64,000 bases of DNA from Planctomycetota bacterium (GTDB taxonomy: Bacteria > Planctomycetota > UBA8742 > UBA2392). Below the pieces are notes generated by a model. It was not told the origin of the DNA, ran no database searches, and was given only the letters and a program-made list of their open reading frames with translations. The stretch spans positions 37,899 through 101,898 of the forward strand of contig QEVF01000012.1 of the NCBI GenBank assembly GCA_003576915.1, written 5' to 3'. Made by a program: the position numbers and the translations under genes. This document shows, in pieces, positions 1-64,000 of this stretch (the first letter of the stretch is position 1; the number at the start of each line of letters is the position of its first letter).

Positions 1-756
1 GTACAGGCCCGGAGGCAGGTCGTTTACACTGTACATGCCGCGCTCGTTGGCCTGCACCGTGCGCACCACGGGCCGATGCTCCATGTTGGAAGGTGAAGCG
101 GGGTCCGCCGGGGCCCGGAGCATGCCGTGCGAGCGCAGGGTCACCTGAGCAAAGGGCGCATTCACGCCGTCGGGGTCCGTGACGCGACCTTCGATGGCCA
201 CGCTGCGCTCGAGTTTGAGTTCATCCATCTCCACCTGAGCCGAAAGTTCGAAGGCCTTGACCTCGGTGGCGCCCAGGCGGCCGTCCTGGGCCCGGGCGAA
301 CACGCGGCCCCCCGTGGGGCCGGGGGCCGAGCGCGATGAGTCGAGGCGCTCCCACACCAGCATGGAGTAGCGGCCTGAAGGATCGGTGTAGCCGCTGCCG
401 GCAAGCCTTGAGAGCTCGCCGCTGCCGGCGAATTCCACTCGAATGTCGGCCAGGAGGCCGCCGGCAGGATCGGAGACGCTGCCGCTGACCACCATGCGGC
501 GCAGCGGCTTGGCGGCGTCAAGTTGAATCTCCTGCGTGGGTTTGCGGGTAACGACGGGGTCGGGGCGGGCTGGCTCGTCGGAATTCCGGGGCCGGTTGAC
601 CCGCGGAGCCTCCGCCGGGGCGGGGGTGTTGGCGCGGCCGCTGTCCGTCATGACGCTGGGACGGGCCGGCGCAAAGAGCCAGAGGTAAGCCCCTGCTGAC
701 AGCGCCACGACCAGCAACAGGACCAACATGGCGATGACTTTGGGCATGTCTTTCAT
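1..756 (-). CDS. Membrane-anchored protein with carboxypeptidase-regulatory-like beta-sandwich repeats (partial; 3' end lies beyond window start)
   Basis: Own translation of the minus strand from ATG 756-754 gives MKDMPKVIAMLVLLLVVALSAGAYLWLF (TM anchor), a Pro-rich linker, then two G-x-V-x-D..G...TDxxGxY-type repeats (VSGSVSDPAGG..TDPSGRYS; IEGRVTDPDG..NERGMYS). The frame stays open to base 1, so it is missing from the ORF track. Confidence 0.55.
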   Translation of the reverse strand, partial: MKDMPKVIAMLVLLLVVALSAGAYLWLFAPARPSVMTDSGRANTPAPAEAPRVNRPRNSDEPARPDPVVTRKPTQEIQLDAAKPLRRMVVSGSVSDPAGGLLADIRVEFAGSGELSRLAGSGYTDPSGRYSMLVWERLDSSRSAPGPTGGRVFARAQDGRLGATEVKAFELSAQVEMDELKLERSVAIEGRVTDPDGVNAPFAQVTLRSHGMLRAPADPASPSNMEHRPVVRTVQANERGMYSVNDLPPGLY

Positions 757-833
757 GGACGACACCTCCGGACCTCGGCCCTGATTGTAGAACGCAAAGT
801 CTGCGCGCGCAGTCGCAGCCAAAACCGCGGCAG

Positions 834-1694
834 TCACATGCGGCGCATTGCGGCCACCGGCTGGGCCCTGCGCAGGCGGGTCTTCTCTTTGGCGCGCGGG
901 GGCGGAATCAGGCGCGCAATGCGGGTGTGGCTGTCGGCCTGGGCCGCCATGGCCTGCATGACTGCCTCCAGCTCGCGGCGCGCCGTGGCGATTTCGCGCG
1001 CTGCGGCGCCTTCGGCCACATAGAGGGGGGCGCCAAAGGTCAGGTGCATCCGCGCGCCGCGCAGCGGAATCAGCAATTGGTCCCAGGACTTGCGGAATTG
1101 AAGGGCGCGGCTGGCCGACCAGATGACAGGCACGATGGGCCGGCCTGAGAGCTTGGCGGCCATGATACAGCCCGGCTTGAGCTGGTAGCGCGGACCCTTG
1201 GGGCCATCTCCCGTGACGAAAAGAGAAAGGCCGCCCTTGAGAGCGTCCACTGCCTGCCTCAGGCCCGCCACGGCATTGTGGCTGGAAGAGCCCCGCACAT
1301 TCTCGCCCTGGCAGTCCCGGATGGCGCGGGCAATGAGTTCGCCGTCAAAGCTTTCGCTGACGAGGGGGCCGATGCGCTGGTCGCGCTGTACGCGGGTGTG
1401 GAAGCGCTCAAAATAGCTCACGGCGCCGATCAGCCGGTTGTGCCAAACGGCGAAGATGTAGTTGGACTCCTGGCGGCGCAGACACCTGTCCACGCCGTGG
1501 GGGTCGTCAACATCCCAGTGCAGCGAGTCGGAAACGAAGCGCGAAAACACGCGAAATGCCGCCGAGGCCAGGGCAATCAGCAGGCGCTGCCTGAAACTGA
1601 ACGAAAGCCGGCGATTGCCCCCCGTCAGCCGCCACTGGTCATAGGCCTGCCAGGCGGCACGTTCACTCATGGTCTGTGGAGGGGCAACGCTCAT
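834..1694 (-). CDS. DUF374-type lysophospholipid acyltransferase-like protein
   Basis: 286-aa ORF. FAVWHNRL ... LFVTGDGPKGPRYQLKPGCIMAAKLSGRPIVPV resembles the DUF374/LPLAT family as I recall it. Its start lies 3 nt after the stop of the upstream permease gene. Confidence 0.65.
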   Translation of the reverse strand: MSVAPPQTMSERAAWQAYDQWRLTGGNRRLSFSFRQRLLIALASAAFRVFSRFVSDSLHWDVDDPHGVDRCLRRQESNYIFAVWHNRLIGAVSYFERFHTRVQRDQRIGPLVSESFDGELIARAIRDCQGENVRGSSSHNAVAGLRQAVDALKGGLSLFVTGDGPKGPRYQLKPGCIMAAKLSGRPIVPVIWSASRALQFRKSWDQLLIPLRGARMHLTFGAPLYVAEGAAAREIATARRELEAVMQAMAAQADSHTRIARLIPPPRAKEKTRLRRAQPVAAMRRM

Positions 1695-1697
1695 GGC

Positions 1698-4600
1698 TCA
1701 TTCGTTGTGCAGCGCTTCCACGGGGTCTTTGCGCGCCGCCGCCAGAGCCGGCAGGATGCCGCAGGCGAAGCTCCAGAGCACGGCCGGCACGGCGATGTTG
1801 ACGGCCAGTTCCGCCAGTTCGATGCCTTTGACGCTTGGAATGTAGGTCAGAAAGTAGACGTCCGGCGGAAAGAGCCGGATGCCCGTCATGCGGTCGATGA
1901 AGTCTTCGATTTCGTTGAGATACTGCGAAATCAGCACGCCCGCGCCGCTGCCCAGAGCCGCTCCGAACAGGCCGATGAACAGGGCGTTGAACATGAACAC
2001 GCTGCGAATGCCCCAGGGCGAGTGCCCCAGTGCCTTGAGGATGCCGATGTCCTTGACCTTCTCGCTGACAAGCTGATAGACGACAATGACGATCAAGGCC
2101 CCCGCCAGCACCAGGATGAAGCCGATGATCAGCGAGAGAATCATCTTCTCGCGATTGACGGCCTCCAGCAGGGAGCGCTTTTCGTCCTCCCAGACGCCGG
2201 GCGCGGTGGCCGGCAGTACGCCGCCCTCGCGCAGTGCATCTCCGACTTCCTGCTTGAGGCGCAGGTTGTTGATCTCTCCCTCATAGGGCGTGTAGTCGCG
2301 GAATTTCGCACCCACGATGTAGCGCACGTCCGAGTCGGCCATGAGGCGGGCCAGTTCGTCGAAGTCGCAGTAAAGTCGGCTGAGGTTCTCCTCGTAGAGC
2401 CCGCTGCGGAAGAACCCCGTGACGCGGAACTTGGCCTCGACGGCGCGGGGCACCAGGCGTCCGTCCTCGTCGCGGTAGATGCGCGGAATCGTCAGGGCCA
2501 CGGTGTCGCCCACCATGATGCCGCCCATCCAGGGGCTTTCGGCCAAAGCCTCACCGAGGATGATGCCGGGCAGGTCGCCGGGGCTGGGCCGCTGACCGGG
2601 TTTGGCGGCGCGCCGGGTGTAGTCGTCGATGCTCTCTTGGTCGCCCATGGAGGCGCGCAGGGGCAGGACTTTCTCGTAGGCCTGCTGGCGCTTGAGCACC
2701 AGCGCCATGCGGCGGTCGAGCTGTTCCACGGCATAGGCGAGGGGAAGAGGCCGCGCGGGAAACAGACCGGATTCCTCGGCAAAGGGCAGCTCGCTGCGGG
2801 CGTGCTCCTCATCCAGCGTGAAGGCCTCGCGCAGCTCGTCGGCCGAGACATAACCCTCGGCGCGGCCCCGGGCGATGGCGTCCTTGACGATCTTCACATA
2901 GGCCAGCACGAGCTCCAGCAGGGCCTGTTCGCGCTCGCCTTCGCTGATCTCGAGGCTGACGATCTTCTGGCGACGCGCTTCCGTGGCGTCGCGCATGGCC
3001 TCCCACACCTTGAGAAACCAGGCCTTTTCTTCGGGCGGCACGATGTCCTCGTTGCGCGCCATGGCGGCCAGCTTGTCCACGTAGCGGCTGACAAGGTCCA
3101 GCATGCGGCGGTGAGACTGGTGCACTCCGGTCAGGTAGTGCTCAAGCAGGATGCGGCAGCCCATGCGCGCCATGGCTTCTTCATCGGTGGCGCCGGCGGG
3201 GCGCGCCAACTCGGCGTCAAGCAGCGCGCGCAGGGCGCGATGGGTTTCCAGCGCAATGGCCTTGAGCTCGTCCAGGTCCTGGGTGCGCAGGGCGCGCTTG
3301 TAGCCCTCCTTGGCCACTTCGTAGATCTTCGTCGCCGGAGTGAAACTGTAGAAGCGCACATCGTCAAAGTTGTCCCAGGCAATCTTGTCGCTCGTCGTCG
3401 AAAGCCGGCGCTGGCGCAGAATGCGGCGCATGTCATAGGGCAGCGAGGCCAGGTCGCCGCGGTCCTGAGCCGCACCCGTAGGCGTGTAGCGGAAGTCGGA
3501 CGAAGCAGCCAAAGCTTCTTTGCTTGCGGGTGTTTCAAAACCGATCAGGCCTCCCAGCACCTGCTGCAACGGATGCAGGATGTAGCGGACCTTGAAATAC
3601 TGAGTCTCGGCTGCGCCCACATAGCGGCCCAGGCTCGAAATTGTCGTCTCGCGGGACAGGTCCACGCCCGTGAGCTCGGCCAGGGGCAGCTCCGTGGTGC
3701 GGTTTCGCGGCGTGATCACGGTCTTGACGCTGACTCGCCAGCTCACGCCCACGACGTCCGGTTCGCCCTTGGGGTCGCGATGACCTTTGAGCACGGCCTC
3801 GGTGCCGTCGAAGGCCTCCTGCATGCGGCGCCTGAATTCAGGGTAGAACCAGCGCTGGCGGGCCTCCTCATCCAGCGCATCGCGGGCCTTCTGGGCTGCC
3901 TCGCTGGCGCCCGGAATCTTACGCACCAGATAGAAGCGCGAAGCCGTGGTGGTGTCGGGGCCGTCGCGCAGGAAGCGAAGGTCGCCCGTGGAGATGCCGC
4001 GCCCGCTGCGCAGGCGCTCAAGCAGGGCGTCGGCGTCGACGCCGGCCTCGACGGCCCGGCGCGAGGCGTTGGCCAGCTCGGTTTCCCAGGCTGCCTTGAT
4101 CTCCGGTTCGGACTCGATGAGGCGAACGTACTCGGCCCATTCCAGGGTCTGGGCCACGGCGCCGCGCGGGTGAAACTGGTCGGAATCGAAGCGCACCAGC
4201 AGGTGGGACGAGCTGCCGCGGATCTGCTCGCGGAAGTCCGCCTGGAATCCACTCATGATGGAGTTGACGACGATGAGCACCATCACGCCCACCGCCACTC
4301 CCCCGACCGACAACAGCGAAATCACCCGCCGCCTGAGGTAGCGCAGGCTGATGAAAGTGCTGGCCGCGCTGCCGAAGTAGTGCCAGATGGCGCGCAGCAG
4401 GAAATAGTCCACGACCAGAAAGAACTGCACCTTCACGCAGGAGACGCCCAGCGACAGGCCCTGCTGGCCCTGGAACCACAGAAATCCCAGCCCCACGCAT
4501 GCCAGCACGTTGAGGCCCAGCAGGGCGCCCACGGCCAGCGCGGCATCCCAGATGCGCCGATGGTTGCCGCCGCGCGCCATGATCAGGCTCAGCACGCCTG

Positions 4601-4862
4601 CGATGAAGGCCGTCAGAGGCAGGGCCAGCACGCCCGCGCCGGCCAGGACCAAAGAGGGCCCCAGGCCTTCATGTCCCCGCAGCAGGCGCCAGCCGAAGGC
4701 CTGGCCCGCCAGCAGCAGGGGGCCCAGGGCCAGGATGAACAGGGAGGCCTCCAGGGACCCTGCGCGCGTGACATCCGCCAGGATGTTCTGCACCTGCCAG
4801 GCCGCCATGCCCAGGGCCAGGAGCAGAAACAGCAGAAATGTCAGGGCGCGGGCTATGAACAT
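1698..4862 (-). CDS. Giant FtsX/LolCE-family ABC transporter permease (1054 aa)
   Basis: Canonical LolC/E N-terminal motif at about aa 165-225 (FISLRYLRRRVISLLSVGGVAVGVMVLIVVNSIMSGFQADF). Canonical FtsX C-terminal 3-TM module (DIGILKALGHSPWGIRSVF ... AARKDPVEALHNE). About 160 extra N-terminal residues carry several hydrophobic helices, and the extracytoplasmic domain is about 650 aa. Confidence 0.8.
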   Translation of the reverse strand: MFIARALTFLLFLLLALGMAAWQVQNILADVTRAGSLEASLFILALGPLLLAGQAFGWRLLRGHEGLGPSLVLAGAGVLALPLTAFIAGVLSLIMARGGNHRRIWDAALAVGALLGLNVLACVGLGFLWFQGQQGLSLGVSCVKVQFFLVVDYFLLRAIWHYFGSAASTFISLRYLRRRVISLLSVGGVAVGVMVLIVVNSIMSGFQADFREQIRGSSSHLLVRFDSDQFHPRGAVAQTLEWAEYVRLIESEPEIKAAWETELANASRRAVEAGVDADALLERLRSGRGISTGDLRFLRDGPDTTTASRFYLVRKIPGASEAAQKARDALDEEARQRWFYPEFRRRMQEAFDGTEAVLKGHRDPKGEPDVVGVSWRVSVKTVITPRNRTTELPLAELTGVDLSRETTISSLGRYVGAAETQYFKVRYILHPLQQVLGGLIGFETPASKEALAASSDFRYTPTGAAQDRGDLASLPYDMRRILRQRRLSTTSDKIAWDNFDDVRFYSFTPATKIYEVAKEGYKRALRTQDLDELKAIALETHRALRALLDAELARPAGATDEEAMARMGCRILLEHYLTGVHQSHRRMLDLVSRYVDKLAAMARNEDIVPPEEKAWFLKVWEAMRDATEARRQKIVSLEISEGEREQALLELVLAYVKIVKDAIARGRAEGYVSADELREAFTLDEEHARSELPFAEESGLFPARPLPLAYAVEQLDRRMALVLKRQQAYEKVLPLRASMGDQESIDDYTRRAAKPGQRPSPGDLPGIILGEALAESPWMGGIMVGDTVALTIPRIYRDEDGRLVPRAVEAKFRVTGFFRSGLYEENLSRLYCDFDELARLMADSDVRYIVGAKFRDYTPYEGEINNLRLKQEVGDALREGGVLPATAPGVWEDEKRSLLEAVNREKMILSLIIGFILVLAGALIVIVVYQLVSEKVKDIGILKALGHSPWGIRSVFMFNALFIGLFGAALGSGAGVLISQYLNEIEDFIDRMTGIRLFPPDVYFLTYIPSVKGIELAELAVNIAVPAVLWSFACGILPALAAARKDPVEALHNE

Positions 4863-4884
4863 GGCATCAATCTATCAGGTCGTT

Positions 4885-4907
4885 GAAAAAGTGGCGTGCT
4901 GCCACTT
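4885..4907 (-). terminator. Rho-independent terminator candidate after lysS
   Basis: On the minus strand: AAGTGGC-AGCAC-GCCACTT (7-bp stem, plus-strand 4889-4907) followed by TTTTTC. Confidence 0.5.
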
Positions 4908-4916
4908 CTTCAATCC

Positions 4917-4978
4917 GGTCGGGCCGAAGTGAATTCGGCCCGACCTCCGTTTCAAGCGGCCTTTCAGCCGCTTGAAAC
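4917..4978. repeat. Two adjacent perfect 12-bp stem-loops between lysS and the permease gene
   Basis: GGTCGGGCCGAA-gtgaa-TTCGGCCCGACC (4917-4945) and GTTTCAAGCGGC-ctttca-GCCGCTTGAAAC (4949-4978). Together with the terminator hairpin they form three tandem hairpins within about 95 bp. Confidence 0.7.
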
Positions 4979-5025
4979 GGGCAAGCCGTCCATGGCCTGC
5001 CCGTTCAACCGCTGGTCGCGGGGCA

Positions 5026-6741
5026 TCAGGGCTGCTTGCGGGCGGCCTGGGCCACCTTGAACTCGGCGACGAGGCCTTCCAGCCGGTCGATGATGGGGGC
5101 GACCTCGCGGCCCAGCTTGCGCAGTTCGGGCGAGGTGATCTCCTCGACCAGGGTCTCCAGGGCCAGTTGGGCGCGCTGCGTGGCACCGCCGCTGCCGTGG
5201 CTGTGATCGCGCTTCATGTGGGGGAACAGAAGCACGTCTCGGATGCTGTGGGTGTTGGTCAGCAGCATCACGAGGCGGTCAATGCCCACGCCCAGGCCGC
5301 CGGCGGGCGGCATGCCGGCCTCCAGGGCCTCGACGTAGTCGTAATCGACTTCCTTGGGGGCCTCGACATCCTTGGTCTTCTCGCCCAGCTCGACTTGCTC
5401 CCTGAAGCGCTTGAGCTGCTCCGTGGGCTCATTCAGCTCAGAGAAAGCATTGGCGAACTCCACGCCGTTGATGAACAACTCAAAGCGCTCGCATAGCTGG
5501 GGGTCGTCTTCCCGTGCCTTGGTCAGGGGGCAGATGGCCGTCGGATAATCAATGAGGAACGTCGGCTGAATGAAGTGCTTCAGTGCCGTGGCCTCCAGCA
5601 CCTGGTCGGCCAGCTTGTAGTGGTCATCGTGGACCTCCAGCCCCAGTTCTTTGGCCCTGGCCTTCATGCCGGCCATATCGTGCAAGTCCACGCGCGCGTA
5701 CTCGCGCAACAGGTCAGTGTATCGACGGCGGGCAAAGGACTTGCCGAGATCAATCTCCACTTCACCCCACTTGAACAGCAGGTTGCCGTCAGGCCTGATG
5801 GTCTGGGCAGCGTGACGGATCAGGCCCTCGGTTATCTCCATCATGGAGTGGTAGTCGCCGTAGGCCTCGTACAGCTCCATCATCGTGAACTCAGGGTTGT
5901 GCGTGGGGTCGATGCCCTCGTTGCGGAAGTTGCGGTTGATCTCGAACACCCGCTCAAAGCCTCCCACCAGCAGGCGCTTGAGGTAAAGCTCCGGCGCGAT
6001 GCGCAGGTACATGTTCATGTGCAGCGCGTTGTGGTGCGTGATGAAGGGCCTGGCCCTGGCGCCGCCGGGAATGGGGTGCAGCATGGGCGTCTCGACTTCA
6101 AGGTAGCCCTTGCGCCCCAGATACTCACGGATGGCCGCCAGCACGAGCGACCGCTGCTCAAAGCGCCGCCGCACGTCGCTGTGCACCATGAGGTCAAGGT
6201 AACGCTTGCGGTAGCGGAGCTCCGTATCGGTGAAGGCGTCCGCGCTGTGCTCCACGCCCTGCTCATCCTTGTAAACGCGAGGCAGCGGCGGCACCGCAAG
6301 GGACTTCGTGAGGAACTTCAACTCCGCGGCGAACAAAGTGATTTCACCCGTGCGGGTCCGCTGCACGTCGCCCTTGACCCAGATGAAGTCTCCCAGGTCG
6401 ATCTGCTCATAGACTGCCATGGCCTGCTCGCCCAGGCTCTTGGCGTTGAGGTAAACCTGGATCTTGCCGGACTCGTCAAACAGGTCCAGAAACACCGCCT
6501 TGCCCATTTTGCGGTTGGCCAGCACGCGACCGGCCACGGCCCTGCCGCCGATCTTTGGCCCGTCCTGTTTGCCCTCGACTTTCGGAGACGCGGCTTCGAG
6601 CTTCTCGAACTCGGCCTTCAACGGGGCGATGTTCTGGCGCGCAGGGGTGCGCACGGCGTAGGGGTTGACGCCCATCCTGGCCAGGGCATCCCGTTTGGCC
6701 ATGCGCTGGGCGCGATACTGATCGATGGTCTCGTCCGGCAT
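5026..6741 (-). CDS. lysS: Lysine--tRNA ligase, class II
   Basis: Class II aaRS motifs and LysRS-like sequence throughout ([54 protein letters not shown]). I chose the start at MPDETIDQY (6741) rather than the ORF-track start 6807. The protein has a ~59-aa C-terminal extension. Confidence 0.95.
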
Positions 6742-6890
6742 GCAGGCTCCAGTAACGGCGGGGGCGCAGCATGCCGCGCCCCACAAGACCCGGCATCCTA
6801 TCCACATCAGCCCCTTCCGAAAGGGCGGGGTATGAAAGTGGAAGCGGGGCAGTTATGGCCGGGCTGCCCGTCGAGCGCTAGATTGCGGGC

Positions 6891-7607
6891 ATGGACGGGG
6901 CGCAACGGGAAATCCTGGCGGGCAACCTGAAACGCGTGCGCGAGCGCATCGCGGCGGCCTGCCTGCGGGTCAAGCGTGACCCAAGGGAAGTGACGCTGGT
7001 CGCCGTGACCAAGAGCGTGGGACCCGAGGTGATGCAGGCGTTGATTGAACTGGGCGTGACGGACATCGGCGAAAACCGGCTGCAGGCGGCAAAGGAAAAG
7101 TTCCCGCAGGTGCCGGGCCTTTGGGACCGCACGAGAGTGAAGCGCCATTTCATCGGTCACTTGCAGACGAACAAAGTGAAGAGCGTCCTGGAGCTGTTCG
7201 ACGTCATTCACAGTGTGGATTCGCTGAAGTTGGCGGAGGAAATCGACAGGCGAGCGCGTCAGCTTGAGCTGCCGACCGTGGCGGCCTTCATTGAAGTCAA
7301 CGTCTCCGGAGAGGAAAGCAAGCAGGGTCTGCCCGCGGCGGAGTTTCGCGCCTTCTTCATGCAGGCTCTGCGCCTGACACATCTGGAGTGGCAGGGACTC
7401 ATGACCATGGCCCCTCTGGCGGAGGAAGCGGAAAGCGTCCGCCCGCTCTTCCGGCGCCTGAGAGAAATGGCCTCCCCATTCTCCGGCGACGAGGCCTTGC
7501 TGCGTCTGGCCAGTCTCTCCATGGGCATGTCCAACGACTTCGAAGTCGCCATTGAGGAAGGCGCCACCCACGTGCGCATCGGGACCGCGTTGTTCGAGGG
7601 GATGTAG
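6891..7607 (+). CDS. yggS: YggS-family pyridoxal-phosphate homeostasis protein
   Basis: VAVTKSV (PLP Lys), GENRLQ, HFIGHLQTNKV, SMGMSNDFEVAIEEGATHVRIGTALF. Confidence 0.9.
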   Translation: MDGAQREILAGNLKRVRERIAAACLRVKRDPREVTLVAVTKSVGPEVMQALIELGVTDIGENRLQAAKEKFPQVPGLWDRTRVKRHFIGHLQTNKVKSVLELFDVIHSVDSLKLAEEIDRRARQLELPTVAAFIEVNVSGEESKQGLPAAEFRAFFMQALRLTHLEWQGLMTMAPLAEEAESVRPLFRRLREMASPFSGDEALLRLASLSMGMSNDFEVAIEEGATHVRIGTALFEGM

Positions 7608-7654
7608 TTGGCAGCGAGGCCTTGCTGCCATGCAACCGCTGACCATTCCCGGGA

Positions 7655-7682
7655 TTGCTGTTACTAACCCACGCGTTAGAAT
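7655..7682 (+). promoter_or_regulatory. Sigma-70-like promoter candidate for panD
   Basis: TTGCTG (7655-7660), 16 nt, TAGAAT (7677-7682), about 40 nt upstream of the panD ATG. Confidence 0.3.
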
Positions 7683-7721
7683 CCTGGCGACACGAGCCTT
7701 TGCACCTGATGCGAGACACGA

Positions 7722-8081
7722 ATGCAGGTTGAACTTCTTGTTGGAAAGCTTCACGCCGCCACCGTGACGGAGTGCCGCCTGTACTACCAGGGCTCCGTCA
7801 CCATTGACCGCGACCTCAGTGATGCCGTTGGCCTCTTGCCGCACCAGAAGGTCGACATCTACAACATCAACAACGGTGAGCGCTTTTCGACCTACATCCT
7901 CGAGGGCAAGCGCGGCTCAAAGACCATTGGTCTCAACGGCGCGGCGGCCCGCCTGGTGCAGGTGGGGGACCGCGTGATCATCGCGGGATTCGGTACCTTC
8001 ACGCGTGAAGAAGCCCTCAAGCATGAGCCCAGGGTGGCCGTGCTGGACGAACACAACGAAATCGTTTCGACGGGACACTGA
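7722..8081 (+). CDS. panD: Aspartate 1-decarboxylase
   Basis: [17 protein letters not shown] (Gly-Ser self-cleavage site) ..GERFSTY..G..GAAA..GD.VII; 119 aa. Confidence 0.95.
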
Positions 8082-8140
8082 TCCGTGGTTCGTGTTTCGC
8101 CCCGGCCGAGCCACGAAGCACGCAACACGAGACGCCACCT

Positions 8141-8878
8141 ATGACGCGCAGCGACGGTCGCACGGAAAATCAGCTTCGCCCCGTGAAGTTCACCCGCCAC
8201 TTCACCATGCACGCACCCGGCTCGGTGCTTGTCGAGTTCGGCAAGACTCGTGTGTTGTGCACGGCCATGGTGGAAGATGCGGTACCGCCGCACGTCAAGG
8301 CTGCCAATTACCAGAAGAAGCCTGAAGATCGCGAGGGCTGGCTCAGCGCCGAGTACGGCATGCTGCCCAGCAGCACCAACACCCGCAAACAGCGCGACAA
8401 GGGCGGCAAGGTGGATGGCCGCAGCGTTGAGATTCAACGGCTCATCGGCCGCTCCCTTCGCACCATCATTGACCTCGCCCAGATTGGCGAACGCACGCTC
8501 TGGCTCGATTGCGACGTGCTGCAGGCCGACGGCGGCACCCGCACGGCCGCCATCACCGGCAGTTACGTTGCCCTGTGGGATGCCCTGCTGGCCATGAAGG
8601 AGAAAGGTCAGTTGAAGTATTGGCCCCTGATTGACTCCGTTTCCGCCGTGAGCGTCGGCGTCATCGGTAACGCACCCATGCTGGACCTCTGCTACGAAGA
8701 AGACGTGCGCGCCGAAACCGACATGAACGTGGTCATGACCGGAAAGGGCCATTTCATCGAGGTTCAGGGCACCGCCGAAAAGGCGCCCTTTGAGCGCAAG
8801 CGCCTCGACGAATTGCTCGATCTGGCCGCGCGCGGCTGCACTGAACTCTGCAAGCTCCAGAAGAAGGCCCTGGAGTAG
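8141..8878 (+). CDS. rph: Ribonuclease PH
   Basis: [58 protein letters not shown]. Confidence 0.95.
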
Positions 8879-8894
8879 CCCGGGCGCACGCCCG

Positions 8895-9773
8895 TCAAAC
8901 CAGCTTGCGGATGCCCGCGGCCAGAGCTGCGGTCAGATCAATGGCATTGGTCGGGTGTGCAATGGTGTTGCAGGTGGCAATGCGCGCAGGCCCGGCTGCC
9001 ACGAGCGCCTGCCAGGCATCCTGGGCGAAGATCGCGTGGACGCCGACGCACACGGGCGCCGGCTGCTTCAACTCCGCCAGGCGGCCAATGGCCGCCACCA
9101 TCGTTCGACCCGTCGAGACAATGTCGTCGGCCAGCACCGGCGTGTGCCCTGGCCACTGTTCGATATGCGGAATGCTCACCTCGACGTCGCGGTCGCCCCG
9201 CCGCGTCTTTTCAAGCGTGGCATAGGGCGCGCCGATGGCCCCTGCAATCTCGCGGACCCACTGCTCGCTCTCGCTGTCTGGACCGATCACCAGAGGGCGC
9301 TCCACGTTGGACTTGATCCAGGCTGCGATCTCCGGCGCGGCATGTACGACAGCCGTGTCAATGCTGTAAATCTCGCCCAGCGAGTGATAGCGGTGCAGGT
9401 GGGGGTCCACCGTCACCAGCCACTGGAAAGCGCCCGAGAGCAGGCGCGCGAAGGTTCGCGAGGTTACGGCTTCGCCGCTCAGGAACTGGCGATCTTGGCG
9501 CAGATAGGCCAGGTACGGCGCGACAAGGCCAACGCCGGCGGCGCCTTCGGCGCGCAGGGCATCGGCCAGCAAGAGCAGGGGCAGGGTCTTGTCATCGGGG
9601 CGGTCGAGGCTGGCCACGATGGCGACGTCGCGCCCCCGGACATCGCCCAGGCGCAGGTATGTTTCACCATCGGGAAAGCGGCGGGTTACCGGTGATTCCA
9701 CCGGCACCGACAGGAAATGGCCGAGCTTCTGGGCCAGGGTCTCATTGCCCGGCCAGGCCAGCAGCAGGTTCAT
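8895..9773 (-). CDS. Ribose-phosphate pyrophosphokinase (PRPP synthase) family protein, short form
   Basis: RRFPDGE, APYLAYLRQDR, VDPHLH, PRPP loop VLADDIVSTGRTM. The start overlaps the stop of the upstream phosphorylase gene (ATGA at 9770-9773). Confidence 0.85.
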   Translation of the reverse strand: MNLLLAWPGNETLAQKLGHFLSVPVESPVTRRFPDGETYLRLGDVRGRDVAIVASLDRPDDKTLPLLLLADALRAEGAAGVGLVAPYLAYLRQDRQFLSGEAVTSRTFARLLSGAFQWLVTVDPHLHRYHSLGEIYSIDTAVVHAAPEIAAWIKSNVERPLVIGPDSESEQWVREIAGAIGAPYATLEKTRRGDRDVEVSIPHIEQWPGHTPVLADDIVSTGRTMVAAIGRLAELKQPAPVCVGVHAIFAQDAWQALVAAGPARIATCNTIAHPTNAIDLTAALAAGIRKLV

Positions 9774-11305
9774 ACCTGTTCCTCAACGGTCATGAAGACG
9801 CTGTTGTGCCGCGCGTATTCCAGTGCATAGCTCAGCTCGCCGGGCGTCTGGGCGTGGATGGTGTAGAGGGGCTGGCCCTTATCCACGGTCTGGCCCACGC
9901 GCACCTGCATGAAGACTCCAGCCTCCGGCGACTTGGGAGCGCCGGCCAGCTTGGCGATGCGCGCCAGCTTGCGGTTGTCGGCTCCGGCGATCATGCGGCG
10001 CTTGCTGGACACAATCGTGTAGGTGTGAGGGGCCACGCCGGGCTTGCGCATGCCGCCCTGGGCCTGGCAGATGGCGCAGAACTTCTGCCACGCCCGGCCA
10101 TCTTCGAGTGTGGCCAGTGCCAGAGTCCTGCCCTGGCCGAGCGCGGCCTTGCCGCCGATTTCGAGCAGGTGCCCCGCCAGCACGGCGGCGCGTTCGCGCA
10201 GGTCCTGGGGAGCGCCTGGGTCGCAGCGAAGCACGGCCAGCACGTCCAGAGCTTCCAGGGCGGGGCCGATGCCACGGCCCACGGGTTGGGTGCCGTCGGA
10301 CAGCACGGTGCGCACGGTCAATCCCACGCCCTGGGCGACGGCATCGAAAATGCGCCCGAGCTTGGAAGCGGCGTCCGGCGAGCGGACCTTGGCCGTGGGG
10401 CCCACGGGCATGTCGAGCACGACATGGGACGCGCCGGCGGCCAGCTTCTTGGAAAGCACGGAGGCCACGAGCTGGCCCTCGCTGTCGAGATCAAGGGCCC
10501 GCTCCACGCGAATCAGCACGTCGTCGGCCGGGCTAAGGTCGGCCGAGCCACCCCAGACCAGGCATGCCCCTTCGCGCTCCACGACGGAACGCATCTGCTC
10601 AAGCGTCAGGTTGACAGGCGCAAGCGTCTCCATGGTGTCGGCGGTGCCGGCCGGAGAAGTAATGGCCCGCGAAGACGTTTTGGGCATGCACAACCCGCAG
10701 GACGCCACAATGGCCACCACAATGGGCGTCGTGCGGTTTCCGGGCAGCCCGCCTACGCTGTGTTTGTCCAGGACGGGAGCGCGCGGCCAGGTGAGCTGGC
10801 GCCCCGCCAGTACCATGGCGCGCGTCAGCTCAGTGATCTCGGGCAGCGACATATGGTCGCCGGCGCAGGCGGTGATGAAGGCGGCAAGGTGTACATCGGC
10901 GTAGCGGCCGCCCACGATGTCGCGGATGATGGCGCCGAGTTCGCCGCCGGAAAGTTCGTGGCCGTAAATCTTGGCGCGCAGGGCGCTGAAGGATTCGACC
11001 GGGCTGGGATGGGAGAAGGCTGCCAGGTCACCCTCACGGGGCGAAAGCAGGCGCCAGGCCGCCTCCGACAGCCCCACTTCGCCCGACGAAACCAGTTCGC
11101 CGTGTACGACGTTGAGCGTGGCAATGACGCCATGTCCGTTGACGCTGACATAAATGCGGCTCTGCGCCGTAAAGCCCTCGGAGCGGCAGACCGCGCTGTC
11201 CGCGCGCAGGTAGGCCACGGGCTCCTGGTGCGTGTCAATGCCCAGGCGCCGAACGCGCAGCCGCTCCTGTCCGAGACGATGATTGCCTTCGATGTCTTCA
11301 AGCAT
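9770..11305 (-). CDS. Thymidine/AMP-phosphorylase family protein (long form, 511 aa)
   Basis: DKHSVGGLPGNRTTPIVV, TSSRAITSPAGTADTME, SVLSKKLAAG. The ~90-aa N-terminal extension resembles the archaeal AMP-phosphorylase-type subgroup. Confidence 0.85.
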   Translation of the reverse strand: MLEDIEGNHRLGQERLRVRRLGIDTHQEPVAYLRADSAVCRSEGFTAQSRIYVSVNGHGVIATLNVVHGELVSSGEVGLSEAAWRLLSPREGDLAAFSHPSPVESFSALRAKIYGHELSGGELGAIIRDIVGGRYADVHLAAFITACAGDHMSLPEITELTRAMVLAGRQLTWPRAPVLDKHSVGGLPGNRTTPIVVAIVASCGLCMPKTSSRAITSPAGTADTMETLAPVNLTLEQMRSVVEREGACLVWGGSADLSPADDVLIRVERALDLDSEGQLVASVLSKKLAAGASHVVLDMPVGPTAKVRSPDAASKLGRIFDAVAQGVGLTVRTVLSDGTQPVGRGIGPALEALDVLAVLRCDPGAPQDLRERAAVLAGHLLEIGGKAALGQGRTLALATLEDGRAWQKFCAICQAQGGMRKPGVAPHTYTIVSSKRRMIAGADNRKLARIAKLAGAPKSPEAGVFMQVRVGQTVDKGQPLYTIHAQTPGELSYALEYARHNSVFMTVEEQV

Positions 11306-11376
11306 GGCGCGGCATCATACACCGCGAGGGACCAGCCACATGCCTGTTCCGCGCGCCGCGCGCCGCGAGACGGGCG

Positions 11377-12426
11377 TCACGCGCGCCAAGGCCGGTAGAT
11401 GTTCGGCAGAAGGCCGAGCTGGAAAAACAGACGGTAGGAATCCCAGGTGACCCAGGATTGGGCAATCAGGTTCTCCTCGAAGCGCTGAATGATGGCGCCC
11501 GTGTAGTCAATGCTCTGTCCGCCCGTGGCAACGCCCATGAAGCCGCCGAGGTGTACGCCGCGAACGCGGAAGCGGGTCATGACGCGGTCGCGAGCTGCCA
11601 GTTGCTCCTCGATTTCGACGCGGTAGTTCCCGAAGAACCGGGGGATCGCCTGCACATAGGTTCGCAGTGCGCCCCTGCTGTCCGCGGCGATGACCGGGCT
11701 GGTGTTGTCTTCGCGCTGGAAGTTCTCGGCGTAGCACTCGGCGATCATCTCTTCGCCCCGCCCCTGACTCGCCAGCTCCAGAGCGCGGCGGACTACGGCC
11801 TTGTGAACCTCCGGATCAATGTGCTTGCCCGTGGTACGCCGCGGCAACGAGCGCCGGTCCGCCGCGTGATAGGGCGTACCGGGCTTGGCCGGCACGACCC
11901 ATCCGGGGGGCGTGGAAGGCACAGGCGGCGGCACGACGTCAAGCTGAATCAGTACGGCCAGCATGTCCCACTGGATCCACACGCGGCGTATCAGCCCGGC
12001 CTCGAACTGGTAGATGGTGTTGCCGGTCCAGTTCACTTCGCGGCCCGTCGCCTGCGAGCCGAAGAAGCCGCCGCGATGCACCGCATGGCCCGTGAAGCGA
12101 TTGACCACGTGGCTTTCGCCGGCGGCAAAGGCGTCGTCAAGGCGCAGGGTGTAGCGTTCAAAGTGACTATGGACGGCGCGGACCACCACCTTGGCCAGCC
12201 CGGGTCCGCGCAATCCGCCGTCAGGCACGTTGGGGTCGATCACTTCACAGTCAGGGTGAATCAGTTCGTCACAGGCCTCGAGCACTCCACCCTCAAACGC
12301 CAGGGAAATGAAGCGCCGCATACGCTCGACGTTGCCGTCCGCGCCTGGGTTTGTCTGGGACATACCTACCTTTTCGGGCCGCAAAGACGCGGCCGCGCTG
12401 CTTTGCCCGGGTGTGCCCTGCGACAA
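11377..12426 (-). CDS. Tandem SnoaL-like/ester-cyclase domain protein
   Basis: Two repeats of the pattern ..H..G.F.G...TG.......I.QF..G.I...W...D.. separated by a Pro-rich linker. An alternative start is at 12363 (MSQTNPG). Confidence 0.65.
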   Translation of the reverse strand: MSQGTPGQSSAAASLRPEKVGMSQTNPGADGNVERMRRFISLAFEGGVLEACDELIHPDCEVIDPNVPDGGLRGPGLAKVVVRAVHSHFERYTLRLDDAFAAGESHVVNRFTGHAVHRGGFFGSQATGREVNWTGNTIYQFEAGLIRRVWIQWDMLAVLIQLDVVPPPVPSTPPGWVVPAKPGTPYHAADRRSLPRRTTGKHIDPEVHKAVVRRALELASQGRGEEMIAECYAENFQREDNTSPVIAADSRGALRTYVQAIPRFFGNYRVEIEEQLAARDRVMTRFRVRGVHLGGFMGVATGGQSIDYTGAIIQRFEENLIAQSWVTWDSYRLFFQLGLLPNIYRPWRA

Positions 12427-12497
12427 GTGGGCCGCAGGGCGCCCCTACCGATAGGCTGCGGCCGGAAACCGTCAATAGACAATTCAGTGTGACAACT

Positions 12498-14360
12498 TCA
12501 GGATACAGGCGTCTGAAAACCGAGGGTCCCGCTCTGGACGGCCCAGAGGTCGGCATAGACGCCACCCTGGGCCACCAGTTCGTCGTGGGTGCCTTCTTCT
12601 GTCAGACGGCCGTCCTTGAGCACGAGGATGCGGTGTGCTCCGCGGATGGTGCTCAGGCGGTGGGCGATCACCAGGGCCGTGCGCCCGCGGGTGATGGCCG
12701 CCAGATTCTGCTGGATTTCGCGCTCCGTTTCAGTGTCAACGCTGCTGGTGGCCTCGTCCAGCACCAGAATCGGTGCGTCCTTCAGCAGTGCGCGGGCAAT
12801 GGACAGCCGCTGGCGCTGGCCTCCGGAGAGTTTGATGCCGCGCTCGCCCACCACACTGTCGTAGCCCTGGGGCAGGGACTGCACAAACTCATGGAACTCT
12901 GCCGCCCTGGATGCGGCGATGACTCTTTCCAGCAAAGCCGTGCGTCCCTCGCCGGACACGCGGGCTCCGTCGCCTTCAGCGCCGCTGCCGTAGGCGATGT
13001 TTTCAAAAATCGTACCGTGGAACAGGTACACATCCTGGCTGACCAGGGCGATCTGCCGCCGCAAATCCGCCTGTCGCAGCTCCCGCAGGTCATGGCCGTC
13101 AATCTTCACGCGCCCCCGGCCGGGGTCGTAGAGTCTCAGCAGCAGCTTGATCAGGGTGCTCTTGCCCGCGCCCGTGGGCCCGGCGATGCCGATCATCTCG
13201 CCTGCGGCCACGGAAAAGCTCAGGCCGTCCAGCACGGGCGCTCCCGTCCGATAGCTGAAGCCGACACCTTCGAAGCACAGGTCGCCGCGGGCGCGCTGGA
13301 GTTCGCGCGGCGCTTCGGGGTCCTGCACCAGCGGAGGCGTTGCCAGCAGAGAGAAGACGCGCGATGCGCTGACCTTCGCGCGCTGGTACTCGTCAAACGT
13401 GGTGCCCAGGCGCGTCAGGGGCCAGAGCAGGCGCTGGATCAGCATGCAGAACATGACCAGCTCGCCCAGGCTGATGACTCCCTCCACGGCCCACCAGCCG
13501 CCAAGCACGATCACCCCGCCGAAACCCAGAGCGATCGCCATGCGGATGATGGGTGTGAACAGGGCCGTAACCCGGATCGCGCGGTGATTGGCCTCGCGGT
13601 AGGCGTCGCTGGCCTGGCGCACCCGCTCCAGCTCGAAGCTTTCAGCCGTGAAACTCTTGATCACGGCAATGCCGGCGATGTTGTTCTCGAGGCGTGAGGC
13701 CACCTCGCCTACGGCAGCCCGCACCTCTTTGTAGCGCGGCTCCATGAGCTGGGAGAACTTGAGACTGCCCCAGATGATGACAGGGACGGGGATGAGCCCC
13801 ACCAGCGCCATGATCCAGTTGGCGCTGAACAGCACATAGCAGGAGAAGGAGACCAGTACGACGAGGTGAACGAGTTCGGCGGCGCCCGAGTTGAGAAAGC
13901 GTTCGAGCTGATTCACGTCGTCGTTGAGCATGGCCAGGGTCTTGCCCAGACGGTGCTCCTCGAAGAAGCGGATTTCCCGGCTCTGCATGCGGGCGTAGGC
14001 GTCCAGTCTCAGCGCGTGCTGGACATTCTGCGCCAAGGTCATGAAACCGTACTGGTACATCCACTGAAACAGGCTTTCGAGGCCGAACACGGCCACGGTG
14101 AGCAGGGCGACGATGACAATCTGGGTGAACAGGTCCGTTGAGAGCGCCTGCATGAATGCGGGCGGCTTGCGCAGAACGACATCCGTGAGCCACGCGACGA
14201 TGATGGGCGGTGCAAGGTCCAGCACCTTGTTGGCGGCGGCGGAAGTCGCGGCAAAGGCGAGCCGGCCCTTCATGGGGCGCATGTATGCAAACAGGCGCGC
14301 CATGGGTCGATCCACCGGCAACAGCAGGGGTGCGTCATGGGCCATGGCGCCACTATGCAA
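12498..14360 (-). CDS. ABC exporter, fused permease/ATPase (type I exporter, MsbA-like)
   Basis: Six-TM N-terminal half. Walker A GPTGAGKST, signature LSGGQRQRLSIARAL, Walker B ILVLDEATS. Confidence 0.9.
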   Translation of the reverse strand: MHSGAMAHDAPLLLPVDRPMARLFAYMRPMKGRLAFAATSAAANKVLDLAPPIIVAWLTDVVLRKPPAFMQALSTDLFTQIVIVALLTVAVFGLESLFQWMYQYGFMTLAQNVQHALRLDAYARMQSREIRFFEEHRLGKTLAMLNDDVNQLERFLNSGAAELVHLVVLVSFSCYVLFSANWIMALVGLIPVPVIIWGSLKFSQLMEPRYKEVRAAVGEVASRLENNIAGIAVIKSFTAESFELERVRQASDAYREANHRAIRVTALFTPIIRMAIALGFGGVIVLGGWWAVEGVISLGELVMFCMLIQRLLWPLTRLGTTFDEYQRAKVSASRVFSLLATPPLVQDPEAPRELQRARGDLCFEGVGFSYRTGAPVLDGLSFSVAAGEMIGIAGPTGAGKSTLIKLLLRLYDPGRGRVKIDGHDLRELRQADLRRQIALVSQDVYLFHGTIFENIAYGSGAEGDGARVSGEGRTALLERVIAASRAAEFHEFVQSLPQGYDSVVGERGIKLSGGQRQRLSIARALLKDAPILVLDEATSSVDTETEREIQQNLAAITRGRTALVIAHRLSTIRGAHRILVLKDGRLTEEGTHDELVAQGGVYADLWAVQSGTLGFQTPVS

Positions 14361-14507
14361 CTCCTGCGCCGTCGAGAAAGCACCTGTTCTTCGAAACCTG
14401 CCTTTACCGTCCTGCGAAACGGAGAGGGCCAGGCTTGGCGCTCACAGGAGCATCAGGGCGCGGAGGCCCGACCATGCCATCTTGCTGGAGCGTGATATGC
14501 TCGCCCC

Positions 14508-16412
14508 ATGTCGATTCTCGCCCTGACCAACGCCAGCAAGAGCTACGACAGCCGCGTCGTGCTCGACTCCGTCAGCTTTGGCCTGGCTGAAGGCGAGCGC
14601 GTCGGCCTGGTGGGCCCCAACGGCGAGGGCAAGTCCACCCTGTTGCGCCTGCTGGCCGGGGTTGAGGCGCCCGACAGCGGCCAGCGCACCGCGACGCAGG
14701 GGCTGCGCATCGGCTTCTTCTCCCAGCAGCCGCGCCTCGCCGGCGGGCGGGTGCGCGATGTCGTGCGCCAGGGTCTGGGCAATCGCGAGGAGCTGTTGGG
14801 GCGCCTGGAGCATCTGCACCAGCAGATGGCGGTGCCCGGCCTGTCCCCCGGCGACCTCGCCGAGCTGATTGCCGAACAGAGCCGTCTGGACGCACGGCTG
14901 GGCGCCATGGGCGGCCATGCCGTCGAGCACCGCGTCGAGGAGATGATCGCGCACCTGGGCCTGCGCAACGCTGATGCGCCCAGCGAGTCGCTTTCCGGGG
15001 GCGAGGCGAGGCGCGCGGCTCTGGCGGCGCTGCTGCTTTCCGAACCGGACGTGCTGCTGCTGGACGAGCCCACCAACCATCTCGACGTCGTGGCCATCGA
15101 CTGGCTGGAGGATTTCCTGTTGCAGGGCCGCACGCCGCTGATCATGGTCACGCACGATCGCTACTTCCTTGACCGTGTGGTGCACCGCATCGTGGAGGTG
15201 GATCGCGGCAAGCTTTACTCGACCGACGGCAGCTATCAGGACTTTCTCGTGGACCAGGCTCGCCGCCTGGAGGCTGAAGCCGCGACGGAGCAAAACCGCC
15301 TGGCGACCATCCGGCGCGAGACGGCCTGGATCCGGCGCGGGGCCCACGGCCGCACAACGAAGGAGAAGGCGCGGGTGAGCCGCTACCGCGAGATGACCTC
15401 CCAGGCGGAACTTCAGACGCGCCAGGAACTGGATTTTGCGATTCCCGAGGGCCCGCGTTTGGGCGGCAAGGTCATGCGCCTCAAGCACGTGAGCAAGAGC
15501 TTCAACGGGCAAGCCGTGCTGCGCGATGTCTCGCTGGACATCACAGCGGGCATGCGCCTTGGCATCGTCGGGGCCAACGGCACGGGCAAGACCACACTGT
15601 TGCGCATCCTGACGGGCGAACTTGCACCGGACAGCGGCGAAGTGGAAATCGGCGAGACGGTGAAGGTCGCCCGTATTGACCAGACGCGTTCGGTGCTGGA
15701 TGAAGACAAGAGCGTCGTCGAGGAGATCGCCCACGACCACGACGGCGTGATCAACGTAGCCGGCCGCGTGCAGCGTGTGGCGCCGTTCCTGGACCAGTTT
15801 CTGTTCCCCGGACAGCGCAAACACACCAAGATCCGCCGGCTCTCCGGCGGCGAGCGCAACCGCGTGTTGCTGGCCAAGCTTCTGCTCCAGAACGGCAACG
15901 TGCTGGCCCTGGACGAGCCCACCAACGACCTCGACCTGCCCACGCTGCGCGCGCTCGAGGAGGCCCTGACAGCCTTCAGCGGCGCCGTGCTGGTCGTCAG
16001 CCACGACCGCTACTTCCTTGACCGTGTATGCACGCGCATCCTCTTTCTCGATGGCAGCGGCCGCGCCCGCTTCCACGAAGGCGACATTGAGGCGCTGCTG
16101 GAGGAGTTGCGACAGGCGGCCACGCCACCTTCGCCGGCACCCGCGCCGGCCGCGGCCAGAAACTCCGATGACGAGGCCCGCAGGGCGCGCCGACGCGCCC
16201 AGAACGAACTCAAGAACCTGCCCGCTCAAATCGAGAAGCTGGAGCAGGAGGTGGCCCGCCTTGACGCCGAACTGGCCGATGCCGCGCTGTACACCCGCCC
16301 GCAGGGACAGGCCGAAGCCGCCAAGATCGCGGCCCTGCGTGAAGCTGCCTCGCGCGAACTGGCGGCGATGTATGCGCGCTGGGAGGAACTTGAGGCCCAG
16401 GCCCAGGCATAA
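14508..16412 (+). CDS. ABC-F family ATPase (Uup-like, with C-terminal coiled coil)
   Basis: Two ABC cassettes (GPNGEGKST / GANGTGKTT, LSGGE x2, LLLDEPTNHLD / LALDEPTNDLD), no TM segments, Arg/Glu-rich C-terminal helix. Confidence 0.9.
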   Translation: MSILALTNASKSYDSRVVLDSVSFGLAEGERVGLVGPNGEGKSTLLRLLAGVEAPDSGQRTATQGLRIGFFSQQPRLAGGRVRDVVRQGLGNREELLGRLEHLHQQMAVPGLSPGDLAELIAEQSRLDARLGAMGGHAVEHRVEEMIAHLGLRNADAPSESLSGGEARRAALAALLLSEPDVLLLDEPTNHLDVVAIDWLEDFLLQGRTPLIMVTHDRYFLDRVVHRIVEVDRGKLYSTDGSYQDFLVDQARRLEAEAATEQNRLATIRRETAWIRRGAHGRTTKEKARVSRYREMTSQAELQTRQELDFAIPEGPRLGGKVMRLKHVSKSFNGQAVLRDVSLDITAGMRLGIVGANGTGKTTLLRILTGELAPDSGEVEIGETVKVARIDQTRSVLDEDKSVVEEIAHDHDGVINVAGRVQRVAPFLDQFLFPGQRKHTKIRRLSGGERNRVLLAKLLLQNGNVLALDEPTNDLDLPTLRALEEALTAFSGAVLVVSHDRYFLDRVCTRILFLDGSGRARFHEGDIEALLEELRQAATPPSPAPAPAAARNSDDEARRARRRAQNELKNLPAQIEKLEQEVARLDAELADAALYTRPQGQAEAAKIAALREAASRELAAMYARWEELEAQAQA

Positions 16413-16415
16413 GCC

Positions 16416-18077
16416 ATGAACCACGACTTTCAGTTCAACTCCCGCCGCTCCTGCGTTCTGGCCACGCGCGGCATGGTCGCAACCAGCCAGCCCCTGGCCG
16501 CGCAGGCGGGGCTTCGCATCCTGCAGGAAGGCGGTAACGCCGCCGATGCCGCCGTGGCCGCGGCCGCCATGCTGTGCGTGGTGGAGCCCGTCTCCAACGG
16601 CCTCGGCGGGGACATGTTCGCGCTGTACTTCGACGCAAAGTCCAGGCGTGTCCACGCGCTCAACGGCTCCGGACGCGCCCCCAAGGCCGCCTCCATCGCC
16701 GAACTCAAGGCGCGCGGCCATGCAGCCATGCCGCGCTTCTCCGGCGCGGCCGTGACCGTTCCGGGCGCTGTGCGCGGCTGGGAATCGCTGCTGACTCGCT
16801 TTGGCAGCGTGCCCCTGGCGCGGCTGCTGGCGCCGGCTATTGAGACGGCGGAGAGGGGCTTTGGCGTCAGTGAGTGGATCGGCGCTTCCTGGGCGCTGGG
16901 GGTGGACAAGTTGCTGCGCCGGCCGGGCTTTTCTCCCGGCGAGCCTGAAGGGCCCGAGCAGCCCAGCGGCCAGGAGCTTCTGCTAAACGGCCGCGCGCCC
17001 GGGCCCGGCGAGCTCATGAAGCTCCCTGAGCTTGCCCGTGTGCTTCGGGGCATTGCCCTGGCGGGGGCTGACTACATTTACACCGGGCTCTTTGCGCGCA
17101 AGCTCAGCGAACACGTCCGCAAGTACGGCGGCTGGATTACCCCGGAAGACATGAGCCTGCACGAAAGCACCTGGGAGACCCCGCTGGCCACGGACTACCG
17201 CGGCGTCACGCTTTACGAGTGCCCGCCCAACGGCCAAGGACTTGCGGCCATTTTGGCCTTCAATCTGGCGCGCGGCTTTGAGTTGGGCCAGATGGACGAG
17301 GCCTCGCGGGTGCATTGCATGATCGAGTGCATGCGCCTGGCCTTTGCCGACGCCCAGCGTTTCGTGTGCGACCCGGCCTTTGCGGAGATTCCGCTGCGCG
17401 AACTCTGCGCGGAGGACTACGCCACCCGTCGGCGCGCACTGATCAGCGAGCAGGCCGCGGTCAAAGTTGAAGCGGGCGATCCCTTGGGCGGTTTGGACAC
17501 CGTTTACCTCAGCGTGATCGATGGCGAGGGCAACGCTTGCAGTTTCATCCAGAGCAACTACATGGGCATGGGCACGGGCCTGGTGGTGCCGGGCACGGGC
17601 GTGAGTCTGCAAAATCGCGGGGCGCTGTTCTCGCTCGACGAGACCCACCCCAACGCGCTGGAGGGCGGCAAACGGCCCTACCACACGATCATGCCGGCGC
17701 TGACCACGCGCGAAGGGGAGTTGCACGCCTGCTTTGGAATCATGGGCGGGCACATGCAGCCTCAGGCGCACTTCCAGGTGCTGAGTGCCATGGTGGACCT
17801 GGGCCTGAACCCCCAGCAGGCGCTGGACCGGCCGCGCTGGCAGCTTGCGGCGTCAGAGCCGGGGCTGGGTGCGCAAGAGCCGGGGGGTCGGGTGCTGGTC
17901 GAAGAAGGAATGGCGTTGGACACGCTGGAAGCCCTGCGGAAGTGCGGGCATCAGCTTCGGGAATTCAGGGGCTTTGAGCGCATTCACTTCGGGGGCGGGC
18001 AGGTGATCTTGCGGGAGAATGGCCTGCTGGTCGGGGGCAGCGACAGCCGCAAAGACGGCTGCGCTGCCGGCTGGTAG
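16416..18077 (+). CDS. ggt: Gamma-glutamyltransferase family protein
   Basis: GGNAADAAVA, GLGGDMF, autoprocessing-site region GGLDTVYLSVID, YHTIMP, GGSD.R.DG. Confidence 0.85.
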   Translation: MNHDFQFNSRRSCVLATRGMVATSQPLAAQAGLRILQEGGNAADAAVAAAAMLCVVEPVSNGLGGDMFALYFDAKSRRVHALNGSGRAPKAASIAELKARGHAAMPRFSGAAVTVPGAVRGWESLLTRFGSVPLARLLAPAIETAERGFGVSEWIGASWALGVDKLLRRPGFSPGEPEGPEQPSGQELLLNGRAPGPGELMKLPELARVLRGIALAGADYIYTGLFARKLSEHVRKYGGWITPEDMSLHESTWETPLATDYRGVTLYECPPNGQGLAAILAFNLARGFELGQMDEASRVHCMIECMRLAFADAQRFVCDPAFAEIPLRELCAEDYATRRRALISEQAAVKVEAGDPLGGLDTVYLSVIDGEGNACSFIQSNYMGMGTGLVVPGTGVSLQNRGALFSLDETHPNALEGGKRPYHTIMPALTTREGELHACFGIMGGHMQPQAHFQVLSAMVDLGLNPQQALDRPRWQLAASEPGLGAQEPGGRVLVEEGMALDTLEALRKCGHQLREFRGFERIHFGGGQVILRENGLLVGGSDSRKDGCAAGW

Positions 18078-18119
18078 CGCAGAGCGCTGGTTCCATGCCC
18101 GAGGGCCGCCACTGGGCAG

Positions 18120-18902
18120 CTACCCAAGTCGCCAGGCGGCCATGCTCATGTTGGCCATCTGCCATGTATCGTGGATCTTGAGCGCCCGTTCACCCTCGGC
18201 CGCGCCCACGGCAACGTGTAACGGCAGCAGGTGCTCCGCGCGCGGATGCGCCTGGCGCGCCCCGGGGGCCTCCAGCCAGGACGCAAGTCTTGCGCTCCGG
18301 ATTTCGCCCGTCATCGCCATCGTGCCGTCGAGCCATGACTGGAACTCGGCGGCCCAGGGAGCCTTCTGCACGCTTGCAAAGTTCCCCCAGTCCAGCGCCC
18401 GCAAGTTGTGAACCGCGCCCCCAGAGCCAAGAATCAGCACGCCCTCTTCGCGCAGGGGCGCCAGGGTCCGTCCCAGGGCCAGGTGTATCGACGCATCCAG
18501 GCCCGCCAGCAGCGAAATCTGGACGACTGGGATATCTGCCTTGGGTACCGCCAACAGCAAGGGCGACCACGCGCCATGGTCCAGCCCGCGCTGAACGTCC
18601 AAGGCGGCGGCCATGCCCGCTTTGTCCAGCAATGTCGCAGCACGCCGGGCTGCGTCCGGTGCTCCGGGCGGGTTATAGGCCAACTCGTAAAGGGCCTGTG
18701 GGAAACCGTAGAAATCATGAATGGCGCTGTGCCGCGGCGCCGCCGTGAGCGTCGGCTGCTCCTGTTCCCAGTGCGCGGACAGCACAAGAATCGCGCGCGG
18801 CTGGAGGCCTTCAAGCAGTCCTCGCAGGAATGTGTGCGCGGGTGCGTCCGTTTCAAGCGGCAACGCGGGCGAACCATGGGAGATGAACAGAACCGGCAGC
18901 AT
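18120..18902 (-). CDS. Class III extradiol dioxygenase (4,5-DOPA dioxygenase/YgiD-like)
   Basis: FISHGSP, LSAHW, LDHGAW.PL, GSGGAVHNL, EHLLPL. I chose the start at MLPVLF (18902); the ORF-track start is 18938. Confidence 0.85.
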   Translation of the reverse strand: MLPVLFISHGSPALPLETDAPAHTFLRGLLEGLQPRAILVLSAHWEQEQPTLTAAPRHSAIHDFYGFPQALYELAYNPPGAPDAARRAATLLDKAGMAAALDVQRGLDHGAWSPLLLAVPKADIPVVQISLLAGLDASIHLALGRTLAPLREEGVLILGSGGAVHNLRALDWGNFASVQKAPWAAEFQSWLDGTMAMTGEIRSARLASWLEAPGARQAHPRAEHLLPLHVAVGAAEGERALKIHDTWQMANMSMAAWRLG

Positions 18903-18938
18903 GCAGCCTCCGGAGATGGAACGTTCGAAATCGAACAA

Positions 18939-19427
18939 CTATTCCATCCTCTGCATCAGCGGGAAGTCCAGCCCCGGAGGGATAGGCTTGCCCAGCGCGC
19001 GGCACATGGCGGCGATTTTGCCCTTATGGTCGTAGATGTGCGTGATCGTGCGCAGCACCACGTGGGCCGGCGCAAGAGTACGCTCGCCGTGGAACGTTTT
19101 TACGGCACGCGGCGTATTGAGTTCGGCTTCGCCGGCGCCCGCGAGATAGGCCGAAACTTGGGCGCTGATGCTTTCGCGAAAGGCCTCCGCTTCGGCCATG
19201 CCCGCCAGGGCTGGATCCTCGGCCTCGATGCGCCCCTGAAGGCAGCCCAACCAGTAACGCTGGGCGCCCATGACGTGCGCGAACTGCGCCAGCAGGGTGG
19301 GGTCGCCGAAGTCCGGCATTTCGCGCGCAAGCTCCTGCGGAGAAAATGCGGTGCAATGGGCCATCAAGCCGCGCAAGGACTTCTGCGAGCGCTCGTGCAT
19401 ATCAAGCAGGGCGGATCGTGTGTACAC
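18939..19427 (-). CDS. DinB-family protein
   Basis: 162 aa, helical, with conserved-His pattern (HVMGAQRYW ... THIYDHKGKI). It is immediately upstream of the dioxygenase gene on the same strand. Confidence 0.7.
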   Translation of the reverse strand: MYTRSALLDMHERSQKSLRGLMAHCTAFSPQELAREMPDFGDPTLLAQFAHVMGAQRYWLGCLQGRIEAEDPALAGMAEAEAFRESISAQVSAYLAGAGEAELNTPRAVKTFHGERTLAPAHVVLRTITHIYDHKGKIAAMCRALGKPIPPGLDFPLMQRME

Positions 19428-19556
19428 GTGAGGAGTCTACCATGCCGAGCGACGACGGACTGAAGTCTGGCGGTTAGTGGCTGGCCTTGGGGCCATTGCA
19501 CTGAATACTGTACTCCCCTAACCTCTGGTGACCTGTGCCACTCACGACCCGGCGAG

Positions 19557-21800
19557 GTGGTCATGCGTTGTCCCTCTTGCGGTGCGGTCCACGGTGATTC
19601 TCTGCGTGTATGTCCCGAATGCGGCTCCGACATCACGGGGGGCGGTCGATCCATGCCGCCCGAAGTCTCACAAGCAAGCCGGGAGTCCGTCGGCCCTGAA
19701 GTCTCACAGGCCACGCAGGGCGCTCGCGGCGGCATGCCGGCGCCGCCAGGTTCGGGCGGCTCCATGCCCGCACGGTACGAGTTCCTTGAGCCCATCGCCG
19801 CCGGCGGCATGGGCCGTGTGGTGCTTGTTCGGGATCGCCACACGGGGGCACGTTGCGCCCTCAAAAGGATGCTGCCGAAACGGGGTGTATCGTCCGAGCG
19901 TTTCGAGCAGGAAGCCCAGGCCGCGCGCCGGCTGGATCACCCCTGCATTGCCAAACTGCTGGACTTCGGCTGGGACGACTCCGGGCCATTCCTGGTAATG
20001 GAGTACGTGGAGGGCGAGAGCCTGGACCGGCGCATCCGGAGAAACACGCTCTCCGAGCAGGAAGCCAAGGACTTCTTCGACCAGATGTGCGCCGCGCTGG
20101 AGCACGCCCACGAGCGCGGCGTCATCCACCGGGACGTCAAGCCCACCAACGTCATCGTTACGCCGGGCGGCAACGTCAAGTTACTGGACTTCGGTCTCGC
20201 CAAGACCGACGAAGGCGCCTCGCTTTCCATGAGCGGGGCCGGGATGGGTACGGCGGACTATGCCGCCCCTGAACAGCGCCGGGATGCCAAGAACGCAGAC
20301 AAACGGGCCGACGTCTTCTCGCTGGGGGCAACGCTGTACGAGATGCTCACGGGGCTCGCGCCCGCCCCGCTCCACCTGTTGAAGCTTCCGCCGCACTGGC
20401 AACGGGTCGTCGGCAAGGCCTGCGAACCCCGGCGCGACGACCGCTACGCATCTGTGAAGGAGTTGCGACAAGCGGCGCGCATGGCGAGCGCGTCTCCGGC
20501 GCCGCCCCGCGACCAGCCCGATGCTGCCGACGCCTCCTACGAATTTGAGAAGTGGTATGAGGACGCCGAGGGAATCGCCCGCGGAAATGCCGACGAAGCC
20601 TTCATTCTGTTGAGCGTTCGCGAGGCGGCCGCCCTGGCCCGAGCCAACAATCTGGTGGGCGCTGCAGCCAAACTGGAGGCTGTCCGTCGAACGCTTGTCA
20701 ACCAGCGGCACTTCCAGCGGTTTGACAACGACATCTGGGCTTTCAACGACATCATCAATGCTGTTCGCAACCTGGCCTCGATGGAGGACACGCCGCCGGA
20801 TTATCAGCGGCTGCTGGACGCCTGCCCCTCGGCCGGGTTTGGCGAAGAGATGTCGCGCGAGGAGAAGCTCTTCTGGTACGGAAACGCGGAAGAGCAAGTC
20901 GGCGGTGCCGTGGCCATAGTGCCTGACCTTGGCGCGGGTACCGTTCCATCAGAGTTCTCGAGCATCGCGGGCGCCGCGCCGACCCAGAGGGCCGACGAGC
21001 CCGAGAGCGCCAAGGCGCGGAAAGGTGATCGGGATGCATCGACCGGCGCATTGTTCAATCTCGGGTGCTATGTCGTGGCAGTCGTTGTTCTGCTGGCGGG
21101 GGCATTTGTGTACCAGAAGGTGCAATCCGCTCAGCAGGACTCTGAGTTCAATGAATTGCTGGAGAGGACCCAACGCGACATCGCGTCTGCCGCGACGCCG
21201 GACCAGGCCGATACGGCCTTGAAATCCATCGAGTCGTTCCCGGACTACCAGCAAGTCAAGCCGCGCTTTGCGGAGAAAATTGCCGCGCTTGGTCAAAGGG
21301 CCGCGGAGCGTCGCGCGGAGAAGATGAAGGAGTATGAAGCGCTGGCCAGGGATGCCTCATACCTTTACCGCAAACCTGGAAGGCGCTGGACATGGAAGTC
21401 TGTCTCCTATGGAAGCGGCCAGGCCATCGAGGCCATGGTGATGCACCGAATCTTGACGAGCGGTAATGGGGAGGCGTCCTACGAGGTTGTGGAGCGAAAG
21501 GACGGCACAGAGACCTTCAGAAAGAGCCTCACGAGGTCGGTGGGACCCTATCCCCCGCCTCCCGACGCTTACGGGTTTTCACCCCAGGGCGCCTATGCCG
21601 GGGACATCACAGTTACCGCCGGTACATTCTGCGTGTATCTGGTCCAGGATGGTTCCTCGAATCCGAGAACGGGAACGAGAGTGTGGACTACGAATACTTG
21701 GTATTCCTATCAGTATCCTGGTCTGATCGTGAAGCGAGAAGAACGTGACGGTGGCGAGGTCGTTGCCGCTACCATGGAGTTAGTCGAATACGTGGATTGA
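19557..21800 (+). CDS. Ser/Thr protein kinase with N-terminal zinc ribbon, one TM helix and an unknown C-terminal domain
   Basis: CPSCG..CPECG; AAGGMGRVVL..CALKRM; HRDVKPTNV; DFGLA; YAAPE; TM segment GCYVVAVVVLLAGAFVY; ~250-aa C-terminal region without motifs I recognise. Confidence 0.9.
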   Translation: MVMRCPSCGAVHGDSLRVCPECGSDITGGGRSMPPEVSQASRESVGPEVSQATQGARGGMPAPPGSGGSMPARYEFLEPIAAGGMGRVVLVRDRHTGARCALKRMLPKRGVSSERFEQEAQAARRLDHPCIAKLLDFGWDDSGPFLVMEYVEGESLDRRIRRNTLSEQEAKDFFDQMCAALEHAHERGVIHRDVKPTNVIVTPGGNVKLLDFGLAKTDEGASLSMSGAGMGTADYAAPEQRRDAKNADKRADVFSLGATLYEMLTGLAPAPLHLLKLPPHWQRVVGKACEPRRDDRYASVKELRQAARMASASPAPPRDQPDAADASYEFEKWYEDAEGIARGNADEAFILLSVREAAALARANNLVGAAAKLEAVRRTLVNQRHFQRFDNDIWAFNDIINAVRNLASMEDTPPDYQRLLDACPSAGFGEEMSREEKLFWYGNAEEQVGGAVAIVPDLGAGTVPSEFSSIAGAAPTQRADEPESAKARKGDRDASTGALFNLGCYVVAVVVLLAGAFVYQKVQSAQQDSEFNELLERTQRDIASAATPDQADTALKSIESFPDYQQVKPRFAEKIAALGQRAAERRAEKMKEYEALARDASYLYRKPGRRWTWKSVSYGSGQAIEAMVMHRILTSGNGEASYEVVERKDGTETFRKSLTRSVGPYPPPPDAYGFSPQGAYAGDITVTAGTFCVYLVQDGSSNPRTGTRVWTTNTWYSYQYPGLIVKREERDGGEVVAATMELVEYVD

Positions 21801-21858
21801 ATGTGGCTTCAGCGCAGCTCCTGCTCCGTCTGGAAGCCTGCAACCCTGAGGCAAGACC

Positions 21859-22503
21859 ATGCTGATTCCTGTGTTTGCGGCTAACGACGCAGAGCTGGTT
21901 AAGGTTTTCGACATACTGAAGACCATCATTCGTGAAGAAGTAGCGCGAAGTGGTACCGCTCAGGCGGTCACGTTTGTCGATCGAATGCCCACTGAAGGCG
22001 CCGAAGGCACGCAAGGCGGCGAAGGAGCTCCGGCGTTGCCTTGGTTTCAATCCGTGGCGCGAGTCGCGAACTCTTGCGGCAGCGAGAGCGTCGCCACATT
22101 GGCGTGGAACAAGTCGAAGCCCGAAGAAGTCCGATGGGAGGTGACAACCACCCAGACTTCATGGGATGCCAACCGGTTCCGGGAGGGCTGGCACAGTGTT
22201 TCGTTCTTCGTTGCGCTTCTGGCTCTGGCCGCAGGCTGCGTGGCCCACGGACTTGAGAACTGGTCGTCCATGAAGTCCCTGCTAACTTCCAAGGAGGGCT
22301 GGATCGCCGGCGTACTTGTGCTCGTGGGCCTGTTCTTCGCTGTGAAGTTCTCCGCGGTGCCCTATATCGCGATACGCCAGAAGTCTTCCGAGCGCATTTG
22401 GACCGAGGCATCCAAGGCGGCGCAAGCCATTGAGGCCGCGGGCCAACGGGCCGTGAACAACTTGCTCACAAGCCAGGCGGGCAACAGCGGTAATCAGCCA
22501 TGA
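21859..22503 (+). CDS. Hypothetical membrane protein (2 predicted TM helices)
   Basis: 214-aa ORF 58 nt after the kinase stop, with GAGG about 9 nt upstream. Hydrophobic helices VSFFVALLALAAGCV and IAGVLVLVGLFFAV. No family recognised, and lower GC than the surroundings by eye. Confidence 0.45.
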   Translation: MLIPVFAANDAELVKVFDILKTIIREEVARSGTAQAVTFVDRMPTEGAEGTQGGEGAPALPWFQSVARVANSCGSESVATLAWNKSKPEEVRWEVTTTQTSWDANRFREGWHSVSFFVALLALAAGCVAHGLENWSSMKSLLTSKEGWIAGVLVLVGLFFAVKFSAVPYIAIRQKSSERIWTEASKAAQAIEAAGQRAVNNLLTSQAGNSGNQP

Positions 22504-22756
22504 ACAGAGTAGCGGTGACTTCGGGTGCGCATGGGCGCCTGGACCTGCTCGATCAGGGGTCTTGAACCGCCCTCCAGAGACTTGCCGGGCCATTGACGAC
22601 CTGCATTACGCCGGCGGCGACCTGAGCCATGCCCACCCCGACAGCTTCCTCAATCTCCATCCGAGGCTTCGCGCGGCTGACTCCCAAACGCGTTGACGGG
22701 ACACCGTGCTTACCCCCGGGGGTGGCGACGGCGGACTGTGCCCGCCCCGCCGCAAT

Positions 22757-23752
22757 CTACCCCTTCACTGCGTTGCCCGCGATGATGGCCTCCCGAATCT
22801 GCGACGCCAGATCTCCAAGGGCGCCCGGCGAGTGCGGCAGCATGATTGTATGGGTGTGGCCGTTCTGCCCGAGTTCCTTCAGCGTGTCGAAGTACTGCGT
22901 CAGGAGAATCAGGTTGAGCACTTCCTGCGAGCTGGCGCCCTTGACCGACTGCTGGAACTCGCCCACGCTCTCCCGCAGGCCTTCGACAATCGCGCGCCTC
23001 TGATCCGCGATACCCTGGCCCTGCAGCGCCTTGCTTTGCGCTTCGGCCTCGGCCTGTTTGACCTTCAGGATGCGCTCGGCTTCGCCCTTTTCGCTGGCCG
23101 CCACACGCAGGCGTTGTGCCGCGTTGATTTCGTTCATGGCGTCTTTGACCTTTCCATCGGGCTCGATGTCCGTCACCAGTGCCTTGAGGATGCCGTAGCC
23201 GAAGCCCGCCATCATCTGTTCCAGTTCGGCCTTCACGGCATCGGCGATCTCGTCTTTCCGGTCAAACACGGAGTCCAGCGTCATGCGCGGCACGCGGGCC
23301 CGCACCACGTCATACACAAACGCCGTGATCTGCGTGCCGTGGCTCTGCAACCGGTAGAACGCGTCATAGACGCGCTCAGGCAACACGAAGTACTGGACCG
23401 CCACGACGATTACGGCGAACACGTTGTCTTCGGTCTTCGTCTCCACGCGCACGTCAAGCTGCTGGACGCGCAGCGAGACCCGTCCACTGACGCGATCCAT
23501 GATCGGGGTCTTGAAGTGCAGTCCCGGCTCCAGCAGCCGGTTGAACTTGCCCCAGGTCTGCAGCACGCCCACCTCCTGCTGCTGAACCACGACCAGGGCG
23601 CCTAGCAGAACAGCTGCCAGGTAAGCCAGCAGCAGGGCGCCGAAGATCACGCCGGCGGGCCAGAACAATGCCGCGCCTGCGATGGCTCCAGCCAGCAGCA
23701 GAAGTCCCAGGGCGCCAAGTACGAGCCAGATGGTGCCGGATGTGATGGTCAT
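22757..23752 (-). CDS. SPFH/Band-7 (stomatin/prohibitin-like) membrane protein
   Basis: N-terminal TM helices then V.Q.E.GV...GKF.R.L.PGLHF..P..D ... coiled-coil A/E/K-rich region. Start taken at MTITSG (23752), which has AGGAGA upstream. Confidence 0.9.
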   Translation of the reverse strand: MTITSGTIWLVLGALGLLLLAGAIAGAALFWPAGVIFGALLLAYLAAVLLGALVVVQQQEVGVLQTWGKFNRLLEPGLHFKTPIMDRVSGRVSLRVQQLDVRVETKTEDNVFAVIVVAVQYFVLPERVYDAFYRLQSHGTQITAFVYDVVRARVPRMTLDSVFDRKDEIADAVKAELEQMMAGFGYGILKALVTDIEPDGKVKDAMNEINAAQRLRVAASEKGEAERILKVKQAEAEAQSKALQGQGIADQRRAIVEGLRESVGEFQQSVKGASSQEVLNLILLTQYFDTLKELGQNGHTHTIMLPHSPGALGDLASQIREAIIAGNAVKG

Positions 23753-23897
23753 GCCGTGTCTCCTGAAATCCGCAGAGGATTGCACATGGTAGACGCGGCG
23801 GCTGCTATTAGAAGCGCCTTGAGCATTTGTAGTGGCCGAGTTTGCGGGGCGCCGTTTCCGGCACAACAACGGCCCCCAGGCCATGGCGCATTAAGCA

Positions 23898-23919
23898 GGG
23901 GCGACTGACACGTCGCCCC
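23898..23919 (-). terminator. Hairpin downstream of the rhodanese gene (weak terminator candidate)
   Basis: GGGGCGAC-n6-GTCGCCCC (8-bp stem). On the minus strand it is followed by TGCTTAAT, a poor U-tract. Confidence 0.3.
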
Positions 23920-24039
23920 CGCCAATACCCGGACTGGCGCGATGGCGCGTTCCAATATGGAGTCGCCCGCGGGGCTGCTGGTCCGCTGGCGACGGCCGCC
24001 ATGGGCGGAGGCAGATCGCTCCCAGGTGCTCTTGGGGCG

Positions 24040-24387
24040 CTACTTGGGCTGGGTCTGGGGAGCCAGACTGCCCTCGACGGGCAGGCCTGCCTCGCTCCAT
24101 TCCGCGATGCCGCCGCGGTAGTCGTGAATGTTGCTGTAGCCAAGCTGTTCGACCGCACGGGCCGCCTTCGTGGAAGCATCTCACGAATAGCCCGATCAGT
24201 AGAACACAAGCATGGCCGCCTTGTCCGTCGGGAGGCCCTTGCCTGCCTGGGCCTCCGGTACCGGCAGGCTGGTGCTGCCCTTGATATGCAGCTTGTCGTA
24301 CGAGACGCGGCTGCGGTTGTCGTAGAAGCCGGCGACTGCGCCCTTGGCCAGCGCTTCGCGCAGCTTCTTGAGATCGATGGTATGCAT
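24040..24387 (-). CDS. Single-domain rhodanese-like sulfurtransferase with two in-frame TGA codons (candidate selenoprotein; alternative reading: pseudogene)
   Basis: Strong SD (AGGAGA) before ATG 24387. Translation: ...YDKLHIKGSTSLP...AAMLVFY-TGA(24196-24198)-SGYS-TGA(24181-24183)-DASTKAARAVEQLGYSNIHDYRGGIAEWSEAGLPVEG...TAG(24040-24042). Rhodanese similarity continues in one frame across both TGAs. Confidence 0.55.
24135..24180 (-). promoter_or_regulatory. Candidate bacterial SECIS-like hairpin
   Basis: mRNA CGGCC-CGUGC-GGUCG (plus-strand 24150-24164) begins 16 nt after the second UGA. The apical loop contains G and GU. AAG/CUU can extend the helix. No folding energy was computed. Confidence 0.3.
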
Positions 24388-24504
24388 GGCAGTCTCCTGT
24401 TTCCCGGCCCATGGGCCGCGTTAACCCAGTCTAACGTCGGCCGGCGGCCCGGGCATTCCAAGTTTGGGGCGCGGGGCTAATCTTAGGCACCGCAAGGAGA
24501 TCCC

Positions 24505-24897
24505 ATGGCCAGCTCGTTCTATACGGTGGAGTCGAAGTTGTCAGCGGCGGACGCCGCCAAGCGCCTGCAAGAGGCGGTGTTGAAGGAGAAGTATGGCGTG
24601 ATCGACGTGCTGAACCTCAAGCAGATCATGGCCGGCAAGGGCGTAACTTACGACGACGAAGCCATCGTGGTATCGGTGTGCGAGCCCAACTACGCGCGCA
24701 AGTTCCTGACGCTGGAGAACACGGTGGCGTCCTGCCTGCCCTGCCGCATCTCCGTGACCTCGCGCAAGGGCAAGACCTACATCAGCCTGCCGCTGCCATC
24801 GGCGATGTTTGGCCTGTTCGGCAACGGGGACCTGGCCCAGGCCGGGGCGGAAACGGAAGCGGCGCTCAAGCGCATGGTGGACGCGGCAAAGGCGTAG
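24505..24897 (+). CDS. DUF302 domain protein
   Basis: 130 aa. The pattern ..L....K..GF.V......Q.......G......I...C.P..A...L.......LPCRI.V resembles DUF302. SD AAGGAG upstream. Divergent from the rhodanese gene. Confidence 0.75.
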   Translation: MASSFYTVESKLSAADAAKRLQEAVLKEKYGVIDVLNLKQIMAGKGVTYDDEAIVVSVCEPNYARKFLTLENTVASCLPCRISVTSRKGKTYISLPLPSAMFGLFGNGDLAQAGAETEAALKRMVDAAKA

Positions 24898-24960
24898 AAG
24901 GCGCGTGACAAGCGGCTCCAAGGAGAGCCTTGATTTGGGCTGGTGGGAGCCTATTTTCGT

Positions 24961-24990
24961 TTGCCGTTCGGAATAGTGGACTGGTATAGT
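24961..24990 (+). promoter_or_regulatory. Sigma-70-like promoter candidate (extended -10) for ferredoxin 1
   Basis: TTGCCG (24961-24966), 18 nt, TGgTATAGT (24982-24990). Confidence 0.35.
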
Positions 24991-25071
24991 CTAATTTAGT
25001 GAGCGAGAGTCGCGGTCAACCGCGAGGGGCGCCGAAGCGAGAGCAGACGACGCCGCAACCAGGAGAGGACC

Positions 25072-25302
25072 ATGGCAGACCCCAACGAAAAGTGGGAAGA
25101 CAACGTTCCGGGCAAGTGGTACGTGGACAAGACCTGCATTTTCTGCGGCCTGTGCCCCCAGCTTGCTCCGAGCAACTTCAAGGAATCGGACGACGGCACG
25201 CACGACTACGTCTACAAGCAGCCCGAGACGCCGGAAGAAGAGGCGCAGTGCGAAGACGCCATGGCGCAGTGCCCTGTACAGAGTATCGGCAACAACGGCT
25301 GA
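25072..25302 (+). CDS. Small single-cluster ferredoxin
   Basis: 76 aa. CIFCGLC ... QCP cluster ligands; acidic. SD AGGAGAGG upstream. Confidence 0.85.
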   Translation: MADPNEKWEDNVPGKWYVDKTCIFCGLCPQLAPSNFKESDDGTHDYVYKQPETPEEEAQCEDAMAQCPVQSIGNNG

Positions 25303-25317
25303 TTCAGAACGGCAGGT

Positions 25318-25353
25318 ATGAACGGCACCCCGCCAGTGCGGGGTGCCGTTCAT
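25318..25353 (+). terminator. 16-bp perfect palindrome/terminator candidate after ferredoxin 1
   Basis: ATGAACGGCACCCCGC-CAGT-GCGGGGTGCCGTTCAT followed by TTCGG (short T run). Confidence 0.5.
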
Positions 25354-25365
25354 TTCGGATTGGGC

Positions 25366-25394
25366 TTGACCGAAACTGACTTGTGGGATATATT
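25366..25394 (+). promoter_or_regulatory. Sigma-70-like promoter candidate inside an AT-rich island
   Basis: TTGACC (25366-25371), 17 nt, TATATT (25389-25394). It is followed by about 45 nt of very AT-rich sequence in an otherwise GC-rich genome. Confidence 0.45.
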
Positions 25395-25653
25395 TTGAAC
25401 GGTAATTTGAAAAACAAATTATGGTTCAATTCATTGTTCGGGGACTGTCCATGGCCGTCCGGGTGACGGCAACGCCAGAGCGAAGATGCGCCGGCGCTCA
25501 GTGTCTCGGCTGAGAGCTTTGTCTGAGTGAGTCCGCAGAGCTGACGCAAAGCCCCGCCCTCTTCGCCGCGAGGGAGAGCCTGCGTAACAACTCGGGAATT
25601 GCTCCCCCCGGCGAAGTAGTTCGGCCACGACCGCCCTGCCAGGGAGACCTTCC

Positions 25654-25929
25654 ATGCCTGATCCACAGAATCGTGTGGCCTTCAACGTACCGGGCCGCTG
25701 GTACATCGACGCTTCCTGCGTCAATTGTGGTCTCTGTCCGGCGGAAGTGCCGGATGTCTTTCGCGAGACTCCAGACGGCATCTCCAGCTATGTGTGGCGG
25801 CAGCCCCAATCCCCTCAAGGCGAGGCAGCCTGTGAGGACATGGCCGGCCGCTGCCCCACGAACTCCATAGGGAACGACGGTGCTGTCGCCATTACGGAGG
25901 ACGCTGCTATGCTCCCCCGCCATGCCTGA
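25654..25929 (+). CDS. Small single-cluster ferredoxin (paralog of 25072-25302)
   Basis: 91 aa. VPGRWYIDASCVNCGLCP...CEDMAGRCPTNSIGNDG aligns with VPGKWYVDKTCIFCGLCP...CEDAMAQCPVQSIGNNG. The stop overlaps the trmB start by 8 nt. Confidence 0.8.
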   Translation: MPDPQNRVAFNVPGRWYIDASCVNCGLCPAEVPDVFRETPDGISSYVWRQPQSPQGEAACEDMAGRCPTNSIGNDGAVAITEDAAMLPRHA

Positions 25930-26554
25930 CCGCGACATCAAGCCCTACATCATAGAGCAGCTCAAGGAGGGGCGGTTCCATCTTGCGGCCATCTTCGGCA
26001 ACGACCATCCCGTGGAGCTGGAGATCGGCATTGGCAAAGGGCGCTTCCTCATGAATGAAGCGGCCCGACGCCCTGACGTAAACTTTGTGGGCATTGAGTG
26101 GGCCAGCCGCTACTACCGCCTCGCCGCTGAGCGCGCCGCGGGCAAACGCCTCTCAAACATCCGCTTTCTGCGCGACGACGCCGCCCACACCCTGCGCGAG
26201 AACCTGCCCGACGCCAGCCTCAGCGCCCTGCATATCTACTTTCCAGACCCCTGGCCCAAGTCGCGGCATCACAAGCGGCGCCTGATCCAGGGGCCCTTTG
26301 TGCTGCAGGCGGCCCGGGTGCTCAAGGACGGGGCCCGGGTCCTCCTGGGCACCGACCACGCCTATTACGCCGAACAGATGGAGCGGGAATTCTCCGACCA
26401 CCGCGACTTTACACTGGTCAGCCGGCTCTTCGGAGACGAGGCGCCCGAGGGCATCACCAACTGGGAGCAGAAGTTCCGCAAAGAGGGCCGCACCATCTTC
26501 AAGTTCGAATACCTGCGGCGCGCGCGGGACTTGGCCGCCCCGGCCCGCGCCTGA
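25922..26554 (+). CDS. trmB: tRNA (guanine46-N7)-methyltransferase
   Basis: ELEIGIGKGRFL (SAM motif), VGIE, YFPDPWPKSRHHKRRL. Start taken at MPDRDIK (25922). Confidence 0.9.
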   Translation: MPDRDIKPYIIEQLKEGRFHLAAIFGNDHPVELEIGIGKGRFLMNEAARRPDVNFVGIEWASRYYRLAAERAAGKRLSNIRFLRDDAAHTLRENLPDASLSALHIYFPDPWPKSRHHKRRLIQGPFVLQAARVLKDGARVLLGTDHAYYAEQMEREFSDHRDFTLVSRLFGDEAPEGITNWEQKFRKEGRTIFKFEYLRRARDLAAPARA

Positions 26555-26610
26555 TGCGTTGATTTTGCGCGCCGTGGCGCTAAGGTCTCTCAGCCTGCCC
26601 TGGAACTGAG

Positions 26611-27057
26611 ATGGCCATACTCGGCATCGGAACTGACATAGTTGAAGTCAAGCGCATCGAGAAACTCCTCGCCGCGAGCCGCGAGGAGTTTTTTTCACGC
26701 GTCTTTGCCCCGTCCGAGGTTGCCTACTGCCTGGCCAAGGCGCGCCCGGCCATTCACCTGGCGGCGCGCTTTGCAGCCAAGGAGGCGTTCATGAAGGCTC
26801 TAGGCACGGGCTGGGCGCGGGGTGTCGGCTTTGGCCAGATTGTGGTGGCCAACGACGAGGACGGCCGGCCGGGCCTGGAAGTTACGGGAAGAGCGCGCGA
26901 GCTTCTCGACGCCATGGGTCCGACGTGGCTGTGGCTGAGCATCAGCCACACCCGCGAGTTCGCCATGGCCACGGCGGTGATCGAGTCAGGCGTGACACGC
27001 AAACGCGCGGCCACCATGCGCAGGTCGCGCAACACGCGGGTCACCTCGGAGCGCTGA
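26611..27057 (+). CDS. acpS: Holo-[acyl-carrier-protein] synthase
   Basis: ILGIGTDIVEVKRI, FAAKEAFMKALGTG, SISHT. Confidence 0.9.
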   Translation: MAILGIGTDIVEVKRIEKLLAASREEFFSRVFAPSEVAYCLAKARPAIHLAARFAAKEAFMKALGTGWARGVGFGQIVVANDEDGRPGLEVTGRARELLDAMGPTWLWLSISHTREFAMATAVIESGVTRKRAATMRRSRNTRVTSER

Positions 27058-27689
27058 TGCCGACGGGATCAGACATCCGCCGTTACGAGCCTGACCGCGA
27101 CGAGTTCGGGGAGATGCAGCGCGCCTATCTGCGGCGGGCCCTCTTGTTCGGGGCGCCGGCGCTGGTTGTGCTGCTGTTTGCGTTTGTCACCTTTCTGGTA
27201 TGGGTTTTGACCTCGGCGCCGGGCTGGGTGTTCTTTCTCCTGGCGCTGCCGGCGGCCCTGGGCGCGATGTTCCAGCTTGTGCTGTTGTGGCTCGAACGTC
27301 CGGGCCCGACGCAGGACGCCGTGGCCGTGGAAGTCGGGCAGGGCCTGCTGCGCTTTGTCAATGACGAGACCGGCACGGTAGAGGAAGTGCGCTGGAAAGA
27401 GAGCCGCGGCGTGAGCGTGCAGCGGCGCTCCGACGCCGTGGAGATCGTGTTTCCCAGCGGGAGGCGTTCTCGGGTTCACTGGTTTGCCTACTCCGAGCGC
27501 GAGCAACTGCTCAAGGACCTGATGGCCCTCAAGGAGACACCCGCACAGGAGTCGCGGCCTGAAGACACCAAGGCCCCGCCCAGGCCGGCTGAGACGGCCC
27601 AGACCAAGCCTGAAGACTCGACGGCCAAGAGCGGCAAATCAGCCAAGACCTCGACGAAGGCGCGCAAAAAACCCGACGAAGAAGAATGA
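27057..27689 (+). CDS. Hypothetical membrane protein (2 TM helices, bacterial-PH-like domain, Lys/Pro/Glu-rich tail)
   Basis: Start ATG overlaps the acpS stop (TGATG at 27055-27059). Hydrophobic helices LLFGAPALVVLLFAFVTFLVWVL and WVFFLLALPAALGAMF. No family assigned. Confidence 0.5.
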   Translation: MPTGSDIRRYEPDRDEFGEMQRAYLRRALLFGAPALVVLLFAFVTFLVWVLTSAPGWVFFLLALPAALGAMFQLVLLWLERPGPTQDAVAVEVGQGLLRFVNDETGTVEEVRWKESRGVSVQRRSDAVEIVFPSGRRSRVHWFAYSEREQLLKDLMALKETPAQESRPEDTKAPPRPAETAQTKPEDSTAKSGKSAKTSTKARKKPDEEE

Positions 27690-27706
27690 CTCGCGCCAGG
27701 ATTACT

Positions 27707-27734
27707 TCTGACCTTTGACCTCTGACTTCTGACC
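27707..27734 (+). repeat. Four contiguous heptamers T(C/T)TGAC(C/T), ending 7 nt before the carB ATG
   Basis: TCTGACC TTTGACC TCTGACT TCTGACC read directly from the sequence. No Shine-Dalgarno motif lies between them and the ATG. Confidence 0.8.
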
Positions 27735-27741
27735 TCGAAAA

Positions 27742-31017
<3,276 letters not shown>

Positions 31018-31591
31018 ACGCTTTCTCGAAGACCCTGATGTATCGGAACCGCATGTTCCGTTGGAGTGGGCAGGGACCCCTACAATCGCGCCGGGGGCAC
31101 TGCTCCAGCCTTGGATTCCTGTCGGTTCCACAACGCTGGACTTCGGTTCCGGCAGGCCGGGCCATGCAACATCGCTGTTCCGTGCCGCGCCCTGCTCGGG
31201 GCAGCGGGTTCACAAGTCCAGCGCTGAAGTATTAGAGCCATTTCAGAATGAGTTTGCAGAGCGGATGCGAAGCGCCGCAGGGGCGGGGCCGGGCATCCGA
31301 ACCGGTTGCTTGCCAGGACCCAAGCGCGGCGAAGCGGACGAAGCCCCGCGATGTTCGCCGCGAGCGCGTGCCTGCCGATGAAGTCCGACCATGCTCCAAA
31401 CCCAGGACAGGCAGCCTCAGAGGTGCCACAATCTGCTCGGGATCATGTCTCTTGCGCTCCATGGCAGTCCTTTCCGGTCCAAAGGCCGATCCGGACTTTC
31501 ACTTCACCTGGACCGGCCTTCGGGGAGCAGACCAAGCCCCGAGTGAGAAGCGGGCCGCAGTTCCCGGCGTCGATGCGCCTTGCCCGGTGGG

Positions 31592-33271
31592 TTACCCCAT
31601 GGGAATCTGCACCGGCTTCTTGGCGCGCTTGTTGGCTTTACGCGCTTCGCTGTAGCCCGCGTCGATGTGTCTTGCGATGCCCATGCCGGGGTCGGCCGTC
31701 AGTACGCGTTCGATTCTCTTGTCGGCGGCTTTACTTCCATCGCAGACAATGACCTGGCCCGCGTGCAGAGAATAGCCGATGCCTACTCCTCCTCCGTGGT
31801 GGAAGCTGACCCAGGTGGCTCCGCAGGCGGTATTGATTAGCGCGTTCAGGATGGGCCAATCGGCAATCGCGTCTGAGCCATCCTTCATGGCTTCGGTTTC
31901 TCGATTCGGGCTCGCCACGCTTCCGCAGTCGAGATGGTCGCGGCCGATCACGATGGGTGCTTTCACCTTCTTCTTGCGCACGAGCTCGTTGAACTTCAGG
32001 CCCGCCAGATGCCTTTCGCCGTAGCCAAGCCAGCAGATTCTTGCGGGCAGACCCTGGAACTGGATGTTTTCCCGTGCGCCGCCAATCCAGTTGGCGAGAT
32101 GCTTGTTCTTGGGGAACAGTTTCAAAAGCTCGCGATCCGTGGTGTAGATGTCCTCGGGGTCGCCGCTGAGCGCCACCCACCGGAACGGGCCTTTGCCTTC
32201 GCAGAACAGCGGGCGAATGTAAGCGGGCACGAAGCCGGGGAAATCAAACGCGTTCTGCACGCCGGCCGTGAGCGCGTGCCCTCTCAGATTGTTGCCGTAG
32301 TCAAACGTGTGCGCCCCGCGCTTTTGCAGCTCGAGCATCTGCCGGCAATGTTTGGCCATGGTGCGCATGCTGTCGGCCTTGTATCGCTCGGGGCTGAGGC
32401 GGCGCAGTTCCAGCGCGTCGGCCAAGCTTATGCCGTCGGGAATGTAGCCGTTGAGCGGGTCGTGGGCGCTCGTTTGATCGGTGAGCAGATCGGGCGTGAC
32501 CTCGCGCTCGATCAGGCGGCCCAGCAACTCCGTGGCGTTGCACTCGACGCCGATGCTGACCGCTTCTCCCGCCTTGGCCGCGGCCAGCGCACGATCGATG
32601 CCCGCGTCGATACTGCTTGCTTTCTCATGCAAATAGCGTGTGTCGAGTCTTCTCTGAATGCGGTGAGGATCCACCTCCGCCGCGAGCATGACGCCGTTAC
32701 AGAGCGTACAGGCCAGCGGCTGCGCGCCGCCCATGCCGCCCAGACCTGCCGTGACCACGAACCTGCCGCGCAGGTCGGCCCTTTCGCCGTAGTGCTTTCT
32801 CGCCGCGCTGCCAAACGTTTCGTAGGTGCCCTGCAGAATCCCCTGCGTGCCGATGTAAATCCACGATCCGGCCGTCATCTGCCCGAACATGATCAAGCCG
32901 CGCTCGCGCAAGGTGTTGAAATGCTCCCATGTGGCCCAGTGGCCCACGAGATTGGAATTCGCAATCAGCACGCGCGGCGCATCTTCGTGCGACTTGAACA
33001 CGGCAACGGGCTTGCCGCTCTGCACCAGCAGCGTCTCGTCTTTGCCCAGTTTCCTGAGCGACTTGACGATGGCGTCGAAACACTCCCAATTGCGCGCGGC
33101 CTGGCCGCTGCCGCCGTACACAATGAGCTGGGCGGGATCCTCGGCCACGTCCGGGTCGAGGTTGTTCATAAGCATGCGCAGCGGCGCTTCTGTGAGCCAT
33201 GATTTACAGGTGAGCTTGCTGCCACGCGGGGCACGGATCACGCGAGGCTTGGCAGTCCTGGTAGCGGGCAT
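31592..33271 (-). CDS. hutU: Urocanate hydratase
   Basis: 559 aa. [42 protein letters not shown]. Confidence 0.95.
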
Positions 33272-33349
33272 GGTGGTATCCCATGGGGCAAAGGTGCGCG
33301 CACTCTAACGAAGCGTGCGACGGCTGCCAGAGCGGAAGCAGGGCGGAGG

Positions 33350-34723
33350 TCAGCGCTGGGTCAGGCGCATGAACCAGGGGCGGGCCTCGTCCTGCCAGGG
33401 GTCGAGGAAGCCGTCCTGGTTGGTGTCCTCTAGGCTGAGCCAGGCCAGGGTGAGGCCGTCGGCGCTGGCGCAGAAGCCGGCGCATTCATAGCCGAATTCG
33501 CTGATCAGCAGCAGGTTCAGCTTGGAAGAACGGTCCACGAGTACAAGGCGTGTCTTGAGGTTGGAGCGCTCGACGGCGAGCAGACCCCTGCCGGCAATCC
33601 AGGCCAGCGGGAAGTAGCTGTTGCGCAAAGACGGCTGGCGCGCCCCGTAGTGCTCGGCATCATCGACGATGAGCAGCTCAAAGGTGTCCAGGGTGCGGGC
33701 AGGCGTGAAGCGGCCGCCGGGCAGACGGCTGGCATTGATCGTGCTGGAGGACTCCTGAACGCCAAAGAAGCTGCCTTCGCCCGTGATGTGAAGGCGTGCG
33801 CGGCGGCTGGGGCTGTACAGGATGCGTTCGCTGCCGTCTGCGGGGTTGAGAAGGACATGCTCGCTGCGGTCCAGCAGGCCGGCCTCGGGCAGAGGCTGGG
33901 TGTCGTCGGTGAACTCCTCTTCTTCGTCGGGCATGGGCCAGCGTCGGCCCCAGGGGTTCATAGGCACGCCTTCTTCGGGCGGCCGTGCTACCAGCCGCTC
34001 GATGAGCAGGCTGCCGTCCTCAAGCGCCAGAGACACATTGAAGCCCCTGCACAGCGGGCGGCGCTCGCCCTTGCTGAGCGAAAGGGAGTAAATCCAGCCG
34101 TTGACGTCGTCACGCGCGAACTCAGCCGTGAGTACTTCGGAGCCCTGCTTCCACAGCAGCAGCGGCGTTTCCGTGGGGCGAAGCGCGCAGACCTCGCGCT
34201 CGGCGGTGCCATCGTGGCCGCAGATAACGAGCGAACGATCATCTTCGGCGTTGACTTTGCCGTCGCCGTTGAGGTCAAGGCGGCGCGTTACGACAAGCAG
34301 GCGGCCGTCCTCAAGGAACAGGGGGGCCAGAGCGTCAAAGCCTGTCTCGAGGACTCGGGCCTGCGAGCCCTCGGGCGAGGCGGAGAACAGCACATAGCGC
34401 GGCGACAGCGGCAGCGCGCGGGTGCGGCGCGCAGAGGGCGGTTCGGCGTTGAGGTCGCGGAAAAAGTAGAGCCGCGCCCCGTCGGGAGAGAGGCAATGGC
34501 GCAGAATGGGGCCCTGCTCGACACTGGCCATCTGGGGCCGCGAGGGCGAAAGGCGGGCCACCCAGGCTGCGGCGTCCGGGTCGTCTTCGGGCCGCGGCTT
34601 GAGGGAGCTGGCGTCGGGTTTTTCGGGCGGGGGCTCGCCGTCGCCCACTTCCGGCTGGCCCTGCAGGGCGCCCAGCGCCGGCAGGCAGAGACAAAGCGCG
34701 GCCAGGATTCGTTTCAGTTTCAC
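33350..34723 (-). CDS. Secreted hypothetical protein, TolB-like beta-propeller character with two DxNxDG calcium-type motifs
   Basis: GTG start with signal peptide KLKRILAALCLCLPALGALQG. Motifs SPDG..LYF, DLNGDGKVNAEDD, DTNQDGFLD. The start overlaps the histidine kinase stop (GTGA). Confidence 0.55.
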   Translation of the reverse strand: MKLKRILAALCLCLPALGALQGQPEVGDGEPPPEKPDASSLKPRPEDDPDAAAWVARLSPSRPQMASVEQGPILRHCLSPDGARLYFFRDLNAEPPSARRTRALPLSPRYVLFSASPEGSQARVLETGFDALAPLFLEDGRLLVVTRRLDLNGDGKVNAEDDRSLVICGHDGTAEREVCALRPTETPLLLWKQGSEVLTAEFARDDVNGWIYSLSLSKGERRPLCRGFNVSLALEDGSLLIERLVARPPEEGVPMNPWGRRWPMPDEEEEFTDDTQPLPEAGLLDRSEHVLLNPADGSERILYSPSRRARLHITGEGSFFGVQESSSTINASRLPGGRFTPARTLDTFELLIVDDAEHYGARQPSLRNSYFPLAWIAGRGLLAVERSNLKTRLVLVDRSSKLNLLLISEFGYECAGFCASADGLTLAWLSLEDTNQDGFLDPWQDEARPWFMRLTQR

Positions 34724-36381
34724 GGCTTGACTCCCGGTGCGGTTTCAGCGGGCTCGGGCGGGCGCAGCGCCTCACGGGTAGGGGTGCGATCACTGCGGGC
34801 CGAGGCGCTGCGCGGCATGGGTTTGCTGATACGTATGGGAATCCAGACCGTGAAGCGCGAGCCCTTGCCACGCGCGCTTTCGACGGTGATTTCTCCGCCG
34901 TGGGCCTTGGCGATTTCGCGGCTGATGGTGAGGCCCAGGCCCGTGCCGTCAACCTTGCGCGTCAGTGCTTCATCGACGCGGTAGAACTTCTCGAAGATGC
35001 GTTGCTGGTCGGCGGGATCGATGCCGATGCCGCGGTCCGCGACCTCGATAAACATCTCTTCGCGGTCCTGCCCCACGCGCACGGTGACGAACTTGTCATC
35101 GCCGGAATACTTGATGGCGTTGCTTAGCAGGTTGAGCACGACTTCGCGCACGGCGTCTTTGTCGAACTCGGCGTTTTGGGGCAGCCCCGGCACCACGAAC
35201 AGGCGAACTTCGCCGTCGGTATCGCGCATCTGTGCCTTGAAAAGCTGGACGGTCTCGCGCACCACCTGCCCCAGATCGCCCGGCTGCATGTTGTACTTCT
35301 TGACCTGGTTCTCGAGCTTGGAGAAGGTCAGCACGTGGTCTATGAGGATGCCGAGGCGGTTGGCCTCCTGCAAAATCGTGTCGTAGCAGGCATTGACCTT
35401 TTCGGGGTCCTTCACGCGGCCCAGTTTGAGGGTTTCGATGAACATGCGGATGCTTGTCAGGGGTGTCTTGAGTTCGTGGGTCACGTTGGACACGAAATCG
35501 ACCTTCTTGCGGGCCTCGCTGGCTTCGCGCAGGATCATCTGAACGGCGTAAAGAGTGGCTGCGGCGACAATGGGCACGCCCAACACGGCAATCACAATGA
35601 AGATGCTGGACAGCCAGGTCTCCTGGTTGACCAGCCGCGCGGAACTCTCCAGGCGCAGGGTCAGCACGATCCATGTCATGATTTCAGGGTGGGCCGGAGC
35701 ATAGCCCACAAGTTCGGCCTCGCCGGGCAAAGCCTCGAACTCCAGAATGCGCTCGTCCGTCACGGCCGCGCGCAGGGCGCCGTTGCGCAACTCGTAGCCC
35801 GAGACCAGCTTTCTCAGTGCCGAATCTACCTGAGCTTCGCTGACTTCCCACACAATGGCTCCGCCGCCGGCAAGATGAACATAGGCGACGTAGCTTTCAC
35901 GCCGCAGGCCCGCGTGGCCCTGGCGTTCGATGTTGATCACGTGGCGCCGCGTGCCCTCCGATTTTTCGGGTTTGAGGGCCCGGATGAACTCCAGCACTTC
36001 GGGCGGGTCAGCACGGGTGTCTTCGTTCGTCAGGCGCTTGACGCCTGCGAGTTGCCCGCCCTGCCCGACATAGGCGCGCACAGCCAGAGACTTCACGTAA
36101 TTGTCGAGGTAGGACTCGACTTCGCGCATGGCCCGGGCGCTGTCTTCAGCGGAGGCCGGGGGGGCAATGGCGGCCAGTGGCGCCAGCAGATTCTCGACTT
36201 CGCGGGTAGCGGCAGCCCGAAGTTCGCGCAGGTCGCCCCGATAGGAGGCGGGTCGAAGCTCGATTTCGCGCAAAGCCCAGGTGCCGTACAGGGCCATGAG
36301 CAAAGTGGGGACAATCACCGCGAACACGGCCACCGGGTATAGCAGCTTTTTCTGGGTCCATCGGCTCAGTGGCGACGCCAT
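34720..36381 (-). CDS. Sensor histidine kinase
   Basis: Two TM helices flank a ~220-aa periplasmic domain. H-box SNVTHELKTPLTSI, N-box LLSNAIKYS, DRGIGI, GTGLGL. Confidence 0.9.
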   Translation of the reverse strand: MASPLSRWTQKKLLYPVAVFAVIVPTLLMALYGTWALREIELRPASYRGDLRELRAAATREVENLLAPLAAIAPPASAEDSARAMREVESYLDNYVKSLAVRAYVGQGGQLAGVKRLTNEDTRADPPEVLEFIRALKPEKSEGTRRHVINIERQGHAGLRRESYVAYVHLAGGGAIVWEVSEAQVDSALRKLVSGYELRNGALRAAVTDERILEFEALPGEAELVGYAPAHPEIMTWIVLTLRLESSARLVNQETWLSSIFIVIAVLGVPIVAAATLYAVQMILREASEARKKVDFVSNVTHELKTPLTSIRMFIETLKLGRVKDPEKVNACYDTILQEANRLGILIDHVLTFSKLENQVKKYNMQPGDLGQVVRETVQLFKAQMRDTDGEVRLFVVPGLPQNAEFDKDAVREVVLNLLSNAIKYSGDDKFVTVRVGQDREEMFIEVADRGIGIDPADQQRIFEKFYRVDEALTRKVDGTGLGLTISREIAKAHGGEITVESARGKGSRFTVWIPIRISKPMPRSASARSDRTPTREALRPPEPAETAPGVKP

Positions 36382-36647
36382 GGCACGGCCTCCGGGGCTC
36401 CCAACCCCACCGGGCAGTTTACATCAATCGAGGCGAGGGGGCGCGCAATTCACCCGGGGGGCCGGGCCGTGCGAAGTCGTACCTGCCTGCAATTTGGCTG
36501 CCTTGGCGGGTCCCGCGCAGCGTATAGGTAAAGGCAGGGTGTCTTGGACACCCGGGGTGTGGACAGCTATCCTGAGGGGCAGCCATGGAACCATCGGCAC
36601 GAGCCGTCAAACATGCAGCGCCCACGTCCGGATCAACCTCGCCCCGT

Positions 36648-37178
36648 ATGGAACGCTTCGAACGCTACCTAGAGCAGTTCCGGCGGCCCATCTTCAGCTA
36701 CGTGATGCGGCTGGTGAACGATCATGGCGCGGCGGAGGACATCGCGCAGGAGACTTTTGTCCGGCTCTATCAGGAACTGGACCGCATCCGTGACGAAACC
36801 GCCTCGGCCTGGCTCTATCGCGTCGCGCGCAACCTCGTGACGGATTACGTGCGCAAGAAGCGGCCCGTGACGTTCACCGTACTCAAGGGCGGCCAGCGCG
36901 AAGACGACGAAGCGGGCCTTGATTTTGACTCGCCCGATCCCGGGCCGGTGGCCCACAGTTACCAGGTTGAACTGCGCCGGCACATCGAGGAAACCCTGGC
37001 CGCCATGAGCGAAAAGTTCCGCGAAGTACTCGTACTGGTCGATATGCAGAAGCTGACCCACGAGCAGGCTGCCAAGGTTCTCAATTGTTCTGTGAAAACG
37101 GTCTCGGCCCGCCTCGCACGCGCCCGCGAGTTCTTCACCAACCGGCTGGCGCGGCACGTCAAGATTGAGCTGAGATAA
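36648..37178 (+). CDS. ECF (group IV) sigma-70 factor
   Basis: Region 2 (AEDIAQETFVRLY, WLYRVARNLVTDYVRK) and region 4 (REVLVLVDMQKLTHEQAAKVLNCSVKTVSARLARAR). Start taken at MERFERY. Confidence 0.9.
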   Translation: MERFERYLEQFRRPIFSYVMRLVNDHGAAEDIAQETFVRLYQELDRIRDETASAWLYRVARNLVTDYVRKKRPVTFTVLKGGQREDDEAGLDFDSPDPGPVAHSYQVELRRHIEETLAAMSEKFREVLVLVDMQKLTHEQAAKVLNCSVKTVSARLARAREFFTNRLARHVKIELR

Positions 37179-37257
37179 CGGCGTGTTTTCTTCCGGTTTG
37201 ACGCAGCCATGACGTAGCAGGAGTGCGGCCTTCCCCCGGGCCGCCCGAACCCCTGGG

Positions 37258-38427
37258 ATGTTCACGATGGAGCCCTCTGAATACGCACCCCTGCCGCGCG
37301 AAGCCCACGAGTACATTGACGGGCAGCTGAGCGCCGAGGCCGAGCGCGACTTCGAGCGCCGCCTCGAGCGTGACCCCGCGCTCAAGCAGCGGCTGGCGGA
37401 AGTGCAGGCCGCGCGGCGCATGCTGCAGTCCGTGGCGCTGTGCGAGGTGCCGGCCGGATTTGACGAGGGCGTCTATGAGCGCCTGAAGTACGTCGACCTG
37501 GCCAGGTCCGCGCGGGAGAAGCTGGTGTCGGCGCGCCCGCCCCTGTGGCAGCGGGCGCTACAGGTTGGCGCGGGTGCCCTGGCGGCTGCAGTGGTGCTCG
37601 CCCTTGTGGGTCTGCCCGGGCTTTCGGGCCCCGGTCAGGCGCCCCTGGACAGCGGGCCCCTTGATGGTGCCTATGCGCCCTTGGCCTCCGTGACTGAGGC
37701 TGACGTCCTGCCGCTGCTGGCCGACAATTATGACCGCTTCAGCGAGATGAAGCGCCAGGTGCTCTTCGCGCCCGCCCGCGATGCCGACACCCTGCGCGAT
37801 CTCGTGCGCGCCGAACTCGAACTCTCCGAGTTGCCCCAGCGCTGCCGCCGCCTCGCTGCCATCGCGCGCGGCCTGCCCGAACCCGAACGCCGCGAATACC
37901 TGCGCTTCTTTGAAAGCGTGGCCGCCTGCTGCGAAAGCATGGACGCCGAACTTGTGCGTAGCCGCAACGACCGTCGCCAGCCCGACATGCAGGCCCTCGG
38001 CGCCAGCTTGGCCTCCGTGCAGGTGCCGGCGCGCCTTTCCGGCGAGGACACCCTGCTGGTTACACGCTTTGGCCCCGCTGGCCGCGTGGTACAGGGCGCA
38101 CGCGTTTCCGTGGGCAATGACAGCGAGCTTGCCCTCTATCTGCTGGCCCGCGAGGCTTACTACCAGCGCGACTACGAAAGCGCGGCACGCCACTACGACG
38201 ATTATCTTGCACGCTTCCCGCGCGGCCGCTTCTCTGATCCGGCCCGCGCCGGCTCAGCCAGCGCCCTGCTGCGAAGCGGACTGTCGGATCGCGCCTTGGA
38301 CCGCTACCTGGCCGATGTCCGGGGCAACGCGGCGGCCATGCCGCTTCTGGATGCCAGCGATGCGGCGCGTCTCAAGCAGGCGGAACTGGAGCGCGCCCGC
38401 CGCACCCCGCCACCGGAAGACAGGTAA
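37258..38427 (+). CDS. Putative anti-sigma factor (N-terminal anti-sigma helix, one TM helix, periplasmic TPR-like tail)
   Basis: Located 80 nt after the ECF sigma gene. HEYIDGQLSAEAERDFERRLERDPALK resembles an anti-sigma N-domain (without the usual Cys). TM segment VGAGALAAAVVLALVGL. Confidence 0.6.
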   Translation: MFTMEPSEYAPLPREAHEYIDGQLSAEAERDFERRLERDPALKQRLAEVQAARRMLQSVALCEVPAGFDEGVYERLKYVDLARSAREKLVSARPPLWQRALQVGAGALAAAVVLALVGLPGLSGPGQAPLDSGPLDGAYAPLASVTEADVLPLLADNYDRFSEMKRQVLFAPARDADTLRDLVRAELELSELPQRCRRLAAIARGLPEPERREYLRFFESVAACCESMDAELVRSRNDRRQPDMQALGASLASVQVPARLSGEDTLLVTRFGPAGRVVQGARVSVGNDSELALYLLAREAYYQRDYESAARHYDDYLARFPRGRFSDPARAGSASALLRSGLSDRALDRYLADVRGNAAAMPLLDASDAARLKQAELERARRTPPPEDR

Positions 38428-38646
38428 TAGGTGCTTGCTCAGCACTCAAACCGCCGCGGCGTCGCGCCCATTTTGGCATTTCCCCTGGCGACTGGCGGGG
38501 GCTTGCATTCACCGTAAGAGCCCTCCGTGTCAACGCGTGTAGCAATGGTCGGGCCCCGTGTTTACCGGCAGGGCAGCGGCCGCTTTCACGACCCTCCAGG
38601 GCGATTGTGCGTGACAGGACGCCGTGTCCTGCTTCAATCCGCCCTG

Positions 38647-39084
38647 ATGACGCCGCCGGACTTCAAGTCGCTCATCCCCCATCGGCCGCCCATGGTGCTC
38701 GTGGACGAAGTCCCCATCTGGGGCGCCGAGCGAATTTGCGCGCGTCGCACCGTCCGCGAATCCGATCCCTTCGTGGAAAACGGCGAACTCTCGGACCCTT
38801 CGCTCATTGAATGTCTGGCCCAGGCCATTGCCGCGGGCGACGCCCAGCATGCCCGCGACAAGGGCGGCCGCGTCATCAAGGGCTACCTCACGGGGCTGAC
38901 GGGCCTGAAGTTTTACTCCCGGGCCCGGGTAGGCGAGACCATCGACCTCGAGGCCGACTGTCAGCGCCGCATGGATGGCATGGGGCTGTTCCACGCCCGC
39001 GCGCGCGTTCAGGACCGCCTGCTGGCCGAAGGCGTCTTCAAGCTCTATGTGCTGATCGACTACTCGCAGCGCGGCGCTACCTGA
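38647..39084 (+). CDS. Hot-dog fold protein, FabA/FabZ-like dehydratase family
   Basis: LIPHRPPMVLVDEV N-terminal motif; ~145 aa. The GHFP-type catalytic His motif is not obvious. Confidence 0.65.
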   Translation: MTPPDFKSLIPHRPPMVLVDEVPIWGAERICARRTVRESDPFVENGELSDPSLIECLAQAIAAGDAQHARDKGGRVIKGYLTGLTGLKFYSRARVGETIDLEADCQRRMDGMGLFHARARVQDRLLAEGVFKLYVLIDYSQRGAT

Positions 39085-40243
39085 GGCCGGGCTGGGCGCT
39101 GCGCGGCTCTTCGCCCTCGGGCTTGACGCGCTGGGACTGCACCTGCCGGTACACTTCCCACAGCAGCTCTTTGAGGCCCGCGCCCGTCACGCCCGATATC
39201 ACGTGAACTTTCCGCCCCAGCAGGCGGCCCAACTCCTGCGCTTTCTCCTCCGTGCCCGGCACGTCGGATTTATTGGCGACCAGCAGGCGAGGCTTGAGGG
39301 CAAGTTCCACGGAGAACGCGCTGAGTTCGCGCACGATCACGTCGTGGTCGGCCTTGAGCTGCTCGGGTTCGTTCTCACTGCAGTCAATGAGATGGATCAG
39401 CACACGGGTGCGCTCTACGTGGCGCAGAAACTTGTGGCCCAGCCCCTTGCCCTGGCTTGCCCCCTCGATCAGCCCGGGGATATCCGCCAGCAGAAACGAA
39501 TGTTCCTCGTCAAGCTGAACCACGCCCAGGTAGGGCACCAGGGTGGTGAAGGGATAGGCGCCGATCTTCGGCCGCGCCTTGGTGCAGCGCGACAAGAACG
39601 TGCTCTTGCCCGCGTTGGGCAAGCCTACAAGGCCGGCGTCGGCGATCAGCTTGAGCTCAAAGCGCAGGTGCCTGGCCTGGCCGGGCTTGCCCGGCTTGAA
39701 GCGCGTGGGCCTCTGGTTGGTCGCCGTGGCGAAGTGCTTGTTGCCCAGGCCGCCTTGCCCGCCGTAAGCCGCAACGTAGCGCATGCCGTGCTCGTTCATG
39801 TCCACCAGCAGGCGGGCCGAACGGGGACGGGGCTTCAGTTCGATGTCTTCGCCGCTGGCTCCCTCGGCGGTGAACGCCTCGGGGGGGGCGTGGATTTCGT
39901 CGCTTGCGGGCTCAGGCGGCTCTTCGCTCTGCGGCTCGCCTTCCTCCACCAGTTCATACACCAGTGTGCCCACGGGCACTTCAATGATCACGTCGTCGGC
40001 GTTGGCGCCGTGGCAGTTGCTGGTGCCGCCCTTGCCGCCGTTCTTGGCCTTGATCTCCTTCGTATAGCGCAGATGGCCCAGGCCATCGAGGTGATGACTG
40101 GCCACGAGCACGACGTCGCCGCCGCGTCCGCCGTCACCTCCGTCGGGACCGCCTTTGTCCACATACTTCTCGCGATGAAATGAGACGTGGCCGTCGCCGC
40201 CGCGCCCCGCCTTGACCTTCAACTCGGTTTCGTCCACGAACAT
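39077..40243 (-). CDS. obg: GTPase ObgE/CgtA
   Basis: MFVDE..V.V.AG.GG.G..SF.REK, GGDGGRGG, G1 GLPNAGKST, DIPGLIEGA, NKSD. Acidic insertion of about 45 aa in the Obg fold. Confidence 0.95.
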   Translation of the reverse strand: MFVDETELKVKAGRGGDGHVSFHREKYVDKGGPDGGDGGRGGDVVLVASHHLDGLGHLRYTKEIKAKNGGKGGTSNCHGANADDVIIEVPVGTLVYELVEEGEPQSEEPPEPASDEIHAPPEAFTAEGASGEDIELKPRPRSARLLVDMNEHGMRYVAAYGGQGGLGNKHFATATNQRPTRFKPGKPGQARHLRFELKLIADAGLVGLPNAGKSTFLSRCTKARPKIGAYPFTTLVPYLGVVQLDEEHSFLLADIPGLIEGASQGKGLGHKFLRHVERTRVLIHLIDCSENEPEQLKADHDVIVRELSAFSVELALKPRLLVANKSDVPGTEEKAQELGRLLGRKVHVISGVTGAGLKELLWEVYRQVQSQRVKPEGEEPRSAQPGLR

Positions 40244-40320
40244 GGCGAGATAGTAGGGTCAAATGCGCCCGTGAGAAGCGGCAGGCTGCACACAATGCAC
40301 CTTCGAGCTAACGTGGCGCC

Positions 40321-41454
40321 ATGAACATCCCCCTGAGCAAGCCCGAAATCACGCCCGAAGACGTCGCGGCGGTCAACGCCGTCCTCAAATCCGGCAGACT
40401 CACGCAAGGGCCTCAAACGGCCCTGTTCGAGGAAATGGCCGCGGCTTACGTGGGCGCGAAGTTCGCCATCGCCGCCAGCAGCCATGCCACAGCCCTGCAT
40501 GCCGCTCTGCTGGCGGCGGGCATTGCCGCCGGCCGCGAGGTCATCACCAGCCCCTTTACCTTCATCGCCGCGGCCAACGCCGTTGAGCAGTGCTCGGCTC
40601 GACCGCGTTTTGTGGACATTGATCCCATTTCGCTCAACCTGGACCCCCGCAAGGCTGCTTCGGCACTGAGTGAGGACAGCCAGGCTTTACTCGTGCCGCA
40701 CACATTTGGACTGCCCGCCGAAAGCGCCGCACTGTGCGGCGAGGCCGAAACGTGCGGCTTGGCCGTAATCGAGGATGCCTCCCAGGCTCTGGGGGCGCAG
40801 GCGGGATCGGTCAAGGTCGGCGGCAGCCCCGCGGCGCTGGCCACGGTGTTCAGCTGCTATCCGGGCTGCCCCGTGACTACGGGCGAGGGCGGCCTGATCG
40901 TCACCCACGACGCGGCCTATGCCGACGCCTGCCGCAGCCTTGTCAACCTCGGGCGCGACCCTTCCGCCCCCAAGGGCGGGGGAAAGGGCGCAAGCTGGTT
41001 GACGCACTCGAGGCTGGGCTTCAACTACCGCATGGACGAAATGTCCGCGGCGCTGGGTGTGAGCCAGCTGTCGCGCATCGACGAAACCCTGGCACGGCGC
41101 CAGCGCCTGGCCGATCACTATCGGGGGCGACTACGGCCGCTGAAAGACCGCTTCATCCTGCCCATGGAGATTGCCGGCTGCCGCCGCGCTTGGAGTACGT
41201 TCAACATCATCTGCCGCGAGGGCGTCTCACGCGAGAAAGTCATCGCGGCGCTGGCCGACAAGGGCATTGCGACGGAGCGCTACTTCGACCCGCCGCTGCA
41301 CCTGCAGCCCTTCTACCGCGAGAAATACGGCGACACACCCGGCACCCTGAATATCGCCGAGGGCATCGCCCGTCAGATTCTGGCCCTGCCCTTTTTCACG
41401 ACCATGAGCGCGGCTGAGGTCGATTACGTCTGTGACGCCCTGGAGGCGCTGTAG
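40321..41454 (+). CDS. DegT/DnrJ/EryC1/StrS-family (sugar aminotransferase-like) protein lacking the PLP lysine
   Basis: IPLSKPEIT..AV..VL.SG.LTQGP, VIEDASQALGA, FSCYPGCPVTTGEGG (family consensus as I recall it FSF.P.KN.TTGEGG), LGFNYRMDEMSAALG. Confidence 0.85.
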   Translation: MNIPLSKPEITPEDVAAVNAVLKSGRLTQGPQTALFEEMAAAYVGAKFAIAASSHATALHAALLAAGIAAGREVITSPFTFIAAANAVEQCSARPRFVDIDPISLNLDPRKAASALSEDSQALLVPHTFGLPAESAALCGEAETCGLAVIEDASQALGAQAGSVKVGGSPAALATVFSCYPGCPVTTGEGGLIVTHDAAYADACRSLVNLGRDPSAPKGGGKGASWLTHSRLGFNYRMDEMSAALGVSQLSRIDETLARRQRLADHYRGRLRPLKDRFILPMEIAGCRRAWSTFNIICREGVSREKVIAALADKGIATERYFDPPLHLQPFYREKYGDTPGTLNIAEGIARQILALPFFTTMSAAEVDYVCDALEAL

Positions 41455-41481
41455 CGGCACGGACGGGGTCGGCAACCTGAA

Positions 41482-42324
41482 TCAGGGATAGAGGACGACC
41501 AGCATCTGCGAAGTCTGGAGCGTCGCCGCGCCATGCCAGGCGTTGCGCACTGCGTCATAGGCGGGCGAGAAGCGCATGTCAGTGCGGGCCAGAGCCTGCC
41601 AGAGCTTCTCATCTTCTTCTTCGGGCGGACCGGGCGGCTGCAAAGCGCCCATGGGCCCCAGGGCCACGGGCTCGTCTGCAAGCCAGACGCCCAGCGTGAC
41701 GGGCGCGCCGCCGTTGCGGCCGTTCTGGTGGCGGTCGAAGATACGCAGCACGGTGGGCGCGACGAATTCGATGCGCCCGGGCAGAAAACGCAGATCGTCG
41801 TCGGCCAGGTGCAGCCACTTGGCTGTAAATGTATCGCCCAGTTTGCGCGGTGGCGGTTCGAACACACGCCGGGCAACATCCGCGACCAGGGCCTCCAGCC
41901 CCTCGAGGCTCTTGAGGCGTGAGCACAGGCGCATGAAGATGTGGCGCAACCATCCCGGCGAACGCTCCAGGTTTTCGGCCAGATTGAAGCACTGAGCCAA
42001 TACCTCCGGGCGCTTCTCGCGCGATACTTCCGCCAGACGGCGCGGCAGCAAGCTGCCAAAGGCCATAGAAAAGAAGTTCCGGGCCCCGGCCTGCGAAGAG
42101 AAGAAGTACCCCTGACCGATGCCGGCAGCGCACAGGCGCAGATAGGCCTCAGCCAGCCGGCGGCTCTGGGCCGCGGGCTCCCCGGCCAGACTCTCAGTCA
42201 GCTCGACGAGGGGACCGTCGATGACTTCGCGCCAGAAGGCCGCGTCAAAGCGAACGTAGCGGCGCATGGCCTCGCGCTCGATGGCTTCGACGACCGACAG
42301 GCCCTGGGGGGCGCGTTCAGGCAT
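41482..42324 (-). CDS. Hypothetical protein (280 aa), translationally coupled to the upstream AAA+ ATPase gene
   Basis: The ORF overlaps the ATPase gene's 3' end by 8 nt. No TM helix, signal peptide or motif recognised. Confidence 0.55.
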   Translation of the reverse strand: MPERAPQGLSVVEAIEREAMRRYVRFDAAFWREVIDGPLVELTESLAGEPAAQSRRLAEAYLRLCAAGIGQGYFFSSQAGARNFFSMAFGSLLPRRLAEVSREKRPEVLAQCFNLAENLERSPGWLRHIFMRLCSRLKSLEGLEALVADVARRVFEPPPRKLGDTFTAKWLHLADDDLRFLPGRIEFVAPTVLRIFDRHQNGRNGGAPVTLGVWLADEPVALGPMGALQPPGPPEEEDEKLWQALARTDMRFSPAYDAVRNAWHGAATLQTSQMLVVLYP

Positions 42325-43849
42325 GGGCGCGGTTGCTCTTGAGCCAGGCGGCGTAGTTGCGGTAGCGGCTGTAGATGGACTTGAGATGGATCAGGTCTTC
42401 ATAGGCCGGCGGGCTGAGTTCGGCCTTCATCAGGCGGTCCATGGCGGCGCTCACGACCCCCAGGCGCTTTTCCACCGTTCGCAGGTCCACGCCGTTGAGG
42501 CCGCGATCCAGCTCCTGCCGCAGAGCCGTCACTTCGCGGCGCACGGGTTCGTGGCGCGAGAACTGCTCGTTGCTCATGTCCACCATGTTGCGGATCCAGG
42601 CCACGCGATCCTGAAGCAGTTGGCGCTGGCCCTTACCCTCAAAGAACAGGCTGCGCGTGTTGGGCACCAGCTTGTCGTGCAGCACCCAGGGCAGGATCTG
42701 CCTCATGTCCTCGATCTCGACCTGGGTGTGGCCGCGGAAGTAGGCCAGCGCCTTCATGAAGTGCAGCGCCGTCTGGAAGCTGCGGGCGCTTACGCCGTTT
42801 TCCGTCTGGGTGCAGAGGTGGACCTTCTTGTCCAGCGGACATTGCTCGCTGCACACAGCGCCCACGCCCTGTCCCGCGAGCTTGAGTGTGTCCTTGCTCT
42901 TGTACTCGAACTGGCTGCTGGCCATGCGGCAGAAGTCAAGCTGGCCCATGAAGAAAGCCAGGCGATCCATCACCGGGGCGGGCACCTGCACGGCCAGAAT
43001 GGCCTTGTAGATGGCCTCCAGCTCCCGGCCTGTGAAGATGATCTCACCGGGGATCAGGTCCTCGGGGTTCTTGTCGCTCTCGATGCGCTGGAGCAGCGCA
43101 TGAATGAAGCCGCTGTTGAAGGGCACGGCGCGCACGACCACGTCAATTCGGTCTTTGAGGGCCTCGATGACCTGAAACGTTCCTCCGCCGGCGTCGTCGT
43201 TAGCCGTGAGAAACCAGCTCGACTTGCCGGAATAGACGTACTGGTCGAACATCTCGGCGTAGCCCTCGCCCATGAGCGAGAGCAGAGCGCTCTGCGTCTT
43301 GGTAGGTATGCGATTGTATTCGTCAATGATTTTGACGCGCTGGCCAATCCAGTTGCGCCAGGCGACCTTGATGTCTTTGGCGCTCTCTGCCTTCATCATG
43401 TCCGCGGGAAGCGGCGCGCCCAGCAGATCCGAGATCGTCAGTTGCGGGTGCCCGCGCTGGATGCTGCGCCTCGTGTCCTCTTTGCTCATGCCTGACAATA
43501 GCGCCATCAGGATCGCGCTGGACGTCTTGCCGCGCCCCGGTCCGCCCACCATCAGGGCGCGGCGGCAGGTGAAGAGGGTGAGCATGGGGATGAGGACAAA
43601 GCTGGAGAAGCTCTGGTCATCGTGAAGGATGAGCTCATCTCCGGCGGTGTTCTTGAGACGGGACTTGGCCCCGAATTCGATGTCGTAGTAGGGGCAGATG
43701 ATGGCGTTGTTGACGATCCACCAGTAGGCCTGGCGCATTTTGTCGTGAAGCGAGGCTCCGTCGCGCTCGCTCAGGTGGACATTGAGGCTGGCGTTGACTT
43801 CCGCACGCCCCTTGAGCAGGTCCAGCAGGGGATTGTCGGGCTTGGGCAT
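42317..43849 (-). CDS. MoxR-like AAA+ ATPase, long form (510 aa)
   Basis: Walker A LMVGGPGRGKTS (aa 99-110), Walker B IIDEYNRIP, QSALLSLMGEG, FLTAND, ALKDRIDVVV. Extra ~95-aa N-terminal region and ~200-aa C-terminal region with a Cys cluster (CSEQCPLDKKVHLC). Confidence 0.8.
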   Translation of the reverse strand: MPKPDNPLLDLLKGRAEVNASLNVHLSERDGASLHDKMRQAYWWIVNNAIICPYYDIEFGAKSRLKNTAGDELILHDDQSFSSFVLIPMLTLFTCRRALMVGGPGRGKTSSAILMALLSGMSKEDTRRSIQRGHPQLTISDLLGAPLPADMMKAESAKDIKVAWRNWIGQRVKIIDEYNRIPTKTQSALLSLMGEGYAEMFDQYVYSGKSSWFLTANDDAGGGTFQVIEALKDRIDVVVRAVPFNSGFIHALLQRIESDKNPEDLIPGEIIFTGRELEAIYKAILAVQVPAPVMDRLAFFMGQLDFCRMASSQFEYKSKDTLKLAGQGVGAVCSEQCPLDKKVHLCTQTENGVSARSFQTALHFMKALAYFRGHTQVEIEDMRQILPWVLHDKLVPNTRSLFFEGKGQRQLLQDRVAWIRNMVDMSNEQFSRHEPVRREVTALRQELDRGLNGVDLRTVEKRLGVVSAAMDRLMKAELSPPAYEDLIHLKSIYSRYRNYAAWLKSNRAHA

Positions 43850-43991
43850 GGAGGGATTGTGGGTTCTGCCGGCCCCATTGTCGATTGCTCACACGCCCGG
43901 TGCGCGGCGATTTGCATGCGCAACCTCGCCCATCTACCGGGGGGCAGGTGCGGCGCGGCCAGAAAGATCAGTCGGAGCAGCTCCGTGAAGA

Positions 43992-44663
43992 ATGTCTGGC
44001 CGTCTGGCAGGCCACGGGCACCTATCCCCTGACGGCGACTTGACCATCAAGATCGCCACGCTAATGGGCAAGCCCCTGCGCAGCAGCTTTGGGGTGGTGG
44101 TTCTCTGGCTTGAGGATGCCTCGGGCAAGGCCATTTCCCTGCCTTCGGCCGACGACGCCTTCTTCATGATTTCCGAGGGCGTCGAGAAGACCCTGCGCAC
44201 CCTGCCGCCCGGCCAGTACACCCTGGTGCTGGTCTATCGGGACGCCGACGGGCGCGAGGTGCCCCTGGAGGCCAGCCTCTTTGACACCTGGTCGACGCCA
44301 CCGGCATTCAGCAAGCCTACCGTGGCTGCCCAACACCTGGGACCGGAGGTGACCCGCTCCCCCGGGCAGGCAGACAGAGGAACTACGGCCTGCTCACGCA
44401 AGCCGAGGATGGCTGGCGCATTTCAGGCGGCTGAAGGGCCGCATGAAATGGAGGCTGGGCAAGACTCACTTTGGCCCGACTTGGTTGAAAGAGCCGCATG
44501 GCGCTCGTTAAACGACCGGCTAACGGTGATGGTCGAGCGCATCTGTGGCCCATTCCGATGCACTGCCGCGCTCCCGCAGGCCGAGGGAGTGAGATTCGGA
44601 GCGGTGCCAGGTCAGCATCCCAAAGATAGCGACGCCGGCGCAATGAGGCTGCGAAAGCGTTGA
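43992..44663 (+). CDS. Questionable hypothetical ORF (only the first ~110 codons look protein-like)
   Basis: DLTIKIATLMGKPLRSSFGVVVLWLEDASGKAISL...GQYTLVLVYRDADGREVPLEASLF looks like beta-sandwich sequence. The C-terminal half is compositionally odd. No SD noted. Confidence 0.3.
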   Translation: MSGRLAGHGHLSPDGDLTIKIATLMGKPLRSSFGVVVLWLEDASGKAISLPSADDAFFMISEGVEKTLRTLPPGQYTLVLVYRDADGREVPLEASLFDTWSTPPAFSKPTVAAQHLGPEVTRSPGQADRGTTACSRKPRMAGAFQAAEGPHEMEAGQDSLWPDLVERAAWRSLNDRLTVMVERICGPFRCTAALPQAEGVRFGAVPGQHPKDSDAGAMRLRKR

Positions 44664-44824
44664 TGCGCTTGCGGTGCGAAGGGCGTGGTTGCAGGACTGC
44701 GCTCTATCACAGGGTGAGCTCCGATAAGGTGAACCCCAGCAACAACCACAGCCATGAATTCAACACCGTACCCAGGCGTCATGGGCCGCCCGATCGGATC
44801 GAGGTCCAGTTTGTGTGGTGAGGG

Positions 44825-45097
44825 TTAGAAGAGCTTGCCTTTGTCGCCATCGTCGGGGCGGGGTTCTTCGAAGGGCTTTTCAACAAATTGGCCGTCCTGC
44901 TCGGACAGCACCTGAACTCGGGCCTCGGCCTGCTTCAAAATGGCCATGCATCGCCGAAGGGCCGCCACACCCTCTTCATAGCGCTTCATGGCGTCCTCCA
45001 GGGGCAGGGTTCCGCCCTCAAGGTCGGCCAGGGCCGCCTCGACCTGCGAGACCAGCACCTCAAAGCGTTCGCCTTCGTCGGGTTTCTTCTTTGCCAT
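44825..45097 (-). CDS. xseB: Exodeoxyribonuclease VII small subunit
   Basis: 90 aa. FE....LE.IV..LE.G.L.LE......YE.G..L...C...L..AE..V-type pattern (FEVLVSQVEAALADLEGGTLPLEDAMKRYEEGVAALRRCMAILKQAEARV). Confidence 0.85.
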   Translation of the reverse strand: MAKKKPDEGERFEVLVSQVEAALADLEGGTLPLEDAMKRYEEGVAALRRCMAILKQAEARVQVLSEQDGQFVEKPFEEPRPDDGDKGKLF

Positions 45098-45105
45098 GCC
45101 GGGAT

Positions 45106-46440
45106 TTAGCCTTTGGCCGCCTGGCTTCGCAACTCTCCCGCCAGGTAGGTTGAACCGGTCACCAGTACCATGCCGTTCTCGCCGGCCAATTTGCGCGCCA
45201 GTGCCAGGGCGGCCTTGGGGCTTTTGGCCACCTCGGCCCCGGCGCCACCGAACTTCATGTAAAGCGAGGCCAGGCTTTGCGGATCAGACGCGCGAGGGCT
45301 GGCGTAACTCGTAAACACGGCCCCGTCGGCGCCTTGGGCCAGGGGCGGCAGGCAGGCCTCAAGGTCCTTGTCTTCGGCAATGCCAACGACGAGCACCAGA
45401 CGCCCTTTATGAATGGCCCTGGCCGTCTGCATGGTGGCTTTGAGGCTGACTTCATTGTGAGCGCTGTCGATCACTACGGGCGGGCGCCCGGCGAAAATCT
45501 CAAAGCGGCCGGGCTGGGCAGTCCGGGCCAGAGCGGAAGCTACCGCCGCGCGGTCGAGAGGTCCGGGCAGGATGGACTCGTCGGCGTTGAGTATTTCAAG
45601 GGCGGCGAGGGCATGGCAGGCGTTCTCTGCGAGGTGGCGCGCGGGCGTGGGCAACTCCAGACGGTCGTAGCGCACATCGCGGATTGCGGCGGTGAAGGTA
45701 ACGCGGTGGAACTCGCGCGAGAAGTCCCGCAGGTGATAGTCTCGCCCGAAGTGGATGATGGGCGCTTCAGCGTCGCGGGCGCAGAGCGTGATCACCCGCA
45801 CGGCGTCAGGGTGCTGGGCCCCGCAGACCACGGGCACGCCGGGCTTGATGATACCGGCCTTCTCGCGGGCGATTTCAGCGATGGTGTCGCCGAGCTGCCG
45901 GGTGTGGTCGAGGCCGATCTCGGTGATGATGGAGACGGCGGGAGATACCACATTGGTGGCGTCCAGCCGGCCGCCCAGGCCCACCTCCCATACGGCAGCG
46001 TCAATGCCCTGGTCGCGGAAGGCTACCATGGCGCACAGCGTGAGGAGCTCAAAGAACGTGATGTCGCGGCCGCCGCCGAGTTCCGCCTCCAGCGTTTCCA
46101 CCACGCGTGCGAAGGCCTTCACGAAGCGGGTGTCCGACAGGGGCTTGCCGTTGACCTCAATACGCTCGTTGAGGCGCTCAAGGTGGGGGCTGGTGAACAG
46201 TCCCACCTTCAGACCCTGACTCCTGAGCGCGGCGGCCAGATAGCGGCTTGTGCTGCCTTTGCCCTTGGTACCTGCGACATGGGCCGCAGCGTAAGCAAGG
46301 TCGGGGCGGCCGAGGGCGTCGCAGACCTCCTTCATGCGGTCGAGGTCGAATGTGTCCCGCGTGCGGCCGCCGAGTTGCTTTTCGTAGTCGGTCCGCTGAT
46401 TGAGGAAGGCAAGGACGTCTTTCATTGTACGGATGGGCAT
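45106..46440 (-). CDS. folC: Bifunctional folylpolyglutamate synthase/dihydrofolate synthase
   Basis: HVAGTKGKGST (Mur-ligase P-loop), FTSPHL, VWEVGLGGRLDATN, DSAHN. Start taken at MPIRTMKD (46440); the 702-aa track ORF carries a spurious 5' extension. Confidence 0.9.
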   Translation of the reverse strand: MPIRTMKDVLAFLNQRTDYEKQLGGRTRDTFDLDRMKEVCDALGRPDLAYAAAHVAGTKGKGSTSRYLAAALRSQGLKVGLFTSPHLERLNERIEVNGKPLSDTRFVKAFARVVETLEAELGGGRDITFFELLTLCAMVAFRDQGIDAAVWEVGLGGRLDATNVVSPAVSIITEIGLDHTRQLGDTIAEIAREKAGIIKPGVPVVCGAQHPDAVRVITLCARDAEAPIIHFGRDYHLRDFSREFHRVTFTAAIRDVRYDRLELPTPARHLAENACHALAALEILNADESILPGPLDRAAVASALARTAQPGRFEIFAGRPPVVIDSAHNEVSLKATMQTARAIHKGRLVLVVGIAEDKDLEACLPPLAQGADGAVFTSYASPRASDPQSLASLYMKFGGAGAEVAKSPKAALALARKLAGENGMVLVTGSTYLAGELRSQAAKG

Positions 46441-46566
46441 GGTGGCCGGGCAGGTCGTGGGCACCGGGCTCAGGCCCGGCAAGGCGGATGCCGATAGTAA
46501 GGAGGTTCGCCGTTTCAGCCAGAGACGGACGGCGGAGATCGCGACCCCATTGAAGGAAGCAGACCC

Positions 46567-47289
46567 ATGCCCCTGATCGGCATCTGCGTTGACCACGTGG
46601 TTCATGCGACGGAAGGCGGCAAGGACCGCAGTTACTTCAAGCTCTACCCCGCCTATGTAGAGGCGGTGATCCGCGGCGGCGGCACACCCGTGGTGCTGCC
46701 CATGGTCGATGACGTGAGGCTGCTGGCGCCCGCAATCCGGACGCTTGACGGCGTGGTGATGATCGGCGCCGACGACTACCCGCCGCAGTGGTACGGCGCA
46801 CCGCCGCACCCCAACGAAGAGTACTGCACGGAAGTCCGTGCCCGCTTTGACCGCGCGTTTGCCGAGATGATCTACGCCACAGACCTGCCGCTGCTGTTGG
46901 TGTGTGGCGGCATGCAGCTGGCCTGTCTGCTTTCGGGTGGGGCCATGCACCAGCACCTTCCCGATCTGGGAGGGCCCCTGGAGCACCGCGACTTCCGGGC
47001 CAGCCCCGTCACGACGACACACGAGATCTCGATCACGCCCGGTTCGCGCCTGCATGAGGCCCTGGGTGTCACACGCACACGCGTGAATTCCATGCACCAC
47101 CAGGCTGCAAGTCGCGTTGGGCCCAGACTGAACATCACCGCCCGCGCTGACGACGGGGTGATCGAGTGCGTTGAATTCAACGACCACCGCTGGCGTGTGG
47201 GAACGCAGTGGCACCCCGAGAGAATGCTCGACGATCCGGTGATGCCGCGCCTGTGGCAGGCGTTTGTGGGGGCCTGTCAGTCGGGATAG
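46567..47289 (+). CDS. Class I glutamine amidotransferase, peptidase C26/PuuD-like gamma-glutamyl hydrolase
   Basis: LLVCGGMQL (nucleophile Cys), NSMHHQA, GTQWHPE. Confidence 0.85.
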   Translation: MPLIGICVDHVVHATEGGKDRSYFKLYPAYVEAVIRGGGTPVVLPMVDDVRLLAPAIRTLDGVVMIGADDYPPQWYGAPPHPNEEYCTEVRARFDRAFAEMIYATDLPLLLVCGGMQLACLLSGGAMHQHLPDLGGPLEHRDFRASPVTTTHEISITPGSRLHEALGVTRTRVNSMHHQAASRVGPRLNITARADDGVIECVEFNDHRWRVGTQWHPERMLDDPVMPRLWQAFVGACQSG

Positions 47290-50042
47290 TACTCTTCGAC
47301 GTCGCCCCCGCCTTCCTCCTCAATGGCTACACTGCCGCCGCAGCGCTGAAGCTTGGAGCGGAGGGCGGCGACGGCCGCCTTGGCATCTTTGCTTTCGGCC
47401 TTGAGCGAGAGGGCCTCGGCGACGAGTTGCCAGGCGTTCAGAAAGTCCTGGGCGGCGGATTGGCCCGAAGCGTCCCAGCGCTGCTGGGCCGGCTGGTCAC
47501 AAATCACCGCCCAGATGGCAAGGCGCCAATGGATGCCGAGTGAGTCCGGCGTGGCGAGCAGCTTGGGCCAGAAGGCGGCGAGTTGTGCAGTGGTCCCGTT
47601 GCGCAGGGTGGAGGCGAAAATGCCGGCGGCGACTTCCAACAGGGGCGCCTCAAGCCAGAAGCCGGGCGGCGCGTCCTTGAGTTCGGGCGTCTGGGCCTGG
47701 GCAGCCTCGACCTGGTAGCCGCGCAGGCTGGTGGACAGAACTGCCCTGATGTAGGCCAGGACGTCCTGGGGGGTGCCGAATTCGAGGATCAGGGGGCGCA
47801 CGGCGGCCAACTCGATATGCGCCAGTTTCGCCTGACCGCGCCCCGGCAGGCTGAGGCGGGCGCGCGCAGCCAGATCCGGCATGGCGGCCTTTCGGAAGAA
47901 AAGCGAGGCCAGGAACATGCGGCGCGAAACGCCCTCCAGGTCCAGGAAGGGTGTAGGATTGAGCAGCAGAAGCTGGCCTGCGTCGGCGAAGCGGCCCGCT
48001 CGCGCCAGAGCCAGGGCGGCGTCGAGCAGCAGGCCACCGTGATGCACGACAGGTACGCCTGCGGCTGCCCGCTGCTGCTCGAGTCGGACTTCCTGCTCGG
48101 CCATCTGAACGGACTTGAACGTGGTTCTCGGATCGAGCAGGGTCTGGTTGGCGGCCAGCCAAGCTGCCAGTTCGGGCAACGTATTGGCCGGAGCCTGGGC
48201 GAATCGGGCGCGCAGCAGCAGGGCGCGGCTCTCCAGGGCGCTGATTACGGGCATGGTGCGCAGGCCCGCGCGCTCGCGCACTTCCCAGTCGGTGGCGCCT
48301 CGCGCCTGTTCGAGCAGCGTGGCGTATTGTTCGAGCAGTTGTGCGAGTTTGCGGCTTTCCGTGCTGTCAGGCTTGAGCAGGGCTTCAAGGTCAGGAGCCT
48401 TGAGTCGCGCGGCCAGCAGCAGATGGAAGTCGGACTGAAGGCGCACAACGATCTCCGCCCCCTGCTTTACGGAGCGCATGGCGGATACCAGGCCATCGTC
48501 GCGGCGATAGAAGTAGATGTTCTGGGCGTTGATACCGGCCATAAAGGCGGCGTAGTTGACGCTTTGCGCCCTCAGCGCGCCGGCTCGCGTCGCCAGGTCA
48601 AACCAGGGTTCCGTCGAGTCGGACTTTTCGGCCGGCGGCAACTTCAGGGTGAAGAGGGCCAGTTCCCAGTCGGGTGGCACGCCGGGGCCGGAATCCAGTG
48701 CCTGGTTGCGTGAGGCTTCTTCCAGATAATGCTGCGCGAGTTCCGTTTCGCCCTTCAACAGCAGCCAGAGTCCGATGTTGCCGGGATCCAGGCTGGTGCT
48801 TTCTTCGCCGGCACCCATGGTCGCGCGCAGGGCTTCCAGTTGTGTCTTGGCCGCGGCCACGTTCGCCCGCGAGAGCACCCGCGCGGCCTCAAACACTCTG
48901 TCATAGGCCTGAAGCATGGCGCCCTGCATGGCGCTGGGCCAGTTGACCAGTTTGAGGCCCTCGTTGCGGTTGAGCTCGACGAGGGCTTCGGTGCGCGCCT
49001 CCTCGGCCTTGCCTTGTGCCGCCAGCGCCTGGACCAGCAAATCCAGCAGGGCGCAGTCGCCGCGGGCCAGCACCAAACCCCGCCGCGTCAGGGCCTCAGC
49101 CTGGGGGGCGCGACCGGCGGCCAGGTCTGCCATGGCCGCGATACGCAACTCCGCGAGCGCGACAAAACGCGCGCGGCGAAGACCGGCTTCGAGCCTGGAG
49201 CGCTCTTCCAGTCCGCCTTTGGCGGCGTCGACGGCGTCTAGGGCAGTCTTGAACTCCTGGAGCCTGCCGTCGACGCGCTGCCTTGCCAGGGCAACGCGCC
49301 CGGTGTCTCGGGCGGCTTCTGCCAACAGGCGTTCGAAGCCTGGAACCTCCGTGGCAAACCAGACAGGGGAGGTGCAGAGACTCACGAAGGGCTCGATCTT
49401 CCCCATGGGCTGGGGTGGGCGGCGCCGGCTGCTGGGAGCATCCGGCGATGGGGCGGGTTCCACGAACTCCCCGCTCTCGGCCCAGGGCTCCACCTGTTCC
49501 CATTGCGCCACGACGCTTATTTCATAGGGAAAACGGGCGCCGCTTACGGACGCCATCTCGGCGTAGGCGGTCAGGGAGGCCTCCATGTCGCCGCACAACC
49601 AGACAAGCTCCGCCTCCAGTCTCATCAGCGTGCGAGAGTCGCCGTGACGCGACCTTGCCTCGCGCACGAATGCCAGCGCCTCACGTTCGAGGCCCAGAAC
49701 CAGCAGCAGTCTCGTCGCCCGGAGATAGGCACGGGCATCGCGCGCCACGGCCAGGAATGGACGCAGGCTCTCGGCAGCACGCGGGTCACGGGCCCTGGCC
49801 CGCAGCGCAGCGGAGAAGCTGGCGTACCAGCGTGAAAGCTCGCCCTTCACGCGAGGGTCCTGCGATAGGGCGCGGGCGCGAACTTCGGCCTGGGCTTCGT
49901 CGCGCTCCAGCCATGACTCCCTCATCTGCACCAGCTCGGAGGCCAAGGTAACCCGGGCGTCCTGGGCCTGGGGCCGCGCCGCCAGCCACGCCAGCCCAAG
50001 GGCTGCGATAGAGAGCCAGACGATGCGCATAGGCTTCCTCAC
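47277..50042 (-). CDS. Large secreted helical-repeat (TPR-like) protein, 921 aa
   Basis: Signal peptide MRIVWLSIAALGLAWLAARPQAQ. Ala/Leu/Arg/Glu-rich helical repeats throughout. The GTG start overlaps the upstream stop (GTGA at 50039-50042). Confidence 0.6.
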   Translation of the reverse strand: MRKPMRIVWLSIAALGLAWLAARPQAQDARVTLASELVQMRESWLERDEAQAEVRARALSQDPRVKGELSRWYASFSAALRARARDPRAAESLRPFLAVARDARAYLRATRLLLVLGLEREALAFVREARSRHGDSRTLMRLEAELVWLCGDMEASLTAYAEMASVSGARFPYEISVVAQWEQVEPWAESGEFVEPAPSPDAPSSRRRPPQPMGKIEPFVSLCTSPVWFATEVPGFERLLAEAARDTGRVALARQRVDGRLQEFKTALDAVDAAKGGLEERSRLEAGLRRARFVALAELRIAAMADLAAGRAPQAEALTRRGLVLARGDCALLDLLVQALAAQGKAEEARTEALVELNRNEGLKLVNWPSAMQGAMLQAYDRVFEAARVLSRANVAAAKTQLEALRATMGAGEESTSLDPGNIGLWLLLKGETELAQHYLEEASRNQALDSGPGVPPDWELALFTLKLPPAEKSDSTEPWFDLATRAGALRAQSVNYAAFMAGINAQNIYFYRRDDGLVSAMRSVKQGAEIVVRLQSDFHLLLAARLKAPDLEALLKPDSTESRKLAQLLEQYATLLEQARGATDWEVRERAGLRTMPVISALESRALLLRARFAQAPANTLPELAAWLAANQTLLDPRTTFKSVQMAEQEVRLEQQRAAAGVPVVHHGGLLLDAALALARAGRFADAGQLLLLNPTPFLDLEGVSRRMFLASLFFRKAAMPDLAARARLSLPGRGQAKLAHIELAAVRPLILEFGTPQDVLAYIRAVLSTSLRGYQVEAAQAQTPELKDAPPGFWLEAPLLEVAAGIFASTLRNGTTAQLAAFWPKLLATPDSLGIHWRLAIWAVICDQPAQQRWDASGQSAAQDFLNAWQLVAEALSLKAESKDAKAAVAALRSKLQRCGGSVAIEEEGGGDVEEYYPD

Positions 50043-52840
50043 TTGAGCTTGGCCAGCACGATTCGCCCGCTGGACGCCTCAAGGCGGGCCAGACCCCGCC
50101 GCGACGCCCACCAGAACGCAAAGTCGTCGCCGCAGTCTTCCGAAAGCCAGCGTTGCACCAAGGGGCGCCAGAGCAGGGGCTGGTCCTGATGATCCACGCC
50201 CATGTAGGCCGCCTCGGAGAGGCTTCCGCCCGCCGCCGGGTCACCCCGACCGCCTGAATTCACGAAGCTGGCCACGCCGCCCGGAAGCAGCTTCTGGCGA
50301 TCCCACGAGAAGCGGTCCAGCACCTGGCGAAGAGCGTACACCTGCCCCTCACCCGCCAGCCTCGCCTGCCGCAGCAGGTACCAGCCGCTGGCAGGGCCGA
50401 TGGAGTTGAGAACGGCCGAGGCCAGCGGCTCGGGCGAGAGTCCCAGCCATGCGCGTGACCACTCGCGCAGTTCGAAGTCGCGTCCGTCTTTGGCCACCGT
50501 CACGCGCGCCACAATCTCGGCGGCCTTGTCGCGGCGGCCCATGAGCGCGGTCACAGCAAGCTGAATGGGAGTGCGCGGCAGGGGCGTATCCTGACCCGCG
50601 AACAGCAGCTCGATCACGTCGGCCTCGCAATGCATCAACAGCAGCAGAAGGCTGGGGTCGGCCAGGGCCCGGGCCTGTTCGTTGTCAAAGAGAACCGCGT
50701 GGGCAAACGCCTTGGCCGCGCCCGGCGAGAGTTCGCCCGCCAGCAGCAGGCGCGGCGATCCCAGCTTTGCGAACTTGTCCGGCGAGGCCGCCAGAAGAGC
50801 CAGCAGGTCGTCCCGTGTCACGCGACCGGAACAGCCCACGAGCACCGCAGTCGATAACGCCTGCAAGTCGGGGCTCTCGAGCCCCCGCTTGAGTGTCTGA
50901 GTGCGGAAGTCGTCTCCGACGGGGGTCTGGCTGATGGCGAGCGCCAGCGCCAGCAGCGGACCGCGCGGGTCATTGCCGGCGCTGTGCAACTCGGCCACCT
51001 TGGGCGCAAGCTCCTGGTCTCGCCCCGCAATGGCCAGGGCCAGCAGGGCGTCAGCGCTGGCGGGGGCGTGTGGGTCCGTGGCCAGCGTTTGCAGCAGCGC
51101 AAAGCCCGATTCGTCCGATGTCGTCAGAAGCAGCTGCACCAGTTGAGCGTCTGTGAGGGTCAGGTTGTGGCGCAAGAATAGGGTCAGGTCCTGCCGCGCC
51201 CAGGCGGCTCCCAGAAAGGAAACGGCGCATAACGCCCCCAGGGCCGTATGCGGGCGGCGGCCAAACAACCGGACCGCAAGCGCCAATTCATTGCCGGGCA
51301 AGTGCGCCGACCATTGGACTTTCAGTGCGGCTTCCGCTTGGTTTTGGCCGCTGTTGACCAGAACGGGGATCAGGGCCTGGCGCAGGCGGGGCTCGGCCTT
51401 GGCCAGGCGCTCCTGCAGACGGGTGACATCGCGCGCCTCAAGCAAATCGGCCATGGGGGCGAGGGCCTTCAGCGCCGCTTCGGCCGTGTCTTCGAGCGTC
51501 AAGGCCGCTTCGGCCAGGGCTGCCGCGGTGGAGGGCGCGCGATATCCCCGGGCAAGCCCCGCGCAAGCGGCCCGCACTACGGGCTGCGCCGATTTCAATC
51601 GGGCCAGCAGGAAGGGTTGCAGTACCTCAGGCTCGGGAGGGTCGAACCACCAGGCGTCCAGAATGGCGACCTGGGCGTGGGGCCCAAGCGTATCGAAAGC
51701 TTCAAGTGCCGCTGTTCCGTTGGCGCACATGGCCAGAGAGCGGGCCAACAGCGCCACCCGCCGCTCTTCAAGGGCCGGCGTTCCGGGCTCCAGAGCTGCG
51801 CGCAATGAAGCTGCCATGCCTGAACGCGCGAGCAGCAGCCCGTATTGTTCGGTCTCCCGCAGGGTTAGTTCGTGAATGGCGCCCAAGCGTAGTGCACGAA
51901 GTTGGCCTTCGGTGGCCGCGGGCATCATCGCCATGACGATCGCCGGCAGCACCCGCTCGCGCCCCGGCCGCGTTGCCAGCGCCTCCACGGCCTTGAGATT
52001 CTCCGGCGTGAGGCTCGCCGCGCAGGCCGCCGCTTCATAGAGACCCCGCAGGCCCTGTGCGGCGTAAAGGGCACGCTCGATGGCCAGGGCTTCTTCCATA
52101 GGCTTGTCAAAGCCGCACAGGGAGGCCAGGGTCAGGGCCGCGTGCTCGGGCAAGCCCGGCGGCACCAGCGAAACGACCGCCAGCAAGCCCTGCCCGCGCG
52201 GGGCGTTGCGCCGCATGTCGGGGTCCCTGGCGGCACGCACCAGCACAGCGCCGTAGCCCTCCGGACCCTCGGCGCGGCGGCAGGCCAGGGCCGCGACGAA
52301 GCGCTGGCTTTGGGGCGCGAGGCTGCTGATCACGCGGGCCCACACGGGGCCCATGCCAGCCCCGGCGTTCTGCTCAAGCAGGGCCAGGAGCGAAGAGGGA
52401 TCCGAGGCGGAGAGCTTCTCCTGCAACTGGGTGATTGAAAGCCCCAGCTTGCGCGCGGCGAGAAAGAGCTCCGAGTCACCGCTGTTGAGAACTTCAAGCA
52501 GCAGTACGCAGCGGTGGCCGATTTCGTCGTCGTCGTGGTCCACAGCGGCCTGAACCTGCTTGATGGCCGCAGCGCCGAACTCCGCCAGCTCACTCATGGC
52601 GCGATCACGTTCGCGCAGCGTTGGTGCACCCAACTGGTCGATAAGTGCCGCTATGCGCGCGGATTGCTCGGGCGTGGGGTCCACCGCGACGACCCTGGGC
52701 GCCGGCCCGGTCTCGGCCGAGTTCGTGGGGTACCCGGGGGCTGCGTTGGAGGTCCGCTGGGCCATGGCGCTGCGCAGGGCGGCTGCGAACAAGACACCCA
52801 TGCCCAGCACCACCAGCAGCAGCGTTTGCCAACGGCCCAT
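50039..52840 (-). CDS. Large membrane-anchored helical-repeat (HEAT/ARM-like) protein, 933 aa
   Basis: N-terminal anchor RWQTLLLVVLGMGVLFAAAL. The module DQLGAPTLRERDRAMSELAEFGAAAI is followed by Ala/Leu-rich repeats. No catalytic motif seen. Confidence 0.6.
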   Translation of the reverse strand: MGRWQTLLLVVLGMGVLFAAALRSAMAQRTSNAAPGYPTNSAETGPAPRVVAVDPTPEQSARIAALIDQLGAPTLRERDRAMSELAEFGAAAIKQVQAAVDHDDDEIGHRCVLLLEVLNSGDSELFLAARKLGLSITQLQEKLSASDPSSLLALLEQNAGAGMGPVWARVISSLAPQSQRFVAALACRRAEGPEGYGAVLVRAARDPDMRRNAPRGQGLLAVVSLVPPGLPEHAALTLASLCGFDKPMEEALAIERALYAAQGLRGLYEAAACAASLTPENLKAVEALATRPGRERVLPAIVMAMMPAATEGQLRALRLGAIHELTLRETEQYGLLLARSGMAASLRAALEPGTPALEERRVALLARSLAMCANGTAALEAFDTLGPHAQVAILDAWWFDPPEPEVLQPFLLARLKSAQPVVRAACAGLARGYRAPSTAAALAEAALTLEDTAEAALKALAPMADLLEARDVTRLQERLAKAEPRLRQALIPVLVNSGQNQAEAALKVQWSAHLPGNELALAVRLFGRRPHTALGALCAVSFLGAAWARQDLTLFLRHNLTLTDAQLVQLLLTTSDESGFALLQTLATDPHAPASADALLALAIAGRDQELAPKVAELHSAGNDPRGPLLALALAISQTPVGDDFRTQTLKRGLESPDLQALSTAVLVGCSGRVTRDDLLALLAASPDKFAKLGSPRLLLAGELSPGAAKAFAHAVLFDNEQARALADPSLLLLLMHCEADVIELLFAGQDTPLPRTPIQLAVTALMGRRDKAAEIVARVTVAKDGRDFELREWSRAWLGLSPEPLASAVLNSIGPASGWYLLRQARLAGEGQVYALRQVLDRFSWDRQKLLPGGVASFVNSGGRGDPAAGGSLSEAAYMGVDHQDQPLLWRPLVQRWLSEDCGDDFAFWWASRRGLARLEASSGRIVLAKLK

Positions 52841-52900
52841 GACATCTCCGAAGTCAGAGTATTAAACGTTGCGGCGCCTTGGGCGCGTAGCCCGTTATGC

Positions 52901-52933
52901 AAAAACCCGGCGATGCTTGTGCTGCACGACGGG
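52901..52933 (-). terminator. Terminator candidate for the tRNA-Ser transcript
   Basis: Minus strand: CCCGUCG-n14-CGCCGGG (7-bp stem with one mismatch) followed by UUUUUGC. Confidence 0.4.
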
Positions 52934-52976
52934 CCGCGGCCTGTCAACGAAGCGCAAGACCAGGCCGCCGGGCCAC

Positions 52977-52988
52977 GGGGGGGGGGGG
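52977..52988. repeat. Homopolymeric G12 (C12 on the transcribed minus strand)
   Basis: Counted directly: cac-gggggggggggg-ca. It lies 43 nt downstream of the tRNA-Ser 3' end and 137 nt upstream of the 933-aa gene start. Confidence 0.9.
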
Positions 52989-53030
52989 CATTCCTGACAT
53001 GACATTGAGATGAAGGGAGCGAGGGCGAGA

Positions 53031-53120
53031 TGGCGGAGGAGGAGGGATTCGAACCCCCGGTGAGCCGAAGCCCACAGCGGTTTTCAAAACCGCCGCAATC
53101 GACCACTCTGCCACTCCTCC
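53031..53120 (-). tRNA. tRNA-Ser (anticodon UGA)
   Basis: GGAGGAG-UG-GCAGAGUGGUCGAUUGC-G-GCGGU-UUUGAAA-ACCGC-long variable arm GUGGGC-UUCG-GCUCAC-GGGGG-UUCGAAU-CCCUC-CUCCUCC-G-CCA. 7-bp acceptor stem, encoded CCA, 90 nt. Confidence 0.9.
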
Positions 53121-53130
53121 GCGGCGCGGC

Positions 53131-53158
53131 ATTGTAGGCGCGGGGGCTGTGGCTGCAA
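53131..53158 (-). promoter_or_regulatory. Sigma-70-like promoter candidate for tRNA-Ser
   Basis: Minus strand: TTGCAG, 16 nt, TACAAT. The -10 element ends 10 nt before the mature tRNA 5' end. Confidence 0.4.
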
Positions 53159-53303
53159 GCAGGGGCGGTGTCGGGCCGGCGCGGGCCGCACCGGCTCCTG
53201 CCGGACTTCGGGCAGGACCCAAATGACCCCGGTTGCTGTTGGAGGCCGGCCCTGCAATTGGCAGAATCAAGCCTGCGGGGACTCACTCAACCGGAGGCGA
53301 CAC

Positions 53304-54470
53304 ATGCCCTCACGTCTGGACAACGCTCGGCGCGACTTCCTCAAGATTTCTGCCATGGGCTTTTCTGCGGCGGCACTGGCTCCTTTGGCCACGCGCATGT
53401 TCGCGCAGGAAGCCAAGCCCAAGCACGACCTTTCCAACGTCAAGCGCGGCACACTGCTGGGCGCGGGGCAGCAGGTCAACATCCAGACTGGCGACAAGCG
53501 TTGGGTGCTGTCCATTGTAGACCTGGACGCCGAGGCGCTTGCGCCGCGCCTGGTGGTCATGGATTTTCAGGGCCACGGGTTTGCCCCCGATCCTCGCGAT
53601 CCCAACAAGATGGTGATCTTCGAGAAGCACGGTCCTGGCTGCTGCGAGGTGGACTTGGCCGAGGGCAAAGTCACGCGCAGCATGCCGCCGGTCAAGGGGG
53701 CCAAGTTCTACGGCCACGGCGCCTATTCCCCGGACGGGGCGGAGCTTTACGCAACGGAATCCATCATCGACGAAGCCTATCGGGGCATCATTTCCATCCG
53801 CGACGGCAAGACCTTCGAGCTCAAGGGCGAGTTCCCGACCTTCGGCGCTGCGCCCCACGACTGCACCCTCATCGACGAGGGCAAAACCATGGTCGTGACC
53901 AACGGCGGCGGCAAGCTCGACGGTCCCAAGCCCTGCGTCACCTATGTGAATGTGCCCAAGCGTGAGCTGATCGAAAAGCTTGAGTTCGAAAACGAGAACA
54001 TTAATGCAGGCCACCTGATCGTCACCAGAAAGGGCGACTTGCTCTGCTCCAATGCCCGGCGCGAGGGCCTGCCTGAAGACGCCTTGGGCGGCATGTCCGT
54101 GCGCGTCAAGGGCGGCAAGTTGACGACGTTCACCAAGCCCGAAGACGTGTACAAGAGAATGGTCGGCGAGACGCTTTCCCTGGCCTTCAACGAAGAAACC
54201 CGCATCGTCGCCGCCACCAACCCCTACGGCAACATCGTCACCTTCTGGAACATCGACACCGGCGAACTCAAGCGCAAGATTGAAGTGCAGAACCCGCGCG
54301 GCATCGTGCTCACGCTCGACAACACGTACTTCGTGCTCAGCTACCAGAAGGACCCCGTGGTGGCCCTGGTGGACGCCAAAACCTGCGAACCGGTCAAGGG
54401 CTCCAAGTTCGCCAATGCGCCCATCTCCGGCAGCCACATGTTCATTCACGCCATGCCGCGCCTGGCGTAA
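53304..54470 (+). CDS. Tat-signal DUF1513-like beta-propeller protein
   Basis: Twin-arginine signal ARRDFLKISAMGFSAAALAPLA. FYGHGAYSPDGAELYATE and repeated propeller-like segments match my memory of DUF1513. Start taken at 53304. Confidence 0.7.
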   Translation: MPSRLDNARRDFLKISAMGFSAAALAPLATRMFAQEAKPKHDLSNVKRGTLLGAGQQVNIQTGDKRWVLSIVDLDAEALAPRLVVMDFQGHGFAPDPRDPNKMVIFEKHGPGCCEVDLAEGKVTRSMPPVKGAKFYGHGAYSPDGAELYATESIIDEAYRGIISIRDGKTFELKGEFPTFGAAPHDCTLIDEGKTMVVTNGGGKLDGPKPCVTYVNVPKRELIEKLEFENENINAGHLIVTRKGDLLCSNARREGLPEDALGGMSVRVKGGKLTTFTKPEDVYKRMVGETLSLAFNEETRIVAATNPYGNIVTFWNIDTGELKRKIEVQNPRGIVLTLDNTYFVLSYQKDPVVALVDAKTCEPVKGSKFANAPISGSHMFIHAMPRLA

Positions 54471-54495
54471 CGGTGAGGATTGCGCCCAAAGCAGT

Positions 54496-54521
54496 GAAGG
54501 GCCGCCCTGGGGCGGCCCTTC
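54496..54521. terminator. 11-bp perfect hairpin between convergent genes (bidirectional terminator candidate)
   Basis: GAAGGGCCGCC-CTGG-GGCGGCCCTTC. Flanking T/A runs are weak. Confidence 0.45.
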
Positions 54522-54586
54522 TGACTTGAGCGGCAGGGCGCCGAGGCACGACTCCGCCGGGGGGCGCTATGCGCGGCAAGGGGAGC

Positions 54587-55330
<744 letters not shown>

Positions 55331-55368
55331 TTACGGGGGCGAAGCTCAAACGCAAGGGTGTGGCGCGC

Positions 55369-56430
55369 TCAGGTGCGCAGCTTGGGATCGAGCGCGTCGC
55401 GCAGCGCATCACCAAAGAGGGAAAACGAGAGCGTAAGAAGGAACAGAACGGCAGTGGCGCTGGTCAGGGGCCACCAAACGCTGGGGTCGCGCTGGAGTTC
55501 GTTGCGCCCGCCAACGATGAGCCGGCCCCAGGTGTGAAGTTCCGGCTCGATGCCGATGCCCACGTAGCTCAGGAATACTTCAAGGGCAACAGAGCCCACG
55601 AAGCTCAGCGTGAAGGTGATGATGACCAGATGCATGACGTTGGGCAGAATGTGCTTGAACAGCACCCGGGCGTGGCTGCAGCCGAGGGCCCGGGCGGCCT
55701 GAACGTATTCGCGGCTCTTGTGCTTGATGACTTCGGCGCGCACGAGCCGGCAAAGACCGATCCAGGTGGTCATGCCGATGACGATCAGCACCAGCAGCAG
55801 GTTGCGGTAGGGTTTGCTGTCAAGGCCAATACTCTCAAGTGCCGCCGCGACGGCGTCGCTGTCCCGCACGGCCTGTACGAAAGCAATCAGAAGCAGAACA
55901 AAGGGAATTGAGGCCAGCGTGGAGATGACGTAGCCCACGAGGTCATCGATCCACTTGCCGAAGTAGCCCGCAACGAGGCCGATCACGACGGCAATGAACG
56001 AGCTGATAATGGTCGGAATCAGACCGATGAGGAAGGCCAGCTCGGTGCCGCGGATCAGCTTGGCCAGCACGCTGACGCCGTGAATGTCGCAGCCCAGGGG
56101 CAGGTGCCAGGTGCGTATGTCCGTAACTCCCCAATGGCGCTGAGCCTCAGGCAGGGGCGGGTTGTCCTCCTTGGTCTGGACGTTCTGGCCGGTTTTGGAG
56201 AAGTGGCCGTGCCCGGGGTCCATCCATAGCAGCCAGCCCGGCGGGTGGTAGCTGCGCTCAAGGCCGGTGGTTTCATCCAGTGCGGTCTCTCCCGCGCGCG
56301 GCACGAGGTCCTCTTCGTCCACCCATAGCCGCGCGGTGCAGGCCACGAGAACGAAGAGGGCCATGATGGCAAGACACAGCAGGGCCAAGCGCTTCTTGAG
56401 CATCTGCCGGATGAGTTCAGACCAGGGCAT
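55369..56430 (-). CDS. ABC peptide/nickel-type importer permease (OppC/DppC-like)
   Basis: Six TM helices. EAA-type loop YVQAARALGCSHARVLFKHILPNV. C-terminal GDALRDALDP. Confidence 0.9.
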   Translation of the reverse strand: MPWSELIRQMLKKRLALLCLAIMALFVLVACTARLWVDEEDLVPRAGETALDETTGLERSYHPPGWLLWMDPGHGHFSKTGQNVQTKEDNPPLPEAQRHWGVTDIRTWHLPLGCDIHGVSVLAKLIRGTELAFLIGLIPTIISSFIAVVIGLVAGYFGKWIDDLVGYVISTLASIPFVLLLIAFVQAVRDSDAVAAALESIGLDSKPYRNLLLVLIVIGMTTWIGLCRLVRAEVIKHKSREYVQAARALGCSHARVLFKHILPNVMHLVIITFTLSFVGSVALEVFLSYVGIGIEPELHTWGRLIVGGRNELQRDPSVWWPLTSATAVLFLLTLSFSLFGDALRDALDPKLRT

Positions 56431-56441
56431 GTGTCCTCGTG

Positions 56442-57467
56442 TCAGCTCAGTTTCACGCGCGGGTCTACCACGGCGTAAAGCACGTCAGACAGCAGATTGG
56501 CCAGCATGAAGCTGATCGCGCCCAGAACGACGGTGGCTCGTACCACATTGACGTCGCTGTTGGAGATGGCGTCCACGGTCAGGTATCCCAGGCCCGGTAT
56601 CGCAAAGAAGCTCTCAAGCACCAGCGCACCCAGATAAAGCCCCGGAATGGCGACAACCCAGCGCGTGATCAATGGAATCAGGGTGTTGCGCAGGACATGC
56701 TTGAACAGCACGGAGTTCTCGTTGACACCCTTGGCCCGCGCCGTACGCACGTAGTCCTGATTCACTTCGTCCAGCATCACGATACGGTTGAAGCGCAAAT
56801 GCTCGCCGTAGCTGATGAACACATAAAGCAGGATCGGGAGCAGCAGGTAGCGCGCGGCGCCAAAGCCCTCGGCGTAGCCGCTGACCGGGAAGTAATTCCA
56901 GTTTGCGGCGAGGAACTTCTGACCGAACATGTAGAGCGCGATTGAATTCACACTCATGACCACAATGGCGCTGATCACCAGCACGTGGTCCAACCTGGTC
57001 TGGCGGTACATGGCGGCAAACAGACCGAAAAACACTCCCAGAAGCTCGGCGATCAGAAAGGCGGGAAGGGTCAGGGCCAGGCTTGCCCACATACCGTCAA
57101 AAAGGACCCGCGCTACGGAACGGTCCCTCCGGTCGAGGCCGTAGTTAAAGGTCACGATCTCCTGGATGTAGCGGCCAAAGAGCATAATCTTGCCGACGCG
57201 CTCGAAGTCCTGGCCTTCCACCAGCGGTTCGGGCTCATCTTTCTCGGCATTGGCCTTGCGCTTGGTCTGGCCCGCTTCGGTCCAGACGATGTAGCCCTCG
57301 GTCTCCTGCCACTCATAGACCTGATTCTGGCTAGCCTTGGGCCCAAGTCGCTGGCGCGCCAACGCTTCGGGGCTGGTGACGAGAAAGAAAAGCGTGAACG
57401 TGATGGCGATTACCCCGATCAGGATGAAGGGCATGTACGCCAGCTTGCGCAGAACGTAGTTCAGCAT
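56442..57467 (-). CDS. ABC peptide/nickel-type importer permease (OppB/DppB-like)
   Basis: MLNYVLRKL.., DYVRTARAKGVNENSVLFKHVLRN, C-terminal LSDVLYAVVDPRV. Confidence 0.9.
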   Translation of the reverse strand: MLNYVLRKLAYMPFILIGVIAITFTLFFLVTSPEALARQRLGPKASQNQVYEWQETEGYIVWTEAGQTKRKANAEKDEPEPLVEGQDFERVGKIMLFGRYIQEIVTFNYGLDRRDRSVARVLFDGMWASLALTLPAFLIAELLGVFFGLFAAMYRQTRLDHVLVISAIVVMSVNSIALYMFGQKFLAANWNYFPVSGYAEGFGAARYLLLPILLYVFISYGEHLRFNRIVMLDEVNQDYVRTARAKGVNENSVLFKHVLRNTLIPLITRWVVAIPGLYLGALVLESFFAIPGLGYLTVDAISNSDVNVVRATVVLGAISFMLANLLSDVLYAVVDPRVKLS

Positions 57468-57471
57468 CGGG

Positions 57472-59526
57472 TCAGGCCGCCTGTTTCAGAATTTTCACGC
57501 CCATCAGTATCATCGGGATACCCAGCAGCAGCAGCATGATCACCGCCGGCAGCACCGGCTTCTCGCTCCAGCTTGTGGCCAGCCTGGCCCGTGCCGGGGT
57601 GTCTGAGTGAATGAACTTGATGTAGGTGTATGCAAAGGCGTTGGGCTCCGGCGTTTCGTACCAGCTGTGATAGAGCGAAAACACCTTGCTGAACTGGATA
57701 ACCACCCAGGGACAGTCTTTTTCCAGCTCCGCGTGCATGAGGCGAATCAGCTCCGCTTTCCGCGCGCGATCAGCTTCCGTGATCTCCTCAAGAATCGCCA
57801 TTTCCCGATACAGGCGGTCGTACTCGGGCGAGGCATAGGACGCGCTGTTGATGCCGGGAGGCTTGTTGGGTCCATAGAGCAACTGCAACATGTTCTGGGC
57901 GTCCGGGTAGTCCATGACCCATCCGGCATCATAGGCCTGGCCCGTGCCCTCATTCTGGCGCTTGAGAAACTCGGCGAAGGTCATGGGTTCGCACTCGATG
58001 CGAATGCCGATTTTGTCGCCGCACGACTTCAGGAACACCGCGTAGTCGGCGGCCTGGGAGTCATTGCGACGCAGCAGGATGCTCATGCTCAGTTGTCGGC
58101 CTGTGGCCGGGTCTGTCGTACGATAGAGGTTCCGGCCGACCTCGTTCACCTGGAAGCCGGCTTCCTGAAGAATGCGGCGCCCCTTGCCCGGGTCATAGGT
58201 CTGGGCGGGCATATCGTTGGCCGGTGAGTAACCCAGAGTCCCCGGCGGCACCAGTTGGCGTGTGGCCTCGCCGCGGCCGTTGCGGTAACGGCGGATCAGG
58301 TCTTCCCGGTCAATACAGGCGCAAACAGCCTTGCGTATGGCGGTCGCTCTGGCGCCGCCCGGAGTTCCGACCTCCTTGTCATTCATGTTGAAACTGATGT
58401 ACGAGATCGAGGGGTCGGCATACTTGAGCAGCTTGATGCCTTTGGCTGCCAGCGCCGGTGTCACTTCCGATTGAGGCGAGACTGCCGCGCTGAACTGGTC
58501 CTTGTCGATACCCGAAACATCGAGATTGCCCTGCAGGAACTCCAGGAACTCCGTCTGGCCTTCCTTGATCACCCTGAAAATCACGCGATCGGCGATGGGC
58601 AGTCGCCGGCCCATGTATGGCTTGAATCGCGCGTGCTCGGGCTTCGCGCTGGTTGGGAAGCGCTCGTCTCTGAAGTTGGGGTTGCGCTCGTACACCAGTT
58701 CCGAGTTGAAGCGCCAACGCTTGAGCAGGTAGGGACCCGTTCCCACCGGCTTGCGCGATAGGTCTTTGTCGTAGTATTCGGCCGCTTCTCGCGCGACGGC
58801 CGCGCCATAGGTCAGCGTGATTGCGTACAGAAACTGGGGGTAGGGCTCGGTGAGCGTCACCTGGAAGGTCAGATCGTCGGGCGCCTTCAGACCGGCCACG
58901 GGCTGCTCCATGGCGCGGTGCCATTCGGCATCCGGATCATTGCCCTCGCTCTTGCCCTTGAGGCCGATGATGCCGTTGTGAAACGCGTCCAGGCCCTGCA
59001 CCTTCTTTTCAATCACCCAGAAGCCCTCGGAATCTGGCAGGGCCGCCAGTCGCTTGAAGCTGTAAACCATATCGGCGGCCGTCAGTTTGCGGCCCTTGCC
59101 ACGCACGTCCTGCATGCCTTCGCCCTCCTGGGCGTAGGTCTTTCCCCTGGCATCAGGATGAAAGCAGCGGTCGTCACTGAAGTAGACGTCATCGCGCAGC
59201 TTGAATGTGTAGGTGTTGGTGGCGCGGTCGTACTGCGGCATGGCTGCGGCCAATGCCGGCACCAGCACTGCCGGCCGTTCAAGATAATCGTACTGCAGCA
59301 GGCATTCGTAAGTCATGCCCGCGTGCCGTGAAGAAATGACGTCCCCGGTCTTGTGCGGGTCCATGGACTTGGGGTCCTCATCCTCTCCACGACGGATGAC
59401 GGTCAGCCCCTCGTCCTCCTTGGCCAGGGTTTCTGCCGTGCCGCCGCAGCCGGGGGCCAGGGAAAGCATGGCCAGCGCCGCGATCAGCGCCAGAAATGGG
59501 GACCACTTCAATGTGCGACGCGCCAT
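57472..59526 (-). CDS. ABC transporter substrate-binding protein, family 5, lipoprotein with an additional C-terminal hydrophobic helix
   Basis: Lipobox LSLAPGC. Family-5 SBP sequence (TGPY.LK.W, ERNP.F). The C-terminus PVLPAVIMLLLLGIPMILMGVKIL looks like a TM helix. Start taken at MARRTLKW (59526). Confidence 0.85.
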   Translation of the reverse strand: MARRTLKWSPFLALIAALAMLSLAPGCGGTAETLAKEDEGLTVIRRGEDEDPKSMDPHKTGDVISSRHAGMTYECLLQYDYLERPAVLVPALAAAMPQYDRATNTYTFKLRDDVYFSDDRCFHPDARGKTYAQEGEGMQDVRGKGRKLTAADMVYSFKRLAALPDSEGFWVIEKKVQGLDAFHNGIIGLKGKSEGNDPDAEWHRAMEQPVAGLKAPDDLTFQVTLTEPYPQFLYAITLTYGAAVAREAAEYYDKDLSRKPVGTGPYLLKRWRFNSELVYERNPNFRDERFPTSAKPEHARFKPYMGRRLPIADRVIFRVIKEGQTEFLEFLQGNLDVSGIDKDQFSAAVSPQSEVTPALAAKGIKLLKYADPSISYISFNMNDKEVGTPGGARATAIRKAVCACIDREDLIRRYRNGRGEATRQLVPPGTLGYSPANDMPAQTYDPGKGRRILQEAGFQVNEVGRNLYRTTDPATGRQLSMSILLRRNDSQAADYAVFLKSCGDKIGIRIECEPMTFAEFLKRQNEGTGQAYDAGWVMDYPDAQNMLQLLYGPNKPPGINSASYASPEYDRLYREMAILEEITEADRARKAELIRLMHAELEKDCPWVVIQFSKVFSLYHSWYETPEPNAFAYTYIKFIHSDTPARARLATSWSEKPVLPAVIMLLLLGIPMILMGVKILKQAA

Positions 59527-59539
59527 GGTTCTCCCGCCG

Positions 59540-61285
59540 TCAGGACTTCCTGGATTTGACAAAGCGCACGCGGTCAAACACGCAGTCCGGCAGCGCGGGC
59601 CACTCCAGATTGGTGCTGCGCACGCGGGCGAACCGGCGCACCATCAGCGGCACCACCGGCCGGTCCTCCAGCAGGCGCGTTGCCAGCTTGCCCACCAGTT
59701 CGCGCCGCCGGGCCTGGTGAGCTGCGTCTGGGGAGATGCGGCAGAGCTCGGCATAGTCCGCGTCAAACTCGGGCACGCTGTAGCGCGCGGTGTTGCGGTT
59801 CTCCTCGCCGGTGCCGATGTTCCGACTTTCATAAAGCTGGAAGACGTTCTGCGGGTCCGGGTGATCGAGGAACCAGCCGCTGAAGTAGAGGTGGCCCTGG
59901 CCCGTGTCCACGGCCTCGAACAGCGCTGCGGCCGAAGTCTGCCGGGCATCGAGTTCCATGCCCAGCGCCTTCAGACCCGCACGAATGACTTCAACCATGC
60001 GGCGGTTGAATTCGCCTGTGGGGCAGAACAGCGTAAGGCTCAGGGGCTTGCCTGTGTCGGGGTTCAGGCCGCCCTTGAACTTCGTGGCGTCCAGGACGTC
60101 CTTGGCCCGCTTGAGGTCGTAGGCCCCCCAGTCATCGTGGCGGCCCAACTCCGCAAACTCAGCGCCAGGCGGGAGTATCTCGCTGGCGGCGCGGCCGAAG
60201 ATCGCTCCAAAGCAGGTCTCTGCCATGCGCGCGCGATCAATGCTGAAGCTGACAGCCTTGCGCAACCCGCGCCCGTCCGCGTCCAGGGAGCCCATCAGGC
60301 CATCGCTCATGTTGAACGACATGAACCAGCTACCAATGTCGTCCGTGATGCTCAGTTCGACGGACGCCTTGGCCAAGGGGCCGAAGAGTTTGCCGTCTCT
60401 CACGTGCCGTCGCGCCAGGGAGGCATTCAGTTCGCATTCTCCCCACTGGCTCGTGGCAACGGCCTCGGGGCCCTCAGGCTCGGCATAGACCACGCGCTCA
60501 AACTCCGGCTTCTCGCCCCAGTGCCGATCAAAGCGTTTGAGCACGTAGATCCGGGAGGAAGCCAGCGCGTGCAGGCGATAGGGACCCGTGCCCACGGCGC
60601 GGCGCTGAAGCTCAAACATGTAGTGTTCCATGGCCTCGGCCGCGACGATCGACAAAGCCGGGTGCGCCAGCACCGACAAAATGGGCGCAAAGGGCCGCTT
60701 GAGTTTGAGCACAAATGTGGAGTCGTCGGGCGCGCTGAGCCCCTCGACGACCAAGTCGTCGTTGCCATTCCAGCCGCCGCCTTCGCGCATGTCTTCGGCG
60801 TACTTGTCGAGGCCCGCGATCAGTCCCTGCACCAGCCAGAACCAGTGCCGCTGCTCGCCGCTCAAAGCCGCCAGGCGCTTGAAGCTTGCCACGACATCGG
60901 AGGCCTTGGCGGCCCGCCCCTGCCCTTCCTTGAAGCACTCGCTGTTATGGAACTTCGCCTCGCGCAGCTTGAACGTGTAGGTCAGACCATCATCGCTAAC
61001 CTTGGGCCAGTCCGCCGCAAGACAGGGGGCCAGCCTCGGTGAGGGGCCCGGCAGCCACTGCATGAGACCTTCATAGATATCTGCAATCAGGTTGAGGGAG
61101 GTTCCCGACGGTGCCGCATGGGGGTCCAAGCTGATGTCGGCGGGTCCAAGCGGCAAGCGCAACGTTTTGGGCGGATCGGCAGCCTCCGGCACCGGCAGGG
61201 GAACCGGCTGGCCTATGGCAGGTCGGGTAAGCGCGGCACAGGCCAGCGCCAGCAACGCGAGAATGAGCATCAGGCTTCGAGCCAT
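59540..61285 (-). CDS. ABC transporter substrate-binding protein, family 5 (second copy)
   Basis: Signal peptide MARSLMLILALLALACAAL. GTGPYRL, family-5 SBP features. Confidence 0.85.
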   Translation of the reverse strand: MARSLMLILALLALACAALTRPAIGQPVPLPVPEAADPPKTLRLPLGPADISLDPHAAPSGTSLNLIADIYEGLMQWLPGPSPRLAPCLAADWPKVSDDGLTYTFKLREAKFHNSECFKEGQGRAAKASDVVASFKRLAALSGEQRHWFWLVQGLIAGLDKYAEDMREGGGWNGNDDLVVEGLSAPDDSTFVLKLKRPFAPILSVLAHPALSIVAAEAMEHYMFELQRRAVGTGPYRLHALASSRIYVLKRFDRHWGEKPEFERVVYAEPEGPEAVATSQWGECELNASLARRHVRDGKLFGPLAKASVELSITDDIGSWFMSFNMSDGLMGSLDADGRGLRKAVSFSIDRARMAETCFGAIFGRAASEILPPGAEFAELGRHDDWGAYDLKRAKDVLDATKFKGGLNPDTGKPLSLTLFCPTGEFNRRMVEVIRAGLKALGMELDARQTSAAALFEAVDTGQGHLYFSGWFLDHPDPQNVFQLYESRNIGTGEENRNTARYSVPEFDADYAELCRISPDAAHQARRRELVGKLATRLLEDRPVVPLMVRRFARVRSTNLEWPALPDCVFDRVRFVKSRKS

Positions 61286-61710
61286 GGCGCACCAGATTAT
61301 GGGGACCCGCTTTGATACGGATGAGAAGCTTGGGGAGGACGAAGTTTAGCCTTTCCGGCCCCCTTGGGCTAGCGCCCGGCACCTCTGCCAGCCGTTCACC
61401 CCGAAAGGGGCCGTGCCTGCCGCAGGCAAAACCTCACGCCAATGCATCCCGGAGTGCCAGTTAGCGCGCAATGTGCCAGTGGCAGGTGCGCGAACTTCTG
61501 CAGGGGGCGGATCGTGGTAGCCGCACCCTTGGGATGTGGGCTGCCGGGGTTTGCGCCGGTACTGGCCTGCGGTGGGCCAGTGAGGCTGGTTTGAAGACGA
61601 TAGCCGGAGTTCAGGCAACAGAGAGGAGGAGACGTGAAGGGCGGACACGAATTGGCACGGCGCGCGCTTTATGCAGCCACGTCTGGGGTGGTCCCAGACG
61701 ACATCAAGAA

Positions 61711-61742
61711 GCGGCCGGCGGTATGGCCCCACCGCCGGCCGC
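61711..61742 (-). terminator. Terminator candidate after the P-loop protein gene
   Basis: GCGGCCGGCGGT-n8-ACCGCCGGCCGC (12-bp perfect stem), 22 nt after the stop. On the minus strand it is followed by TTCTTGATG. A second hairpin GTCTGGG-n5-CCCAGAC lies at 61681-61699. Confidence 0.5.
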
Positions 61743-61763
61743 CCTGTTGTTGGAGAAGGCCCC

Positions 61764-62894
61764 TCAGGCCTGGCCGTTGCTTTCGTGGTGGTGAACAAGT
61801 TCCTTCCAGCCCAACAAGCGGCAGACTTCGTCAGCCAGTTCCTCGGCGCTGTTGCGGGCATTGATGGCCTTCACTCCCAGCCCCTTTGAAACATAGCCGC
61901 TTCCGACCTCATTGTCGGTGACAGGTCCCGAGAACAGGTCGATGCGCTGGCCGCGCTTGTCAAACACGTACTTGGCGCCGTATGCGCCCACGGGGTCGTT
62001 GGCGCAGCAGATGTGCACTTTGGTGGCGTTGTAAAGCTCGGCGTCGTCGAAGTAGGTCATGACCGAGTAGCCGCCGATGATGCCGTCGCCCAGTTCGACG
62101 ATGATCACGTCGGGCTTGTCCTCGCTCAGCTCGTTGATGATCGACTTGCCGATGGGCGCGATGCTTTCGACGTCTGCCGTGCTGGGCAGGCCGCAGTCGA
62201 CGAAGCTCAACGTCATGTTCGCGCCGTGGTCCTCAAACGAAAACAGGTCTTTGCGGGCGGCCACGCCGGAAAGTTTTCCCGCGTTGACGCGCAAACCGCG
62301 TTTGGAGAGTTCCTGGCAGAGGGTGGCGCAGACCTTGGTTTTGCCCGCGCTCATGCAGGTGCCGGAAACGGCAATGATCGGGATGCGCAGCTTGGGATCC
62401 AGGTGGTCGTGAGTGGGGATCGTGGAGTCCTGCAGGTTGAGCACCTTGCCCTTGCGCACGACCATGCCGACGACCTCGACTTTGAGCGGCGGGCCGAGGT
62501 CCTTGTTGGCGCCGGTGGCAATGCCGATGACGCCGCCGAGGTTCAGCAGGTTGATGATGTCCCCGACCTTGACCGACTCCGGCACGCGCCCGACGTAGCC
62601 CTTGAGCGCGTTGCGTGCGCCGAGCGCGCCGATGATGATGTCGTTCTCGAAGATCTTGGCCATGCGCCCTTCCTCGAGTTCGAGCTCGCCATAGACGCTC
62701 TTTTCACCGAGGGAGCGCACGACGATGACGTTGCCTTCCTTGGCCTCGAGATTCTCCGTCACGATGCGCTCTTCCTTGTGCAGGTTGAGGCGGTGACAGA
62801 CGCTGGCGATCTTGTCCACGCGGATTTCAATCGTGTTCAGGGGCGCCAGGCGCTGGGTGTCTTTTGAGACGCCGTTGGTCAGTGGTTCGTTCAT
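61764..62894 (-). CDS. Uncharacterised two-domain protein: N-terminal beta-rich domain plus C-terminal P-loop (GxxxxGKT) domain
   Basis: 376 aa, SD GGAGA upstream. P-loop IIAVSGTCMSAGKTKV. Possibly DUF1611-like, but I cannot confirm this. Confidence 0.6.
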   Translation of the reverse strand: MNEPLTNGVSKDTQRLAPLNTIEIRVDKIASVCHRLNLHKEERIVTENLEAKEGNVIVVRSLGEKSVYGELELEEGRMAKIFENDIIIGALGARNALKGYVGRVPESVKVGDIINLLNLGGVIGIATGANKDLGPPLKVEVVGMVVRKGKVLNLQDSTIPTHDHLDPKLRIPIIAVSGTCMSAGKTKVCATLCQELSKRGLRVNAGKLSGVAARKDLFSFEDHGANMTLSFVDCGLPSTADVESIAPIGKSIINELSEDKPDVIIVELGDGIIGGYSVMTYFDDAELYNATKVHICCANDPVGAYGAKYVFDKRGQRIDLFSGPVTDNEVGSGYVSKGLGVKAINARNSAEELADEVCRLLGWKELVHHHESNGQA

Positions 62895-62970
62895 CTTCTT
62901 CTCCGGTTCGATGGCGCCAGGTTCCAGGCGTCAGCTTCCAACTGTTGCTGCTTGGATCGGCGAGGGGCGC

Positions 62971-64000
62971 CTAGCGACTGGCGCCTGCCCCACCGTACAG
63001 CCGCGAGGGAATACTCAGGATCTTCCCAAAGCCGGCGGCATCCTGGCCGCTCCAGAGCGAGAATTCCTCGCCGTACTTGCCGCTGGCCGCGTTCATGAGC
63101 GAGTGCGGGCTTGAAACTCCCGCAATGTCAAAGCGGCCGTAACGCAGCGTTAAACTCACTTCGCCGCTTACACGTTCCTGAGAACTTTGGAACAGCGCCT
63201 CGATGTCACGCAGGCTTGGATCAAATGGCTGGCCTTCGTGCAGCATCGTGCCGTAGAAGTCAGCGACGTGATCCTTCCAGAAGCGCTGCCACTTCGTGAG
63301 CACGAGCTTTTCCAGCTCGCGGTGCGCGTTGATCAGCATCAGCGCCGCCGGCGCGACAAACGCGACGCGCCCCTTGATGCCCACAATCGTGTCGCCGAGG
63401 TGGATGCCGCGCCCCAGCGCGTAGGCGCAGCCGAGCGTGTTGAGTTTCTCGATCAGCGCCACAGGTTTGAGCGACTCGCCGTCGAGCGCGACGGGTACGC
63501 CCTTCTCGAACTTCACTTTCAAGAGACGCGGCTTCACACTGGGGTCGCTCCTGGCCGCCATTTCAAAGATCTCGTCGGGCACGGGCGAGGCGCTGTCGTG
63601 GGTTTCCTTGCCGCCGATGGTGATGCCCCACATGCCCGCGTTGATGGAGTAGGCCGTGGTCTTGGGCGGGATCTCGAGACCGTGTTTGGCGAGATACTCG
63701 GTTTCCTGCGCGCGGGAGAGCGAATGTTCACGCACCGGCGCCAGCATCTTCAAGCCGGGCGCCAGCACGTTCATGGCCACGTCAAAACGAATCTGGTCGT
63801 TGCCCGCGCCCGTGCTGCCGTGGGCCACCGACGCGGCTTTCTTCTCTACGGCATACTTGGCAACCAGGGAAGCCTGCACGACGCGCTCGGCGGCCACGCA
63901 AAGGGGATAGACGCCACCGCGCAAGACGTTGCCGGAAATCATCCAGCGCACGTAGCCGTCGAACACCTGCTGCTTGCCGTCGAGCACGACGTGGGAAACC
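62971..64000 (-). CDS. Argininosuccinate synthase family protein, divergent (partial; 5' end beyond window end)
   Basis: HGSTGAGNDQIRFD (canonical form as I recall it HG.TGKGNDQVRFE), YSINAGMWG, ALGRGIHLGDTIVGIKGR. The frame stays open to base 64000. Confidence 0.8.
   Translation of the reverse strand, partial: VSHVVLDGKQQVFDGYVRWMISGNVLRGGVYPLCVAAERVVQASLVAKYAVEKKAASVAHGSTGAGNDQIRFDVAMNVLAPGLKMLAPVREHSLSRAQETEYLAKHGLEIPPKTTAYSINAGMWGITIGGKETHDSASPVPDEIFEMAARSDPSVKPRLLKVKFEKGVPVALDGESLKPVALIEKLNTLGCAYALGRGIHLGDTIVGIKGRVAFVAPAALMLINAHRELEKLVLTKWQRFWKDHVADFYGTMLHEGQPFDPSLRDIEALFQSSQERVSGEVSLTLRYGRFDIAGVSSPHSLMNAASGKYGEEFSLWSGQDAAGFGKILSIPSRLYGGAGASR

What the first reader, a model, noticed from the sequence alone, without database searches (positions are those of the whole stretch)
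24040..24387. Rhodanese-domain gene with TGA at the catalytic-Cys position and again five residues later (candidate U-x4-U selenoprotein)
Reading the minus strand from ATG 24387 (AGGAGA Shine-Dalgarno upstream) gives MHTIDLKKLREALAKGAVAGFYDNRSRVSYDKLHIKGSTSLPVPEAQAGKGLPTDKAAMLVFY-TGA-SGYS-TGA-DASTKAARAVEQLGYSNIHDYRGGIAEWSEAGLPVEGSLAPQTQPK-TAG. Rhodanese-type sequence continues in one frame on both sides of the two TGAs (24196-24198 and 24181-24183): HIKGS..LP before them and GGIAEW.EAGLPVE after them. The first TGA sits exactly where the catalytic Cys follows the hydrophobic strand (hhhFY-C) in rhodanese-fold sulfurtransferases. The second lies five residues later, where a rhodanese subgroup, as I recall it (YCxxxxCxxS..AA), carries a second Cys. 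Two chance nonsense mutations landing on precisely these two columns of a 116-codon gene is unlikely. Cys/Sec interchange is the classical selenoprotein signature. To my recollection, rhodanese-related selenoproteins have been noted in metagenome surveys, but I know of none with two Sec in one loop. TGA is a normal stop elsewhere in the window (lysS, panD, the prs-like gene), so this would be local recoding.
Basis: partly seen in the sequence, partly recalled or inferred. Interest (0 to 1): 0.8.

Follow-up and report, generated by a model that had tools for sequence, protein, structure and literature searches.

The report
Double-selenocysteine rhodanese gene in Planctomycetota
This small gene almost certainly encodes a rhodanese-type enzyme whose active-site loop holds two selenocysteines, each written as a TGA "stop" codon; it is a real but unannotated subfamily of a known type of selenoprotein, found next to a ferredoxin gene and often near the selenium-activating enzyme SelD.

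Summary
On the minus strand, ATG 24387 to TAG 24040 encodes a 115-codon rhodanese domain (Pfam E=1.9e-13) with in-frame TGAs at codons 64 and 69. Both are TGA in all 22 distinct orthologous lineages I recovered (Planctomycetota MAGs and metagenomes, 55-93% identity). The gene's true stop varies among TGA, TAG and TAA. The sequence after both TGAs is under purifying selection (pN/pS 0.30). Both positions are Cys in C-x4-C homologues, including the solved structure BH2092. A hairpin, CGGCC-CGUGY-GGYCG, lies 21 nt after TGA2. It is frozen at synonymous sites, including a rare CGT codon that supplies the loop U. Its loop matches the SECIS loops of single-Sec C-x4-U relatives. In nine sister lineages a Sec-containing SelD lies 2-8 kb away, which shows Sec decoding in the clade. 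So this is a genuine U-x4-U selenoprotein. It is not unprecedented: a UxU rhodanese (2007) and the UxxxxU rhodanese/DsbD fusion TsoB (2025) are published. This stand-alone form fails every NCBIfam cutoff and is truncated at 63-64 aa in public databases. Function is inferred: a low-potential diselenide/selenol chalcogen carrier, possibly fed by the always-adjacent ferredoxin and serving SelD. How TGA1, 36 nt from the only clear hairpin, is decoded is unresolved.

The parts
24040..24387 (-). Complete coding sequence of the U-x4-U rhodanese selenoprotein (115 codons plus TAG stop at 24042-24040). Public gene calls stop at codon 63.
   Evidence: Pfam Rhodanese E=1.9e-13; all database entries are 63-64 aa truncations; read-through frame conserved in 22 lineages; pN/pS 0.30 after the TGAs.
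24393..24398 (-). Shine-Dalgarno-like AGGAGA, 5 nt upstream of the ATG.
   Evidence: sequence; GGAG is invariant in the 5-lineage alignment.
24196..24198 (-). TGA1 = Sec64, at the catalytic-Cys position of the rhodanese loop.
   Evidence: TGA in 22 of 22 lineages. It aligns with the catalytic Cys of C-form homologues and of PDB rhodaneses (3NHV, 6MXV).
24181..24183 (-). TGA2 = Sec69, at loop position +5. This is Cys in C-x4-C relatives and Sec in C-x4-U relatives.
24150..24164 (-). Conserved SECIS-like hairpin: stem CGGCC (24164-24160), loop CGUGC (24159-24155), stem GGUCG (24154-24150). The loop starts 21 nt after TGA2 and 36 nt after TGA1.
   Evidence: RNAalifold consensus, 97% of cells paired, one G-U/G-C alternation; codons GCG GCC CGT are invariant in 14 of 14 lineages, although Arg is CGC in 24 of 28 cells at the two other conserved Arg columns. 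L102 keeps the stem and the loop GU despite two amino-acid changes; the same loop consensus NGUNN occurs in the SECIS of C-x4-U relatives; meets the bSECIS loop, stem and spacing criteria.
24167..24187 (-). Candidate upstream hairpin with TGA2 paired in its stem. Weakly supported and not established.
   Evidence: 73.5% of cells paired; the 14-30 pair shows C-G in 7 and G-C in 5; the pair is mismatched in several added lineages; no excess stability over synonymous resampling (mean z -0.36).
25072..25302 (+). 76-aa single-cluster ferredoxin (CxxCxxCP...CP; Pfam Fer4_15/Fer4_13), divergently transcribed. It is the universal neighbour of the U-x4-U rhodanese.
   Evidence: Pfam on the called gene; synteny cluster c0; present in every U-x4-U lineage with enough flank at 75-100% identity, and at none of 137 C-form loci.
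24505..24897 (+). DUF302 protein (130 aa), divergent immediate neighbour. Conserved only in the subclade containing the window.
   Evidence: PF03625.

Best explanation
The gene encodes a cytoplasmic, stand-alone, single-domain rhodanese of about 115 aa. Both cysteines of a C-x4-C active-site loop are replaced by selenocysteine (F-Y-U-S-G-Y-S-U-D-A-S-T-K-A-A-R). Both UGAs are recoded co-translationally by the bacterial SelB/tRNA-Sec system. A short in-frame SECIS hairpin (CGGCC-CGUGY-GGYCG, loop G-U) lies 21 nt after UGA2 and directs recoding there. The same element, at 36 nt, is the only conserved candidate for UGA1. These points are shown or strongly supported: the gene is a real selenoprotein, both codons are Sec, and the hairpin is the SECIS for UGA2. 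The function is inferred. Sec64 is the nucleophile that carries a chalcogen atom (S or Se) as in rhodanese persulfides. Sec69, at the loop-closing +5 position, resolves it or bridges it as a diselenide or Se-X-Se species. This makes the protein a very low-potential chalcogen carrier or oxidoreductase. The invariably adjacent [4Fe-4S] ferredoxin is the likely reductant. The frequent proximity of Sec-containing SelD suggests the cargo is selenium handed to selenophosphate synthesis. The family probably arose from C-x4-C rhodaneses. A C-x4-U intermediate form exists in other phyla, but the order of events is not resolved.
For: Identity as a selenoprotein. Rhodanese domain spans both TGAs. Eight database clusters all end at codon 63-64. 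Both TGAs are kept in 22 lineages at 55-93% identity, while the terminator varies. pN/pS is 0.30 downstream against 0.57 upstream, and many conserved residues have varying codons. Both columns are Cys in homologues and in PDB 3NHV, TYCWGPACNGATKAA. TGA is a normal stop in the window. SECIS. RNAalifold finds one hairpin. Codons GCG GCC CGT are invariant, and the rare CGT provides the loop U. L102 keeps stem and GU despite Arg>Ser and Ala>Leu. C-x4-U relatives have hairpins with unrelated stems but the same NGUNN or GGUC loops 17-21 nt after their TGA. The hairpin meets the published bSECIS criteria (PMC13188914). E. coli requires loop G23/U24 (PMC8659212). Sec decoding in the clade. SelD (TIGR00476, E~1e-104) reads SHGAG-TGA-GCK and has its own hairpin in 9 lineages. 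Function. SelD lies within 2-8 kb in 9 U-x4-U lineages and in none of 137 C-form loci covering 1.4 Mb. The ferredoxin is adjacent in every U-x4-U lineage and in no C-form locus. The best NCBIfam match is the U-x4-U rhodanese domain of the redox protein TsoB.
Against: No selA, selB or tRNA-Sec was found. No SelD lies in the 64-kb window or in its closest relative L016, so the machinery of this genome is unverified. The hairpin shows no compensatory covariation because it is nearly invariant. It is not more stable than synonymous resamples. In the window it reaches only -6.4 kcal/mol, short of the -7.5 of the consensus model. Its 36-nt distance from UGA1 is outside the 17-26 nt seen in SelD and the C-x4-U relatives, so decoding of UGA1 is unexplained. 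A proposed second hairpin failed the tests. The functional model rests only on gene neighbourhood and chemistry. SelD is absent near the gene in about 6 lineages with adequate flanks. The ferredoxin and trmB-like neighbours could reflect inherited gene order rather than function. There are no expression, proteomic or biochemical data.
Confidence: 0.8

Rival explanations
1. It is a genuine U-x4-U selenoprotein, but a general thiol/selenol oxidoreductase or sulfurtransferase for sulfur, polysulfide or electron relay (as presumed for TsoB), with no specific role in selenium delivery. Under this view SelD lies nearby only because selenoprotein and Sec-pathway genes tend to cluster.
For: Most predicted bacterial selenoproteins are homologues of thiol oxidoreductases (PMC13188914 and PMC9312934). 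The best NCBIfam match is TsoB, a rhodanese fused to a DsbD-like electron-transfer domain. SelD is not near the gene in the window, L016, L018, L008, L005 or L024. Where it is present, unrelated genes intervene.
Against: SelD occurs next to 9 U-x4-U lineages in two deeply separated subclades despite rearrangement, and in none of 137 C-form loci. In those subclades the link has survived divergence to 55-58% identity.
Confidence: 0.4
2. Only TGA2, which has the well-placed SECIS, is selenocysteine. TGA1 is passed by another route, such as near-cognate read-through inserting Trp or Cys, or it acts as a selenium-dependent attenuator that usually ends translation at 63 residues.
For: The single conserved hairpin is 36 nt from TGA1, beyond the 17-26 nt seen for SelD and C-x4-U genes in related organisms. 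No second conserved hairpin could be established.
Against: TGA1 is strictly TGA in 22 of 22 lineages, with no TGG, TGC or TGT variant. That is not expected if Trp or Cys were acceptable. It sits at the catalytic residue, without which the downstream domain would be useless, yet that domain is under purifying selection. A 36-nt spacing is still inside the 16-37 nt range of the consensus bSECIS model. Closely spaced double-Sec motifs (UxU, UxxU, UxxxxU) are recognised in bacteria.
Confidence: 0.07
3. It is a member of the published TsoB family (NF045694, rhodanese/DsbD fusion-like selenoprotein with a UxxxxU motif), and is therefore already known.
For: TsoB is the top NCBIfam hit. It has the same U-x4-U motif in a rhodanese domain.
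Against: The score is 51-60 bits against a family cutoff of 805. Only model positions about 64-162 of 572 are matched. The gene ends after the rhodanese domain, so there is no DsbD-like membrane domain. The gene context is different, with no tsoA or tsoC-like genes identified.
Confidence: 0.05
4. It is a pseudogene or assembly or sequencing artefact, or the organism reads TGA as a standard amino acid.
For: Gene callers and GenBank annotate only a 63-aa hypothetical protein. No Sec machinery is visible in the window.
Against: The same two TGAs occur in 22 independent assemblies and lineages. There are no frameshifts, and purifying selection acts downstream. The same gene ends in TGA in 10 of the 22 lineages. 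TGA ends 16 of 30 long ORFs in the window.
Confidence: 0.01

Closest known systems
[quoted passage not shown]
   Same: A rhodanese domain with two selenocysteines spaced U-x4-U in the active-site loop. It is the best-scoring NCBIfam model for this protein.
   Different: TsoB is a fusion of about 572 aa with a DsbD-like membrane domain, in a multi-selenoprotein (tso) neighbourhood. This protein is a stand-alone domain of 109-115 aa with no signal peptide or membrane segment. It scores 51-60 bits against a cutoff of 805. It sits beside a ferredoxin and often near SelD, in Planctomycetota.
Rhodanese-related sulfurtransferase selenoproteins, single-Sec forms and the UxU form (Zhang & Gladyshev 2005-2008; PMC1088965, PMC1976440, PMC2398784)
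   Same: A rhodanese fold with Sec at the catalytic Cys position. There is precedent for a second Sec evolving in the same loop (UxU).
   Different: The published motifs are UxxS, UxxG, CxU and UxU. None has a second Sec at +5. NF041203 (LYCAU) scores 36-42 bits against a cutoff of 115.
C-x4-C rhodaneses, e.g. BH2092 of Bacillus halodurans (PDB 3NHV/3O3W, function unknown), and the C-x4-U single-Sec relatives found here
   Same: The same subfamily signature, hhhhYCxxxxC[DN]xxTKAA ... EW.EAGLPVE. BH2092 matches the family profile at E=1.5e-16. C-x4-U relatives place Sec at exactly the second position and carry a SECIS with the same NGUNN loop.
   Different: These have Cys at one or both positions. 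They occur in other phyla (Bacillota, Acidobacteriota, Myxococcota, Proteobacteria, Methanosarcinales and others). No SelD or ferredoxin linkage was seen in their 137 loci.
SelL, a eukaryotic selenoprotein with a UxxU diselenide redox motif (recalled from my own knowledge: Shchedrina et al. 2007; not checked here)
   Same: Two selenocysteines are close enough to form an intramolecular diselenide in a redox motif.
   Different: SelL has a thioredoxin-like fold, is eukaryotic, uses 3'-UTR SECIS elements and has UxxU spacing. Here the fold is rhodanese, the organism is bacterial, the SECIS is in-frame and the spacing is U-x4-U.

Membership tests
Rhodanese-like domain (Pfam PF00581) | Profile match above the gathering threshold across the domain | tested here: met
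   51.2 bits against a cutoff of 22.2, E=1.9e-13, residues 7-100, profile 3-102 of 102 (TGAs scored as Cys).
Rhodanese-like domain (Pfam PF00581) | Catalytic Cys (here Sec) at the start of the active-site loop, after the hydrophobic beta-strand | tested here: met
   TGA1 aligns with the Cys of FYC/TYC in P0009, P0010, 3NHV and 6MXV.
Bacterial selenoprotein | In-frame TGA conserved in orthologues, with the coding frame maintained and under selection downstream | tested here: met
   22 lineages, both codons always TGA, pN/pS 0.30 downstream.
Bacterial selenoprotein | Cys-containing homologues with Cys aligned to the TGA (Cys/Sec pair) | tested here: met
   this holds for both positions. C-x4-C forms are abundant and C-x4-U forms are intermediate.
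Bacterial selenoprotein | bSECIS hairpin downstream of the UGA (loop 3-9 nt, stem 4-16 bp, G in the first two loop positions followed by G or U, 16-37 nt spacing, MFE <= -7.5; PMC13188914) | tested here: inconclusive
   For TGA2 the loop, stem and spacing criteria are met (21 nt). The energy is borderline: -6.4 kcal/mol in the window, down to -13.9 in other lineages. For TGA1 the same hairpin lies at 36 nt, formally in range but atypical. No separate element was established.
Bacterial selenoprotein | Sec-decoding machinery (selA, selB, selC, selD) in the same genome | not testable with these tools
   Only a 64-kb window is available and it contains none. Indirect support: Sec-containing SelD lies beside the orthologue in 9 sister lineages. 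No tRNA-Sec occurs in any fetched fragment.
TsoB (NF045694) | Whole-protein score at or above the curated cutoff (805 bits) | tested here: not met
   51.4 bits for the window protein and 60.3 bits for the L019 orthologue.
TsoB (NF045694) | Fusion to a DsbD-like membrane domain (profile of about 572 aa) | tested here: not met
   the protein ends after 115 aa, and only profile positions about 64-162 are matched.
TsoB (NF045694) | UxxxxU motif in the rhodanese domain | tested here: met
rhodanese_LYCAU (NF041203, CxU form) | Score at or above the cutoff (115 bits) and a CxU motif | tested here: not met
   35.6-42.4 bits. The motif here is U-x4-U.

The most novel reading that the evidence does not exclude
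This would be a dedicated, ferredoxin-reduced diselenide rhodanese that captures selenium and hands it to SelD, filling the long-missing physiological selenium-delivery step of bacterial selenophosphate synthesis. Its two Sec codons, 15 nt apart, would both be decoded from a single SECIS hairpin acting at 21-nt and 36-nt spacing, which would mean much looser UGA-SECIS geometry than the E. coli paradigm allows.
Probability: 0.2. Interest if true: 0.75.

Novelty: new variant of a known kind. Interest (0 to 1): 0.55.

Why it matters
Natural proteins with two adjacent selenocysteines able to form a diselenide are rare, and their chemistry (very low redox potential, Se-X-Se bridges) is poorly explored. 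This family gives a compact 115-residue model. It comes with a natural series of C-x4-C, C-x4-U and U-x4-U forms, and with a solved Cys homologue (3NHV) for comparison. Its specific association with a ferredoxin and with SelD yields a testable hypothesis for how reduced selenium reaches selenophosphate synthetase. The arrangement of two UGAs with one recognisable SECIS is a clean natural test of how strictly bacterial SelB needs a fixed UGA-SECIS distance. On the practical side, the gene is mis-annotated as a 63-aa hypothetical protein in all public entries, and no NCBIfam model captures it or its C-x4-U relatives. Selenoproteome counts for Planctomycetota, and probably Acidobacteriota, are therefore underestimates.

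Tried and rejected
(1) A second SECIS hairpin for TGA1 (window 24167-24187, with TGA2 paired in the stem). Single-sequence folds and one apparent compensatory pair looked promising. Added lineages broke the pair, and a synonymous-resampling test showed no excess structure (mean z -0.36). I left it as unestablished.

(2) Thermodynamic support for the conserved hairpin. It is not distinguishable from synonymous resamples (mean z -0.51), so its support rests on frozen synonymous sites and comparison with relatives.

(3) SelA and SelB candidates near SelD. The 469-aa neighbour is a TPR-like protein by inspection. The 613-641-aa gene after SelD has no GTPase Pfam hit on record. No tRNA-Sec was found.

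(4) Other selenoprotein genes in the window. A GC3-based screen for in-frame TGAs gave only off-frame-looking candidates. The screen is crude.

(5) An ungapped consensus fold of all 16 C-x4-U SECIS regions failed because the hairpins sit in different registers. The 12 co-linear ones gave a clean hairpin.

Structure prediction was not attempted for the same reason, and because it returns no coordinates from which to measure the Sec-Sec distance.

(7) The primary TsoB paper (PMC12013261, doi 10.1128/msystems.01417-24) is not held.

(8) Sigma-70 promoter and intrinsic terminator scans found nothing.

(9) The ARAGORN 'tRNA-Pro' of 94 nt at 28618-28711 was considered as a possible mis-called tRNA-Sec and rejected. 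Its anticodon is TGG, it lies antisense inside a 1091-aa ORF, and Rfam does not call it.
Full report
OBSERVATION. In-frame TGAs lie at 24198-24196 (codon 64) and 24183-24181 (codon 69), and a TAG stop lies at 24042-24040. AGGAGA sits 5 nt upstream of the ATG. With Cys substituted at both TGAs, the 115-aa product matches Pfam Rhodanese over residues 7-100, across both TGAs (E=1.9e-13, 51.2 bits against a cutoff of 22.2).

IS IT MORE THAN CHANCE? A search of 5.8 billion predicted proteins returned eight clusters of this family, with 63-100% identity to the query over the N-terminal part. Every one is 63-64 aa long and ends in ...AAMLVFY, so every gene caller stopped at TGA1. I fetched the DNA behind those proteins. 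I then scanned species-representative genomes and metagenome contigs with family profiles. Reading through the stops gives 22 distinct orthologous sequences at 55-93% protein identity to the window. All the named ones come from Planctomycetota MAGs. All 22 read FY-TGA-[SA]-G-[YR]-x-TGA-[DNS]-[AS]-S-T-[KTR]-A-A-[RS]. Both codons are always TGA, never TAA, TAG, TGC, TGT or TGG. The true terminator of the same gene varies among TGA, TAG and TAA. There is no frameshift in any lineage. After the second TGA, many invariant residues are encoded by varying synonymous codons, for example Gly84, Asp90, Tyr91, Arg92 and Glu100 through Glu106. Mean pN/pS is 0.30 downstream of the TGAs and 0.57 upstream. 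The part after both stops is therefore translated and is the more constrained half of the protein. TGA is otherwise an ordinary stop, ending 16 of 30 long ORFs in the window. Pseudogene, artefact and codon-reassignment explanations are excluded.

CYS/SEC PAIRS AND FAMILY STRUCTURE. In the full-length homologues P0009 and P0010, both TGA columns are Cys: FYCSNYMCAASTKAA and TYCSGFPCRHF. The genome and metagenome scans show a broad rhodanese subfamily with a C-x4-C loop in many phyla and in Methanosarcinales. The closest solved structure is the uncharacterised BH2092 of Bacillus halodurans (3NHV/3O3W; E=1.5e-16), whose loop reads TYCWGPACNGATKAA. Sixteen distinct loci, from Myxococcales, Acidobacteriota and others, have Cys at the first position and TGA at the second (C-x4-U). 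Only the Planctomycetota clade has U-x4-U. No U-x4-C form was seen. TGA1 is at the catalytic-Cys position. TGA2 is at loop position +5. By position count, +5 is where canonical CX4[R/S/T] rhodaneses have their loop-closing residue. That last point is inference: the HMMER alignments to canonical rhodaneses place a 2-3 residue gap there.

RECODING SIGNAL. RNAalifold on 14 lineages returns a single consensus hairpin, CGGCC-CGUGY-GGYCG, at window 24164-24150. Of its cells, 97% are paired, with one G-U/G-C alternation and no compensatory changes, because the element is almost invariant. The evidence that it is an RNA element comes from the following points.

(i) Codons GCG-GCC-CGT are identical in all 14 lineages of the first alignment. 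Other conserved Ala columns vary. Arg is CGC in 24 of 28 cells at the two other conserved Arg columns and CGT in only 2. The rare CGT supplies the loop U.

(ii) In L102, two amino acids within the element changed (Arg to Ser, Ala to Leu). The stem GGCC/GGUC and the loop G-U are still kept. Across all lineages the loop reads N-G-U-N-N.

(iii) The single-Sec C-x4-U relatives have hairpins with unrelated stem sequences (GGCCGCC, GCAGGC, GAGCGGGC, CAGCC, GGGUCGUC). Their loops are the same type (CGUGC, GGUC, GUU, GUC) and begin 17-21 nt after their TGA.

(iv) The element satisfies the loop, stem and spacing criteria of the published consensus bSECIS: loop 3-9 nt, stem 4-16 bp, a G in the first two loop positions followed by G or U, and 16-37 nt spacing (PMC13188914). 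It also recalls the essential loop G23/U24 of E. coli (PMC8659212).

The loop begins 21 nt after TGA2, which is a good fit. It begins 36 nt after TGA1. That is formally inside the 16-37 nt range but well beyond the 17-26 nt seen in the C-x4-U genes and in SelD of the same clade. A candidate second hairpin (24187-24167), in which TGA2 is paired, looked attractive in single-sequence folds and showed one apparent compensatory pair. The pair is mismatched in several added lineages. The segment is no more structured than synonymous resamples (mean z -0.36). The same test cannot distinguish the conserved hairpin either (mean z -0.51). In the window that hairpin reaches only -6.4 kcal/mol, short of the model's -7.5. 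So the SECIS for TGA2 is well supported, and how TGA1 is served is unresolved. A shared SECIS is the simplest reading and is what is generally assumed for the published UxU, UxxU and UxxxxU motifs.

SEC DECODING IN THE LINEAGE. The window contains no selA, selB, selD or tRNA-Sec, and none of the fetched fragments holds a tRNA-Sec. In nine sister lineages (L001, L009, L017, L019-L023, L104), a selD gene (TIGR00476, E~1e-104; NF002098 above its cutoff) lies 2-8 kb from the rhodanese. Its called product lacks the N-terminus. Reading upstream shows SHGAG-TGA-GCK, the Sec form of the SelD active site, in the eight of those lineages that I read (L104 was not checked). A hairpin follows 26 nt downstream. 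SelD is a recognised selenoprotein family (PMC1976440, Table 1). This is independent evidence that the clade decodes UGA as Sec.

GENOMIC CONTEXT AND FUNCTION. A 76-aa single-cluster ferredoxin (CxxCxxCP...CP; Fer4_15/Fer4_13) lies immediately upstream and is divergently transcribed. It is present in every U-x4-U lineage with enough flank, at 75-100% identity, which is higher than the rhodanese itself. A TrmB-like methyltransferase follows it, often with a second ferredoxin paralogue in between. A DUF302 gene intervenes only in the window's subclade. Neither the ferredoxin nor SelD occurs in any of the 137 loci (1.4 Mb) around C-x4-C and C-x4-U relatives. The other neighbours do not look selenium-related by size, inspection or the Pfam hits on record for the called genes. 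These include a ~650-aa putative secreted protein downstream and a Band_7 protein in the window.

From these facts and from rhodanese chemistry, I infer a chalcogen carrier or oxidoreductase. Sec64 takes up S or Se, and Sec69 resolves or bridges it as a diselenide or Se-X-Se species. The low potential of such a pair fits a ferredoxin reductant. The SelD linkage suggests the cargo may be selenium for selenophosphate synthesis. This functional model is inference only. I give it about 0.3, against about 0.4 for a generic redox or sulfur role without a SelD connection.

COMPARISON WITH WHAT IS KNOWN. Rhodanese-related selenoproteins have been known since 2005 (PMC1088965). A form with a second Sec (UxU) was reported in 2007 (PMC1976440). 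A 2026 review lists five rhodanese selenoprotein forms. [quoted passage not shown] TsoB's rhodanese domain is the best NCBIfam match to the window protein, but only at 51 bits against a cutoff of 805 and only over model positions about 64-162 of 572. This protein has no DsbD-like domain. NF041203 (the CxU form) also fails (36 bits against 115). No NCBIfam model passes for the U-x4-U family or for five representative C-x4-U proteins. Every public protein entry of the family is a 63-64-aa truncation. I could not read the primary TsoB paper. I also could not determine whether the review's 'form 1, UxxS' corresponds to the C-x4-U type.

VERDICT. The finding is real: a conserved double-selenocysteine (U-x4-U) stand-alone rhodanese with a recognisable in-frame SECIS. 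The claim of no precedent is wrong. The finding is best classed as a new variant of a known kind: an unannotated, architecturally distinct subfamily with its own ferredoxin and SelD context and a visible C-x4-C / C-x4-U / U-x4-U series. The most interesting open points are how one hairpin, or something unseen, serves two UGAs 15 nt apart, and whether the protein links ferredoxin, selenium and SelD. Interest is 0.55.

Noticed in passing
Loci L025, L047/L141, L071, L123, L127, L130, L131/L132, L133, L135, L137/L144, L142/L143, L147, L149, L155, L157, L158/L163/L165 (TGA about 190-200 nt into each match): This is a widespread single-Sec C-x4-U rhodanese family (Myxococcales, Acidobacteriota, others). 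Each member has a clear SECIS hairpin with a [C/G]GUNN or GGUC loop 17-21 nt after the TGA. Five representatives pass no NCBIfam cutoff. It may or may not be the review's 'form 1, UxxS'.
   Followed up: partly
L009:4078, L001:4651, L017:14493, L022:13824, L020:15025, L019:14187, L023:12017, L021:3011 (minus strand): SelD in the sister Planctomycetota lineages is itself a selenoprotein (SHGAG-TGA-GCK). Gene callers truncate it to 323 aa by starting downstream of the TGA. A hairpin (G)ACCU-NGNNN-AGGU(C) follows 26 nt after the TGA. L104 also has a selD gene next to the rhodanese, but its Sec codon was not read.
   Followed up: yes
window 25072-25302 (+) and 25654-25929 (+): Two paralogous small ferredoxins (76 and 91 aa, 50% identical) lie upstream of the rhodanese. 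The 76-aa one is 75-100% identical across the whole clade, so it is better conserved than the rhodanese.
   Followed up: partly
window 28618-28711 (-): ARAGORN calls a 94-nt 'tRNA-Pro (tgg)' here. It lies antisense inside the 1091-aa ORF 27742-31017 and Rfam does not report it. It is probably a false positive and not a tRNA-Sec.
   Followed up: partly
window 53031-53120 (-): A genuine tRNA-Ser (anticodon TGA) is called by both ARAGORN and Rfam (57.7 bits).
   Followed up: no
window 24196-24387 (-); GenBank locus tag EDM80_09360: Public annotation gives a 63-aa 'hypothetical protein' for this gene. All eight related protein clusters in the 5.8-billion-protein collection are truncated in the same way.
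   Followed up: yes
L001:500-2446, L009:1958-3910, L022:10397-12469 and equivalents: A protein of about 650 aa with a signal-peptide-like N-terminus and no Pfam hit on record lies directly downstream of the rhodanese on the same strand in 9 lineages. In the window and L016 a Band_7/HflK-like gene (22757-23884) takes that place. The cluster is heterogeneous and was not characterised.
   Followed up: no
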